The notes beneath the pieces were generated by a model. It made no database searches. It had not been told where the DNA came from and saw nothing but the letters and a program-made list of their open reading frames with translations. The translations under genes and the position numbers were made by a program. A DNA stretch of 59,709 nt, the filler included, from Globobulimina sp. (Eukaryota): the NCBI GenBank assembly GCA_003354225.1. It is 11 parts of 11 records of this genome, joined end to end, with 100 filler letters (N's around TTAATTAATTAA, not from the genome) between each part and the next. Parts side by side here need not be neighbours in the genome. Positions count along the whole stretch, not along the records: positions 48,950 to 54,280 come from PIVH01000627.1; 10 more parts are not named here. One strand, given 5' to 3'. The first letter of the stretch is position 1; every line of letters begins with the position of its first letter. This document shows, piece by piece, positions 1 to 59,709 of the stretch.

Positions 1-311
1 CCACGATAATTATCACATTTAATTATACATATTTCGCTTGAACAAATGAGATGCTTCCTTTCAAATAGCTGATGGCTTTGTGAACTGATGTAAAGTGATG
101 TGGTTTGGTTAATTATTGTTGCATTTATAAAGGCACTGATTATATTTATAAGAGTAAACAGTAGCAACAAAGTGAGCATGGCACACGTTAGACTTTCCTT
201 TACCAAATCAAATTAAACATATCGTCCTCTTCGAAACGATTGTTTCACAGAACTAGTGACTTAAAAGTTTTTTTGTGTGAGATCTTTTTTTGAGCGTTTA
301 ATACTAGAATC

Positions 312-2312
312 ATGGCTTCGTCATTTGCTTTGTTGATGCTATATGTTTCGTTTTTAACCACAAACAACGTGAACAATGCTGCTACACTTCCCAATATTAT
401 TTTTATGTTAATTGATGATCTCGGTTGGAATGATTTGTCATTCCATAAAGGATGTGATTATCCATCACCAAATATTGATGCATTGGCAGCAAATTCATTG
501 GAATTAAATAATTATTACATTCAACATATTTGTAGCCCGACCAGAGCTGCTCTGCTAAGTGGGAGATATCCAATCCATACTGGACTCCAACACGATGTAA
601 TACCTCCAACTTCTCCATATGGTATGATGCGCCATATACACTTAAATAACCTAAATATTGCATGTAATGTTGTCAATTGTCAAAGGATTACCATTGGATC
701 AAACAATCATACCACAGGATTTAAAACGTGTGGGATATGCCACCCATATAATTGGGTTAGGTTCACATTTGATTTATATATATCCATTTGACTGATATTT
801 ATCTTTTTTAATCACACAAATCACTTTCTAGCAAGTGGCATTTAGGTTTTTTCGAACCGCGTTATGTGCCAACGGCAAGAGGCTATGATACATTTTTTGG
901 GTATTATTTAGGCGCAGAAGATTACTATCATCACAATCGAAGTTATACTGGCAACAATGGAGACGATTTAAGAAATTTAACGCAGCCAATTATGAAACCT
1001 GACCAATATTCAACATACTTATACCGAAACGAAACCATTCGAATATTGCAGCAATATGATGAGACTGGAAACGCAACTCCTTTTTTTCTCTATTTATCAT
1101 TCCAATCCGTACACACTCCGTTGCAAGGTTTGCCTGACATATATTATGAGCTCCATTGCCAGAACAAACAGAGACATTTATTTTTAAAGCGCCACAATAT
1201 ATCATTGACTCATTCAATAAGACCATCAGTGTTGCAAATAGGCGCAAAATGGCTGCAATGCTGACTGTGTTGGATGATGTTATTGGAGAAATTGCGGATT
1301 TTTTACAAAATCAATCTAATTTATGGGAGAATTTGATTTTAATATTTAGCACAGGTCTGATATTATAAAATGTGTGCAGTACTTTTGTTTATTATGCATA
1401 AATATACACAGACAATGGGGGTCCCGTTCAATCCTCAAATTCCAATTTTCCATTAAGAGGAAGTAAAGCCACGTTATGGGAGGGTATGTTGCCTAATATT
1501 AATATAATAGAATAAGTGCATGGTTGAGTGTGTAATTAGGCGGTGTCAAAGGTGCTGGCTTTATAACCGGTGGATGGTTGAATGACTCGCGAAGAGGAAA
1601 ACAAATGAATGCTTTGATGCATATAACCGGTATCTATACCTTATGCCAATTGCAATATTAATAATATCTTTGATGATTTATAATAATATGCTATGTTTTA
1701 GATTGGTATCCAACATTTTGTGATATTGTTGGTATTAAAGCATCAAATGAATCGATATTGGATGGTTACAGCCAGTTAAATAATATACAAAATGGTGAAA
1801 CAAATGTTTATTTCCCACGATCAGAGATTTTGCTTAATATTGACTTCCAAGGTTGCAATTTAACAATTTGTGGTGGTATACGGATGAATGAATATAAGTT
1901 GGTGGTTGGCCAAGAAGTGGATGAAACGAATAATCTTTGTCGAGCGGGTTGGTGTCCACTAATAGATTCAAATCAAAATGAAACAACAGTTCAATGCTCA
2001 TCCAATGGCGATGGTAACTATAATTATCCAAATATTTCAAAATATATTGACGATAACCACTGTCCATATAATGGCAAACCGTGCTTATATAATATTGAAA
2101 CAGACCCATGCGAATATTATGATATTGGTGATGATGATAGATATGTTTATCAACAGCTATATAATCGCTTATTATATTATAATTCAACAGCTGTTGCACC
2201 TTTAAATTTGTTACATCCGCCACAAGCCGACGCTGCAGATCCAAAGCATTTTGGCGGATTTTGGGGTCCATGGATTAATAATACAAACTTCACTGCCAAA
2301 GTTGAATTGTAG
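312..2312 (+). CDS. Arylsulfatase B-like sulfatase (S1 family), 7 exons, signal peptide
   Basis: Motifs PNIIFMLIDDLG, CSPTR (formylglycine CxPxR), GKWHLG, HTPLQAP, STDNGG, PLRGSKATLWEGG and HITDWYPT are restored by GT-AG introns at 622-685, 756-831, 1128-1189, 1355-1411, 1484-1539 and 1630-1701. Confidence 0.95.
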
Positions 2313-2467
2313 TTTGTTGTGATTTAATAATTTTGATTACTTTTAAATTGAAACATGGAAATACGTTTTTGTACTCCTTGAAACAGCCGTTTTGTTGATT
2401 TGTTGGTTACTTATCTAACTCGGATCGTTTTCCAGGAAGAGAAACACTTACAACAGCTACATAAACC

Positions 2468-3998
2468 ATGAGCGCCTACGAAGCCACGTTGATAATTCTA
2501 CAATTGGTAGTCGCTATATTTGGGTTCTCGTTTCTATTATATTTAACGCAGAAATTCTGGAAATTTCGACATCATTTCTTAATTTCATCACGATTTCCAA
2601 AAATAACTCTCTGTATTTCATATTCTATGTACATTGCAACAGCAGCGTCAGCATTAGGTCATTATATTGCATTTATTTACCATAATGATAAAGAAAAAGC
2701 AATCTCCTCAACATTATTATATCCAATATCGATATCATTAGCACAAATATTTGCCTTTCTATTTTGTGCGGTTATTGTCTTCCGAGCATTATTAATCTAC
2801 GACAGATGGGGTATTATGAGATATGCATTAAACAATCAAACAAAGATTATATTTGGACGTAATGAATTACTGTCTGACTTAGTAAAACAGCCACAAAAAC
2901 ACACTTATTATTGTTGTTGTGGCCAAAAGATAACATTTTTTCATCCATTATTAATGTGGTCCGTTTCTATTACATTTATTATTTTATTTATAATTACATG
3001 TATTTGTACCCCATTAGTATTAATTGGTAAGTTGTCATTTGTGGCACTTGTAATTCCTTTTATTATTATACTTATTGTTGGATTTACGGTATTATTCTAT
3101 GGAAGAAAAATCAATGATTTTGTTTTATTCAAACGAGAAACATATTTAATTATTTTATTAATATTTGCGCAAATTATTGTTTCTCAGTTAGCATTTATTG
3201 GTGCGTATTTGGCTGAGTTTGCTGGATTTATGCTCGGTATGTTTATATATTCGACTGCTGTATGTATTACATCTTTTTTATATTGTCTCAGGAAGTACTG
3301 GTTGTTATGTAATATTGATATTGTCTCTGTCAATGGTTTATAAAAATGAAGGTAGTTTATTATCTGACTCAACATCAACAGCAACAGATTTTAAACCCGC
3401 AAGTTCCATGGCATCAACTTCATCCCCTCCGAATTCAGGTGAAAGTGCTGTTGCAGTTGGAACAAAAGCAACGGATAAAATAACTGCAATGCGTTTGTAT
3501 AATTATTTAAAATCATTAGATAATTATAATCAATTTGGTGAGTTTTTGGGTGGTTGCTTTGCCCTTGAAAATCTATTATTTTTTGTCAAAATAATTGTTT
3601 TTAGACACACTTTGTTAGATATTATTAATGATACTGCCACCACCAATGACAAGATTGAATCAGAAGATCAAAGTTTTGAATTTTTAGATAAATGGTGTCC
3701 AGTTACAATGAAGAAAGCATTTGATTTGAAATTTGAATTTATCGATGGTTTGTATGATAGTTTAAAAGCAAATAAAAGTAAAAATGTTCATAATATCGCG
3801 AAAAATATTTATGATCAATTTATTGCGAATGAAGCTGTTTTTTGCGTAAATATATCTGCAGAAAGTCGAGATTTTTTAACAGATTTTTTTAATCAAAATA
3901 CGGCGCATGGAATAGAAGAATATTTAACAGCATTCAATGGAGCTATAGTTGAAGTGTATCGATTATTACAAAGTGTTTATAACTTTCGATATAAATAA
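2468..3998 (+). CDS. Seven-transmembrane protein fused to a C-terminal RGS domain (7TM-RGS)
   Basis: About 7 hydrophobic segments. Intron 3237-3291 joins the two ORFs in frame (MLG|STGCY). RGS signature FGEFLGGCFALENLLFF...AKNIYDQFIANEAVFCVNIS...AFNGAIVEVYRLL. Confidence 0.88.
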
Positions 3999-4166
3999 TA
4001 TATATATGTTTAAGTATTAGTTTTTTGTAAATAAATAAATTTTTCTGTTCCGCAATAAGTTAAGTACAGCAACACTGTTTGTCAGTTTTCTTATATTCTT
4101 TGTTTGCTTATTCAGATAGAAACGACGTTAACGTAATGTACTTATTCCTGCGAAACAGAAAGAATC

Positions 4167-4248
4167 GATGACTAGCTCACTTCGAGAAACTTCAATATCT
4201 AAGATCTCGAGTTAGATATTGAAGTTTTCCCGGAGTAAGCTAGTCATC
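4167..4248. repeat. 82-nt imperfect inverted repeat (hairpin; MITE-like or fold-back element)
   Basis: GATGACTAGCTCACTTCGAGAAACTTCAATATCTAA pairs with TTAGATATTGAAGTTTTCCCGGAGTAAGCTAGTCATC with few mismatches. Confidence 0.85.
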
Positions 4249-4843
4249 AATAATCTTACTTTTTTTGTTCAGTTTTAATTTTACAGTTTTAATCTACAAA
4301 AACATATTATATTTATATAGAAACAAAACATATTATATTTATTTAGTTTTTTTATTATTATTTTTTTGATTTGTAGCGACTGTAAAAATATATATTGTTT
4401 ACAATTTTATTTGGATTTTTGTTACATGTTTTTGTTTTATATTTTGCAGGAGTTTTCTGCACATATCAAAATAATTTGTGTTAAGAAAAACATTATTTTA
4501 TGATTTTTGGTCTCTGCACCTTCTTTTGTGCAGTTTATTTATTTTTCCAGACCATATCCTATGATTATATATATTGTTTTTTTATTACTTTATTCTGTTA
4601 TTTGGTTTTATACTATTGTTTATTTATTGTTATGTTTGTGGTATTGTTGGGGGGAAGTGTTGACCGTGAAATCCTTTCCAGAGACAAGCCGAAAAAGATG
4701 CTAGCCCCCCGACTTTAATTAACACAAGTTACAAAGCCTTGTTTTCCCCTCTCCTTTAAAAAAGACTTGAAATAAAAAATGAAATCCTCCTGAATGATAT
4801 ATTATGTAACAGACTGAAGAATAATTTCATTTTTTATTTCAAG

Positions 4844-4930
4844 TCTAACTCGTGAGATCTTAGATATTGAAGTTTTCACGGAGTAAGCTAGTCATCAAGA
4901 ATCTTACTTTTTTTTTACAGTTTTAATCTT
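4844..4930. repeat. Second, partial copy of the hairpin element plus its T-rich tail
   Basis: TTAGATATTGAAGTTTTCACGGAGTAAGCTAGTCATCAAGAATCTTACTTTT...ACAGTTTTAATCT closely matches 4212-4295. Confidence 0.85.
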
Positions 4931-5348
4931 CAAAACACAAATGCAATTATGCAAGTTAACCATAATGCACCAAGACACTCACATCTATTCCCAAATCCTG
5001 TATTGTTTGCCTTCTTTGTTGGCGCTTTGCTTGGCCTGCCACTCATATCATTATTTGGCATCTGTGTTGGAGATAAGCTTGGTTCAGCACTGCCTGCTGT
5101 GTTACTGTTGCCACAATGCAATATATCAAACAGCATAGCATCTCCTTCAAATTCACTACATCCTACATTTAATGTATAATCATACACTGCATCACCACTG
5201 CAATCATTTGATGCAAACAATTGTTGCGTAATGCTTGAATCTGTGCAATTTATTCGTATTGAATTGTTGTCCTCAAACATATCTCTACCACATCCAATTG
5301 GCCATATGTAATCATTATAAACTGGATCTGTTATTATTATGCATGTGG
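4930..5348 (-). CDS. C-terminal part of a Cys-containing surface protein, probably GPI-anchored (5' end off contig)
   Basis: Open frame with Cys pairs, a Pro/Ser/Thr-rich stalk (PSLSPTQMP, PSKAPT) and a terminal hydrophobic tail LGALWLTCIIAFVF. Confidence 0.55.
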
Positions 5349-5448
5349 NNNNNNNNNNNNNNNNNNNNNNNNNNNNNNNNNNNNNNNNNNNNTTAATTAA
5401 TTAANNNNNNNNNNNNNNNNNNNNNNNNNNNNNNNNNNNNNNNNNNNN
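5349..5448. other. Artificial contig-joining linker (first of ten)
   Basis: 44 N + TTAATTAATTAA (stops in all six frames) + 44 N. Identical linkers at 10796-10895, 16241-16340, 21678-21777, 27115-27214, 32552-32651, 37986-38085, 43418-43517, 48850-48949 and 54281-54380. Contig lengths never increase (5348 down to 5329). Confidence 0.99.
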
Positions 5449-6849
5449 TCAATTGATTTACAACAGATTTTCGAGGCACATTTCAACCAAATTGATGATC
5501 AAATTACAAGTACAAAAACACAAATTAATACGCAAATTGATGCGGTGATTAAATCGTTGCAAAACAGAAAGAAATCATTGGATGGACAGGTTATGTGTCC
5601 ATACTCCATACATTTGTTTTATTTAAATTGTACGCAAAATCGCACACATTTTAAGTTGGATGAATGGAAAGTGCAGAAATTGCAGAATATCAACAAAGAA
5701 ATTGCAAATATTGTTGGCTATCATAACGAGTTAAAAAAAAGCAAAATATCAATCAATGATTTGTTGCGAACGAGCGGTGTAAGTAAAAGAGGTAAGAAAA
5801 TCAAAGAAATTACAAATTCGATATTTGAAAACAAGCAATTTAAAGTTTTTCAAGATTTAAAATTATTAGAAACATTTCTGGCGAATAATACAAAGTTAAT
5901 TGGTGTTACCTTCGACGACGTGATAAACACAAAAGAAATGCAATTATTTGGTGCCTTGGATACAAATTTGCAAAACAATCTATTTAATATAGCCTCAGTT
6001 TTATTGAGTGATGTTGTGACAACAAAAGAAAACGAGAGAGGCTATAAAGTAAAATTAGAATGGCAATTTATCTCAAATGAAGAAGAGAAATCGAATGAGT
6101 TTACAGTTAAATATATGATGGAGGAGGAGGAGGAGAAAAAGGATGAAATGGATTGGAGGATATTAGTGAATGAGGCAACGGTTAAAAGTGAGGGAAATAA
6201 TAAATATTCATTGGACATTGCAAAGTATTTTGAGTATGATAAGATTTATCAATTTGAAATACAACATTTGATTGAAAAACCTTTGAATATCATTGTTTCG
6301 TCAAATATGAAAAGTATTACTGTTGCTGGGAAATGGTTGGATCTCTCCAAAGAGCAATCAATTTCGTTAAATATTCATTCTCATAAAGGACATTATAGGA
6401 GTGACGGACCGGAGAGAATCTTAAATTCAGATAATAATTCTTATCTAAGTCCAGATCGTCAAATAACTGATGATTGGATTATTTTTGAGATGAAAGACGG
6501 TGCAATGTATTATCCGACAAAGTTGCAAGTTCGAGCAAGAGGAACAAATCAGAGTTCAAGTGGTGATCCACGTGCATTGAAAAGATTTCGTTTAAAAATT
6601 GGTAATTCAAATTGTAACGAATGGATTGAACTCAATGAACAAATATTTACTGCGTCAAAAACGGACACAAAATTGCAAACATTTAATTTAGACATTGTTG
6701 ATAATAATAATGTAAATAACCGAATAGTTCAAAAATGGAAATCCATTCAATCAAAAAATTATAAGCAGTTTAAATTGGAAATACTTGATAATTATGGTGA
6801 GTGTTATATTTTAATCCAAGAGTTCAAGATATTTGGTGTGGAAATGTGA
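5449..6849 (+). CDS. Coiled-coil / FN3-like / galactose-binding (F5/8C, discoidin-like) protein, 5' truncated; paralogue of 10193-10795
   Basis: Coiled-coil heptads, then a beta-rich KVKLEW segment, then DWIIFE...LKRFRL...W...KQFKLEILDNYG...IQEFKIFG, typical of discoidin-like beta sandwiches. Probable in-frame 66-nt intron at 5590-5655. Confidence 0.7.
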   Translation, partial: SIDLQQIFEAHFNQIDDQITSTKTQINTQIDAVIKSLQNRKKSLDGQVMCPYSIHLFYLNCTQNRTHFKLDEWKVQKLQNINKEIANIVGYHNELKKSKISINDLLRTSGVSKRGKKIKEITNSIFENKQFKVFQDLKLLETFLANNTKLIGVTFDDVINTKEMQLFGALDTNLQNNLFNIASVLLSDVVTTKENERGYKVKLEWQFISNEEEKSNEFTVKYMMEEEEEKKDEMDWRILVNEATVKSEGNNKYSLDIAKYFEYDKIYQFEIQHLIEKPLNIIVSSNMKSITVAGKWLDLSKEQSISLNIHSHKGHYRSDGPERILNSDNNSYLSPDRQITDDWIIFEMKDGAMYYPTKLQVRARGTNQSSSGDPRALKRFRLKIGNSNCNEWIELNEQIFTASKTDTKLQTFNLDIVDNNNVNNRIVQKWKSIQSKNYKQFKLEILDNYGECYILIQEFKIFGVEM

Positions 6850-7302
6850 CTGCTTTGCATGGATATGTTTATGATAACGTTTGATTAGTTTGTAAAAATA
6901 TAAACATTTGTAATATTTCCCTTTTTAGTGTTCCGAAGTTCAGTCCTTCTCTGTTCAATTAAATCCGACCAAAAATTGCAATCATTGTTCAAACAATAAA
7001 AATAATTAAATAACCAACAATTAAAATATGTTATAAATACAATTTAGTTTTTCTGAATTTCACAATTTAGTGACGTGCATTAGAGGATGCATTCAATTAA
7101 GAATTGAGTCCACTGGACACGAACCATCAAAATGTAACCAGGTCATGACCTGACCGCAACATCGCATTACAATGTTCGCATAATTCGTTTGAGATTTAAT
7201 TTCCAATGAAAAAGTTAGAAACTCAAAAAAAGAAACTGATGATGTTCCCGTCAGTATAACATATCCATCGTCAGTATAATTATTAGAAAATACGTTTTTG
7301 AG

Positions 7303-9531
7303 TTATCTTATTTGTAGAAATTGGTCTATATCTTGTATATGCGTGGAATGTAGAAACGGAAACCAATATGAGACGATGTATTTATTTGGCGAGATAGTAT
7401 CTGCACTGCTTTGTAAGTTGCGTACCACCGAATTTCGAATTCCTTTCAGTTTATTGGACTCGATCCAATGCGTTTGATAGAATTCGTAGTTTGATAGAAA
7501 AATGCTCGTCAATAAGTTGCATAAAAACATACATTGAATGATAAACGCGAATATAAAAAAGATTAAAACAATGTATGAGCCAAAGTTTCGTAAAAATGAT
7601 ATTGTCGCAAACTGCATTTGGTCCATATAATAAAACATGTAATTATTAAAAGTATTTTCATGAAATATGATATTAACCAAATTAAAGCCATTCAAAAACG
7701 TGTCAAAGTTAAATGATTTGTCATCGTCACTCAATCCCGACCACTTTGCATTAATTCCTTCTTCGGCTTTGTGCTCATTTACGTATTGTAAAATATTTGC
7801 AAATAATTCTAATCCCAGCAAAGTTAATGTTATTTGAAATAAAACAACGACAAACATAAAGATTGCAATTCCCCGTAAAGCCAAAATTGTGGAATATAAA
7901 ACTTCATGAAATGTTTGATCAATGTCAGCAAAGCAAATAACCACATATCCCACCCGCAAAATGTGTAAATTGTCGTCGATGCCCAAATGTTGGAAGTTGT
8001 GCGGGTTGGTCACCTGTAAGCATATAATCACAAATGTAATTAATCCATTCGACATATGTCTGGAACGCAGATATTGAGTAACGCCCAAAACATGCACTCG
8101 TAATAAAACCTCCATTAACCAGAGTATATTGCTTAGATCCAGGAATATTACCATCCATTTCGTGTACACCGTGTCATGCAATCTATACAGCACCAAAACA
8201 CTTTGTACCACCGCATAAATACTGAATATTAAATCTGCAGTGGATAACTTTCCAAAAACGGTTGTTTGAAAGAAATGTTTAATTCCATCGTGACAATTGT
8301 GTCTGTATTGCAGGTGCATAGTACTGAACCATATCAAACAGAACTTTGTAAATTCAGCTTCTTGTGCAATTTGCCTATTTTGTTGGTCATTGCAATATAA
8401 CCAATACACAGCAAAGCCGGCAGGAGTATATAACAATGCATTTTGTTGGAAATTGGAAGTATTATAAATATATTCCATTTGTGCTTTGGTCACAAAATCT
8501 GCATTCACGTTGCTGGCAGCTATCACATGATACGCTTCGCTAATTTTTAGCTTGACTTTGGTTATTCTGTTAAAGACTACTTCCGACTCAATGGCGCTGT
8601 ATTGATCCCATATTGCGGATAAAAGTACATTTTTCAACAGTTGGTACATGATTAAAATCAAAATAATCCATAGAATGGAGTGAAGCGGGTTGTATTTGTA
8701 GATGATGGCCCACAATGTTGGTGTATTCAATCCCGCAGTGTACAGAAACATGTGCAGCATTGTTGTGAACAACGAATTGAATTCTGGCAGTTCTCCGACT
8801 GCATTTTTTAAATTTGGATAATAGGATAAAGTTCGTGCGTTATATAAAGAAAATACAAGGATTGAAAATATTGTGGTAATGAACAATATGCCGAATATTA
8901 ATACTTTCAAAACTGCCCAGAATGTGGTTAGTATCATTTGTTTCCAGATCCTAGCAACGACCCAGTATATGAATGGGAAAAACGGCCGCATCAATCTGTA
9001 AATGCGGAAACGGAAAATGCTCACTGGAAACACAAACGTAATTAGAATGCTCACAAAACTAATTGCGCAACAATACCAATGTATGGATAATGATTTGCGT
9101 ACACAGCCCACTGATTTGTATGATATATATAATGCTATGACATGCATGCAAATGCAATATAGTTCAATTAACAAACACCACCGCAAGCACACAATGCATG
9201 TGTTTGATGGTAATAAGAGTGAATTTGGCTCAATGAAACATAAACTGAATTGGATGAGGCAGACAAACAATCCATAGATGCGGTACCATACAGAAGATTT
9301 AAATCGATAAGCTTGAATATTGAAGTCATCAAATAGCGCGTCCCGTGGTTTTATATGATTCGGGCGGTATCCACATCCTTTTATAGTTATAGTTATAATT
9401 GATTAATTATCGTCAAATTCCCTGACTATATATGAAGATTATGAACACAAACCTTGTTGAAGCAGATATACTGCTTTTTTCAATGAATTGATGTTTGGGC
9501 ACTGTGAAGCAACACTGGTTGATCCTGACAT
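7303..9531 (-). CDS. Two-pore channel (TPC family) cation channel
   Basis: Intron 9378-9452 gives the N-terminus KAVYLLQQG..HIKP..AYRF..SLCFIEP, resembling TPC1. Two 6TM repeats with pore segments FNSLFTTMLHMFLYTAGLNTP and FNFDTFLNGFNLVNIIFHENTF, and S6 motifs KNVLLSAIWDQY and NLLTSIFLSNY. Confidence 0.85.
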
Positions 9532-10192
9532 AGATGTTAGTGTTGGATCGAAAGCGATAAGAAATAATTAAATCGAGGTAATTATATAAACGTCATCATT
9601 ATCATAATGCAAATGCAATGAAAATATGTGTTAAAATTTGTCCGCTGCATTTTCTATTTTTTTCATTTATATTATGGGTTTGCTTCAAAACTTGAAAAAA
9701 TGCAATTTCTTCAAAACTTCAAAAAAGGTCAAATTCACTAAATGTTGATTTCTGCTCAAAATGCAAATCCATCTAAAAATCAAGTTATGTTCTTTTGGGA
9801 TATGGCCATTTATATGGAATAAATAATATGTTTGGTGCGTGAATTATATGGCCATTGGCCCATTGTGAATGGATATAAATTTATGTATGTCTTATTAGAT
9901 AAATATCCACGATGAACAAATTTAATATTACGTTTTCCATCTATTACAATTATATTATATATCCTCGATTGGAATGGCATCCTCGGATAATTTGAATTCA
10001 TCGATTTTTTTATGGCCGAGTTCCTGCCAAAATGTACTGTCGATGGAAGAGCTGAGTTTGTCGAATTTTAACACAACTTCTTGGCTCTTTTGCTCGTTTG
10101 TTTTTGACGCGGCCATGCTTTGTCCCGCTCGTTTTTACAACAAAAGTATTTAAAACTTTAAAGTAAGCAAAGTAAAGTAAAGTAAATAACAG

Positions 10193-10795
10193 ATGCAGGT
10201 TAATACGGATGAAGGGAGTGGTGAACATAATGCGTCGTCACCTTCGAATAGACCAACTCTGAAAGAATTTGTGTCGCAGCAATTAGGAGCGGTGGCGGGT
10301 CTTTACAATAAATTGGAACAAGTTGGTATTACCGACCTAAAAATTTTAATATTTATCGATACAAAAGATTTAGATCAACTCTGTCAAGAGTTAGGTTTGC
10401 CATTTGGGCATAAAATTAAATTCAAAGCAGCTGTGCGAGAGTTGCAAGACGAGTATGGCCCGAAAGTACCATTACAACCTTCCATTGTGACCATTTCACC
10501 AAACGACCAATCAGAAATTGACAAAATTGAATTAGCCTTAAAACAATCAATTGATTTACAACAGATTTTCGAGGCACATTTCAACCAAATTGATGGTCAA
10601 ATTACAAGTACAAAAACACAAATTAATACGCAAATCGATGCGGTGATTAAATCGTTGCAAAACAGAAAGCAATCATTAAATGGACAGGTTATGTGTCCAT
10701 ACTCCATACATTTGTTTTATTTAAATTGTACGCAAAATCGCACACATTTTAAGTTGGATGAATGGAAAGTGCAGAAATTGCAGAATATCAACAAA
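10193..10795 (+). CDS. SAM-domain + coiled-coil protein, 3' truncated (N-terminal half of the 5449-6849 family)
   Basis: SAM-like LYNKLEQVGITDLKILIFIDTKDLDQLCQELGLPFGHKIKFKAAVREL; ends in the 249-nt repeat. Confidence 0.75.
10547..10795 (+). repeat. 249-nt near-identical direct repeat of 5449-5697 (both ends of the contig)
   Basis: Same sequence, intron included, with about five substitutions (e.g. GATGAT/GATGGT, AAGAAATCATTGG/AAGCAATCATTAA). Confidence 0.95.
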
Positions 10796-11006
10796 NNNNN
10801 NNNNNNNNNNNNNNNNNNNNNNNNNNNNNNNNNNNNNNNTTAATTAATTAANNNNNNNNNNNNNNNNNNNNNNNNNNNNNNNNNNNNNNNNNNNNCAAAC
10901 AAACATTTTAATTCTTTTTTTTATGCACACACGTCATTTTGTCACTAGCTAGCACTGGAAAGTTTTTCTTTAAGTTTTGAAGAAGTTTCGGCAACATTTC
11001 AATGCT

Positions 11007-11570
11007 ATGATTCGAACTTTCCTTTGCTATGTTATACTGACGATATTAAGTGATTCAACTGTTGAACTTTACGACAATGTATGGGGCAGTTGCACGCCGC
11101 CAAGTTTGTCGGAAAGTTATATGGGTGGACCTGCACAGAAAGGAACTCAGCTCAACCTAACAATAAATGATATTCCACTGTCAGAATTTGAAGGATATTT
11201 ACCATCAGAAAAGGAATATAAATTAAAAATAAAATCTTCCCATGAATGGCATCAGTATGCGATATTTATTGACCAAGGTAATGTTTTTATGCACGTTATA
11301 CAAATTGAACAACAAAATTGTGAATAAAATGAAGGAAAATTGAAACATAATGAAAAGGAGACAGAACTGCAATGTGATGGGAAAACATTGATGTTTGGAG
11401 ATATTGAGTTGGAGGTTGAATTTATTTGGATTCCATCAAATGCACACAATGACATTGTAACATTAACTATTGGATACGCTCCTTATTACACGTTAATTTC
11501 AGTGCAAACATTTGATATATTACCAAGAGATCTAAAAACCAGTATTGATGCTAAAAAAAAGGAAATGTGA
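11007..11570 (+). CDS. Small secreted protein, possible Reeler-like domain, 2 exons
   Basis: Signal peptide MIRTFLCYVIL. Intron 11278-11334 joins the ORFs in frame (DQG|KLKH). The pattern C.PP...MG, YLP..Y.L.I, C.G, FIWIP, VTLTIG resembles Reeler domains. Confidence 0.55.
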
Positions 11571-12044
11571 CTCAATATAGTGATTATTATGAAATTCAAA
11601 CAAAAAATCAGTATTAACGGAGATTATAAAAACAACTTAAATGAGGCAAGGATTCAATAAAAAATCGCACCAAAAAAATAGATAATAAAAGTACAATCAA
11701 AAAAATGAAAACATTAGCAACACTTTTTATACACTTATTTGTTGTAAAAGTGTTGCTAATGTTTCATTTTGATGTGAATTACTATTATTTATTTTTTCAT
11801 TGGTGTTTTGTTGCATTAATTCTTGCCGGATTTTTTTTTCTTCGATGTTTTTATCGCATTTATGCAACGAACACATTCCAAAAAAGTTTGAAACAAACGA
11901 ACAAAATTCACAATTTTCAACTAAAATGCACCCGTATATTATAAATTTAATTATTTCCTCAGACCAAAAAACAAACGGAAAAAAAGAAAGCAATAATTTC
12001 TGATCGATTTCTACATTCTTTATACAACAATATGCGACGTGCAC

Positions 12045-13215
12045 TTATCTCCTCCACGAAAGTACATAATCGCCGCCGTTAGGTAGCCTTATTTCGCATT
12101 CATAGCCATCACTAAAACGCGAATATATATCAAATGAGATTTTCTTTGAGCGTACCACATGACATCCAAACCCAAATAACTTATCCAAATTCATCAGCAC
12201 GCCGTTAATGTCGTAATCCATCGACAGCCCTTTCACCACGGATTTAAAACATTGCTTTGCTACAAGGCACACAGCGTCCGTATGGGGATTCGACCTATAA
12301 ACCAACACATATTTCCCTTCGCGATCAAAGGTTTGCGTTCTTTGGTAATCTCCTTCCACTGACAACGCAAAGCTTGGTTTCAATCCAATATTTGCCACTG
12401 ATATGATATATATATAAACGACAAAAAAAACACATTTCAAACTGAACTGAGTCATCGACCATACCTAGGCAGACCGTGTCGGTGTCACTGAATAAGTCGT
12501 CGTAAAATTTACAAATCCTTTTGGCAATGTCGAAGTTGTCGCCTTTGCCCAATAAATGAGCCAACGAAATGGATTTAAACTCGTTCGCAGACATAATTGT
12601 ATCGGATTTGTCCCGTCCAAAAGTATTTTGATTTTTCTTTGTATTTTTCTTGTCAGGCTGCACATATTTGGATTGTGTGGATTGCTGCCGGTTATTTTTA
12701 AGCGGTTTTGGGAGTGATTTGGCTTTGGGAGTTATTTGCTGCCGGTTTTGGGAGTTATTTTTAAGCGGTTTCTTATTTTTTGGTGTGGCTTTTTTTGATT
12801 GTTTATTATTAGATTTATAACGAGATTTATTATTATTTGATTTCTTATTTTTTTTATTTTTCTTATTTTTATTATCCAAATTTGAGTATTTCGCGTTTCT
12901 TTGCTGCTTTTTTTTCGCTTGTGCTGCTCTTTTGAGTCGTAATTGTTTGAATGGTTCATATTCTGGCGGCACATCTAAAATATATAAAATTGCTTTCGGA
13001 ATTACAAAGACGCCCATTCCCACATTATAACATTCGAAATATTCCACTCCTTCATAGGTTCCACTATGTTTACCATCGCCTTTCCACAGCTCTACACCGT
13101 AAAATACACCTTTTTTACCATGGATTTCGCCGACATACTTAACCATTCCCAAGCGATGAGCAGATAATTCTACGTAATCACCCAAACGCACCTCTTCTTT
13201 ATCATCATCTGCCAT
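12045..13215 (-). CDS. CAP-Gly domain protein with basic linker and two C-terminal dynein-light-chain (LC8)-like repeats
   Basis: GMVKYVG..GVFYGVEL...GKHSGT..G..YFEC...GVFV is a CAP-Gly motif. Intron 12398-12464 joins the ORFs in frame (VCL|VANIG). Confidence 0.85.
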
Positions 13216-13272
13216 TACCTAAATAAGTACTAGTAATAAATAAAAAACCTTAGACTCTCAGATCGAGTAACA

Positions 13273-15093
13273 ATGGCAGCTTATGTGGAAACTGATGAAG
13301 GTGCAGCCACACAACAAGCAAATGGAGGCTCTGAAATCGTAAACTGGTTAAAAGCAGAGAATTTATCAAAATTAATCCCATTATTTAAAGAAGAAGAGAT
13401 GACATTGGATGAATTAATGGAATTCGCAGCGGACAAAAGCAATTTTGAACAATATTTAAAAGAATTAAAGATCCCAAAAGCCTCTATATTCAGAATATTA
13501 TCCAAAATCAAAAAAAGAAAACAAAGCACACAAAAAAAGCATAATTATAACCCTCCAAAAGCAGTGGTCGTAATCACTGAAAAAGAACAAAATGTGATGG
13601 AGAGTTTAAACAAACGGAACCGAAAAATAACTGCTTTAATCACAGAATTAGCAGAATGTGATGCAAAAATATCAGAAAATGAACAGGTTATAACATCAAA
13701 AATTAATCAAGAATATAATAATTTAATTCATTTAATTAGGGAGAGTCAAAAGAGTGTTTTAAACAAATTACGTGACATTTCTACAAAGAAAAAATTAAAT
13801 ATATCCGCAAAATCGCAACAATTACAACAACAACAAAATAATACAAAAAACGCCATTAAAAGTTGTAATGAATTGCTTTATGATGTTAATATTGATCGGA
13901 ATCAACGACAAAATAAAATATTTTCGATGGTTAATGCTGTTTTGACTGAGGTTATCCCACAAAATGTGGAGCAGTTTCCGACAGATATTATATTGGTATT
14001 TAATAAGGAGAGAATATCATCAGTTTAGTTTTTGTGCTTTATTTTGTTTACAATCGCGCATAATATAAAACAATATGTATTTTATGCAGTTTTTATCAGA
14101 TTTAATGGACGTTTATGGTGCACAGAGACATCCAGTTCCAGTCATTGATGATATTAAATGCGGCTCAATTGCAACGAAAGAATGTACAGTTAAGTTATTT
14201 GCATATTTTATAATGTTTAATATGTGGTAAATGATTTTTTGAAGGTTTGCTGGAATGCTGTTCTCAGTCAACAAGATTTGAAGAAAGAAATAAGAACAAC
14301 ATTATATATGAAAATTGAAAGTGTGAATGCGGAAATTGATGAGAAAGAGAGAGAACAATTGGATTCAGACTTGATTGATTTTAATAAAAATCAACAAAAT
14401 TATAAATACGAAATGAATGGTTTAAAGAAAGATACTTTGTATAAAATGGAGATTGTATTATTTGAAGGAAAAGAGAATGATAATAATAATAATATTAAAC
14501 AAAGAAAAGATGTCAAACCGTTTTTATTTAATTTTAAAACATTGACATATGATTTTTATGAGAAAACATTTGTTTATCAAACCGATTATGATAAGAATGG
14601 AATATGTTATTTTTTGGGGACAGCTTTTGGTCAACAACCAGTATGGCAAAATCCTGCAAAAACTGGCTTTATAACATTAAATTCATCCGAATGGAGTGGA
14701 GATATTAATTGTATGGTTGGTAGAACTGTTGCTATCCAAGTTTATGCACATCATCAACAGGATGCATGGGTGACAATTAATTTTGGAAACAAATTGAAAA
14801 TAAATCCAAATGCATATACATTAAAGCATTGTGACAATCATACAGGGCATTATTATTTAAGAAATTGGAAGTTTGAAGGAAGTAATGATGGATCAACTTG
14901 GTCCCTCATCAAACAACATACAAATGATACATCACTTTGTCAGAATTCACAATCATATACCTGGCGAATCGAAAATTGTAATGAATATTATCAGCAATTT
15001 AGAATTCAAGTGACTGGCAAAGATTCAAATGGTCATTATCATTTAATGGGTTCCAGATTTGAAGTATATGGTTTTTTGACTGGAAACAAATAA
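13273..15093 (+). CDS. SAM / coiled-coil / FN3-like / galactose-binding-like domain protein, 3 exons
   Basis: SAM-like WLKAENLSKLIPLFKEEEMTLDEL. Introns 14023-14089 and 14189-14244. The C-terminal FVYQTDYDKNGICYFLGT..WQNPA..AYTLKH..LRNWKFEGSNDG..W..FEVYG domain is of the type seen in HECTD1 and plant BTB proteins. Confidence 0.85.
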
Positions 15094-15283
15094 TTATTGT
15101 TACATTTGTTGATACAAACAAACCATAAGTAGTAATATTCGCTGTGCGTCTCATTGATAGCGACTGGAACTTTAGTTAAAAAACCGAGCTTTTTTAGATA
15201 AATGATACAAATTCTTGCATGGCACGGGATGGCGGAATAAAACAATAGGAATAAAACACGTAGGCATAAATGAATCAGACAAT

Positions 15284-16006
15284 TTACATTGGAATGAGTG
15301 TTAAACCATAAGCATCCGATATATCATTCAAAGCAAATCTTGTAATATCACAAACAATCCATACAATCAAAGTAATACAAGCACAAATCCATAAAACTGT
15401 AGCCAAACATCCAAATGATAATCCACTGCAAACCAAATGAAAACTGCCTTCCTCCGCACCACGTTCTGCCGAACTAAAACAACAAATAAATACAAATGGT
15501 CCAGTTATAATCAGTATAAATAATCCTAATTTTATTAGTCCAAATACATAATCGTCCACATAAAATCTATCAATTCCTATTTCACCCAAAAACAATGAAA
15601 ATAAAAAAGCTGTTGATTGTAATTTATTTGAATATCCATTGAGACCATGTGAGTGTGTACCATTATGTGATGAATCTGTATTTGTGTCGGTATCTGTATC
15701 GGTATCCATTGCCAATGCTGAATAATATGGTTTGTTTGTTTTATGTTTACGCCGCACATGATGTCGTTTTTTATGTTGTAGTGTATAATCATCGCCATCA
15801 TCAGAGCTTGAACATGGACATTCTGCTTCATTTGCATCACGACGATGGTTGCATGGACATGCTTGCTGACGATGTCCATTATTTAGAAATTGATTGTTTT
15901 TGATCAATTGTTGACGTCTAATCAATGCATTTTGTGTGGATTTGTATGAAAATACTCCATCAAATAAAATAAATAGGACAAGCATAAATGTCATCCATGC
16001 TGCCAT
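15284..16006 (-). CDS. TM2-domain membrane protein with signal peptide
   Basis: AFLFSLFLGEIGIDRFYVDDYVFGLIKL and a terminal VWIVCDI..F....DAYG..L are TM2 signatures; hydrophobic N-terminus MAAWMTFMLVLFIL. Confidence 0.88.
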   Translation of the reverse strand: MAAWMTFMLVLFILFDGVFSYKSTQNALIRRQQLIKNNQFLNNGHRQQACPCNHRRDANEAECPCSSSDDGDDYTLQHKKRHHVRRKHKTNKPYYSALAMDTDTDTDTNTDSSHNGTHSHGLNGYSNKLQSTAFLFSLFLGEIGIDRFYVDDYVFGLIKLGLFILIITGPFVFICCFSSAERGAEEGSFHLVCSGLSFGCLATVLWICACITLIVWIVCDITRFALNDISDAYGLTLIPM

Positions 16007-16048
16007 GTTTATTTTACGTAAAACAGTTTTTGAGTGTTTGCTCAATCA

Positions 16049-16240
16049 ATGCATTTCTCCGTCAACAACACCTCCAAAATAATGTCTTTTGTAACTCACC
16101 AACAAACCTCAAACCAGCAACACGAAGCAATTACAACTTCATCCTTGCACTCAAGCAATACTCCATCCACACAACCACCGCATTTATTAACTCCCTCCGC
16201 CTCCGCACCCATCGCAGAGATCAACAACGGTACCTGGTTA
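16049..16240 (+). CDS. 5' fragment of an unknown Ser/Thr/Pro-rich protein
   Basis: ATG-initiated frame open to the contig end; no recognisable domain. Confidence 0.4.
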
Positions 16241-16549
16241 NNNNNNNNNNNNNNNNNNNNNNNNNNNNNNNNNNNNNNNNNNNNTTAATTAATTAANNNN
16301 NNNNNNNNNNNNNNNNNNNNNNNNNNNNNNNNNNNNNNNNAATTGATATCCTGTGCTAATAATTCTTTGTCTTTCATTAATAGTTAGATTTACCATTCTC
16401 AAATTATAAAACTACAGAAATAGGACTTAGAAAAAAACATTTAGGACTCTGCCCGATTGATAGGATCATATCTCAATAAACTGTTTGATAACCCCTACAA
16501 TATGAGCTATATCGCAATATATAAAAGTTATTACTCGCGGAGAACCAGC

Positions 16550-16969
16550 TCAATACATTATGTAAAGGCAATTCTTGCCCCGTATGGTATCAATGTACGC
16601 ATCATCTTCCTCTGTCGGAGTCGGAGAAGCATAATCTTGCTCCATTGGATTATAAAATCCATATTGGTTTGGTATAACATCAATGTTCATCTGATACTCA
16701 TTACTTAGTGGCACAGCCGGAATGGACACAGTCGACGCTTCTGATGCGGTGTATATTAATTCTGAGGACGGATACGAACTACATATATCCTCTGCTTCTT
16801 CTTCTTCTTCGTCTTCTTCTTCTTGACAATCTTCATCTGATTCATCATCACTTTCAAGATCAAAATAAGGCTGACTGGAACTACCGGATTCAGACCGCTC
16901 ATCTTCGGATTCGTCACGTGACGACTCACTGTCAATAGACATTGATTCCTGTTTTAATATTTTTATCAT
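16550..16969 (-). CDS. Acidic low-complexity ORF (possible exon of a truncated gene)
   Basis: 139-aa Asp/Glu/Ser-rich ORF, GC higher than its flanks; no domain recognised. Confidence 0.35.
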   Translation of the reverse strand: MIKILKQESMSIDSESSRDESEDERSESGSSSQPYFDLESDDESDEDCQEEEDEEEEEAEDICSSYPSSELIYTASEASTVSIPAVPLSNEYQMNIDVIPNQYGFYNPMEQDYASPTPTEEDDAYIDTIRGKNCLYIMY

Positions 16970-17322
16970 GGGTCAAACAAAAAGGATATACATGATACAT
17001 CGGTGCGTGTTATACCTCAGCAATTATCTCCTGCATGATATTGGGTTTGATTTACGCAAGTTTTAGTGAAAAAGCATTGTGGTTTTCTTGTTCGTACATT
17101 ATCTTCCAGTTATATTTGAGTTATCTCGATAGCATTCAGCAACGCATCAAAAACAAGTATCATGTGCTAAATTGGTTTGATTATTGGAAAAAATTGAAAC
17201 TATATTATAAAAAATCTTAACCAATAAAAATATATGGAGACTCTGGTGACACCAACACAAATAAAAAAAAGAAAAATTCGGTGACAGATCTCAAATGAAT
17301 ATAAAAATACAAATACTGAATA

Positions 17323-20300
17323 TTAATTTATATCTATTAATTGCTTAAACATCCCGGCGAGGGAATTTATGGTATCAAACGAGATACCATTGGTGTAATT
17401 GAAGGATTTATATTTAGCATATTGCACCGAATTGTAATCTGTTGTTATATAATTAGAGTTATTCGGATGCATTCTTCCTATCTCTGCCAATCTGTCAGCA
17501 ACATTATTAAATGGTTGTTGTTTGGGTGTGGTATGTGATTTTACCTTCCATAGAATAGTCTCACTTTCTTTTTAGGTATTTTTGTGTGTTTATGAACAGA
17601 TTTGAGTGCGCCAATTTATTTATGTTTCATGGTGTGGTTATTAATGGAACAAAATTGTATAATGAATCAGTAAATATTATTCTTCTTCGATTATTGGTGT
17701 TGATTTTGCATAAATTTATTAGAAATTGCGATTTATATATGGCATATAATTCGCCAAAGTGGTTAGTTTGGCCTCCAATGGGCTGTGCAAAGCAATGAAT
17801 GGTATTGCAATCCTTAATAAATATTCCAATTCCTATGGTGTTTGTGCCGGGATCATGCGATGAATCAGTGGCTATTATCAGGTCATTTGGTTTCAAACGA
17901 TTTTTGTTATCATGCCATTCATTAATATTACGGTTACGGGTATGGTATAGGGGCATTTTGCATGGCATCGTTGTGTGTCTGTTTCTCATGCTTTTTAAGT
18001 TCATTTTATTATGGTTTAACAGGTGAATATTATGCAGCCATCGGTGAGTTTGTGAAATTAGTTGTCGATATAAAGTGTATTTATTGATATTTATATTAAT
18101 TGGTCGATGTTTATATATAAATTGATTGGAATCAGTGTCATAGAGATTGGCTCCACAGAGTATTCTCCAGAATTGGAGCCTATGGACATTAACGTTGCGA
18201 CATAATTCAATGAGTCGTTGCATGTACAATTGATTGTGGATTCGATTAATGGCAGCGCCACTTTTGGCAAATGTAAAACTGGCATGGTACCAGTATTCCT
18301 GACGCAGCGCATCCAGCATTGGACAAAGAGCCGCTAAGTGTAGTTCTAAAGGTTTGTCAATATCATTGTGACATAGATTACAATATGGAGTTTGCTGATT
18401 GAAATTGTAAAATAATTCGCGATATGTAGTGATCATTGGTTGTTTTATGTAATCATCCAATTCATGCTTCTCATACATGTTCATCGGTTTATAATCGCTG
18501 GTGCAGTGGTTTAGCACCTTCAGTGGATGATATTTATTTAATTTGTTAATTATGTGTTGGTGCTGTGCTTTTATTATAATTGGACGTAGTTCATGTGGCT
18601 CTGCAACAGTGTCAAAGGGGTCCACCATCAGTACATCATTCTGGACCACCCGGCTTATTGTTGGTAGCCAGTCTCTTTTTAATTCTGTGTATTGCTTATA
18701 CAATTTGTGATGGTTTATATGTGGGAGATGGGCCCATTTGTGCATCAGGGAAACATTTGGAAGGTGCAGTAGTTCGTGGATCATATCATTTAGACTAATT
18801 TTAAGGATCATCTGCATAGAAAATGCACGCTATTTTATTATTATTATCTGGTGAAAAGGCTCCATTGTCAGACGCCTGGAGTTCGTGGATCATATCATTT
18901 AGGAACGCTGCGTAAAGGACAGGTGACAGTACCGAGCCTTGTAAGACTCCATTATGCAATACAAATTTATTGGAAACAAAGGGTATATCACGGATTGCCG
19001 CATGCGAGTTGTTGTAGATTGCTTTAATTATTTTGCAAATATTTAGTGGGATATTAAAATCAGTATGTAATTTATAAATGATACCCTTCCTCCAAACCGT
19101 GTCAAACGCTTTTCGTATATCTAAAAGTGCACAGTAAAGGGGAATGTTTCTCATTTTCGCAGTTTCGGCAATAAGGTGTAATGCACCAATCTGTTCCGGG
19201 ACACCTCTTTTAGAGCGATTTCCTCCTTGTAATATATGTAGGTTTGCTCTAAATTTATGTTGAATACACATTTCCCACAGTATTAGACGTTCGTACGTCT
19301 TAAATATTATTGGTAGGAGTGTTATCGGGCGATATTGGTTTGGCGTGTTCCCGTTCGGTGTCTTTAGAATCGGGATGATTGTACCAAGTCGGAAGTAGTA
19401 GGGAATGAAGAAAGTGTTATTCCAGACATTAAATAATGTGCAAAGTATCTCATTTATGGGGCCTGGGTTAGTTTTAAGATGAACTGTTTTTATGCCATCA
19501 TATCCCGGGGCACTGTTAGGATTCGCCTGCTTTACCGCCAGCTCAATCGATTTGAATTTGCTTATTTTGGGGTCAATTCTCGTGTCACATTCCATTTTTT
19601 CGTCATTTTCTTGATCTATGCTACGGTCCGGGAGATAGCCTGGCGTTTGGCGTTGAATATCAACAATGACATCATTATCATCGTCAGAATCGCTTTCTTT
19701 ATCATGTTCTAAGTCATACAGTTGGTTCATTATTGGCTGCGTTGGTGGAAGATAGTTGGGGTCAAAGTGCGGCGTAAGTACCTCTTCATCGCCGTCTTCC
19801 TCATCCGATATTTGGTAGTTTTCACATATTATTTCAAGCGGTGGCGGTATGCCAATAGTTGCCGTGTCATCCTCCTTTGGCGGTTTATTCGGGATAAAAT
19901 TCAAGTCATTGGCTATGTGCGTTTTTAGGTCATCCTGGAACTGATTTATGCTGTCAATTTTGTGATTATTTACAGGGTCATCCATTTTGCCACAGATCGA
20001 CCCAAAGAATTCCTGCAATGCTGTGTTTTTGTCCATTATTTGATTTTTGTAGTTTAGAAAAGGTTCGTCGACTATGTAATCCATATTTTTATTATAGAAT
20101 TTAAACGTTTTTAGTTTATTGGAATGGTTCAAGTCATTGAAACGTATGGTATTCTGAGTCAATCTATTTTGTTTATTTAGCACGGATTCATTCTCTGCCT
20201 CATTTATTAGAGCACGCATTTCATTGTCGTTTGCATTGGAATTAAGAAAAAGGCGCTGTTTGATATTCAGGGAGATTTGTTTTGAAGTCATTTGGGTCCA

Positions 20301-21371
20301 ATTATTTGCCGAATCATAGTCGGCGATCCCAAACGCTTTTATTGTCGCCAGGTGTATTATATAAATGGCAGTGATTGAGGTGATGTTCGATATATACTCT
20401 CTTTCTGCTTTATTTCGATGTGTTTTTGTGTTCGCGGCAAATTTCGCGAGGTGCCGCGATCTTTTTTGCAAGATATTATAATGCGTTTTCAACAGCTCAT
20501 GATTGGGCTCATAATGCCGCAAAACAAAGTGCTTATCAACTATGTCAGTTTGGATATTAACACCGTTTAATGTGAAAATCACCGGTCTATGATCCATAAA
20601 AACAGGATGCGTATCAATTCGAAGTGATTTTATTGAATTCAGGTTATTTGTGATGACATAATCTATTATGGATCCGCCGGTATTATGAGCGCCCTTCGCA
20701 AGGCACGTGAGAAATTTTGGAGCAAATTGGGGGTTAGCAATTTTCAGATTTGTGGTATCAAGCAGCTGCTTCATATAACGGTAATGCGAATTTGTTGCCG
20801 TGTCCATGGTCATGGCGCCCATACGGGCATTAAAATCACCAATCACATACATATTATCACATTCATTTTTATATTGTTCAATGTCATCCGTTAGTTTTTG
20901 ATAAAAGTCAGCACTTCGTTTGGATAGTTTTGGTTTATATGTGCGAGTGTAATTTATTGCTATGTAGGCCGGTTTGTTCTGTGCAGTGCTATGGACTGCA
21001 ATCCATGCCGTATTATGTCCTCTCGTTTTTTTTATTAGATCTATTTTATTCTTCAAATTTATTTTATGATAAATTAAGACACCACCGACATTTTTGGGGT
21101 TATTTGTGGTGACCGGCGATTTGTGAACAAGTAATTTGTATCCAGGCAAGCTCCAATTCGGTCTGCTGACCCTTCGCGTATCGATTAATAGAATGATGTC
21201 TAACTTATGGTGGATCACTAATTGCTGCATATATGGGTGCATTTGATTGATTTTAGTCTTAGCCTTACCATTGATATTAAGAAACCCAATGGTTAGGTCT
21301 TTTATTTTTATCTTGGTGGTGGTGAATGGTTCAATGTTGGGGTCATAGGATAGTATTAGTATAGGATAGTA
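17323..21371 (-). mobile_element. Decayed non-LTR retrotransposon (LINE): APE endonuclease - reverse transcriptase - CCHC - RNase H
   Basis: APE motifs TIGFLNING, IGDFNA, SIIDY, DHRPV. RT motifs APGYDG, YRPITLL, LDIRKAFDTV, GVLQGSVLSP, YADD. CCHC motif CNLC..H....C. RNase H motifs ATDSS, GELYAI, FTDS, WKVKSH, NNVADRLA. Broken by a frameshift/deletion after YADD (~18800), a TGA at 17627-17629 and a frameshift near 17570. Confidence 0.93.
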
Positions 21372-21777
21372 TTATTGATTAGTTGAGGAAGTTTTTTTTA
21401 GGGGTTTAAAAACTGCTAAATTAAAGGAAATCACATGACATCACTCACAATCACTTTTGTCCCACATGAAACGAAATGAAATTAATGAAAAGCCAACCAA
21501 CAAGGAAGCGTTTATCCATTTATTAATTCCAACCAATTCATTGTACAGATTGTTTATGTAATGAATGAATGGACATGTACATATTCTTGAGATTGTTGCT
21601 ATGATTTAATAATATTGGTGGTATTGCATGGTATATCAGTTTGTAAATAATAAAGAATAATGATCCAAGAATGTGTTNNNNNNNNNNNNNNNNNNNNNNN
21701 NNNNNNNNNNNNNNNNNNNNNTTAATTAATTAANNNNNNNNNNNNNNNNNNNNNNNNNNNNNNNNNNNNNNNNNNNN

Positions 21778-24700
21778 CAAAATTGGGAATAATGATACAA
21801 AAATAAATATATTTATATTCTGATGGTTGTAACTTAATTTTAATATTATTGATTGGAGACAAACCATGAAATATAAAAAAGATATAATTAATAAGCACAG
21901 CACCGCATAAATAGCAGTTTGTTTGAACTTCAATCCAGATTTGTTACAACATGTACAATATGGGTATAAATAATAGAAAATATGCAAACACAAAATGCCG
22001 TATAATGTAGCAAATGTCCAATTGACTGAGCTCCACGTTTCTAATTTTAACAAATCTGCAATCAAACAATTATCCGACGAGTCTGAGTGGATATTGTGAA
22101 TGGTAGCAAATGTAGTTAAATGAGAACAGCTGCATTGGACGTTATCACTGCTGCCCATTGTTAAACATCCATCGTTTTGCCAGTCATTATTTTCTGCATT
22201 GTACCAAACACATTCATATGATGTACAATCATTGATATTGCACACAAATGTAAAATTTGTTCCATTTGCTAACACTGTTATTGACACAGAAGCGTCTGAT
22301 AACACACCTTTGTCCTTTGCGTTGCACTCAACGTCAGCGGTGCTGTTCGTATCTATCAATAATACGGTTACATTTTTACTATTTGAATTGGATGAATTTA
22401 TCACAGAGATTAATATATCAACAGAATTAAAGATATCATCATTGTTGTTTTCAGGGTTTGTAATGTCATTTGGAATATATATATTCACATCTTTTATGGA
22501 GATATTTATATCATGGCTGTGATCGGAAACTCTTGTGTTGTAAATTGAAAACGAATTTAATTCAATGAAGGTTTGTTCGCCGGGAATTGATGTTGAGATG
22601 GATGACAATGATGATATATATAATGCAGCTGACAATAAATTATAAATATTGTTCGAATAATCAGTAAATGACGAATTGAGCGCTGGAGATAAATAATTAA
22701 GAATTCCAAACAGTTCCGAAGCGAATGAATATAATAAATGATGATATTTTGGGTTAACGCTAATTGTCGATAAATATGAGGTGATATCAGCTGAGTTATA
22801 ATATATTTTTATAATATTTGTGACAATGGAATCGGTGGAAATTGTTAATTGTTCAATATTTGAATATGTGATATTGTTTGTTATAAAAAAGCATGGATCG
22901 AGCACTGCATTTATTAAATAATATATTTGCAAAATATGATTGTTTTGTATTTCCTGTGCGATTTGTATCCATAATGTTAATATTGAAGCTAACAATATTT
23001 CAAAATCAGTATAACACAAATCATTAATATTTGTCTGTAATACATTCAAAATCGATTTTAATCCATATTCTATGCATATATCATTCTCATTTTTAGATTG
23101 CAATAATTGTAAATACTGCAAATATATTAATGACTGCTGCAAAATATATGAATATTTATCTCGTTCACTGGTTATTATTAAATTTGTTTCATTTACAATC
23201 ATTTCTTCAAAGTTATCCATACAAATAGTGTCAGATTGTAGTTTGACAGCACATGAAATGGACTCTGTTATCATTGAAGAATGAGAATCATAAACATTTA
23301 CAGATAATGTTACATTACCAACTGATAAATATATGTTATCAATGAATGGGTGAGATAATAGTAGTGGATGAAAGTAGTAATTATTATGATTCTGATTCAC
23401 ATAAAATTCATACAATAGAGGAGTATAAGCACTCTCTGCATTTACTGATAATGAATATGTTGAAGATAACAAATGTTTAATTGATGGAAATATAATCGAT
23501 CCATTATCGCAAGCTGGGCTTAATTGAAACGAATCTGTTGCAACTTTTGGTATATTCAATACATAAATTGATATTGGTGATGATGTCCCAAATGCGAGCA
23601 ATGTTGAATTCATATCATAATAAAACACTGCCAATTGAAATAAATACGTTTTACCTGATATCAATGGCAAACAATTTTGTTCTAACACTAAATTTAATGA
23701 AATATCATCTGACGTTTTACATTCAATCAATTGTTCACTTGTTAATAAATCATTTATTTCCGTCCATTCATGAGCAATATTATAAATACGTTCATCTGTT
23801 GTATCATAACCGCTTACTTTTGCAATGAATCTTATTTTTTCATTGATATTTATTTCATATTTAAGCGCTGTAACAGATATAATTAAAATTGACGGCGATG
23901 GTTTAGTAATATTCGCATTTGAAATTGTATGAAAACTAAATTTTATTTCATCTTTGCATGAGCTACGAAATGCATTGTTTATATCAGATACATTCAGAAC
24001 AAATTCAAATGAATAAAACGTTGAATAATTTAAATTTGAATAAAAAAGGGCAGCTACCACTGATTGTGAGGTTGAATCGACAAATAAATAGTTGCAATCT
24101 GTTCCATTCAATGTATAACATTGCCAGTTAAATGCTAGATGCTTTATTGTAGATATTTTATCAGGATCATAACTCAATGTTTTCCCATCTAATTCTAAAT
24201 GATATGGATGCAATAAAAAGAAATTTGTATTAATTTGTGTATTTAATATAATATCACCACCGACAATTTTACAAATAACATCAGAATATAAGGATTTTAT
24301 AGAATGGGTTGTATTAATATTATAATCACCATATTTATGCTTTATATTTATTGTAAAAGTGTATATTATACCGCTCTGAAAATACACTGATGGTTCAATA
24401 GTAACCATATCCTCGTGTTTTGATGATAAAAACGTTTTTAATAATCCAAATACGACATCATCGATAATAACATTATTATCCAATACTATTATATCCACAA
24501 ACCATTTTATTTCATAATTTATATTTCTTATACTGACAACACACGTTGTATCAAATATAATTGATGCATAAATGTTAATTTTACCATTTAATTGGTTATT
24601 TGTTGATGAATATTCATGAATACCATAGAGATACACCATTGGTATTAATTTATGAGAGATTTGAATGGTAAATTGTTCAAATGACCATACTTGATACCAA

Positions 24701-26895
24701 TTGGTAACATTCAGTGATACAAATAGCTCATTAACATTGTCATTGTAGTCAGTGTTTACAACAACATATTTCCCAAAATGTGTGTCTACACTAACATTTC
24801 CGTCATGTAAAGTCCACACAAAAACAGCATCTCTTCCACCTAAATTTGTGGTTGATCGTGCATCCAAAATTAAATCATTACATTTTCCAATTTGAGTGGG
24901 TAGGAAAACGATAATATTTGGCATTTCAACAATATCTGGATACATTATATTTGATATCATGTCATCTTCCCATAGAATCCACATATTTGTATCTGTCATA
25001 GAATGCGAATACGAAAATGCATTCGGTTTAATAACAATGTTATCATTCAAATTAATTGTTGCTGTATTTGGTAAATCAATAATTATAATATTTGAATCAT
25101 AATAACAAACAGCATCATTATTACCAATCAATTGCAATGTTTGATTGTCAAATAAATTACAATTGTCTGCATATGCTTGATTATATTTTAATTTATAATC
25201 GTTTGCATACATCATATCAATATACACTGTAATAAATAAAAAAGATGAGGACCACACAGCAAATATATTTGGTGTTGCTGTGAGATCAACATAAGAAATG
25301 TTAGAAACAGTCAAATTTTGTTTTAATTCAATCCACGCATCAGCACTGTCTCTGGAATATAAAAACATGCTCTCTCTAATTGTATAAACTGGTATCACCG
25401 TCGTCGTATTCACTGTGACTGGTTCTGATAAATCAATTATTATCGCATTATAATTTTCATTGAAATCATACCAACATTCTGCACCAACACCAAATAAACC
25501 CACTGTAACATCATCAAATATATCTGACACATTACAATGTGTATCATTTTGTAAAGGTTTTATTGAATAATTAGCAGCATATATCATGTCAATATATACG
25601 GTAAGAAATAAAAAAGATGAGGACCATACTGCAAAAGTATTAAATTCCGCAACAATAAATGCAGTTAAACCATCGGCACATTTGCAAGTTGATTCACATT
25701 CGGTTTTACCTCTACATTGCGCATTATTTCTGTTTGTAGGATTTATGCCGTATTTACAGACATACCGTGCTGGGTTACATATGATATTCGTATCTAAACC
25801 AACCAAAAGATTGCGATCAATGCCACGGAAATCTGCCAAGCCGGAAAAATTATTATTTTCCAAGCGGACTATATCCAAATCGCGTTGAGATAGCTCACCA
25901 ATAATATTCCAATCAATAGCACCTGTAAAATTATTATTTGATAGTAATAACTGATCCAACTGATTTAAACCAGAAAATATGTCCCATTCTATATCGCCCA
26001 TAAAATTATTATTTGTGACATCAAATATGCTCAAATATGGTGGCAACGATAAATACGAGTTGTTGGATAAAGTGAGAAAACCAGAAAAGATATTATTTGC
26101 GAGTTTAATTTGTGTCAAACGCGGGCATAATGATAAAGCATCAAAATTAGGGAAAAAGCCAGCTAAATTATAATTATTTTGAACCCAAAATCTTCTCAAA
26201 TCTGGGAACTTTGAGAAAAATCCATATATCGAAGTATCCAATGAGCCATAAAATAGGTTTTCGTAGGCTTCAAAGTTTCGAATTGTTGAAGCATTGCAAT
26301 CGTTCATATGTATCGAAGTAAAATCGGATTGAAAATAATTTTGTGCGATGACCAGATCTGTTAATGCAGGCATTAAACATATCAGATTCCAATCTGAATC
26401 GGTAATGTTTCCGCTGAAATTATTGTTTTCGATATCAAGCTCAAATAAGTAATTAAGTTTGGTAACAGATGTCCAGTTCCATACGCCGTAATATCTTGCA
26501 TCTGTCGATGATTTATCTCCGCTGTTTTCTAAATCAATTTCTGTGAGATATTGAGGCCATTCATACGTTGTTTGTAGCTGTCCGCCAACCAAATCATCCT
26601 CGAGAATTATGCTCATCATCAGATTTGTGTCGTTATTGTAATTACATAAAAAATCGACATAGAAACCGGAATCTCGATACCACGGATCATCACAATATGT
26701 TTCGACGGAGAAGTTTAAATTTGCAAAGATTGGAATAGTGTTTGTCAATTTGAATATTTCACAAAACAAATAAATATCGTAATCATGCGAGTCAGAAGGA
26801 ACCGGTTGACAGCTTTGTTGAGCTGACACTGTTAATGATACATAATAATAATAAATCAAATATAAAGCAAAGCATGCAAAGCTTGCTGGGCGCAT
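21778..26895 (-). CDS. Large receptor: signal peptide - LRRs - REJ/PKD-like region - GAIN/GPS - TM helices (polycystin-1/adhesion-GPCR-like), 3' truncated
   Basis: Plant-type LRRs (LxxLxLxNNxFxG), LILDARST..LGGR and LDG..SYDPD...FNWQC REJ-like motifs, GPS CVWY...WQNDGC...CSCSHLTTFA, followed by TM segments; open over 5.1 kb. Confidence 0.88.
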
Positions 26896-27380
26896 TGTTT
26901 TGAGGAACAAAAAACGTTGAGTCTGCTAACTCAAGTCTAACGTTGATAATTTTAGGTTATTTACAAAATCTAATATATAATATTTAAAATATTTAAGGTT
27001 GATAATTATGTTATTCTTTTATGTATCAGTTATTCCATAGTGTTGAAGGTCACCATCAAGCAAAGGCCCCATTGGATCAGACCGGATATCAACATTCTTC
27101 TTTGCCATTCTTCGNNNNNNNNNNNNNNNNNNNNNNNNNNNNNNNNNNNNNNNNNNNNTTAATTAATTAANNNNNNNNNNNNNNNNNNNNNNNNNNNNNN
27201 NNNNNNNNNNNNNNTTGGTCCAGTAATATTTGGTCATATTGAAAAAGTGGTCATAGCGTCTGCATCTTATCCGATACATCACTGTACAGTAGTGTTCCCG
27301 ATAAGATATACATGTATGATCGCATAATATATAAATGGTGGACCTGTAATTTATTCTCTCAATGCCTAAAATTCTGAACC

Positions 27381-27435
27381 TCTCAACTTCTCAACTTCTC
27401 AACTTCTCAACTTCTCAACTTCTCAACTTCTCAAC
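27381..27435. repeat. Tandem repeat (TCTCAACT) x about 7
   Basis: Read directly from the sequence. Confidence 0.95.
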
Positions 27436-27666
27436 CTCCTACCGAATATATATCTTACGTTTCCAACAAACGTGAACCGAGATACTGGTACATGAGGGGG
27501 TTATCTTTTTAATATCATCGTTTAGTATTCTTGCAACCCCATCACCTTGAAAAAAAAAGTTGTAAAAACAATCCTTCGTTTTCTCAAGTGACACTGAATA
27601 AAAATAACATAATGAGTTCACCGATTACAAACTGTGTTATTATAAATGAATCTGGATACACAATAA

Positions 27667-28227
27667 AGTATTGTCCCGTCGCAGGCTTCAAGTCATATCC
27701 GGTGCTGTCCACAAAATGATACTCAAACATTATGTATTTGTAAAACCATTATCTATAAACACATTAATTACATCAATAAACATCGTACAATTTGCAGATT
27801 TGCATGTATGTATTATGTAAAGTGTAATGTTGAAATTGCATGATAATTTTCTCTATTTTTGTAATACATCTATGCAGTTTCGTGCTGTCGCATTTGTTGT
27901 GAGATATTTTCATCACAGAAAGAATTAACTCAACATCAAATCATTAAACATGACAGTTATAAGTTGAACAAAAATAAAAAATACAATAAACGTCATTTAA
28001 TAATGCATAAAAAATCAACATTAAAAAAACATATCAATTGCAAATATGTACATCCATTTATTTGTAAAAGATGCAATAAAACATTTTCAAGAAAAGAATC
28101 ACTGCAAAGACATATACTGACTCATTTAAAAAGAAATTGGAGGCAATTAATTTATTGCAATCAATGCAATGTTTCATTTATCTCCATCTCAAATTGTAAT
28201 AGACATAAAAAAATGTTACATAATTAA
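27667..28227 (+). CDS. C2H2 zinc-finger protein (start uncertain)
   Basis: Fingers CRIC..F..QKELTQHQIIKH, CKRCNKTFSRKESLQRHILTH and CNQC..F...NCNRHKKMLH; intron 27806-27877 links an upstream exon in frame. Confidence 0.75.
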
Positions 28228-28258
28228 TTATTGACAATTTTAAAATAAAAAATAAAAA

Positions 28259-31200
28259 TTAAACACAGTATTTGTGTGACTCTTGATCTGTTTTTTCAAA
28301 TTTATTTAAGTGTTTGTCTCTATCTCGAACATGATACATAATGCCGGGGATCAATACTTGTCCCAAGACCCACGAATTATTTTTAGTTAGCTGGATTTTT
28401 TTATATCGCAAACACAAATTTGCAAATTGCTTAAATGCCGCATCAATATATGCCCGATATTTGGCCGAAATCTCTTTTCTTTTTGTTTTAATTTGTGCAA
28501 TTTGCAAATTTAAAAGTTCAACCAAATGACAGTCATTCTCGATTTTCGAAACTATTTTCATATCACAAACAAAAGAATGCAAATGGTTCATCTCTTGTTT
28601 CTCGTCTTTGTCGCTGATCGATTCATAAATTATCTTTTTATTCGTCACAATATCAAGTAAATAGAAATTGCAATTCTCTGCTTTGACATTATTATCCTTG
28701 CTATTCTTATTATTCTTATTATTGCTCAAAATTAAATGGGTCATATTATCAAACAACACATAGCATCGATGTGCTGCTGAAATTATATCTTGCTCAATTT
28801 TAACATTTGTAATACATTTTTTTCTTCGTTTTTCATCAAAATATCCACTTCTATTTATACAGTACAATAACACCATAAAATAATATTTTCGCACCAATCG
28901 GTTCCAATGACACGACAGTTTCAGAAAGTACTGACCGATTAATAATTGTTTGAACATTTTCTTTCGAAATGACTCTTTAAATAAACGCGAATGATGCAAT
29001 ATAAAGGATAAAAATACACAAATTATTTGCCATTCTTCTTGGGATAATATATATTGCGCCGCTGCATAAAAATCGATATAACAAAAAGAATCTGGCAACA
29101 AACCAAAAGAAGGACACTTACTATTTACAATCCATTCGCGTAAATAGCGAAAACATGAAAAAACCTGCCTTGGATACATAGCGTCTGTGGCTGCTATCAA
29201 TGCTTTGCCAAAGCGGCCGATACAATGTCGCATCTCGCTGCTGCTGCTCATTAACGACGATATGAAATCGAGTATTTTGCTGTTATTGCTATTCCAGATT
29301 ATTGCTTCCACCAACAAGCGCTCGATGCGCCGAAACCCGCCGACTTTCTTCCAATACATCACATCGTGGCGGTTATAATTGGCGATCGAGCAAATCACAA
29401 ATCGCATTATAAATTGCCAATTCTGCCGGATGTATTGCTTCTGTTTGTTTGTCGTGATTTGGATTTTATCATTTTTATCAATATCCGGCGGGGCAAACCA
29501 TTGCCAGGCTCGCGGGTTAATCGACGCATTATTTGCATTATAAAATGGATCACGGGCTAAAATTTTAAAATTATTGTCTTGATTTGCAATATTTGCAACA
29601 TAGTTTTCTTGCCATGTATGTGGTACAAATCGTTTTTCGCTGACTTGATTTGGACAATTATTTACTAAAAATTCATTTATGCTGCATTTTGGTGTTACGA
29701 ATCATGGAAAGGCCAATTATTTCTTTACAAAACATATCTTCTTCGTCGCTTAATCCTTTTTTTTCTTCTTGTTGCTGCTGAACAATATTTAATGATATTT
29801 CTAAGCTCCGTAGAAATAATTTGTAATATAGTTTCATAATTCGCTCCCATTGAAAGGTAGTGAATGCTTTGTCATTTTGCCAATGTTGAATGTGCGACAA
29901 ATCAAACTCAAATCTATTGCATAATTTACATATTATGGACAATAAAGTGTGCCCAAATGAGATATTCTGACTCGCCTTTTTTGCATAGCAATCCAAGCAT
30001 TTCTTCCATATATTTAACAGTACACTGGCTATATGCTCGCGGATTGCATTGGCTTTGTTTGCTTTCTCTTCTTTTTTTGTTGAAAAGTAGTTATATTCAC
30101 TCAGGTTTTTCTTGTTGCTCTTAATGCTTTGACGAAACTCTGATGTATCAATGTTGCAATTTGTAATACATTTTAACTTATTGGCGATGTCGTCAGTCCA
30201 TGCAAGAATTTTCAAATTCGTTGGTAAGGCAGGTTTTGGTAATACGAGATATTTATTGTTGTTGTTGTCATTGCGCATTGCTGTAATAATAAAACAAGGA
30301 CTGGTCAGAAATTGTGGGTTTTCATCCGCTCGCAAACTATGTCGGTTTTGGCCATACCCAATTAAATCAGGCATCGATCGTCTATGTTTGAGAGGAGGCG
30401 GAGCCGAATATGTATTATTATTAATTGCCACATATAAATATCCCTTATGGGTCGCTAATAAATGCATAATATTTATATTTGCGCTGCCAACGGCAACCCC
30501 ATTATTTATGTCATCATTTAATAACAATTCAATTTTTAGATTGTTGTCTTTGGTGGGATAATAATTAAATAATAAGGTCTTGCTAAAACGTGGATGTTTA
30601 TGATCAATCACAAAATCCGTAATCATAATTGTAGTCAGATGCGCATAATACTCGCTATGTACATTTCGACGCGATATTTTTAATAAACATCCATTATATT
30701 CATCCTCTTCAATGGCTATATTTCTAGCACTAAATCTTAACTCTAATACGTGATGACAATCAAATGACAATTTGCTATCACCCATTTTCCACAGATTTAC
30801 ATTGTATTTCTTTATTTGATTGATTTGCAAAAAGGAAAATAATAATTGACTATTATTTATCTCTTTCATTTTTAATATGGATTGCAAATAGTTATTAAAA
30901 TATACCTTTCTCTCTAATATAAATTTGCAAGACATTGTGTTTAATATTCTTGTGCGTGTCGGCAATGTCGGCAATTTGAGATGTTTGTATTTGTGCTGTT
31001 GTTTTAAGGATGTATTAAAATCATAGAAATCTTTAACTCGTTTATATAAAACATATTCTTCGTTTTCAAATCGGACTTGAATTTCATACTCGACATAATC
31101 ACAATATTTGCGCGCAGATAAAACCTCACACTCAATCTCGTAGTCACTTTTATCACTTTTAATGTCACTCTGACTCTGACTATGACTCTCACTCTGACTC

Positions 31201-32253
31201 TGACTCTCACTCTCACTCTGACTCTGAGCATGACTCTGACTCTGAGCATGACTCTGAGCCTCAGTTTGTCGCTTTATTATGGTGGACATAAATCTTTTGG
31301 TCGCATCTAAAACGGAGGAATTCCTCTTGGTTTTGGCGGTGGTCTCAATCGACTCGGTCTCGGGTAAAATTATTAACTTACTGTGGTGTATCGGTGAGGT
31401 CGGCGTTGGCGACGTTGGGAAATCCATAGATTTATTTTGTTGCCGTCTCGCCGACGGTACACTGCTCGGACGGGACAGCTTTATATCTGAATCCGTGTCA
31501 GTCTCTACATTTTCATATATGTCCGCCATTGATTTATTTATAAAAGAGATTGTATGCCGACTATTGCGCGATGCTCCATTGTCATAGAACTCATCCTGTC
31601 ATAAAAGAAAATAAAAGAAAATAAAATATAAATATAAAACAATCCGCAAAATCGCACATACGTTATGTGTCTGTGTCGGTGTCGGTGTCGGTGTATTATG
31701 TGTATGGCTATGGGTATATTTATTGCTTCCTTTAGTGAAATATTTTCGATTTGGTTTCTCGTAAATATTTACTTCGCTGTCGGAGACCGCAGAGTCATTC
31801 TCGAGACTGGCAATATTTGTCACCTCTTTGACTTTGACTGAACTCGACCGCGACCTGCAGCTGCTATTATTTTCTCGATCATTTTGAGTCTGAGATATCG
31901 ATTTTGTTGATTTGAACTTGTGTTTACGTCTATTCGTTGTTGATGACTCCAGATGCAATGTTTTAGAACGTTGTAATAGTTTTTTTTTCCCTTTTAAAGC
32001 AATATTACTATTAATATTACCTTCTGATACTGATATTGTATCACACTTTGTATTTAATGTCGGGTGGATCTTTGTGTGTGATTGCTTTTTTCGAGGTCGT
32101 TTTTTCTCAAATTTTTGCTTAAATCGAGCATTCAGCCTTTTTTGTACATTGTTTTGTTGATTCTGTCTCCTTGTTTTGTTCTGTTATTAAATATAAAAGT
32201 ATATTAATGTTAGTTTATCGATCCTTGTTTTGGATAACCTGTTGAGTTGACAT
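28259..32253 (-). CDS. Large PX-domain protein with C2-like domain and helical C-terminal region (DUF1765-like)
   Basis: PX motif YVEYEIQV..KRVKDFYDF..L...LPTLP..ERK...YLQ. C2-like HPRFSKT...LKIEL..VGSA. C-terminal HWNRLVRKYY..L. Introns 32181-32238 and 31596-31661; a frame change near 29644-29698 is either an intron or a frameshift. Confidence 0.75.
31165..31260. repeat. Imperfect ACTCTG hexamer repeat encoding an (SQ/SE)n tract
   Basis: Lies inside the PX gene; translates as QSHAQSQSESESQSQ. Confidence 0.85.
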
Positions 32254-32651
32254 GTTTCATTAGAGCTTTTTAGCAACGCAGTTTTATTTCATCTCACCAC
32301 TGAACAACAACACATAGTTTTACCGCATCGTTTTTGTTTGTGTTATGTTTTGTTTTGTTTGGGTTATGTTTTGTGAGTCTTAAAAACCAACCCTGACCTT
32401 AGTAATATTTATTTATGGTACTATAATATGGATAGAAAATGGCAAACTGAATGCAGAATATCACTGCTTATGCCTTGATCAATGACTCAGACTGGGTGAC
32501 ATTTATGATTTATAATGGAACTGAATTGGAGCTATAATTAAATATATTTTANNNNNNNNNNNNNNNNNNNNNNNNNNNNNNNNNNNNNNNNNNNNTTAAT
32601 TAATTAANNNNNNNNNNNNNNNNNNNNNNNNNNNNNNNNNNNNNNNNNNNN

Positions 32652-33056
32652 CTTGCAGCTGGTAAACCTGTAAATAATTATAATTTATATATATTAATAC
32701 ATGCGAATTTGCGTTTATTTGTTTTTGTTTTTGTAACTTGGAAGTACATCAAATTGTAATTTTTTGCCACTGCCAAATGATAATGGTGCAAACATTGGCA
32801 TTTGTTGAATACTTTGAATATTTTGAATATTTTTGGATCCAATACTGGGTGGACCCGAAATATCCGCTAAACCAAATGCATCGACCATTACTGAACCACC
32901 ATTATTATTACCTCTATATACATCTTTTTGAATCGCACCCAATGCTACGGGCGCTGCACCCAAGTCACCTAAACCATAAATATCATTGTTATTGTTATTT
33001 TTTGGCTGTTCGTTATTTAAGCCATTTCCTTTATAAATTTGATTATTGTTATTCAT
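32652..33056 (-). CDS. 5' part of an unknown Asn/Gly-rich protein, truncated at the contig edge
   Basis: ATG at 33056; a plausible GT-AG intron near 32670-32737 continues the frame (LPS|LPAA) off the contig. Confidence 0.45.
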
Positions 33057-33249
33057 TATTTGACGTCTTTTGTCGTACACGTTTTTAAAAGAAATCCAAA
33101 TTTAAGATAATAAGGACTTTAATTTGGAATTTAAAATGTGATAAACCACAGCTAGGCTTAATTGAGTTACTTTAAAATTTCGGGAAAATCTCTAATCAAA
33201 ACCGCAGGTTAAAAGTTCGGGAAAATTATCAATTGACGATGTGTAAAAG

Positions 33250-35287
33250 TTATATAATTGCGATAGTCGATACACGTTGATATGTTTTATCACCATATAT
33301 TCGTCTGTTTCTTGTTTTTTTCTTGTAATATATAAAGATAATTATTCCAATTGCAATACAACATAAAAAGAATGAAGTTATTCCATAATAGTTATCCTTG
33401 TGTTGATTTTGATTTTGATTTTCATTTGGAATCTCTTGCTGAGAATATTGAGTTTTAATCTCTGTCTCATTATCATTATAAATAAAATAAATATTAATAT
33501 TAATTTTTGTGACTGCGTACCACCATTTACTGGCTTTAACATAATATTTATTATTTGTCATATTCCATTCGGATCCATTCATATTTCTTGCATTTACAAC
33601 ATGTGATTGAGGTTTAATTCCTTCTGGATATGTTTTAATAATTTGATAAGTATTTAAATCTCTGTTATTCCTCCATTGATCATCAACTTTTACTTTAATA
33701 CTAAACCAAATCGGACAATAAATGTTATTTTCTTTTGTAATAAAATTATTTGTATCTTGACATTTCTGTACAATTTGTTTCATTAATTCTGTAGTTAGTT
33801 TTGTTTCAATGTCAATTGTAAATCGAAACTGACCAAACCTTTTATCATTTCCATTAGTTTTCCTTTTTAAATCTAAATTTTTCCTCCACATTGGATTTTT
33901 TTTGAATTTTAACAGTTGCCATTTTATATTATTATTATTTTCTGTATTTTGTGAGTTTTTCATTGCAAACAACAAATCATATTCATACAGTGATATTGCA
34001 CCAGAAACAAACCAATTAATTATTTTTATTTTTTGTTTGTAGCGTATGTGTTTAGTTCCGTCCATAAATGTATTCTTAATCGGATGGTATGGAATAATAT
34101 TTGGATATTTGTTGATCATCACATAGGGCATACCACAATTGATTAAAAACATTGATATTCGAATATTCCGTGCAATGTGCCCATCATATTCATAATTATC
34201 AATATTCCAGATATCGTTCCAATTATTTTTAATACCGCCCCAATTATCATTTGGTATTTTTTTATCCGAGGCCTCAATTAAAAAATTGAATGAACGCAAC
34301 ATTGCATTGTTATAAATTGTTTTATTTTTGGCATACTTACTATATGAATTTGGTGTGCATTGAATGACATTATTTTTATCCCACGAACCAGCATAGGCCC
34401 AATCTTCCATTCCGCCGCTTACTGGATACACCACACCGTTTAATGTACCAATGGGATAATAATACCCTTTATTACGGCTATGACCACCCAATATTTGCAT
34501 ATTTGTTGCAATCTGTAATTGTGCAATATGATCAGGTGAAAAATCTTTTGGTTTATTATGATTTGGGGTGCCCCATTCATATGAAATTGCTCTCATGCCG
34601 CCATGGAATGTAATGGCTAATTGGACTAAATACTCTCGAAATATTTCATTTACTATGCGCGCTGTCAGTGTTTTCATACAATTTAATGGATTGCCAATCA
34701 TAAATGGAAAGTCACGGTTTGGATCTAAGTGTTGTGTTTCTGTTCGGGTTGATAATGAATAACCGATTGCATTTGTCATTGGTGTTAATATTATGACACG
34801 ATTATTAATTAAATAATTTATCCATACATTTTTATTTTCATTTTTATATTCAAACAATAAATAATCGCATAGTTCGATTAAAGTGCTTGGTCCAACTTGT
34901 TCATTTCCATGCAATGCACCGCTAAAAAAGATGTGCGGTCGCCATAAATTATTGTTCCATGTCTTATGATTGGTAATTATTATTATATGATGTTGACATG
35001 ACCCATATCTCTCCGAACATTTAATATTCTCATTTTCAAAATAAATATTATATTTTTCTTTTGCGGTATACACTTTAAATATGTCTGCGTATTTTGATTT
35101 CCATTGTTCCAATTTTAGTACAATTTCATCATAACTATAGGCATAGAAATTTCTGCTCTCAGCTTTTCATTTCACAAAGCAATGCACAGAAAGGAATAAG
35201 TCGTTCACTCACAAACTGAATAAATAAACAAATGTAACTGTTGATGAGTTGAAATATGAGGCATACAATAATAAACACAGTGCGCAT
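33250..35287 (-). CDS. M14 zinc carboxypeptidase, type I membrane protein
   Basis: HGNE, DPNRDF, TFHGG, SGGMEDW and a catalytic Glu in FLIE; C-terminal TM. Signal-peptide exon MRTVFIIVCLIFQLIN is joined by intron 35163-35238. Confidence 0.92.
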
Positions 35288-35327
35288 TACTAAGCTAAAA
35301 AAACTAAAGTCAAGTTAAGCTATAGTG

Positions 35328-36173
35328 ATGGCAGAAGAACAAATTAAGGATACACAAAGTGATCCATTACCACCATTGGAGAGTATTTATTTACTAATGG
35401 TCCAAGTATTAGGAGCGACAGGTTTAGAAGCAGCAGATTTTACCGGTTCATCAGATCCATATTGTAAAGTAATTGCAAATAAACAGTCATGGCGAACTAA
35501 AACAATTTCTAAAAATACAAATCCTAAATGGAATGAAGAGACACAATTTGTATTTTTTGATGGTGTGGAAGATATACAGTTTGAGGTTTACGACGAAGAC
35601 AGCAAATCAAAAAACGACATGCTCGGCGTTGCCAGATTAGAAACAAAAGATTTTTATAATGAATATAATAACGGTTTAAATGGTTCCATTCCTTTACAGA
35701 AATGTAAAAAAGGCGCCAAGCTCCAGGTTAAAGTGAATGGCCGTTTAATTAAGCCATTAGAGTTGGAAAAAAGATGTGTTTCATTAGAAAGTGAGTGTAA
35801 ACAGCAAGAAGGCGAAATTGCTGCGAAAAAAGAAACCATTTCTGATTTAATGAAAAAAAATGGACAATTTGCTGAAAACAAAAATAAATTAAAGCAGAAT
35901 CATCAAGAATTGGATTATCAATTATCACAAATTAAAAATGAGATTAAGCGGTGTAAAGATCAAAATAGGGCAAAAGAAGCGAAAATTAATAAATTAAAAC
36001 AAAAAAAAAAAGAATATGAGAATAAGAATAATAAAAAAGAAAAAGAAATTGAGAGTAAAAGAGTAGAAATAGAACAGGAAGAAGGCAGATTAAAAGAAGC
36101 TCAACAGCAATATCAAAGTTTACAAAAAGAAGTAAATGAGAAAAGAGAACAATTGAATCAAGCTTCATATTGA
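35328..36173 (+). CDS. C2-domain + coiled-coil protein
   Basis: LEAADFTGSSDPYC..RTKTI...NPKWNE..VYDED...DMLG (Ca-binding Asp residues present), then a long coiled coil. Confidence 0.92.
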   Translation: MAEEQIKDTQSDPLPPLESIYLLMVQVLGATGLEAADFTGSSDPYCKVIANKQSWRTKTISKNTNPKWNEETQFVFFDGVEDIQFEVYDEDSKSKNDMLGVARLETKDFYNEYNNGLNGSIPLQKCKKGAKLQVKVNGRLIKPLELEKRCVSLESECKQQEGEIAAKKETISDLMKKNGQFAENKNKLKQNHQELDYQLSQIKNEIKRCKDQNRAKEAKINKLKQKKKEYENKNNKKEKEIESKRVEIEQEEGRLKEAQQQYQSLQKEVNEKREQLNQASY

Positions 36174-36293
36174 TAGATAGATAGAATAATGATTATTAAT
36201 TTTCCTTTATATTATGTAATTAAATAAGTATAGAGTGTATTTTATGATGCTTAACAAACAGCAGTCCGTTTTTTTGTAACTATAACTTGAGCA

Positions 36294-37853
36294 ATGAATG
36301 GTAACTATAACAGTTTAATTACTGCTAAAAATGTAGGAATTGTTACAATTTTATGTGCAGCCACAGCCACATTGATTATTTTAAACCAGCCATCATCAAA
36401 AAGAAAATTAAAAAAAAAGAAACAAAACAAATTGAGTGTTGCATTAAGCCCTCAAACACTGAGTGATATACAACACGATTTAGAAAGCAGAAGACAGAAA
36501 ATCTTAAATGAATTTGAACAATCAAATCATAAAAAAATCCCAAAAGAAATGGATTTGGCAATGGATTATATTGTGAATGATATAAATACGCCCTCATTAT
36601 ACCCACCATCGCTACGCTTATTAGCATCACAATTGATTCAAGACTATGCTATAATGTATACAAATATTTATGCCACAGAGCCATCTCCGAAAATAATAGC
36701 GCTGGCAAAGGATTGGTTAAATTTTAGTTCTTGTCACGCCGACAAAGAAACCGGTACAATGAGCATAAATATAGCACTGCAAATTGAACAAATAAACCAT
36801 AGATATGCCTTGGCATTACGCAGCAAATCGATCAAAGAGTTTAAATTATTATACAATTGGCTACAAAGCATAAATATAAACATTCGAACCAAACAGTCCA
36901 TAAAACAGAACTGGATTTTACGTAATTTTCAATGTTGCTGTTTATTGGGCAAATGGAACAAAGTCAAACTATATGGCAAAGAATTAGAAAATGTCAAACC
37001 CGAATCATTGTCATCCAATAATAATAATAATGATAACGGCAATAATAATAATAAGAGCACCACACCATTACATCCACTCCATTTGTTTGAATATATTGCA
37101 CTTAAATTACCGAATCAATCTGCAAACTTTACACAGGTTTATTATAATGTCGATAGTTATATTTCTAAATTTGATCCAATGTTGGCACCGCCTTTATGTT
37201 TCACGGAATGGCAAATTAAAAATTGTAAAACAATCATTAGGTTTGGTTTTAGTACAAACAAAAAAAGACACGAAGAATTATCGCAGCAAATTAAGAAAGC
37301 TGCCTCAAATTTATACAATGCCAACAATAATTCCAACCCATTGAAATTCATGTTTGTTTATGGCTGTTTGGTGCAATTCCCCTGTTTTTGGGTGCAATTA
37401 CCGGCGTCCAACACAAAGATGCAACCCGTCGTATTGACCGGACCCTATAATGATTCTGAAATGGAGTTAACTGCCTCGTATATTCGAAGAGTACCTCAGG
37501 ACAATATAAAAAATAAAAAGTTGATTCGTGTGGTTCGAAGTGATTTGCGATTGAAATTAGACAGAGGTAAACCATTTAATTTGAGTCAATTGAATGGTGA
37601 TGAAAAAAATAATGAGAATATGAATATTGAGGAGAATAATAATGTTAATGAAGGAATGGGACATCGGAAAACAAAGAAATGGAGTGGATGGAATTGGAGC
37701 GGTACATTTGAACACGAAGAAGGTTTATTAGAATGTAATGAATCTGATTCAAATAATTTTAAATTTCGAAGAAATGTAGATTGGAAATTAAATGCATTAA
37801 AATTTACATGCAGAGCATGGGATTGTCATATGGTTATAAGTACTCCTGATTAA
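36294..37853 (+). CDS. Hypothetical protein with N-terminal signal-anchor followed by a basic cluster
   Basis: 519-aa ORF; VGIVTILCAATATLIIL followed by KRKLKKKK. Confidence 0.7.
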   Translation: MNGNYNSLITAKNVGIVTILCAATATLIILNQPSSKRKLKKKKQNKLSVALSPQTLSDIQHDLESRRQKILNEFEQSNHKKIPKEMDLAMDYIVNDINTPSLYPPSLRLLASQLIQDYAIMYTNIYATEPSPKIIALAKDWLNFSSCHADKETGTMSINIALQIEQINHRYALALRSKSIKEFKLLYNWLQSININIRTKQSIKQNWILRNFQCCCLLGKWNKVKLYGKELENVKPESLSSNNNNNDNGNNNNKSTTPLHPLHLFEYIALKLPNQSANFTQVYYNVDSYISKFDPMLAPPLCFTEWQIKNCKTIIRFGFSTNKKRHEELSQQIKKAASNLYNANNNSNPLKFMFVYGCLVQFPCFWVQLPASNTKMQPVVLTGPYNDSEMELTASYIRRVPQDNIKNKKLIRVVRSDLRLKLDRGKPFNLSQLNGDEKNNENMNIEENNNVNEGMGHRKTKKWSGWNWSGTFEHEEGLLECNESDSNNFKFRRNVDWKLNALKFTCRAWDCHMVISTPD

Positions 37854-38378
37854 AACTTAAAAGTCCATGTAAATCAATATATATATATAGTCATATAGTC
37901 AGTATTCATTAATATAATTAATATAATTGATTTGTTGGTTGTTTTGTTTTGTTGTTTTTGTTGTCTCTTTCTTTTCATCATCAGCNNNNNNNNNNNNNNN
38001 NNNNNNNNNNNNNNNNNNNNNNNNNNNNNTTAATTAATTAANNNNNNNNNNNNNNNNNNNNNNNNNNNNNNNNNNNNNNNNNNNNACATCTTTGTGCAAG
38101 AGCCGTATTCATTTAATATCTCAAATCTGTCCCTCCAATTTTGCCGTTTTATTCTCCATTTTCTTTGTTCGTGTTGTAAATCAAATTGGGGGACTGTTTG
38201 TGACGGCCATTTGTATTGTTTTTGTTTGATATATTTGCTGCATAAAAGCATAACATACCACCAAATACATTCCACCAATGGCGCGATGTAACTTTTTAGT
38301 TAATTTAATTTTAAATACTTGAGTTTTTTAATTAAAAAAAAACCATTTTCTCACAGCATCATTTCGACGTAGTTAGCA

Positions 38379-40580
38379 ATGGATTTGCAATCTTTGTGGT
38401 TGACAAATCATTCAATTTTAGATAAAATGGAAGATTTGGAATACAAATCAAAAGAACAAGAAATCATTGAATCGTTATTTGGTGGCACCAGAAATATGAT
38501 CAAAATTATGTTGAAAAAGAAAAATAATTTATCGTATATTCAACAAAAAGAATTATTTAAGATATTAAAAAAACCAAAACAAAATAAAACAAGAAAAGAA
38601 ATGAATGTAAATGAAAATGGTGAAATAAATTTGAGCAGTTTGAATAGCAATTGTTTAGCATCGATATTTATATTTTTAACACCCTACGAAAGAGGAATAC
38701 TGTCAACAATGTGTAGAATGTTTTGTGTTGCAGCACAATTTAAAAAATCTTATCCAAATTCACAAATATTACAATTTCCTTTAAACAAAGTCTACCATTT
38801 TATACATAAAATATCGGAAATAAAAGATATTGATAACAATGCAAACAATAATGATTTATTAAAATTAATGCATGAATCGGAATTATTATGTTTATGGATA
38901 AAAAATGAAAATCAGTTCGCCACTTTAGAACCTATTGCTACATCTGGAATTTTACCCACATTCTCCAATTTATTATTAAATCAACATATTATTAAACATC
39001 ACATCAAATTTATTGCAAACATTTTATTTCTATTTAAAGCTCTTTCGGAAATCCCATCCCTTCGTTTAAGCATTGTGAATGTAAATATAATTGAAAATCT
39101 AGCAATCTTTATTAATGACAGTCACATATTTGCCACACAAGATACTTTCACACAACATGAGGTTATTCCGCATATTGTAACTATTATTCACAATTTATAT
39201 TCACAAGATTTTCATATTCGAGTAGAGAAATCCTATATTATCCATAGAATTATTTGTGTTTTACAAAGCCAATGGACCAAAAACACCAAAGATTTATCGT
39301 GGATCATAAGTGCGTTGAATTTGGCTTGTAACTGGATGCACTGTGCACCAATGGACCATTATGGTATAATTAAAAAGGTCATTCCTCAGTTTATTAATAA
39401 AATCAGTGCTTTAATTGATGTTCAAAATAGCAAGGAATGGATTTATAACTTATTATCGCCCGGCAATGCTGTCATTATTAGCGACCCAGACCAACCACCA
39501 AGGATCCATACCGATATACATTATGTAACGAGTGACGATTATGTGTTTACTGTAGCACAAATTATTGAATTACCGTCAAGAAATGATTCAGATCCAATGA
39601 TTACACTTTTAGGCAAATTTAAAAATGCTACCAATCCTCAACAAAAGTTATGTGTTGAATTGAAGCGCGTTCATATTCAGTATCTGAGGAACCGCCGTGG
39701 AATCTATGGCTGTATGTTGGCTGCATTTGAATCTTTATGTGCTTTGTTGTCTGTATATAGACAGTATAATAATATCGATTTTAAATCGAATCAATACGCA
39801 CCAATCACAAATGGAATAAAACGAATATTACAAGTTTCTCAGACACAATTTCCTGATGTTTCGCATGTTGATATTTTCTTGGATTTATTAGAGAGTGATT
39901 GGGATTTTTTTATGCATTTAATTCCCAATGAAATACAGACGCAATTTATGCCAGACCCTCGCGCCTATAAACGATACGAGAAATTGTATACTTTGATTGA
40001 TGCTGCATTTGATTGTCATAAATTAGATTCTCTATGTAAAGTGGAGTGGTTTCGACAAAGCTTTTCTCGACCTTTTGGTAGAAATAATGAGGTCTATCCA
40101 GACAGTTTACCGAAGCATTGGAATGAATATATACTTACTGGATTGTTAAAGAATTTTTGTGGTGATTATAGATCGTATTGTCACCTTTCTGCAGTTGTAC
40201 ACAAATTAGATTGCTCAACAATGGATTATCAATATTTTATAGAAGAAAATGGCATCTCTTCTCTGCTCCAAATTATATCAACAGTGGTGAAACCTGAATA
40301 TTATGAAGGACCGATCAGTGATATATGTCAGATAATGTTGGGAAACAGCAAATTAATATTAAGCAACGTATTTGTTTATTTATCAGATAATCGGTTCGGA
40401 GAAGAGGTTTTTTGGAAATACTTTTCAGTGGAAATATTTCGCGTGGCATTGCAATCGGTATTGAGTATAAATAGAGATAATGGGAAACCACTCACGAATG
40501 AAAAACTGATGGAAATGGTATTAGAACAAATGGAAAGGTTTCTTGGTGAGCAGCAAGCGGCTGTTTTAAACATTGCTTGA
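38379..40580 (+). CDS. F-box-like motif protein with ARM-like helical repeats
   Basis: LSSLNSNCLASIFIFLTPYERGILSTMCRMF resembles an F-box; IATSGILPTFSNLL and FIEENGISSLLQII are ARM-like; 733-aa ORF. Confidence 0.65.
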   Translation: MDLQSLWLTNHSILDKMEDLEYKSKEQEIIESLFGGTRNMIKIMLKKKNNLSYIQQKELFKILKKPKQNKTRKEMNVNENGEINLSSLNSNCLASIFIFLTPYERGILSTMCRMFCVAAQFKKSYPNSQILQFPLNKVYHFIHKISEIKDIDNNANNNDLLKLMHESELLCLWIKNENQFATLEPIATSGILPTFSNLLLNQHIIKHHIKFIANILFLFKALSEIPSLRLSIVNVNIIENLAIFINDSHIFATQDTFTQHEVIPHIVTIIHNLYSQDFHIRVEKSYIIHRIICVLQSQWTKNTKDLSWIISALNLACNWMHCAPMDHYGIIKKVIPQFINKISALIDVQNSKEWIYNLLSPGNAVIISDPDQPPRIHTDIHYVTSDDYVFTVAQIIELPSRNDSDPMITLLGKFKNATNPQQKLCVELKRVHIQYLRNRRGIYGCMLAAFESLCALLSVYRQYNNIDFKSNQYAPITNGIKRILQVSQTQFPDVSHVDIFLDLLESDWDFFMHLIPNEIQTQFMPDPRAYKRYEKLYTLIDAAFDCHKLDSLCKVEWFRQSFSRPFGRNNEVYPDSLPKHWNEYILTGLLKNFCGDYRSYCHLSAVVHKLDCSTMDYQYFIEENGISSLLQIISTVVKPEYYEGPISDICQIMLGNSKLILSNVFVYLSDNRFGEEVFWKYFSVEIFRVALQSVLSINRDNGKPLTNEKLMEMVLEQMERFLGEQQAAVLNIA

Positions 40581-41217
40581 ATCAAAGTTATCAAACTATT
40601 ATTCTTTTGAATTTATCACCGAGAATGAGCTGAATTCATATGATTTGTTATTCGCAAGTTTGGTTAAATTTATTTAATTTTTCTTTTCGATTTTTATGAA
40701 TTATTTGCATTGTTTGATTGCTTATTATTTTGGATATTCCACCTTTGTTTATACGTTTTCTTTTTGTATATATTCAAAGTATATTTTATCATTACATGTT
40801 TTTGATTTGTTGTATAGTTTTTATGCGATACCATTGTTTTTTTCATTTTGTCCTAAATTTTATTGAGATTTCAAAATATGTTTTAAATTCTTTTATAAAA
40901 TAAATATATTGTTGATAAAAAATTACATTTTTTAAGTTATGCACATTGTCGCATTTTGTTTTGGGAAGTTTTATTTTGATAAACTATGCGAAAGAGCCCT
41001 ATTTATTTTTGTTTCTGTTCTGGGTTCTATATTTTTTATTTAATTATTTCTTATTTCTAATTAAGTTACAAAACTCAAATTTTAGACTCGGTCCGAGATG
41101 TAACAACAAATTATTCATACATACTTTAAAAAGTCACAAAATTCTATTTAAAATAGGTTACTGATTTTGTTTTGATAAAATTAAAAAACTTGAGAGAAAA
41201 AAAGGTGATACTAAAGA

Positions 41218-43272
41218 ATGTCAAGCGAAAACGCAGAAATGTTGCGTCCAATAATAATTGTTATCTGTTTATTTTTAAATACAGCAGGAATGCATTTGTT
41301 AAATGATTATGAAATGGCATTGAATTGGATGATTGGTCAAAGATTGCACAACGGAAAGTTGGATGATGGAATGTTATGGAAATCAAACGAATTCGATAAT
41401 GCGTTGTTAACTGCGATGCATCAAACTGAATACCTAACAATCTTTGATGAAATAAGCAAATTAATCAACTCAGAGTATGATCCATCTCAAGATGCAAAAT
41501 ATCTGATTGTAATCCAACAATGTAATATTAATGACGGCAGTATTCCGCGTAATAGATTATCCATTTATAAATATTCAGTGTTCATTCATTGGATGCAAGA
41601 GAACATTTTAATGCATCAATTTCTATTTATTAAAAATGTTTTTAGTGTCAGGATTATTGCTGAAATGTTTACTGACGTCGATCTGATAACACATTGCGAT
41701 GAATGGCACCAGAAATTAGATATGCTTTGGAACGTCTATTGTTTGCCAAATATCATTCATTTGACACCTCAGCAAAGTAAGCAAATTAATTTAAGTCTGA
41801 TGATGTGGAAATATTTGGACACAATTCGTTTCTCGCAACATTACCTGAGCTATTTGCAACACTTCGATGCAATGTTACTATCAAACAAATTTATTCCGAG
41901 GCAGAGTGATTATTATTTTATTTTCAATTTGAACACAATTGATTTTGCCACAAAACAAATGTACTTTTCTCAATGGCTGGAAACAATTCAAACTCACACA
42001 ATCAATGATGATAATCCACAATTTAGCAATGCAAATGTGCTCAATTCATTTATTTCAAACATATTGAAATCAGATGAATTCGCTTATCATCCGAGAATTA
42101 CATTTGCTATGGTTTCTTTGCAACGGGTTTTGTCATTGTCGACAAATACAGAAATAAATCAATTATATGACGTAAATTCGTTGCTATTGATATTCAATGC
42201 CTGCGTTGAATGGAATAATACGTATCATTTACGCGAATTGAGATTGATTTTTACAGAGTTACAACTTTCAGAACAACAATTATATGAATTGGGTGTAGCG
42301 GTGTTGAACAATGGAGATTTTAGTATTATGTCCTCAGATAATATTAATTTCAGCCAAAGGTTAATAAAATTATTTTCTACCAAAAATGAAACAGTGTATC
42401 ACAAAATTATTGAATGGATGCAGAGCATTCCAGACATGATTTCTCCCAAATGCTACTATTTGGGGACATTATTAAATGAATTGAGAGAGTTGAATGCAAC
42501 TCATTTATTTCTATTTTTCATGAATTGGTTGAGACAAATAATAGACATATTTGCTATTAAAGAGAATTATAAACTTATTTTTCTCGTTTTTAATAATTTC
42601 CCAGCTCATTCAGAAGAACATTGCAAGATAATCAGGCCTTTTTGGACCAATTTCGTTGTCCCGACAATCAATTCTTATATTCAAATCAGGCAGAAAAAGG
42701 ATATCAGATTCGGCAGAGCCACCAGACTGAGGAAGGATACTTATATTAAAACAATGATTAATTATTATTTGAACAGACTGACGCCGGTTTATTCTGATGA
42801 AATGACTGCGGAATATTGTTCTGTTTTTGATTATGCAGTTTCGACAAACATATGGCATCCATTGCGAATGCACTATTATATGTTTATGATTTTTCGCAGA
42901 TTGAGCGTGGGGGATAAAGTGAGATATTTTGAGCAATGGATTTCTGGAAATTTAACCATGCGTAGAGACCCATATGTAGCTTCTCCTGCAATTGCAAATT
43001 ATGAAATATTTAACGCCTTTTTGAATTCTTATTTGATAAACAATGCGGATATTCACCCTGAGAATGCTCCACTGTTTTTAATGAAAAGTATTGAATATTT
43101 GCAGCTGGCATGCGTAAAACAAAGATTTTTTGGCGATTTTATTATTGCCAAGACAACAACAATTATAAATCAAGCGTGTGTCAAATATGGACAAGGTTCC
43201 TGTATCGATGCCATGTTATCTATTCCGTTGATTAAAGACAAGATTCTCGTGGCCAAAGTGATTCGACAGTAG
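41218..43272 (+). CDS. Hypothetical secreted, helix-rich protein with an internal repeat
   Basis: 684-aa ORF; signal-like MLRPIIIVICLFLNTAG (second Met, 41239). Confidence 0.65.
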   Translation: MSSENAEMLRPIIIVICLFLNTAGMHLLNDYEMALNWMIGQRLHNGKLDDGMLWKSNEFDNALLTAMHQTEYLTIFDEISKLINSEYDPSQDAKYLIVIQQCNINDGSIPRNRLSIYKYSVFIHWMQENILMHQFLFIKNVFSVRIIAEMFTDVDLITHCDEWHQKLDMLWNVYCLPNIIHLTPQQSKQINLSLMMWKYLDTIRFSQHYLSYLQHFDAMLLSNKFIPRQSDYYFIFNLNTIDFATKQMYFSQWLETIQTHTINDDNPQFSNANVLNSFISNILKSDEFAYHPRITFAMVSLQRVLSLSTNTEINQLYDVNSLLLIFNACVEWNNTYHLRELRLIFTELQLSEQQLYELGVAVLNNGDFSIMSSDNINFSQRLIKLFSTKNETVYHKIIEWMQSIPDMISPKCYYLGTLLNELRELNATHLFLFFMNWLRQIIDIFAIKENYKLIFLVFNNFPAHSEEHCKIIRPFWTNFVVPTINSYIQIRQKKDIRFGRATRLRKDTYIKTMINYYLNRLTPVYSDEMTAEYCSVFDYAVSTNIWHPLRMHYYMFMIFRRLSVGDKVRYFEQWISGNLTMRRDPYVASPAIANYEIFNAFLNSYLINNADIHPENAPLFLMKSIEYLQLACVKQRFFGDFIIAKTTTIINQACVKYGQGSCIDAMLSIPLIKDKILVAKVIRQ

Positions 43273-43517
43273 AAACGTTCAACGTCAGACTCGCATGTAG
43301 CCTTAAATTTGTTTCTAACATTTTCTTCAAAAATCATCAAAAAACTTTACAATATCACCAAACAAAAAATAATATGACTTTAATATATGTTCAGTTCAAA
43401 GCGACAAAAAAGGCAAANNNNNNNNNNNNNNNNNNNNNNNNNNNNNNNNNNNNNNNNNNNNTTAATTAATTAANNNNNNNNNNNNNNNNNNNNNNNNNNN
43501 NNNNNNNNNNNNNNNNN

Positions 43518-45207
43518 AATTATAAAATGTTTAGCCATTGAATACCCAAAATATAAATTCACCATTTCTACCAAAGCCAAATGGGTCATACACACGAAAC
43601 TGCTCTATTGAGAGATACGTAAATAATCCGAGATAAAATAAATATAAAATTAATGAGGTCACATAGGTCCCCAAAGGCGTAAAATAGAAATGCCATTTTC
43701 GCATTTTTTTAAATACCAACGATACGGACAACGGTGCAATTTCAAAGGCGTCAGCGCGATTTATTGGGCGTAAAAATTCAAAATCTTGCATAATGGACGT
43801 GGACACCCTTTAAATAACATAAACATAATTATAATTACATATATTTACTATTTAATAAAACCAAACCTTTCCACTCTATTATGTGCAACAAATGAATGTA
43901 ACTCATATTCCATCGCCATATCCAAAGCAGACATGCCATCAATGTCAGATTTAACTTCTAATAATATTGTCGCCAAATGATCAGATTCGAAAAATTGCAA
44001 ATAATTTATTGCCGCTTCAATATAACCTTCAGCAATTTTATGAAAAACATGACCGCGGGCAACATCATAATACGCGCGATCGTTAAACCATTTAGCAATT
44101 CTTAGGGATGCACAGACCGGATACTGCGAACCAATCACAATATTTTGAGCTAACTGTTTATTTATTTATTTATTTATGTACATATATATTTACGTACATA
44201 TGTTTCTGATGACATGTGAAACGCAAAAATATTGACAAACAACTTAAATATACTTCGTTTAGCCTTTTTGCATCGAATCTGGTTAATTCAAATTGATATT
44301 TCTCTAATAATTGAATAGCGACTGAGCCCGGCGTATATTCAGCAACTTTGTTAAATATTAACCACATTGATTTGCTTGGATAGGTTTTTAATGTCGTTAT
44401 TATAATAAACCACCAAATTATACAATCATGATTGACGTTAAAATCTAATAACAATTCGCGCAAAGCTTTCTTTTTTAATCTTTTCATATTTTTATAATAA
44501 TCTAAATACACAGTGCTGATTGGCAATGATATTCCCAATTCTTCAGAAATGATTTGATTCGATGGCAATTTGTTATTGGTTTCTTTGTAATAATCAATCC
44601 ATAAAATCCGATCCCATTTTCGTACAAATCCAAATATTCTTCGTTTCATTTCAATTAAATCATCAACTCGTAATTGAGCGGAGCCATCTCGATCTTGATC
44701 GAATTGTGAATCAATTTTTAATTTCGTTAATTCTCGAAAAAACTTCAAAATACGATCATCTTCCTGCAATTTGGAGGATTTTCCAGGAATTTGGAGGATT
44801 TCGCCTGCTTTATATGCACCCGCTGGATTCCATAATTGTTTCATATCAATGAGTAATAGTTCATGCCCGGAAACGCCAGTTTTTTGTGTTTCCCCTTTCT
44901 CAAAAACAGGAATCATATCTTGCATGCCATTTTTTCTTAGCCACCATTGTATGTGCTGCCAATTCCATTTTATTGGATTTAACTGTCCCGGGTTATGTGA
45001 ATGCGATGTCTCGTCTTCTTCATCCTCTGCTTCTTCATCTTGACTGCTTGTGTCATTGTCTGTGGATTGATTATCACCGTCTTCGTCATCTTCTGTTTCT
45101 TCTTCGTATTTTACAATTATGTCCTCTTCCTCTTCCTCGTCATGTGCACTTGTGCTTTTTATTGCATTTAATTCAATGCTTGTGTGGACCTCTGCTTCCG
45201 TTGTCAT
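43518..45207 (-). CDS. TRP-family (TRPM/TRPC-like) channel with N-terminal SAM domain, 3' truncated
   Basis: SAM WNWQHIQWWLRKNGM..F...VSGHELLLI. Introns 44154-44193 and 43808-43866 join SALDMA...FVAHNRVER and FYFTP...LYLFYLGLFTY...EFIFWVF, the pre-S1/S1/S2 pattern of TRP channels. Confidence 0.75.
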
Positions 45208-45547
45208 TGTTCACTACAACAGACTTCAAAACTTGTTTTAATTGTTAACTTAGAATAATTATAAGGCTCACAAGTCATAATTAAGGCTCACAAATTAATT
45301 CTCACAAATTAATTAAGCAGCTACAAAACCAAGAATACTAAATAACATATGGAGTAAACTGGATAAGAAATCCATTCTACGGTATTTTCCCGTGCAGCGA
45401 TCTAACGAGTTCGTAGTAGTAATTTATTGTGTTTGTCCATAGAAAATTCATGTTCCGACAAAATCACACAAATTTTTACCTTTCTCTTGTATTTGTGAGG
45501 AATTTAAATCAATACACCACTCTGACATGAATTTGCAACGCGTGCTG

Positions 45548-46786
45548 TCAATCGCAAGAATCATCGATTTGAGCTAAGATCGGAGGAATTACTAAGATCT
45601 CTATGTTTGTGCTTAATTTGCTGCCTTTGCTTTTTTGTTGGGCAATTTTCTTTTTATATTTTGATTTTCTTGACAGAGATGCATTTCTCGTGTTTTTCTG
45701 TTTGACAACGGATGGGGGCTTCGGCCGCATTGCATACTCTCCTTTTACATTATCAATGTATTTCAAAATTGTTGCTGCGGCATGTCCACTCAGCAAACTT
45801 TGGAAATAATTTTTCAATCTACAAATAACAACAATTGCATCATTAACATCATTATGGGAACACTTGTCGACATAAAACAATTTAATATCACACCACATCT
45901 TTATTTGACATGACGATATATTCCAAACTCCGTTGCATGTTTTTAATTTAGTTATTTTATTGTCGCAAACCGCTACATTTTCGCACATAAACTGCTTAAT
46001 CTTATTGCACAGAATATGATCTTTAATCAAATTAATTAAACAAATTGGCACATAAACAAATTAAATATTTCAAATCAGATTGTATCTTAACTGCAATATT
46101 CAAATATTATCTGGTTTTGAGAGCCAATTAAAAATATTGCACAATCAGACAAAGTGTCATCGATAATATTTGTAAATGTTTGCATGCTGAACATTGCCGA
46201 ATTCATTAATTTCCTAATTACATATTTAAATGATGCAAAATGTCCAATATATTTATTGTTGGATGTAAAGGGAGCTGCTGTGTCAATGCTGTGTACTGTA
46301 TAATTCTCCATCAGGTTTTGTGTTATTTCGCGTTCTTCGCCATTTATTTTGTTTAATTCCGAATGATACGCAATCTCAAAACTATACAATAGAATATTAC
46401 AAATAAACTCTTGTTCCTGCAATATATATAACTCGCTCGTTGAAATTAAAACAATTAATGAAAAACATCCGTTAATCGCCAAGATATTGAGTTGCTTGAA
46501 TTGTGTGGAAATGTGGTTGCTGCATAAATGTATATTCAACGTAGATGTGTGATGGGTTACAGGTAATTGTGTTGTTACAGTACCATTGGCTGAATGCAAA
46601 ACAGGACGTAATAAATCTGTGCAATTGAACAAAGTCAATATCTATTTCTTTTTGCTCTTGATCAGGCTCGTAATACTCACTCAATATGCTGCCAAAATGT
46701 GAATATAAACAAATCCGACCTTTCACCATTACTTCAAAGGAAGTAGACTCACTATTAAAACTGCAAAAACTACTAAACATCATCAT
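45548..46786 (-). CDS. Unknown gene or pseudogene in three consecutive ORF pieces
   Basis: ORFs 46472-46786, 46087-46638 and 45548-46051 on the same strand; no domain or clear splice model. Confidence 0.3.
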
Positions 46787-46885
46787 CCTCTATTGCTCTG
46801 TCATCATATTTATCCAATATCACATACGATCATCAGCCCACAGCACTTGAAATTTCTTGAATTATCAGGTCTCAAAAACACTAAA

Positions 46886-48157
46886 ATGGTAATTTATAAC
46901 GCAATTGTCCGAAGAAACAAAGTACTGCTCACAAAATTAACACATAACACCACAACTCTATCTCACCACCATCACAACATCCGATTCCATACCACCAAAC
47001 AACTGAAATTGACAGATCTCCTACAACCAAAAAACGGAGAGCTACAATCTAAATTCTCAGATATAACCATCACACCGCCCCCGACACATTTCAAACTGTT
47101 ATGCATCTTAACAGGTTCGTCAGTCGTTCTCAATCACACAAATACAGCACCCTCACCTTTACATAACAAATACAAACAGGCGTAACCATCGCAGCATCCT
47201 CTTTAATGTTCCTCCAAGAAAAGTTACTATTTGGTACAATTGGTGGTGTGATCAGCAAATCAATGACGGCGCCATTGGAGAGACTCACAGTGTTCAGACA
47301 GGCATCCATTGACTTTAAATCACCCATTCGCTTGATTATCAGTAGTATATTTAAGGAAGAAGGCATCAAAGGCTTTTGGCGAGGCAACGGGTATGTTATT
47401 TGTTATTATCTTGTTTCTCCGAAATGAACTTTAAAATGTATACAGGATAAACGTTTTTCGTGCATCAATTCAAAAAGGTTCATTGTTTGCGTTACAAGAT
47501 TTTTTCCGAGAACTATTGACAAGCGGTGAGAAACAAAAACTTTCAGATTCGCTGGGTTTGTCATTTGTAGCCGGATGGTTAGCGGGGGCAACATCTACGA
47601 TTATAACGTTCCCGTTGGATACCATAAAGACGGTAAACCAAGCAACTATTCATCAGAAACAATGGTCTGCAATGCAAGTATGGTTCAGTTTGGCACTCAA
47701 GAAGGGATATATAAGGGGACCATGGACGGCGGTGTTGCCCACAGCATTGGGCGCCAGTTTTTATTACGCGATAAAATTTATGGCCTTTGATGCTTGTCTG
47801 ATGGGCATAGGAATAGTGAGCAATAGATACAATTTTGAGTTCCAGACAGATATTAAAAACGCTGTTGGTGGATTATGTGCGGGAGTTTGTGGCAATGCAG
47901 TAACTTATCCAAACAATTGCATCAGGAAAAGGATGCAAACCGCCGCTGTTTGTGATGCAATTGGCAGTCCATACAAATTCCCCAAACAAAATTATATCAA
48001 TACAGCAAATCAATTTTATTGCAATGAAGGTGGACTAAGCAGATTTTATAAAGGGTTCGGAATTAATGTAATGAGAAATGCACCAAACACTGCCATTCAA
48101 TTTGTAGTCTATAAAAGATTGCAAAGTCTATGGAATGAACGTAGCGATAAAGACTGA
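46886..48157 (+). CDS. Mitochondrial carrier (SLC25) with long N-terminal extension, 3 exons
   Basis: Carrier motifs PLERL, PLDTIK and PNNCIRKRMQ, plus EEGIKGFWRGN and EGGLSRFYKG; introns 47115-47179 and 47391-47445 are in frame. Confidence 0.9.
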
Positions 48158-48684
48158 CGCATTAAAACTGTTTTAACGATAAAGCTGACAGAAAGTGAAT
48201 TACTTTACAAATTACAACATTGTATTATCATTAACAATTATGACGGGTTCTCAAACTGTCTGCTCTGTCCGGTCGTTTCTACAAACACAGTCTTTACATC
48301 ATGTCTTTTTGCTATGTATTATTTGGTTGTACGTACCAATCACCAATAGGGCACTTTTGCTTTATCGTAAAAATCTGTTTAGAAAATAGTTTTTTGATGA
48401 AAAGTTTTTTGATGACCATAATTCTCTTTTTTGTCTTGCATTGCTGGATCTTTGGATACGAGCAGATGCAGTATTTATATAGCACATAGCAATACAATCG
48501 CTTTATATCTCACCAAAAAAATGATTTATGGACAAACATTTAAATCAAGCACATAGCATTGCAATAGCTTTCACAATTTGATAATATCTGTCACCAATAA
48601 TAGCCACAATAATAAAAAATGCAAAATATAAAATATAACCCTACGTTTTTGCAAAATACTTTAAAACATACACTAAACTTAACA

Positions 48685-48849
48685 ATGTCAACACGTTTAC
48701 TTTGGCTGTATATCACATTTTATATCACGCCATACGCGCTGGATTTAGGTGAAAAGCGAGATATTTTAGATTTGCATAATAGTTTAAGAAATGATATTGC
48801 CGCCATGGAACCTGCGAATTTAAATCAATTATTTTGGGTACTACGTTAA
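48685..48849 (+). CDS. CAP/SCP (PR-1/antigen 5) domain protein, first exon only
   Basis: Signal peptide, then ILDLHNSLR...PANLNQLFW followed by a GT donor; truncated by the linker. Confidence 0.7.
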   Translation: MSTRLLWLYITFYITPYALDLGEKRDILDLHNSLRNDIAAMEPANLNQLFWVLR

Positions 48850-49531
48850 NNNNNNNNNNNNNNNNNNNNNNNNNNNNNNNNNNNNNNNNNNNNTTAATTA
48901 ATTAANNNNNNNNNNNNNNNNNNNNNNNNNNNNNNNNNNNNNNNNNNNNCAATTGATGAAAGAATGAAGCAACTCAGGGTTCCTGTCTATCATGAGCAAG
49001 AGAAGAGTGAGAGTGATGAGCAAGAACAAAAACCCGGTTTTTGGCATAACTGTTTTTATGGGTTTCGCAGCGAAAAAGGATTACGGTAGGCTTTTTGGCG
49101 GGAAAACTGAATACTTGAGGTTTCATATGGTAAACCCACTTCTGTTGCCAGAAAATCCAAGACACATGATAAGCAGGAGCAAAAAAACAAGTTTTTAGGA
49201 TTACTGTACTTTTTGGGGAAAACATAACTTGAACTTTGAAAAAACAATATGGTATGTTTTTGTCGAGAAAAAACTGAGTATGTGCAATTGTTTTTTGACA
49301 GGAAAAAGCCTTTTTTAAGGTATTTGATAGAATGAAAACTGAGCTATCTCAGAAGGATACCCTGGAATGTAAGAATGATTGCATATGGGATCGAAATCGG
49401 TTTCAGTCAAAAGGAGCCACATTCATCGAATCTTAAAAATTGTATGGCGCTGCATCACAAAAAAAGATGAATGTTGAGATGCACCAACACTATATAGGAA
49501 AGCTATCACTCTTTATGTACATTTTCTCAAA

Positions 49532-50014
49532 ATGTCTGTAATAAAAGATGCTGATCATGCCCTCGAAGTGCTGGTTGTCCAAGTAATTGGTGCCGGCTCA
49601 CAACTATATGTCGACATTCATAACCCTGTGCTTGATAAAATGTTGGAAGATATCCAACTGATGCTCCACGATAACCAGGAATTCTATCAATCAGTTGTTG
49701 TAAATCTCACGGGATCCAAAGTAGATGAAACCCTGGCCAGCTGCTTCGCCGATAACAAGATGAATTGGGGACGGATTGTCGCAGTGTTTACCCTGCTGTA
49801 TGTGTATGCCGAGAAAAACAAAGACTGCTACAAGTGCAAGCGTGCATTGAAACATGTATTCACAACGGCTCTGCAAAGCTATGCCGCTCCATGGATAAAA
49901 AGTCGCGGAGGAATGTCGAACTATATTAGCCCTTGTCGATTTCATTTCTGTCTATGTTTTTGTCTTGCTATGAGCATTGTAGCTGTAATGATGATAAAAG
50001 ATGTATGTCATTAA
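49532..50014 (+). CDS. Bcl-2 family protein (viral-type apoptosis regulator)
   Basis: BH1 FADNKMNWGRIVAVFTL, BH2 WIKSRGG and a C-terminal hydrophobic anchor; TATA-like TATATAG ~40 nt upstream and AATAAA downstream. Confidence 0.9.
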   Translation: MSVIKDADHALEVLVVQVIGAGSQLYVDIHNPVLDKMLEDIQLMLHDNQEFYQSVVVNLTGSKVDETLASCFADNKMNWGRIVAVFTLLYVYAEKNKDCYKCKRALKHVFTTALQSYAAPWIKSRGGMSNYISPCRFHFCLCFCLAMSIVAVMMIKDVCH

Positions 50015-50069
50015 TTTCATCCCATATAATTAAAATAAAAGGAACATGTAAATGTTTTTTTCAAGAACC

Positions 50070-50825
50070 ATGTCTACATCAATTCAGAACGATTTTTACT
50101 TGTACCTCGTCAACCGACTAGCTGGCAATGGTGCATTGGAAGCTTCCTGCAAACTTCCATCAACCATCGACCTGTCGAGAGATAACTATGAAATAAGTCT
50201 GGTCGAAATTCAGTTGCCCGGTCCATGGCATAATGTATATGATGCCATGATCGACATTTGGTCTCTGGAAAAACCTGAGGAACGAGTGCAGATGACTATT
50301 CCGGATGGAAATTACAAAAACTTTGAAGTGCTTGCAAAAGTTGTCGAACGTCTTAGCAAAAGGGCCGAATACAAACTGGACGGTAAATTGATCAACCTTC
50401 AGTTCAAATTCATAAAAACCGAGTCCGGCAACTTCTATGTTGCACAAAATTTTGGTGTCGGAATGATGTTCAGCCCGAGGCTCATGCATATAATGGGACT
50501 CCACTCCACAGAACTGATCAATGATTCGACTCGAGAAGAACGAACTCGGATTTACCCAAACATTAATCTCGGGCATTACAGTATAATCGCAGGATGCAAT
50601 GTAGTACCATTTTCGACCATTGGAGAATACTCTGGAAAGGTTTTGCGAGTGTTTTCTCCACCCTCGGATGGACCGATGAGCATCAATGTTCGTGAAATAT
50701 ATGTACCAGTGGCGGTAAACATGATGGATCAGATCACCGTGACATTGCATAACATGATGGGTCATCAAATTTCCTTTGAAAATGATGAAATGGTCATCCT
50801 TGTGCATCTTAGAAAAGTGATATAA
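50070..50825 (+). CDS. Polinton-type minor capsid (penton-like) protein
   Basis: DFYLYL...LPSTIDL..YEISLVEIQLP..WHN at the N-terminus and CNVV...IG...KVLRV...IYVPV...QITVTL....G.QISF......HLRK at the C-terminus. Confidence 0.85.
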   Translation: MSTSIQNDFYLYLVNRLAGNGALEASCKLPSTIDLSRDNYEISLVEIQLPGPWHNVYDAMIDIWSLEKPEERVQMTIPDGNYKNFEVLAKVVERLSKRAEYKLDGKLINLQFKFIKTESGNFYVAQNFGVGMMFSPRLMHIMGLHSTELINDSTREERTRIYPNINLGHYSIIAGCNVVPFSTIGEYSGKVLRVFSPPSDGPMSINVREIYVPVAVNMMDQITVTLHNMMGHQISFENDEMVILVHLRKVI

Positions 50826-50869
50826 GTGATCGATTTGATGATGTATGGGTGTTTTTGAAAATAAAAATT

Positions 50870-52374
50870 ATGGCTACGGTTGTCGGGAATTTCGCTGCTA
50901 AACCAGCGGTGGATGATAATGTAAAGAACTTCTTCTTTGATCGAATAACAACAAGCAGCATTTTGCCCAGGACTAATACTGATCCCATCACATTCATTGT
51001 ACCCAGTATAGATGGTAAGTTGTGGACAGTCAGTAAAGTTGTGCAAGCGAAATAATTTACTCATTGATTTAGGAATGGCGATCGATCTAAATCAGATTTA
51101 TATGACGGTCAGATTTAGAATAAGGAAAAGAAATGCCGAGGGAGTGTACGAAAACATTGGTGATGAAAATACAGCCCCATACAATGTCTTCTTGTACAGT
51201 CTCTTCTCAGAATTGGAGATCGAGCTCAACAACGAACTGGTAAGTAAATCAACCAAACTTTTACAATAAAATTGATGATTTTCATTCCAGGTTGACAGTA
51301 CAAAGTTCAACTATCAGCTGCAAACATACTTGAAGGTTCTACTCAACTCTACCGAATCGGCGAGAAACACCATTCTACAATCGGCATTATTTTATAAAGA
51401 CAAAGCGGGGGCGTTCGCGTTGGTCAGTAGAGCTAATGCAAATTTGAGCTGGGGTAACTACAAAAGAGCCACTGCCATAATGAATTCGCGAACAGTCGAG
51501 CTAAGGGGACGCGTTTTGTCGGACGTATTCGATACTTCCAAACCGTTGATCGATGGTGTAAGCTTGCTCTTACGATTTTATCCTGAAAGTTACGACAAAT
51601 GTTTGATCACAACGATGCCACCACCACCCGCTCTACCAGCGCAGCCTCCGCCACCACCAGTTTATCAAGTTGAAATCATATCTGCCGAGCTGAGCGTGGG
51701 GCGCATTCAGCCAAAACAAGTTAACATACCAATGGCTGTCTATCCTTACACCAAAATGAAAACCCAGCGACACATATTCCCGAGAGGACTCACCGAATTT
51801 GGACCAGTGACCATTGCATCGGGTATCTTACCAGAACGTGCCTGGGTTGTTATGATTACCGAACAGGCATTCACAGGCAGTGTGATCGATCACCGGCTAA
51901 ATTTTCGGGTAAGTTTACAGTAGATGATAAATGTTGTAATCTAATACTTTACTTTTGCAGAATTTTGGTCTCAGTCATATCGCGGTCACCGTAAACTCGG
52001 AGATGAAACCTTTCAAACAAGGCTACAATCCAGACTTCGCCCATAACCTGTATGGTGAAGCGTACAATGCTTTGGTGCATGAGGCAGCTAAAACGCTTGG
52101 TACTGTGGACATCCCCATAAGTTATGGTGACTATGATTCAGGTTACACCATCTTCGTCTGGGATCTCAGTCAGAATCACAGCATCAAGAAGGAAGATCAA
52201 TGGTCGCCGGCGACAGTAGGTGGATTGGCCACATTGAAAGCAACATTCAGTGCTGCGCTGCCCGAAAACATATGCATCTACGTTGTCCTAGAGTACCCTC
52301 AAACATATACAGTAAGACGTGATCGTACAATTGCGATCGAGGAAGCTCCGCAAAAGAAGAAAAAGACCCAGTGA
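50870..52374 (+). CDS. Polinton-type major capsid (double jelly-roll) protein, 4 exons, 447 aa after splicing
   Basis: Introns 51015-51072, 51240-51290 and 51909-51960 (all GTAAGT..AG) give a 1344-nt CDS with PITF, IDL..IY, N.FLYSLF, Y..Y...LL, FYKD, KR, D.F...K.L..GV, G.LP, AF.G....LNF, Y..GYTIFVWDLS and F...L..N motifs. Confidence 0.9.
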
Positions 52375-52415
52375 TATATTATTGAGTGTCAGTGTGTTTG
52401 ATGAAACATAAAATG

Positions 52416-52840
52416 TTACAAAGTGGCATTACATTTCTGTTCTAATATACCCCACGAAAAGTGCCGACCCTTTTCAAAAAAACCCCTATCAGATGTTTGG
52501 ACCAAGCGATGACCGTCCCATTGATGTAGTTGGTGAGCCGGCCGACTTCTGGGAGCCCCCCAATGGGTCTGGGTTGTCATGATAACTAAAGCAACAAAAT
52601 GGTTAAAATACTTTGGTCTCAGAGACAAAACCGCTCAAACAACATGTATGGGGAACCATACATCCCCAAAGTGGTGGAAAATCTTTAGTACCGTCGATGT
52701 CCCCATATGGAGACTACGACTCGGGGTACACTTTCAAAAAATCTCAGCATCAAGAAGATGATCCCCAGCAATGGTTGGCAACTCATTCGAGGCGGTCCCC
52801 ACTCAAAACATCTATTTATCTCGAAAAGTTGTTATGGTAG
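52416..52840. pseudogene. Heavily deleted relics of a second major capsid gene (+) and of the 52863-53363 gene (-)
   Basis: Plus-strand pieces LSDV, WVVMIT, FGL, TVDVPI, YGDYDSGYT and SIKK occur in MCP order; minus-strand GILEQKCN at ~52428-52452. Confidence 0.8.
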
Positions 52841-52862
52841 CAGTTACAAAAAATGTTTTTAT

Positions 52863-53363
52863 TCAGTAACAAAGCCAATGATACATCGTATATATCGCAT
52901 ATGCAGATACATTACACTTTTGCTCGAGAATACCATATCGCAAAACACCGTTGTAGAAATTCAGATTCACATAAGGAATCAGTTCCAAATGATATCCTTT
53001 TCTCTGTTCCAAGGGTTCCATCGTTTCAAAAGCTCTTTTAAGAAAGTATGCCACTCGTCTAATCGCATCTTTGGACCATGCCACAGCCGTTCTGTTACAA
53101 TAAATGGTCAGACGTTCGTTCTTCTCTTTGTCATAGCAGAAAGTCAGCAAGCTCCGCTCTGTCATCTTCATCATGGAAAAAAGACAGTTATCATCGGCCC
53201 ACACCTTTTTTGTTGTAGTCGTTAATGTAGTAGTTTCCGACTTTGTAACCGGTGCAACATGGGAGGGTTCCAGCAATAGGATGCAAATAAAAATTAGTGC
53301 TAAACCAGCCACCCCGGCACACAAAGATAGAAAATTCTTTTTGTCAAGTATCTTATTAGCCAT
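52863..53363 (-). CDS. Small membrane-anchored protein of the element (N-terminal TM, Thr-rich stalk, Cys-containing domain)
   Basis: 166-aa ORF, FLSLCAGVAGLALIFICILLL then TTTLTTTT; the paralogous relic conserves GILEQKCN through synonymous changes, which supports coding status. Confidence 0.7.
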   Translation of the reverse strand: MANKILDKKNFLSLCAGVAGLALIFICILLLEPSHVAPVTKSETTTLTTTTKKVWADDNCLFSMMKMTERSLLTFCYDKEKNERLTIYCNRTAVAWSKDAIRRVAYFLKRAFETMEPLEQRKGYHLELIPYVNLNFYNGVLRYGILEQKCNVSAYAIYTMYHWLCY

Positions 53364-53441
53364 ATTGAGTTATAAACGGTTATTCAGGGCCTTCGTACTT
53401 AAACAAAAATAGAGATGAACATATGATGAACTGCGTACAAT

Positions 53442-53499
53442 GTGATTGGTCGAGGATGAATTACATCACTTGTCACGTGATCTGCATCCCTATAAAAGA
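53442..53499 (+). promoter_or_regulatory. Pol II promoter: inverted CCAAT, E-box and TATA box
   Basis: GTGATTGG (53442-53449), GTCACGTGA (53472-53480) and CTATAAAAG (53490-53498), 37 nt before ATG 53535. Confidence 0.65.
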
Positions 53500-53534
53500 A
53501 GAGGTTCATCATCTCTCATCTCATTGTTGTCGGT

Positions 53535-54056
53535 ATGAAACCTAGGGCGAAGAAGGTTTGCGAAGTGTGTGATAAAACGTTTTCTAGTGCAAACATTGGT
53601 CGCCATAAGCGAGGGATGCACTCTTACTGTATCGACTGTCAGCAGTTGGTATCGAGAAAGAGACACAATTGTTTCAAAAGTGACGGATCAGGCCCCAATT
53701 TTGCCCCTAACCCCCCAAACGACAAAGATCAATTTCTGTTGGTTCACGTTCCGGTGCTCATTCGAAAACAACTATACAAGAAACTCGACGCGGACGGCTC
53801 CATTTGGCCACTGTACAACTTTGAAGAAAAAGAAGATCCCATTGCTGTTAAAGTTAAGACAGTCTTAAAACAAAACTGTCTCACTTGCGTGGTTTCTGAA
53901 TATCTGGATGTACCCAAAGATAGACACAGTTGTACAAATCCAAACCGTCAAGAATTTGTCAGTGCTCTAAACCAGTGTACGGACAGTGTGATAAACAATG
54001 TCTACCAAACGATGTTCGGAGGAACTGGAGGACCGCCTGACCAACTTGTACTATGA
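53535..54056 (+). CDS. C2H2/C2HC zinc-finger protein of the element
   Basis: CEVCDKTFSSANIGRHKRGMH, CIDC..RHNC and CLTC..RHSC. Confidence 0.8.
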   Translation: MKPRAKKVCEVCDKTFSSANIGRHKRGMHSYCIDCQQLVSRKRHNCFKSDGSGPNFAPNPPNDKDQFLLVHVPVLIRKQLYKKLDADGSIWPLYNFEEKEDPIAVKVKTVLKQNCLTCVVSEYLDVPKDRHSCTNPNRQEFVSALNQCTDSVINNVYQTMFGGTGGPPDQLVL

Positions 54057-54140
54057 CCCTACATCTCCGGTCGGCTATTCGGGAAATCGTGAGGTGGAGG
54101 GAAAACACATATCATGATTTATCAATGATAAGGACCTTAC
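54012..54140 (+). pseudogene. Remnant of a Polinton-type retroviral-like integrase
   Basis: SEELEDRLTNLYYDPTSPVGYSG matches the L..YYDP..P..(F/Y)SG start of these integrases; it is one base out of frame with ATG 54012, stops at a TGA about 10 codons later, and no DDE core follows. Confidence 0.65.
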
Positions 54141-54380
54141 TTGGTTCAATACACTCTGGAGCAAACTTTCCAAAGGAGGCCGACACTTTGAAGGGTATAT
54201 GAAGCATGAGACCAAATTAGGGCAAGATTTATGGACCATGGCCACCTATACGTGTGTACGCCGAGACGATGGCACTGTTCNNNNNNNNNNNNNNNNNNNN
54301 NNNNNNNNNNNNNNNNNNNNNNNNTTAATTAATTAANNNNNNNNNNNNNNNNNNNNNNNNNNNNNNNNNNNNNNNNNNNN

Positions 54381-54734
54381 GTATGGAAAATGATGATTTT
54401 GAGACTGAGAAAACTAGCAAAGTACCAATGAAACTTCATGTTTAGTTATTGGTAATATAAATGTTGAGAAATTTCTGTTTTTTACTGGTTGAATGTGAAT
54501 ACATAGAAACAATGGAATTTGTTTTTCCGCGGAGATGACTCGCAAGCATTGTATAACGAGGCTGAACCTTGGAATGTTATGGCTCTCATAAATAAGAGAT
54601 ATTCATATGGCAAATCATTGAGATATTCGGATAGGTTTTATAGAAATTGGGCCATTCAAGTCGCTAAACAGGAGGATGAAAAATTTCAACAGGGCAGAAT
54701 TGAGCATGCGCGGAAAAATAGTGGTTGGCTATAA
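54381..54734 (+). CDS. 3' end of an unknown gene
   Basis: Terminal ORF 54519-54734 preceded by an intron-like AT tract at the contig start. Confidence 0.4.
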
Positions 54735-54969
54735 ATGACACTTTGTAACATGTTCGACGTGTTTTCATATTAACGTATATCTCCGACACATCTTTTGTTT
54801 CCGATAGAGTTTTGCTGACTAGCTCACTTCGCAAACTATAAACACTGGACCATGGCAAACAACCATGCTTGGAATGCATATATCGATAACTTCAGCTAAT
54901 ATTGTCTGCCCTTAACAACCAGCAACATATCACTTATAAACCCATATCCTATATACGTAAACACAACAG

Positions 54970-55881
54970 ATACCGAACCAAAAGACGCATCACAATTACA
55001 AGCTTATGTGAAAAAAAATGCAAATTTGGCAAACCTAAGTTTCAAAGATGCCAACGCATTGTACAAAGCCAACAAAGGCAAAGGCAAAGTAGGTGGCGGC
55101 GATGCTGGTGGCGGTGCGTCGGAATCGAAAGAAGCAGAACCAAGCGGAGCCTCAAACCCCTTATTTGCGCAACTCAATCAAGGCGGAAATATCACCAAAG
55201 GATTAAAAAAAGTCACCCGCGATATGACCAACAAAGACAAAAAAATGTATGTTAATATAACCAGACATGCCATATGCGGATAACTCGCAAAATCGCATAT
55301 ATAGTTCAGGCAAAATAGCGGATTCAAATAAACCAAAATCATCCGGTCCGCCCAAGAAAAAAGCCGCAGCAAATAAACCAAAAAAGGTGAAACCTCCAGC
55401 AATCAGAAAACAAGGTTTTCGAATTTGGGTCGAGAATTTTGTGGAAGGCGTGGAAGAAATCAAGGAAGCCGGACTTAAAAATGAAGTGTATATTGTTAAT
55501 TGTAGGGATGCTGGTTTTTCGTTGCCGAACAAATGCAAGGCAGTGATTGTGGATTCTTGCTCGAAAATCCAAGTGGAGATAGACTCGGTGCTAACGAGCG
55601 TTGATTTGATTAATACCAAATCCTGTACGTTATATTTAAAAAGCAATGTGCCGACACTCAATGTTGATAAAAGTGCGAGTCCGCGGATTGTTTTGTTTCA
55701 AGCGTTGTTGGATAACAATCCGCAGATTGTTACCTCTATGACCTCGGATATGAATATCTCTGTGCCAGGGATCGATGAGGATGCTGATTTTAAGGATGTT
55801 CCGGTGCCATATCAATTTATAACCACTGTGGATCCGGAAACCAAGGAGGTTAGAACCGTTCCAATGCAACATACTGGATGA
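54970..55881 (+). CDS. CAP: Cyclase-associated protein (CAP/Srv2)-like: WH2 + CARP domain (start uncertain)
   Basis: WH2 LFAQLNQGGNITKGLKKVT; intron 55247-55304; CARP WVENF..VYIVNC..VDSC..VPTLNVDKS..IVTSMTSDMNI..PVPYQF..H.G. Confidence 0.9.
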
Positions 55882-55998
55882 CATATTATGTAACTTTTGT
55901 GTAATATTATATACTAAGCTTTTAATATAAAATAATTTAACAGTTCAAGCTCGACGTATATACAAAGGGTTTTTTTTGAAAAATAAAAGTTGAAAATC

Positions 55999-56916
55999 AT
56001 GGATCCTTATTCCAAGGTTTTGTCGTATGCAATGAAAGAAAAGTCATTGACAAAGGTGTATCACAAAAGACAGGTCCCGAAAACAGCAGACACGGATAGA
56101 AATAATGTGTTTGTGATGGTAGTCGGATTTGACCGGACCGGCACCACATCCATTCAAGCTGCTTTAGCCCAATTAGGGTTTAGATGTTATTCATTTAATG
56201 ATGCATATGGCAATGAGGAAGATAAAGATATATGGATTCATTTATTACAAGAAAAATTGAATAAGTTTACAGACACTCCATCAACATCGACATTGGCATC
56301 ATACAATGATTGGGATATTAAGACAATGGTTAAATATGATTGGGATAACCTATTTGTTAAAGAATATAATGGCTGTTGTGGTGGACCGTCAATTGCATTC
56401 TTTTTGGAGATAAAAGCTCATTTTCATGGCAGATTTAAGGTAATATTACCAATCAGAGATAATGGCGAAGCTTGGTACAAATCAATGATGAATACATGGT
56501 ATAGATATTTGAAGTTATTATCTTCGTTTATATTTAGGATCAGTTGCAAATATAATAGAAATTACAAATTCATTCGATTGATATATTTGGTGATGTTTAA
56601 AATAGATATTGATAGATATAAAAAGCGCGAAAAATATATGAAACTGAGGTATGGCGAATGGAAAAGATTTGTGAAAGGCTCAGTGTTTCCTGAATCCAGA
56701 TTATTGATTTATAATTGCAGAGAAGGTTGGAAACCTTTATGTAAATTCTTGCACAAAAAAGTACCGAAAAATAAATTCCCGCATAGAGCAAAACAAGAGG
56801 ATTTTAAAAAATTGCTTGTCTCTGCTCAACATGCCCAAAAAATAGCGGTCAATATGTTTATTGTGATAGGAATTATGATTGCGTTTTTCATTCGATATTT
56901 TTTTATTTCAAAATGA
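55999..56916 (+). CDS. P-loop sulfotransferase-like protein (Sulfotransfer_4 type) with C-terminal TM
   Basis: VGFDRTGTTSIQAALAQLG, RD..EAWYKSM and RLLIYN..EGWKPLCKFL...P...FPH. Confidence 0.88.
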   Translation: MDPYSKVLSYAMKEKSLTKVYHKRQVPKTADTDRNNVFVMVVGFDRTGTTSIQAALAQLGFRCYSFNDAYGNEEDKDIWIHLLQEKLNKFTDTPSTSTLASYNDWDIKTMVKYDWDNLFVKEYNGCCGGPSIAFFLEIKAHFHGRFKVILPIRDNGEAWYKSMMNTWYRYLKLLSSFIFRISCKYNRNYKFIRLIYLVMFKIDIDRYKKREKYMKLRYGEWKRFVKGSVFPESRLLIYNCREGWKPLCKFLHKKVPKNKFPHRAKQEDFKKLLVSAQHAQKIAVNMFIVIGIMIAFFIRYFFISK

Positions 56917-56970
56917 TTCTTTAGTAAAAAACTTTGAGTTGCTTTTGTATTTTGAAATCAATCACAAATA

Positions 56971-57441
56971 ATGGGCAATGGTACCGGTTGTTGTTCGGGT
57001 AAACAAATCAATTTTCACGAAAATATGCTCGCTCGAGAAGCAAAATTAAAACAAAAACAAGCAGTGGAAGAATGTACTGAAGCACCAGTGAAACAAAACA
57101 AAAAACAGGAAATACATGAAAATATAAGCAAACAATATGATGATAATAAGCATAACTTAGCAGTTGCTTCAACTCACAATATCGGATATTTAATGGATGC
57201 AGATGCAGCAACAAAAAATGATGGATCGGATGAAGACTATTCTTTGTCAGACTTAAGTGATGGATTTGGCGCCGATGGCGAAACAATACCATTGAAAGCA
57301 GAAAAAAAAGAGAAATCACATAAGTCCATTCTTCGATATAAAAGCAAAGCAAAGTGGGATGATTTGTCATTGGAACAGCATGAAACTGAAATGCAAGAAC
57401 AGATGCGAAGATTATCAGTGACTCTCAATCTCGGACAATAG
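56971..57441 (+). CDS. Hypothetical protein with N-myristoylation/palmitoylation-like start
   Basis: MGNGTGCCS N-terminus; charged, probably disordered, 156 aa. Confidence 0.65.
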   Translation: MGNGTGCCSGKQINFHENMLAREAKLKQKQAVEECTEAPVKQNKKQEIHENISKQYDDNKHNLAVASTHNIGYLMDADAATKNDGSDEDYSLSDLSDGFGADGETIPLKAEKKEKSHKSILRYKSKAKWDDLSLEQHETEMQEQMRRLSVTLNLGQ

Positions 57442-57665
57442 CAACATTTCTATGTATACAATGGATTGCGAATTGATTTATATACAGTATTATATGCTTA
57501 ATTTTACTTTTTTTGCATGCTCAAGACAAAGTTTAATATAACAAATACAGAACAAACCTCAGATAATTGAATAAAATGTATACAACTTATCGACCAGGGT
57601 TATCTTTTGAAATATATCGTTAAAGAGAAGTTTTTCTGTTCACTACACCTGCTAATACCGTTATA

Positions 57666-58389
57666 ATGGTCAAAATATTTCTGAGCAAATATTTGTTTGA
57701 GCTGCCTTGGGCAAGGTATTTTATCATACAATTTTGGGATTGATAACCAAAATTAGCAAGTCGTTTTTATATATACAAAAAGTGTAACAAATGCGTGGAT
57801 TCAAAAATATCCAAATCCTCATTCATTACAAGTAAATCGCGTAGATACAATTGATAGAAAATTTGATAAAAAAACAGGTTCTTTTATCATAAGAAGATTA
57901 ATTTCCGCCTCATTATCGCCTCCATTGTGGTTGGCAGCGATCGGATTTCCATCGCAATGCTATATTTTAGAGGAAGCAATCATTAATCCGTTCAAAAAAG
58001 AAATGATATTACGGTCCATAAATATCACTGGAAATCAACTATTGGAAATTGAGGAAATATGCACTTATTCGGGAGAAACTTTACAGAAACCAAATAACAA
58101 AAAAAAAGCGGTGACATTGTATCAGCAAAAAGCAATCGTTGAGTCACCTGTTCCTTTATTACACATTCCGATTGAAAGTTATTCGTTGGCAATACATGCT
58201 GGCCACGCTGCGAAAGGACTAACTGCAATGAAACAGATATGCACTCAGTATGATAGAGTTGGTGTCAATGGACTTCAGCAAATCCTGCAGTGGAGACTGG
58301 ATACAATACTATTATTGAATGAATTGGACAGTTTAAGAAATATCAACTTCAAAGATATGAACCTGGCAAACTCTATGTGGAGAACATAA
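57666..58389 (+). CDS. PRELI/MSF1 (Ups/Slmo) mitochondrial lipid-transfer protein
   Basis: Intron 57716-57782 gives FELPWASVTNAWIQKYPNPHS..V..VDTIDR...RRL...EEAIINP..K.M...S.N.T.....EEICTY. Confidence 0.92.
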
Positions 58390-58473
58390 ACGTATATTGT
58401 TCTTGTTGTTTTTTGTCTGTATTTAATTAATCACAATATTTGTCCTTGCACAATCATTATTTAGTTATTGGGT

Positions 58474-59010
58474 TTATTTGTGCAAATAACGCACTGTCCA
58501 CCAATATAGTCCACCATGCTTATCAGAGATTACATAGTTTCGTTGGATATCGACGATTTGACATTCTGGGTTTGCTTGTTGTTTCTGCAACCACTCATTC
58601 ATTTTTTTCACTGCACTGTCTCCCCAATCATTATGTGAATGAAATTCAATGACCTGTATATTTTTGGAAAACAAATGCTGTTCACTTTGTGTTTTTGTCT
58701 CACATTCATTCTCTTTTTGATTCGTCGCATTCAGTGTAATGACTCTCCCACCAATAAGTTTTGGAAGATTTTTATTTGATAATTGAATCAATAAACCATC
58801 TTGTCTTACAAAACCAATGATATTATTCGGTTCAATATTGAATAATTTGGACAAATATGTTTTATCAATCTTTTCTGTTAAACTGAGTTTGTATATTTTA
58901 TCTTTATGTACAAGGTTAAATTCATCACTTGCAAGGGGCGCCTTTATAATTAACCCATAATTAAAAGTTATACAAGTCACCAGTACTGAGAACCATACCA
59001 CAGAAGCCAT
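58474..59010 (-). CDS. Hypothetical secreted protein, tandem paralogue 1
   Basis: Signal peptide MASVVWFSVLVTC; strong identity to 59389-59709. Confidence 0.75.
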   Translation of the reverse strand: MASVVWFSVLVTCITFNYGLIIKAPLASDEFNLVHKDKIYKLSLTEKIDKTYLSKLFNIEPNNIIGFVRQDGLLIQLSNKNLPKLIGGRVITLNATNQKENECETKTQSEQHLFSKNIQVIEFHSHNDWGDSAVKKMNEWLQKQQANPECQIVDIQRNYVISDKHGGLYWWTVRYLHK

Positions 59011-59388
59011 TGGTTCGCAAAAAATAGATACCACCCCCTGGTCGATATTTTGTATACAAACCCAATGCAAAGTTTGTATCGATCGATATGTATACAAAGG
59101 GGTCGTCTGGTTATGAAACTTGTAAAATGGGTTACCAGAATGGCAACGAATATGAACATGTGGCTGATAATACATAGAACAAAGACAAACAAACTCAAAA
59201 GCATCACTCGCTATCATCAGGAACAATATTTAATAAAGAAGATTTTTTCCGATGTGTCCGTATTTAATCACTAATTCTTATGGTAAACATGATTTATATA
59301 ATAAAGATTGTTTCGATATATCTATTAAAGACAGTATGTGGATGGAAAAAAATGAACTGAATTGACTTTGCTTTCTGTCTAATATTAT

Positions 59389-59709
59389 TTATTTGGGCAA
59401 ATAACAATAACTCACTGTCCACCAAAATAATGAGCCACGCTTCTCAGAAATTACATATTTTCGTCGAATATGCACGATTTCACGTTCTGGCTTTGTTGGT
59501 TTCTGCAACCATTCATTCATTTGTTTGACTGCACTCTCTCCCCAATCATTATGCGAATGAAATTCAATGATCTGTATATTTTGGGTTTTTGCCTCACATT
59601 CATTCATTACATTCAGTTTGATGACTCTTCCGCCAATAAGTGATGCCAGATTGTCATTTGATAATTGAATCAATAAACCATCCATTTCAAATCCAATGAT
59701 ATCATTCGG
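59389..59709 (-). CDS. Hypothetical protein, tandem paralogue 2 (5' end off window)
   Basis: Shares DGLLIQLSN, LIGGRVI, EFHSHNDWG.SAVK.MNEWLQK and WWTV with paralogue 1. Confidence 0.75.
   Translation of the reverse strand, partial: PNDIIGFEMDGLLIQLSNDNLASLIGGRVIKLNVMNECEAKTQNIQIIEFHSHNDWGESAVKQMNEWLQKPTKPEREIVHIRRKYVISEKRGSLFWWTVSYCYLPK

Follow-up and report, generated by a model that had tools for sequence, protein, structure and literature searches.

Organization of the locus

A Bcl-2 family gene, a putative penton gene and an interrupted major capsid gene lie in this order on the plus strand of one contig of the window, which is the whole 59.7-kb stretch of DNA analysed here. The features of this contig are collected in Table 1. 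The window consists of 11 unrelated contigs chained by N44-TTAATTAATTAA-N44 linkers, with piece sizes falling from 5348 to 5329 nt. Because unrelated contigs have been joined, the true context of the capsid gene is limited to 48950-54280, and its apparent host neighbours are unlinked to it. The host-gene context that the earlier note had read around the gene is therefore absent; the 'host' genes sit on other contigs. The contig also differs in composition, having a GC content of 0.416 versus 0.30–0.36 in the other ten contigs of the window.

Table 1. Features of the contig that carries the interrupted capsid gene (positions along the window).
Feature	Position	Strand	Description
Capsid-gene contig	48950..54280	.	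5331 nt; sole true physical context of the gene
Bcl-2 family gene	49532..50014	+	Single 160-codon ORF; Pfam PF00452
Penton gene (minor capsid, single jelly-roll; predicted)	50070..50825	+	Single ORF; open frame from 50052
Major capsid gene, exon 1	50870..51014	+	145 nt; ATG, codons 1-48 plus 1 nt
Intron 1	51015..51072	+	58 nt, phase 1, GTAAGT..TTTAG, GC 0.34
Major capsid gene, exon 2	51073..51239	+	167 nt; codons 49-104
Intron 2	51240..51290	+	51 nt, phase 0, GTAAGT..TCCAG, GC 0.25
Major capsid gene, exon 3	51291..51908	+	618 nt; codons 105-310
Intron 3	51909..51960	+	52 nt, phase 0, GTAAGT..TGCAG, GC 0.27
Major capsid gene, exon 4	51961..52374	+	414 nt including TGA; codons 311-447
Decayed, deletion-riddled partial capsid-gene copy	52500..52850	+	Corresponds to the 3' part, about 51800-52330

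The Bcl-2 ORF matched its Pfam family with E-values of 2.8e-10 and 2.2e-10 in two scans. It has a hydrophobic C-terminal tail, and a TATATA box is found at 49491-49496. The open frame of the penton gene (50052-50825) comprises 257 aa, and its homologues begin at the Met encoded at 50070. Seven homologues with 41–60% identity were found, all colinear with this ORF, and five of them are full length at 249–266 aa. An AlphaFold2 model of the protein had a mean pLDDT of 72.8 (moderate confidence). VIA-align of this model gave Z scores of 10.3 with a PBCV-1 capsid chain (8h2i_bG), 10.0 with a fowl adenovirus capsid chain (8roq_M), 9.1 with the mavirus penton (6g41_A) and 7.3 with a Sputnik chain (3j26_N). 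Its matches in BFVD include the mavirus minor capsid protein (1.2e-8), adintovirus proteins and adomavirus LO5. The ORF directly upstream of the capsid gene is thus predicted to have a penton fold. Both neighbours are uninterrupted single ORFs, the penton gene being colinear with all seven homologues, and the earlier description of them as intronless holds.

Downstream of the capsid gene is a decayed copy of its 3' part, recognized by a local alignment score of 183.5 versus 102.3 +/- 8.0 in 200 shuffles (z 10.1). Colinear seeds and the repeats D1 and D6 also mark this copy, which appears to retain a trace of intron 3. Near the end of the contig, a frame at 53998-54279 contains an in-frame stop at 54115, runs to the contig end and has no Pfam match. 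The start of this frame resembles a motif of Maverick integrase N-termini, and we take it to be putatively integrase-like. Together, the decayed capsid copy and the putative integrase start with its in-frame stop hint that this copy of the element may not be intact.

No ORF of the 5331-nt contig, which ends on both sides, had a Pfam match to a polymerase, integrase, ATPase or protease. Scans of the same contig for tandem and inverted repeats revealed no terminal-repeat-like structure and no convincing inverted repeat, the ends of the element lying off the contig. The contig, only 5.3 kb long and with no recognizable gene for any of these four functions, is a candidate part of a complete Maverick. 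Genes for a packaging ATPase and an adenain-like protease may lie past the contig ends.

The capsid gene and its introns

When the four exons at 50870-52374 are joined, they form a stop-free frame of 447 codons followed by a stop. Retention of any of the three introns brings in-frame stops, and with intron 1 or 3 a frameshift as well. The motif GTAAGT occurs three times on the plus strand of 50800-52400, each time exactly at an exon end, and the looser motif GTRAGT occurs only three times on the plus strand of the entire 5.3-kb contig. This placement is far beyond chance. All three introns have GT..AG borders with a consensus donor and a pyrimidine-rich acceptor, and their GC content (0.25–0.34) is lower than that of the exons (0.40–0.47). 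On other contigs of the assembly, five introns recognized by visual inspection are likewise AT-rich and about 55–75 nt long, although their donors are weaker (GTATGT twice, GTTAGG, GTCTGA and GTATCT). The capsid introns can therefore be assigned, by their sequence features, to the U2-type GT-AG spliceosomal class, with the size of host introns and a host-like AT content.

The coordinates, sizes, GTAAGT..AG borders and 447-codon stop-free product all match those given in the earlier note. The division of the capsid gene by three spliceosomal-type introns is confirmed as an observation, and their removal by splicing is predicted from sequence and homology.

The capsid family and its predicted fold

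The protein joined across the exons was aligned by MAFFT with 86 homologues of 400–470 aa, all of which had been called as single ORFs. No gap or insertion was found at any of the three junctions. Relative to the family, the window protein has indels at residues 4, 6, 32, 72, 77, 78, 153, 213, 252, 328, 388, 390 and 439, and is free of them at the junction positions 48/49, 104/105 and 310/311. It retains all eight of the near-invariant residues of the family and fills 414 of 436 core alignment columns. Its closest full-length homologue, P0008, aligns with residues 12–439 (428 residues) at 31% identity (E 9e-67). Alignment to the family was a check proposed earlier for the joined protein, and its outcome agrees with the predicted junctions.

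This family was revealed only by a full HMMER scan, a word-index search for longer proteins having given none. With exon 3 as the query, the scan returned 317 homologues at E <= 1e-3, and four relatives at 74–80% identity cover exon 3 completely. Pfam gave no meaningful match for the capsid exons at E-values up to 10 and no match for 25 capsid homologues, so that the family has no recognizing Pfam model. Similarly, PHROGs gave no meaningful match, and a sequence search of the PDB with exon 3, the penton and the family profile gave none either.

The fold was predicted for P0008 rather than for the window protein itself. The AlphaFold2 model of P0008 had a pLDDT of 94.6 and a pTM of 0.92. Foldseek matched this model to the Sputnik major capsid protein 3j26_A (6.1e-17, TM 0.71), the mavirus major capsid protein (3.6e-16) and PBCV-1 (1.6e-15). 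In BFVD, the top match was a Cotesia bracovirus protein (3.5e-23), followed by virophage, adomavirus LO7, adintovirus and MELD virus proteins. The modelled fold of this relative and the family alignment back the viral identity claimed for the gene, which is predicted to encode a double jelly-roll major capsid protein of the Polinton/virophage/NCLDV type.

Intron sites and selection among relatives

Intron positions in relatives were read at the protein level, rather than from DNA, from prokaryote-style ORF calls that run into or out of introns. All 11 relatives that reach the end of exon 3 (72–90% identity) lose homology exactly there and continue with Val-Ser or Val-Arg, as a GTAAG donor would give. 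The site of intron 2 is marked in three relatives. In P0172 and P0174, an intron tail ending in Gln (CAG) runs directly into exon 3, and P0011 (51% identity) has a 20-aa in-frame insert that begins with Val, ends with Gln and lies exactly at the site of intron 2. Exons 1 and 2 are so short that they are missing from the called proteins, and the evidence for shared sites accordingly concerns introns 2 and 3. The earlier proposal to look for relatives sharing intron positions has thus been borne out, as far as called proteins can indicate, for intron 3 in 11 relatives and for intron 2 in three. Because positions are conserved across relatives at 51–90% identity, the introns are probably old rather than recent insertions.

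Other relatives differ. A peptide of P0096 that crosses junction 2 is exactly the predicted joined peptide. P0096/P0168, one relative at 71% identity, is continuous at this junction and seemingly has introns at other positions; intron 2 is thus not universal in the clade, unless the record is a transcript. P0009 (36% identity) and P0008 are continuous across junction 1, and more distant relatives are continuous at the sites of introns 2 and 3. In a quick tree, the nine rows with intron 3 form one clade (SH-aLRT 98) nested among rows in which this intron was not seen. An ancient origin of intron 2, suggested by many partial homologues that start near residue 105, was considered and set aside; their first residues range from about 92 to 139, which may be due to the gene caller's choice of Met.

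Logan contigs of runs X1-X3 gave matches from X1 only, with no joint reported, a result that says nothing on expression. Among 91 placed pieces from X1, 43 belong to variant contigs at 90–95% identity, which may be alleles, paralogues or strains. Introns 1 and 2 are both retained in a 561-nt X1 contig that spans 50772-51332 without a break, and the X1 material therefore behaves as DNA or unspliced sequence. Among the best-supported coding differences listed between the capsid-gene contig and the X1 variant contigs, 17 of 26 are synonymous, against 29% expected (P 1.5e-4). Selection among copies, which the earlier note had named as a check, is therefore visible as an excess of synonymous differences. 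The intron-bearing clade is, to judge from these comparisons, diversified and under purifying selection. Old shared introns combined with purifying selection are compatible with a mobile lineage of long residence as well as with domestication of the capsid module.

Interpretation of the interrupted capsid gene

Taken as a whole, the evidence is best explained, with good though not complete confidence, by 50870-52374 being the intron-split major capsid gene of a Maverick/Polinton (adintovirus-like) dsDNA virus element. The host would transcribe such a gene in its nucleus, and the 447-aa protein would arise only after excision of all three introns by the spliceosome. Trimers of this protein are expected to serve as capsomers, from which, together with the penton, an icosahedral shell would be built. 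As all three introns need removal, capsid production would depend on host splicing. The perfect consensus at all three donors suggests selection for efficient splicing, and perhaps an intron-dependent export or expression of the most abundant virion protein was also selected. The ancestor of the clade would have acquired the introns once, before its descendants diverged to 72–90% protein identity.

Retention of the capsid module by the host is an unlikely explanation, yet one with several points in its favour. It supposes that the penton, capsid and Bcl-2 genes were kept like any other nuclear genes, with introns gained, for a host function such as the making of particles in place of viral spread, while the replication and integration genes decayed. 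Intron gain is typical of long-resident nuclear genes, the introns have host size and composition, and all three genes are under purifying selection. The remainder of the contig looks degraded, with its decayed capsid copy and a putative integrase start bearing a stop, and no domain for replication or integration was found; the seemingly different intron positions in the 71% relative suggest a continuing intron turnover of host type. However, the X1 variants (90–95%), together with diverged relatives that number at least 11 and come from three sources, resemble a proliferating family more than a single conserved host locus. Gene order and close spacing remain those of a virus, the penton and Bcl-2 genes have gained no introns, and a contig this short is no proof that other virus genes are missing. 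A narrower proposal, that a small invertebrate has kept a Maverick-derived morphogenesis unit under purifying selection to make its own virus-like particles, with intron gain and loss ongoing, is distinctly unlikely. Its analogue would be the domesticated viruses of parasitoid wasps, with the difference that the host-kept capsid module would here derive from a Maverick.

The remaining alternatives concern the interruptions themselves. Regulated splicing, as the earlier note proposed, could gate capsid expression if the introns stayed in the transcript by default and were excised only late or in response to a trigger; translation would stop at any retained intron, and the capsid gene alone among the three has introns. 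Nevertheless, perfect GTAAGT donors with good acceptors are the signature of constitutive, efficient introns, the five other donors read in the assembly are weaker, and no alternative sites or regulatory elements were identified, which leaves such gating quite improbable. That the interruptions are copies of an introner, an intron-generating transposon, is brought to mind by Maverick-polinton-like proviruses of dinoflagellates, which are described as populated by introners (PMC11957031). The three introns here are alike only in their splice-site consensus, have no second copy in the window (the sole part of the genome searched) and are conserved in position across relatives at 51–90% identity, all of which makes an introner origin highly improbable. 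A dead pseudogene whose frame was broken by chance intron-like insertions would agree with the decayed copy adjoining the gene, and most endogenous Mavericks of vertebrates are reported to be degraded, with insertions labelled 'introns' by homology tools (PMC8097293). This reading is barely credible and was rejected, as it is contradicted by three perfect GTAAGT..AG pairs whose removal restores exact colinearity with the family, by interruptions conserved in 11 relatives with open exons, and by copies that differ mostly synonymously.

Implications for virus mining

In public collections built on prokaryote-style gene calls, the intron-bearing lineage is present only as exon-sized fragments of 99–235 aa. 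The statement of the earlier note that ORF-based virus mining misses this gene is correct in this respect. The methods of one large survey justify the use of such gene callers by stating that endogenous viruses 'do not contain introns' (PMC10120064). As a clade held only as exon-sized fragments illustrates, lineages of this kind would be systematically under-counted or misjudged as degraded. The assumption of intronless genes is usual in Maverick/Polinton mining, and the present sequences indicate that conserved introns are a feature of an entire clade of capsid genes. Conserved introns would tie capsid production to nuclear transcription and host splicing, and so bear on where and how late genes are expressed. 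If gained once, they would also serve as a dated marker of the time this lineage has spent in host genomes that add introns. This case is also well suited to testing whether elements of this kind remain viral or are undergoing domestication by the host.

Comparison with known systems

The major capsid proteins of nematode and vertebrate Mavericks are likewise double jelly-roll proteins, matching those of Sputnik, Faustovirus and PBCV-1 (10.1101/2022.07.12.499685). Animal Mavericks also carry a capsid gene together with a minor capsid (penton) gene, and their capsid proteins are similar in size, at about 420–450 aa. The nematode core genes are called 'intronless', with introns in cargo genes only (10.1101/2022.07.12.499685), and those of vertebrate Mavericks are likewise described as lacking introns (PMC8097293). 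In contrast, the capsid gene reported here has three introns within it, and the sites of introns 2 and 3 are marked in relatives of its clade. These introns set it apart from what has been described for capsid genes of comparable elements, whether from vertebrates, nematodes or most protists. Literature searches in a limited collection found no intron-bearing Polinton/Maverick capsid gene in animals.

Adintoviruses, proposed to be animal-tropic MELD viruses, have adenovirus-like hexon and penton genes, and Bcl2 homologues have been reported in them (PMC8502044). Structural searches with the capsid and the penton models each gave adintovirus and MELD-virus proteins among their matches. However, adintoviruses are defined by a polymerase and an integrase, neither of which is found on the 5331-nt contig. 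The main text of the adintovirus paper contains no 'splic' words, and its single 'intron' refers to group II intron maturases (PMC8502044). Endogenous mavirus-like elements of Cafeteria are described as being without introns (PMC8547959). Mavirus and Sputnik provide the best solved structural matches for both the capsid (3j26_A and 6g44_A) and the penton (6g41_A and 3j26_N), although the sequence identity of their major capsid proteins to the capsid relative P0008 is only 10–12%.

Capsid proteins of adenoviruses and polyomaviruses are produced from spliced nuclear transcripts. Splicing in these viruses mainly joins leaders to bodies or selects among ORFs, whereas here three small host-style introns cut the coding sequence itself. 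The Maverick-polinton-like proviruses of dinoflagellates belong to the same broad group as the present element, have spliceosomal-type introns and retain capsid genes (PMC11957031). Their introns are recent copies of repeated introners, in protist hosts (PMC11957031). The introns of the present capsid gene, in contrast, are unique, mutually unlike, probably old and fixed in position, and the element that carries them has a metazoan-type Bcl-2 gene.

The predicted spliced capsid gene

The major capsid gene had been described in the earlier note as split by three introns, and this structure, with a stop-free frame of 447 codons followed by TGA, is present in the sequence. The introns are 58, 51 and 52 nt long, all start with GTAAGT and end with TAG or CAG. 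Retention of any intron brings in-frame stops, and that of introns 1 and 3 shifts the frame as well. GTAAGT occurs three times on the plus strand of 50800-52400, always at a predicted exon end, and GTRAGT only three times on the plus strand of the entire capsid contig. The GC content of the introns is 0.25-0.34 versus 0.40-0.47 in the exons. Compared mutually and across the window, the three introns showed no mutual likeness and no further copy within the window.

The splicing model was judged by homology. With exon 3 as the query, a full HMMER scan yielded 317 proteins at E <= 1e-3, mostly of 410-455 aa and aligned at approximately residues 110-310, which is the position of exon 3 in the model. 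When the predicted spliced protein was aligned with 86 homologues of 400-470 aa, no gap or insertion was found at any of the three junctions. All eight near-invariant residues are kept (8/8), and none of the indels against the family core falls at a junction. In addition, the homologous fragment P0096 (71% identity) spans junction 2 uninterrupted, with residues exactly as predicted. The capsid gene is judged to be real, intact and constrained, and would require the spliceosome.

The capsid family was not recognized in searches of Pfam, PHROGs and PDB sequences. Its closest full-length relative, P0008 (31% identity over residues 12-439 of the spliced protein, E 9e-67), was modelled from a 78-sequence alignment (pLDDT 94.6, pTM 0.92). 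Foldseek with this model retrieved the major capsid proteins of Sputnik (6.1e-17, TM 0.71), mavirus and PBCV-1. Among predicted viral structures, the best match was a Cotesia bracovirus protein (3.5e-23, 19% identity), followed by virophage, adomavirus LO7, adintovirus and MELD-virus proteins. From these structural matches of the P0008 model, the family is assigned to the double jelly-roll major capsid proteins of Polinton/Maverick type. ESM Atlas clusters for exon 3, named double jelly-roll-like and Capsid_N, agree with the fold matches.

Genomic context

The 59,709-base window comprises 11 pieces of 5348, 5347, 5345, 5337, 5337, 5337, 5334, 5332, 5332, 5331 and 5329 nt, in order of falling length, and the linker between adjacent pieces consists of 44 N, TTAATTAATTAA and 44 N (5349-5448, 10796-10895 ... 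54281-54380). Because the window is made of chained contigs of a fragmented assembly, genes across a linker are not genomic neighbours, and the physical context of the capsid gene is 48950-54280 only. The GC content of this contig is 0.416 versus 0.30-0.36 in the other pieces, which carry ordinary eukaryotic genes (among them sulfatase, RGS, CAP-Gly, LINE-type reverse transcriptase, GPS-motif receptor, PX, M14 peptidase, C2, mitochondrial carrier, CAP, sulfotransferase and PRELI). Five introns read by eye in two genes of other contigs are about 55-75 nt long and AT-rich, with varying donors (GTATGT twice, GTTAGG, GTCTGA and GTATCT).

Features of the capsid contig and long open frames on other contigs
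Feature	Position	Strand	Remarks
Bcl-2 family ORF	49532-50014		E 2.2e-10
ORF read as penton, 257 aa	50052-50825		upstream of capsid gene; seven homologues, 41-60% identity
Capsid exon 1	50870-51014	+	
Capsid exon 2	51073-51239	+	
Capsid exon 3	51291-51908	+	
Capsid exon 4	51961-52374	+	ends in TGA
Decayed, deletion-riddled partial copy of capsid gene 3' part	52500-52850		z 10.1 versus shuffles
Membrane-type ORF, 166 aa	52866-53363	-	N-terminal hydrophobic segment; no family
ORF, 173 aa	53535-54056	+	weak C2H2 zinc-finger signal; TATAAAAG box at 53491-53498
Frame cut by contig end	53998-54279	+	in-frame stop at 54115
LINE-type ORF	18801-21371	-	separate contig; endonuclease and reverse transcriptase domains
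Long open frames, 466-735 aa	38373-40580, 41215-43272, 5449-6849, 7303-9402		other contigs; no Pfam family

The Bcl-2, penton and capsid genes might be transcribed together, as one unit in which there are several poly(A) sites. The Bcl-2 and penton (minor capsid) genes are intronless, each being a single ORF, as had been claimed. Bcl2 homologues have been reported in adintoviruses (PMC8502044). A moderate-confidence model of the penton ORF (pLDDT 72.8) matched capsid chains of PBCV-1 (8h2i_bG, Z 10.3) and fowl adenovirus (8roq_M, Z 10.0), the mavirus penton (Z 9.1) and Sputnik chain 3j26_N (Z 7.3), and in BFVD the mavirus minor capsid protein, adintovirus proteins and adomavirus LO5; the ORF is read as a penton on the basis of this model. 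The spacers between the three genes are 37 and 44 nt. By eye, AATAAA occurs inside a common AAAATAAAA motif at 50034-50039 and 50860-50865, just before the penton and capsid start codons, and for the Bcl-2 gene a TATATA box is seen at 49491-49496. P0003, a capsid relative (72%), and P0164, a penton relative (55%), each come from an 11,331-nt NCBI contig; they are probably on one contig, and hence the penton-capsid pair is probably retained in a relative.

The decayed copy lies directly downstream of the intact capsid gene and has an apparent remnant of intron 3, which would make it a duplicate arisen at the DNA level from the gene with introns. The 166-aa and 173-aa ORFs may be cargo or accessory genes. 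The frame cut by the contig end starts with a motif resembling Maverick integrase N-termini, a tentative lead, and a Pfam search of this frame gave no support for an integrase. Domains of a polymerase, integrase, ATPase or protease were not detected on the 5.3-kb capsid contig, which is too short to show their absence.

Introns in related capsid genes

Ten proteins passed E <= 0.001 in a second exon 3 search; eight of these were new, and nine are at 72-87% identity. The exon 3 end is reached by 11 relatives at 72-90% identity (P0172-P0179, P0003, P0004 and P0154). In all 11, homology is lost exactly past the final exon 3 codon and is followed by Val-Ser (10) or Val-Arg (1), as expected of a frame reading into a GTAAG donor. 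In P0172 and P0174, the first exon 3 codon directly follows an intron-like tail whose last residue is Gln (CAG), and P0011 (51% identity) has a 20-residue in-frame insert that starts with Val, ends with Gln and lies exactly where intron 2 is located. These translations thus appear to mark the intron 3 site in 11 relatives and the intron 2 site in three (P0172, P0174 and P0011). The distant relatives P0005 (37%), P0006 (38%) and P0009 (36%) are uninterrupted at both sites.

A quick maximum-likelihood tree, built from 70 rows covering the exon-3 region, united the nine intron-3 rows in a single clade (SH-aLRT 98). This clade is nested among rows in which intron 3 was not seen, so that one gain of intron 3 suffices. 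P0096/P0168 (71%) is continuous across the intron 2 site, i.e. without intron 2, and its translations seemingly leave one intron around residue 77 and enter a GTAAGA-type donor around residue 144. This reading suggests that intron positions differ within the group. The capsid introns would have been gained once, in a lineage that diversified afterwards.

Selection, carrier and comparison with known elements

Contigs from X1, a public sequencing run, cover the capsid region including the introns; 43 of the 91 matching pieces are only 90-95% alike, and several diverged copies or strains therefore coexist. The three genes and intron 3 together hold 29 of the 40 differences listed, 26 of them coding. 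Synonymous changes account for 17 of the 26 (Bcl-2 6/9, penton 5/7, capsid 6/10) versus an expected share of about 29% from the observed transition/transversion mix (P 1.5e-4). Among copies, purifying selection acts on all three genes, Bcl-2, penton and capsid.

The capsid introns are like the assembly's other introns in size and AT-richness, with better donor sites. Host-like introns with a single gain, followed by diversification of the lineage, would imply that transcription is nuclear and that the lineage has long resided in, or been associated with, host genomes that add introns. The tentatively preferred carrier is a still-mobile Maverick/adintovirus-like element, ahead of both a free virus and a capsid module kept by the host, the latter being close to the domestication proposed in the earlier note. 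The other proposal, that splicing gates late-gene expression, is not favoured, as the predicted splice sites are of consensus strength.

Published work describes core genes as intronless in intact vertebrate Mavericks (PMC8097293) and nematode Mavericks (10.1101/2022.07.12.499685). The same description is given for Cafeteria endogenous virophage-like elements (PMC8547959), and a large survey justified prokaryote-style gene calling by the lack of introns (PMC10120064). Searches covering part of the literature turned up no animal-type Maverick capsid gene for which conserved spliceosomal introns had been reported. An exception to the intronless pattern is provided by dinoflagellate proviruses invaded by introners, whose introns, as described, are different in kind from those of the capsid gene (PMC11957031).
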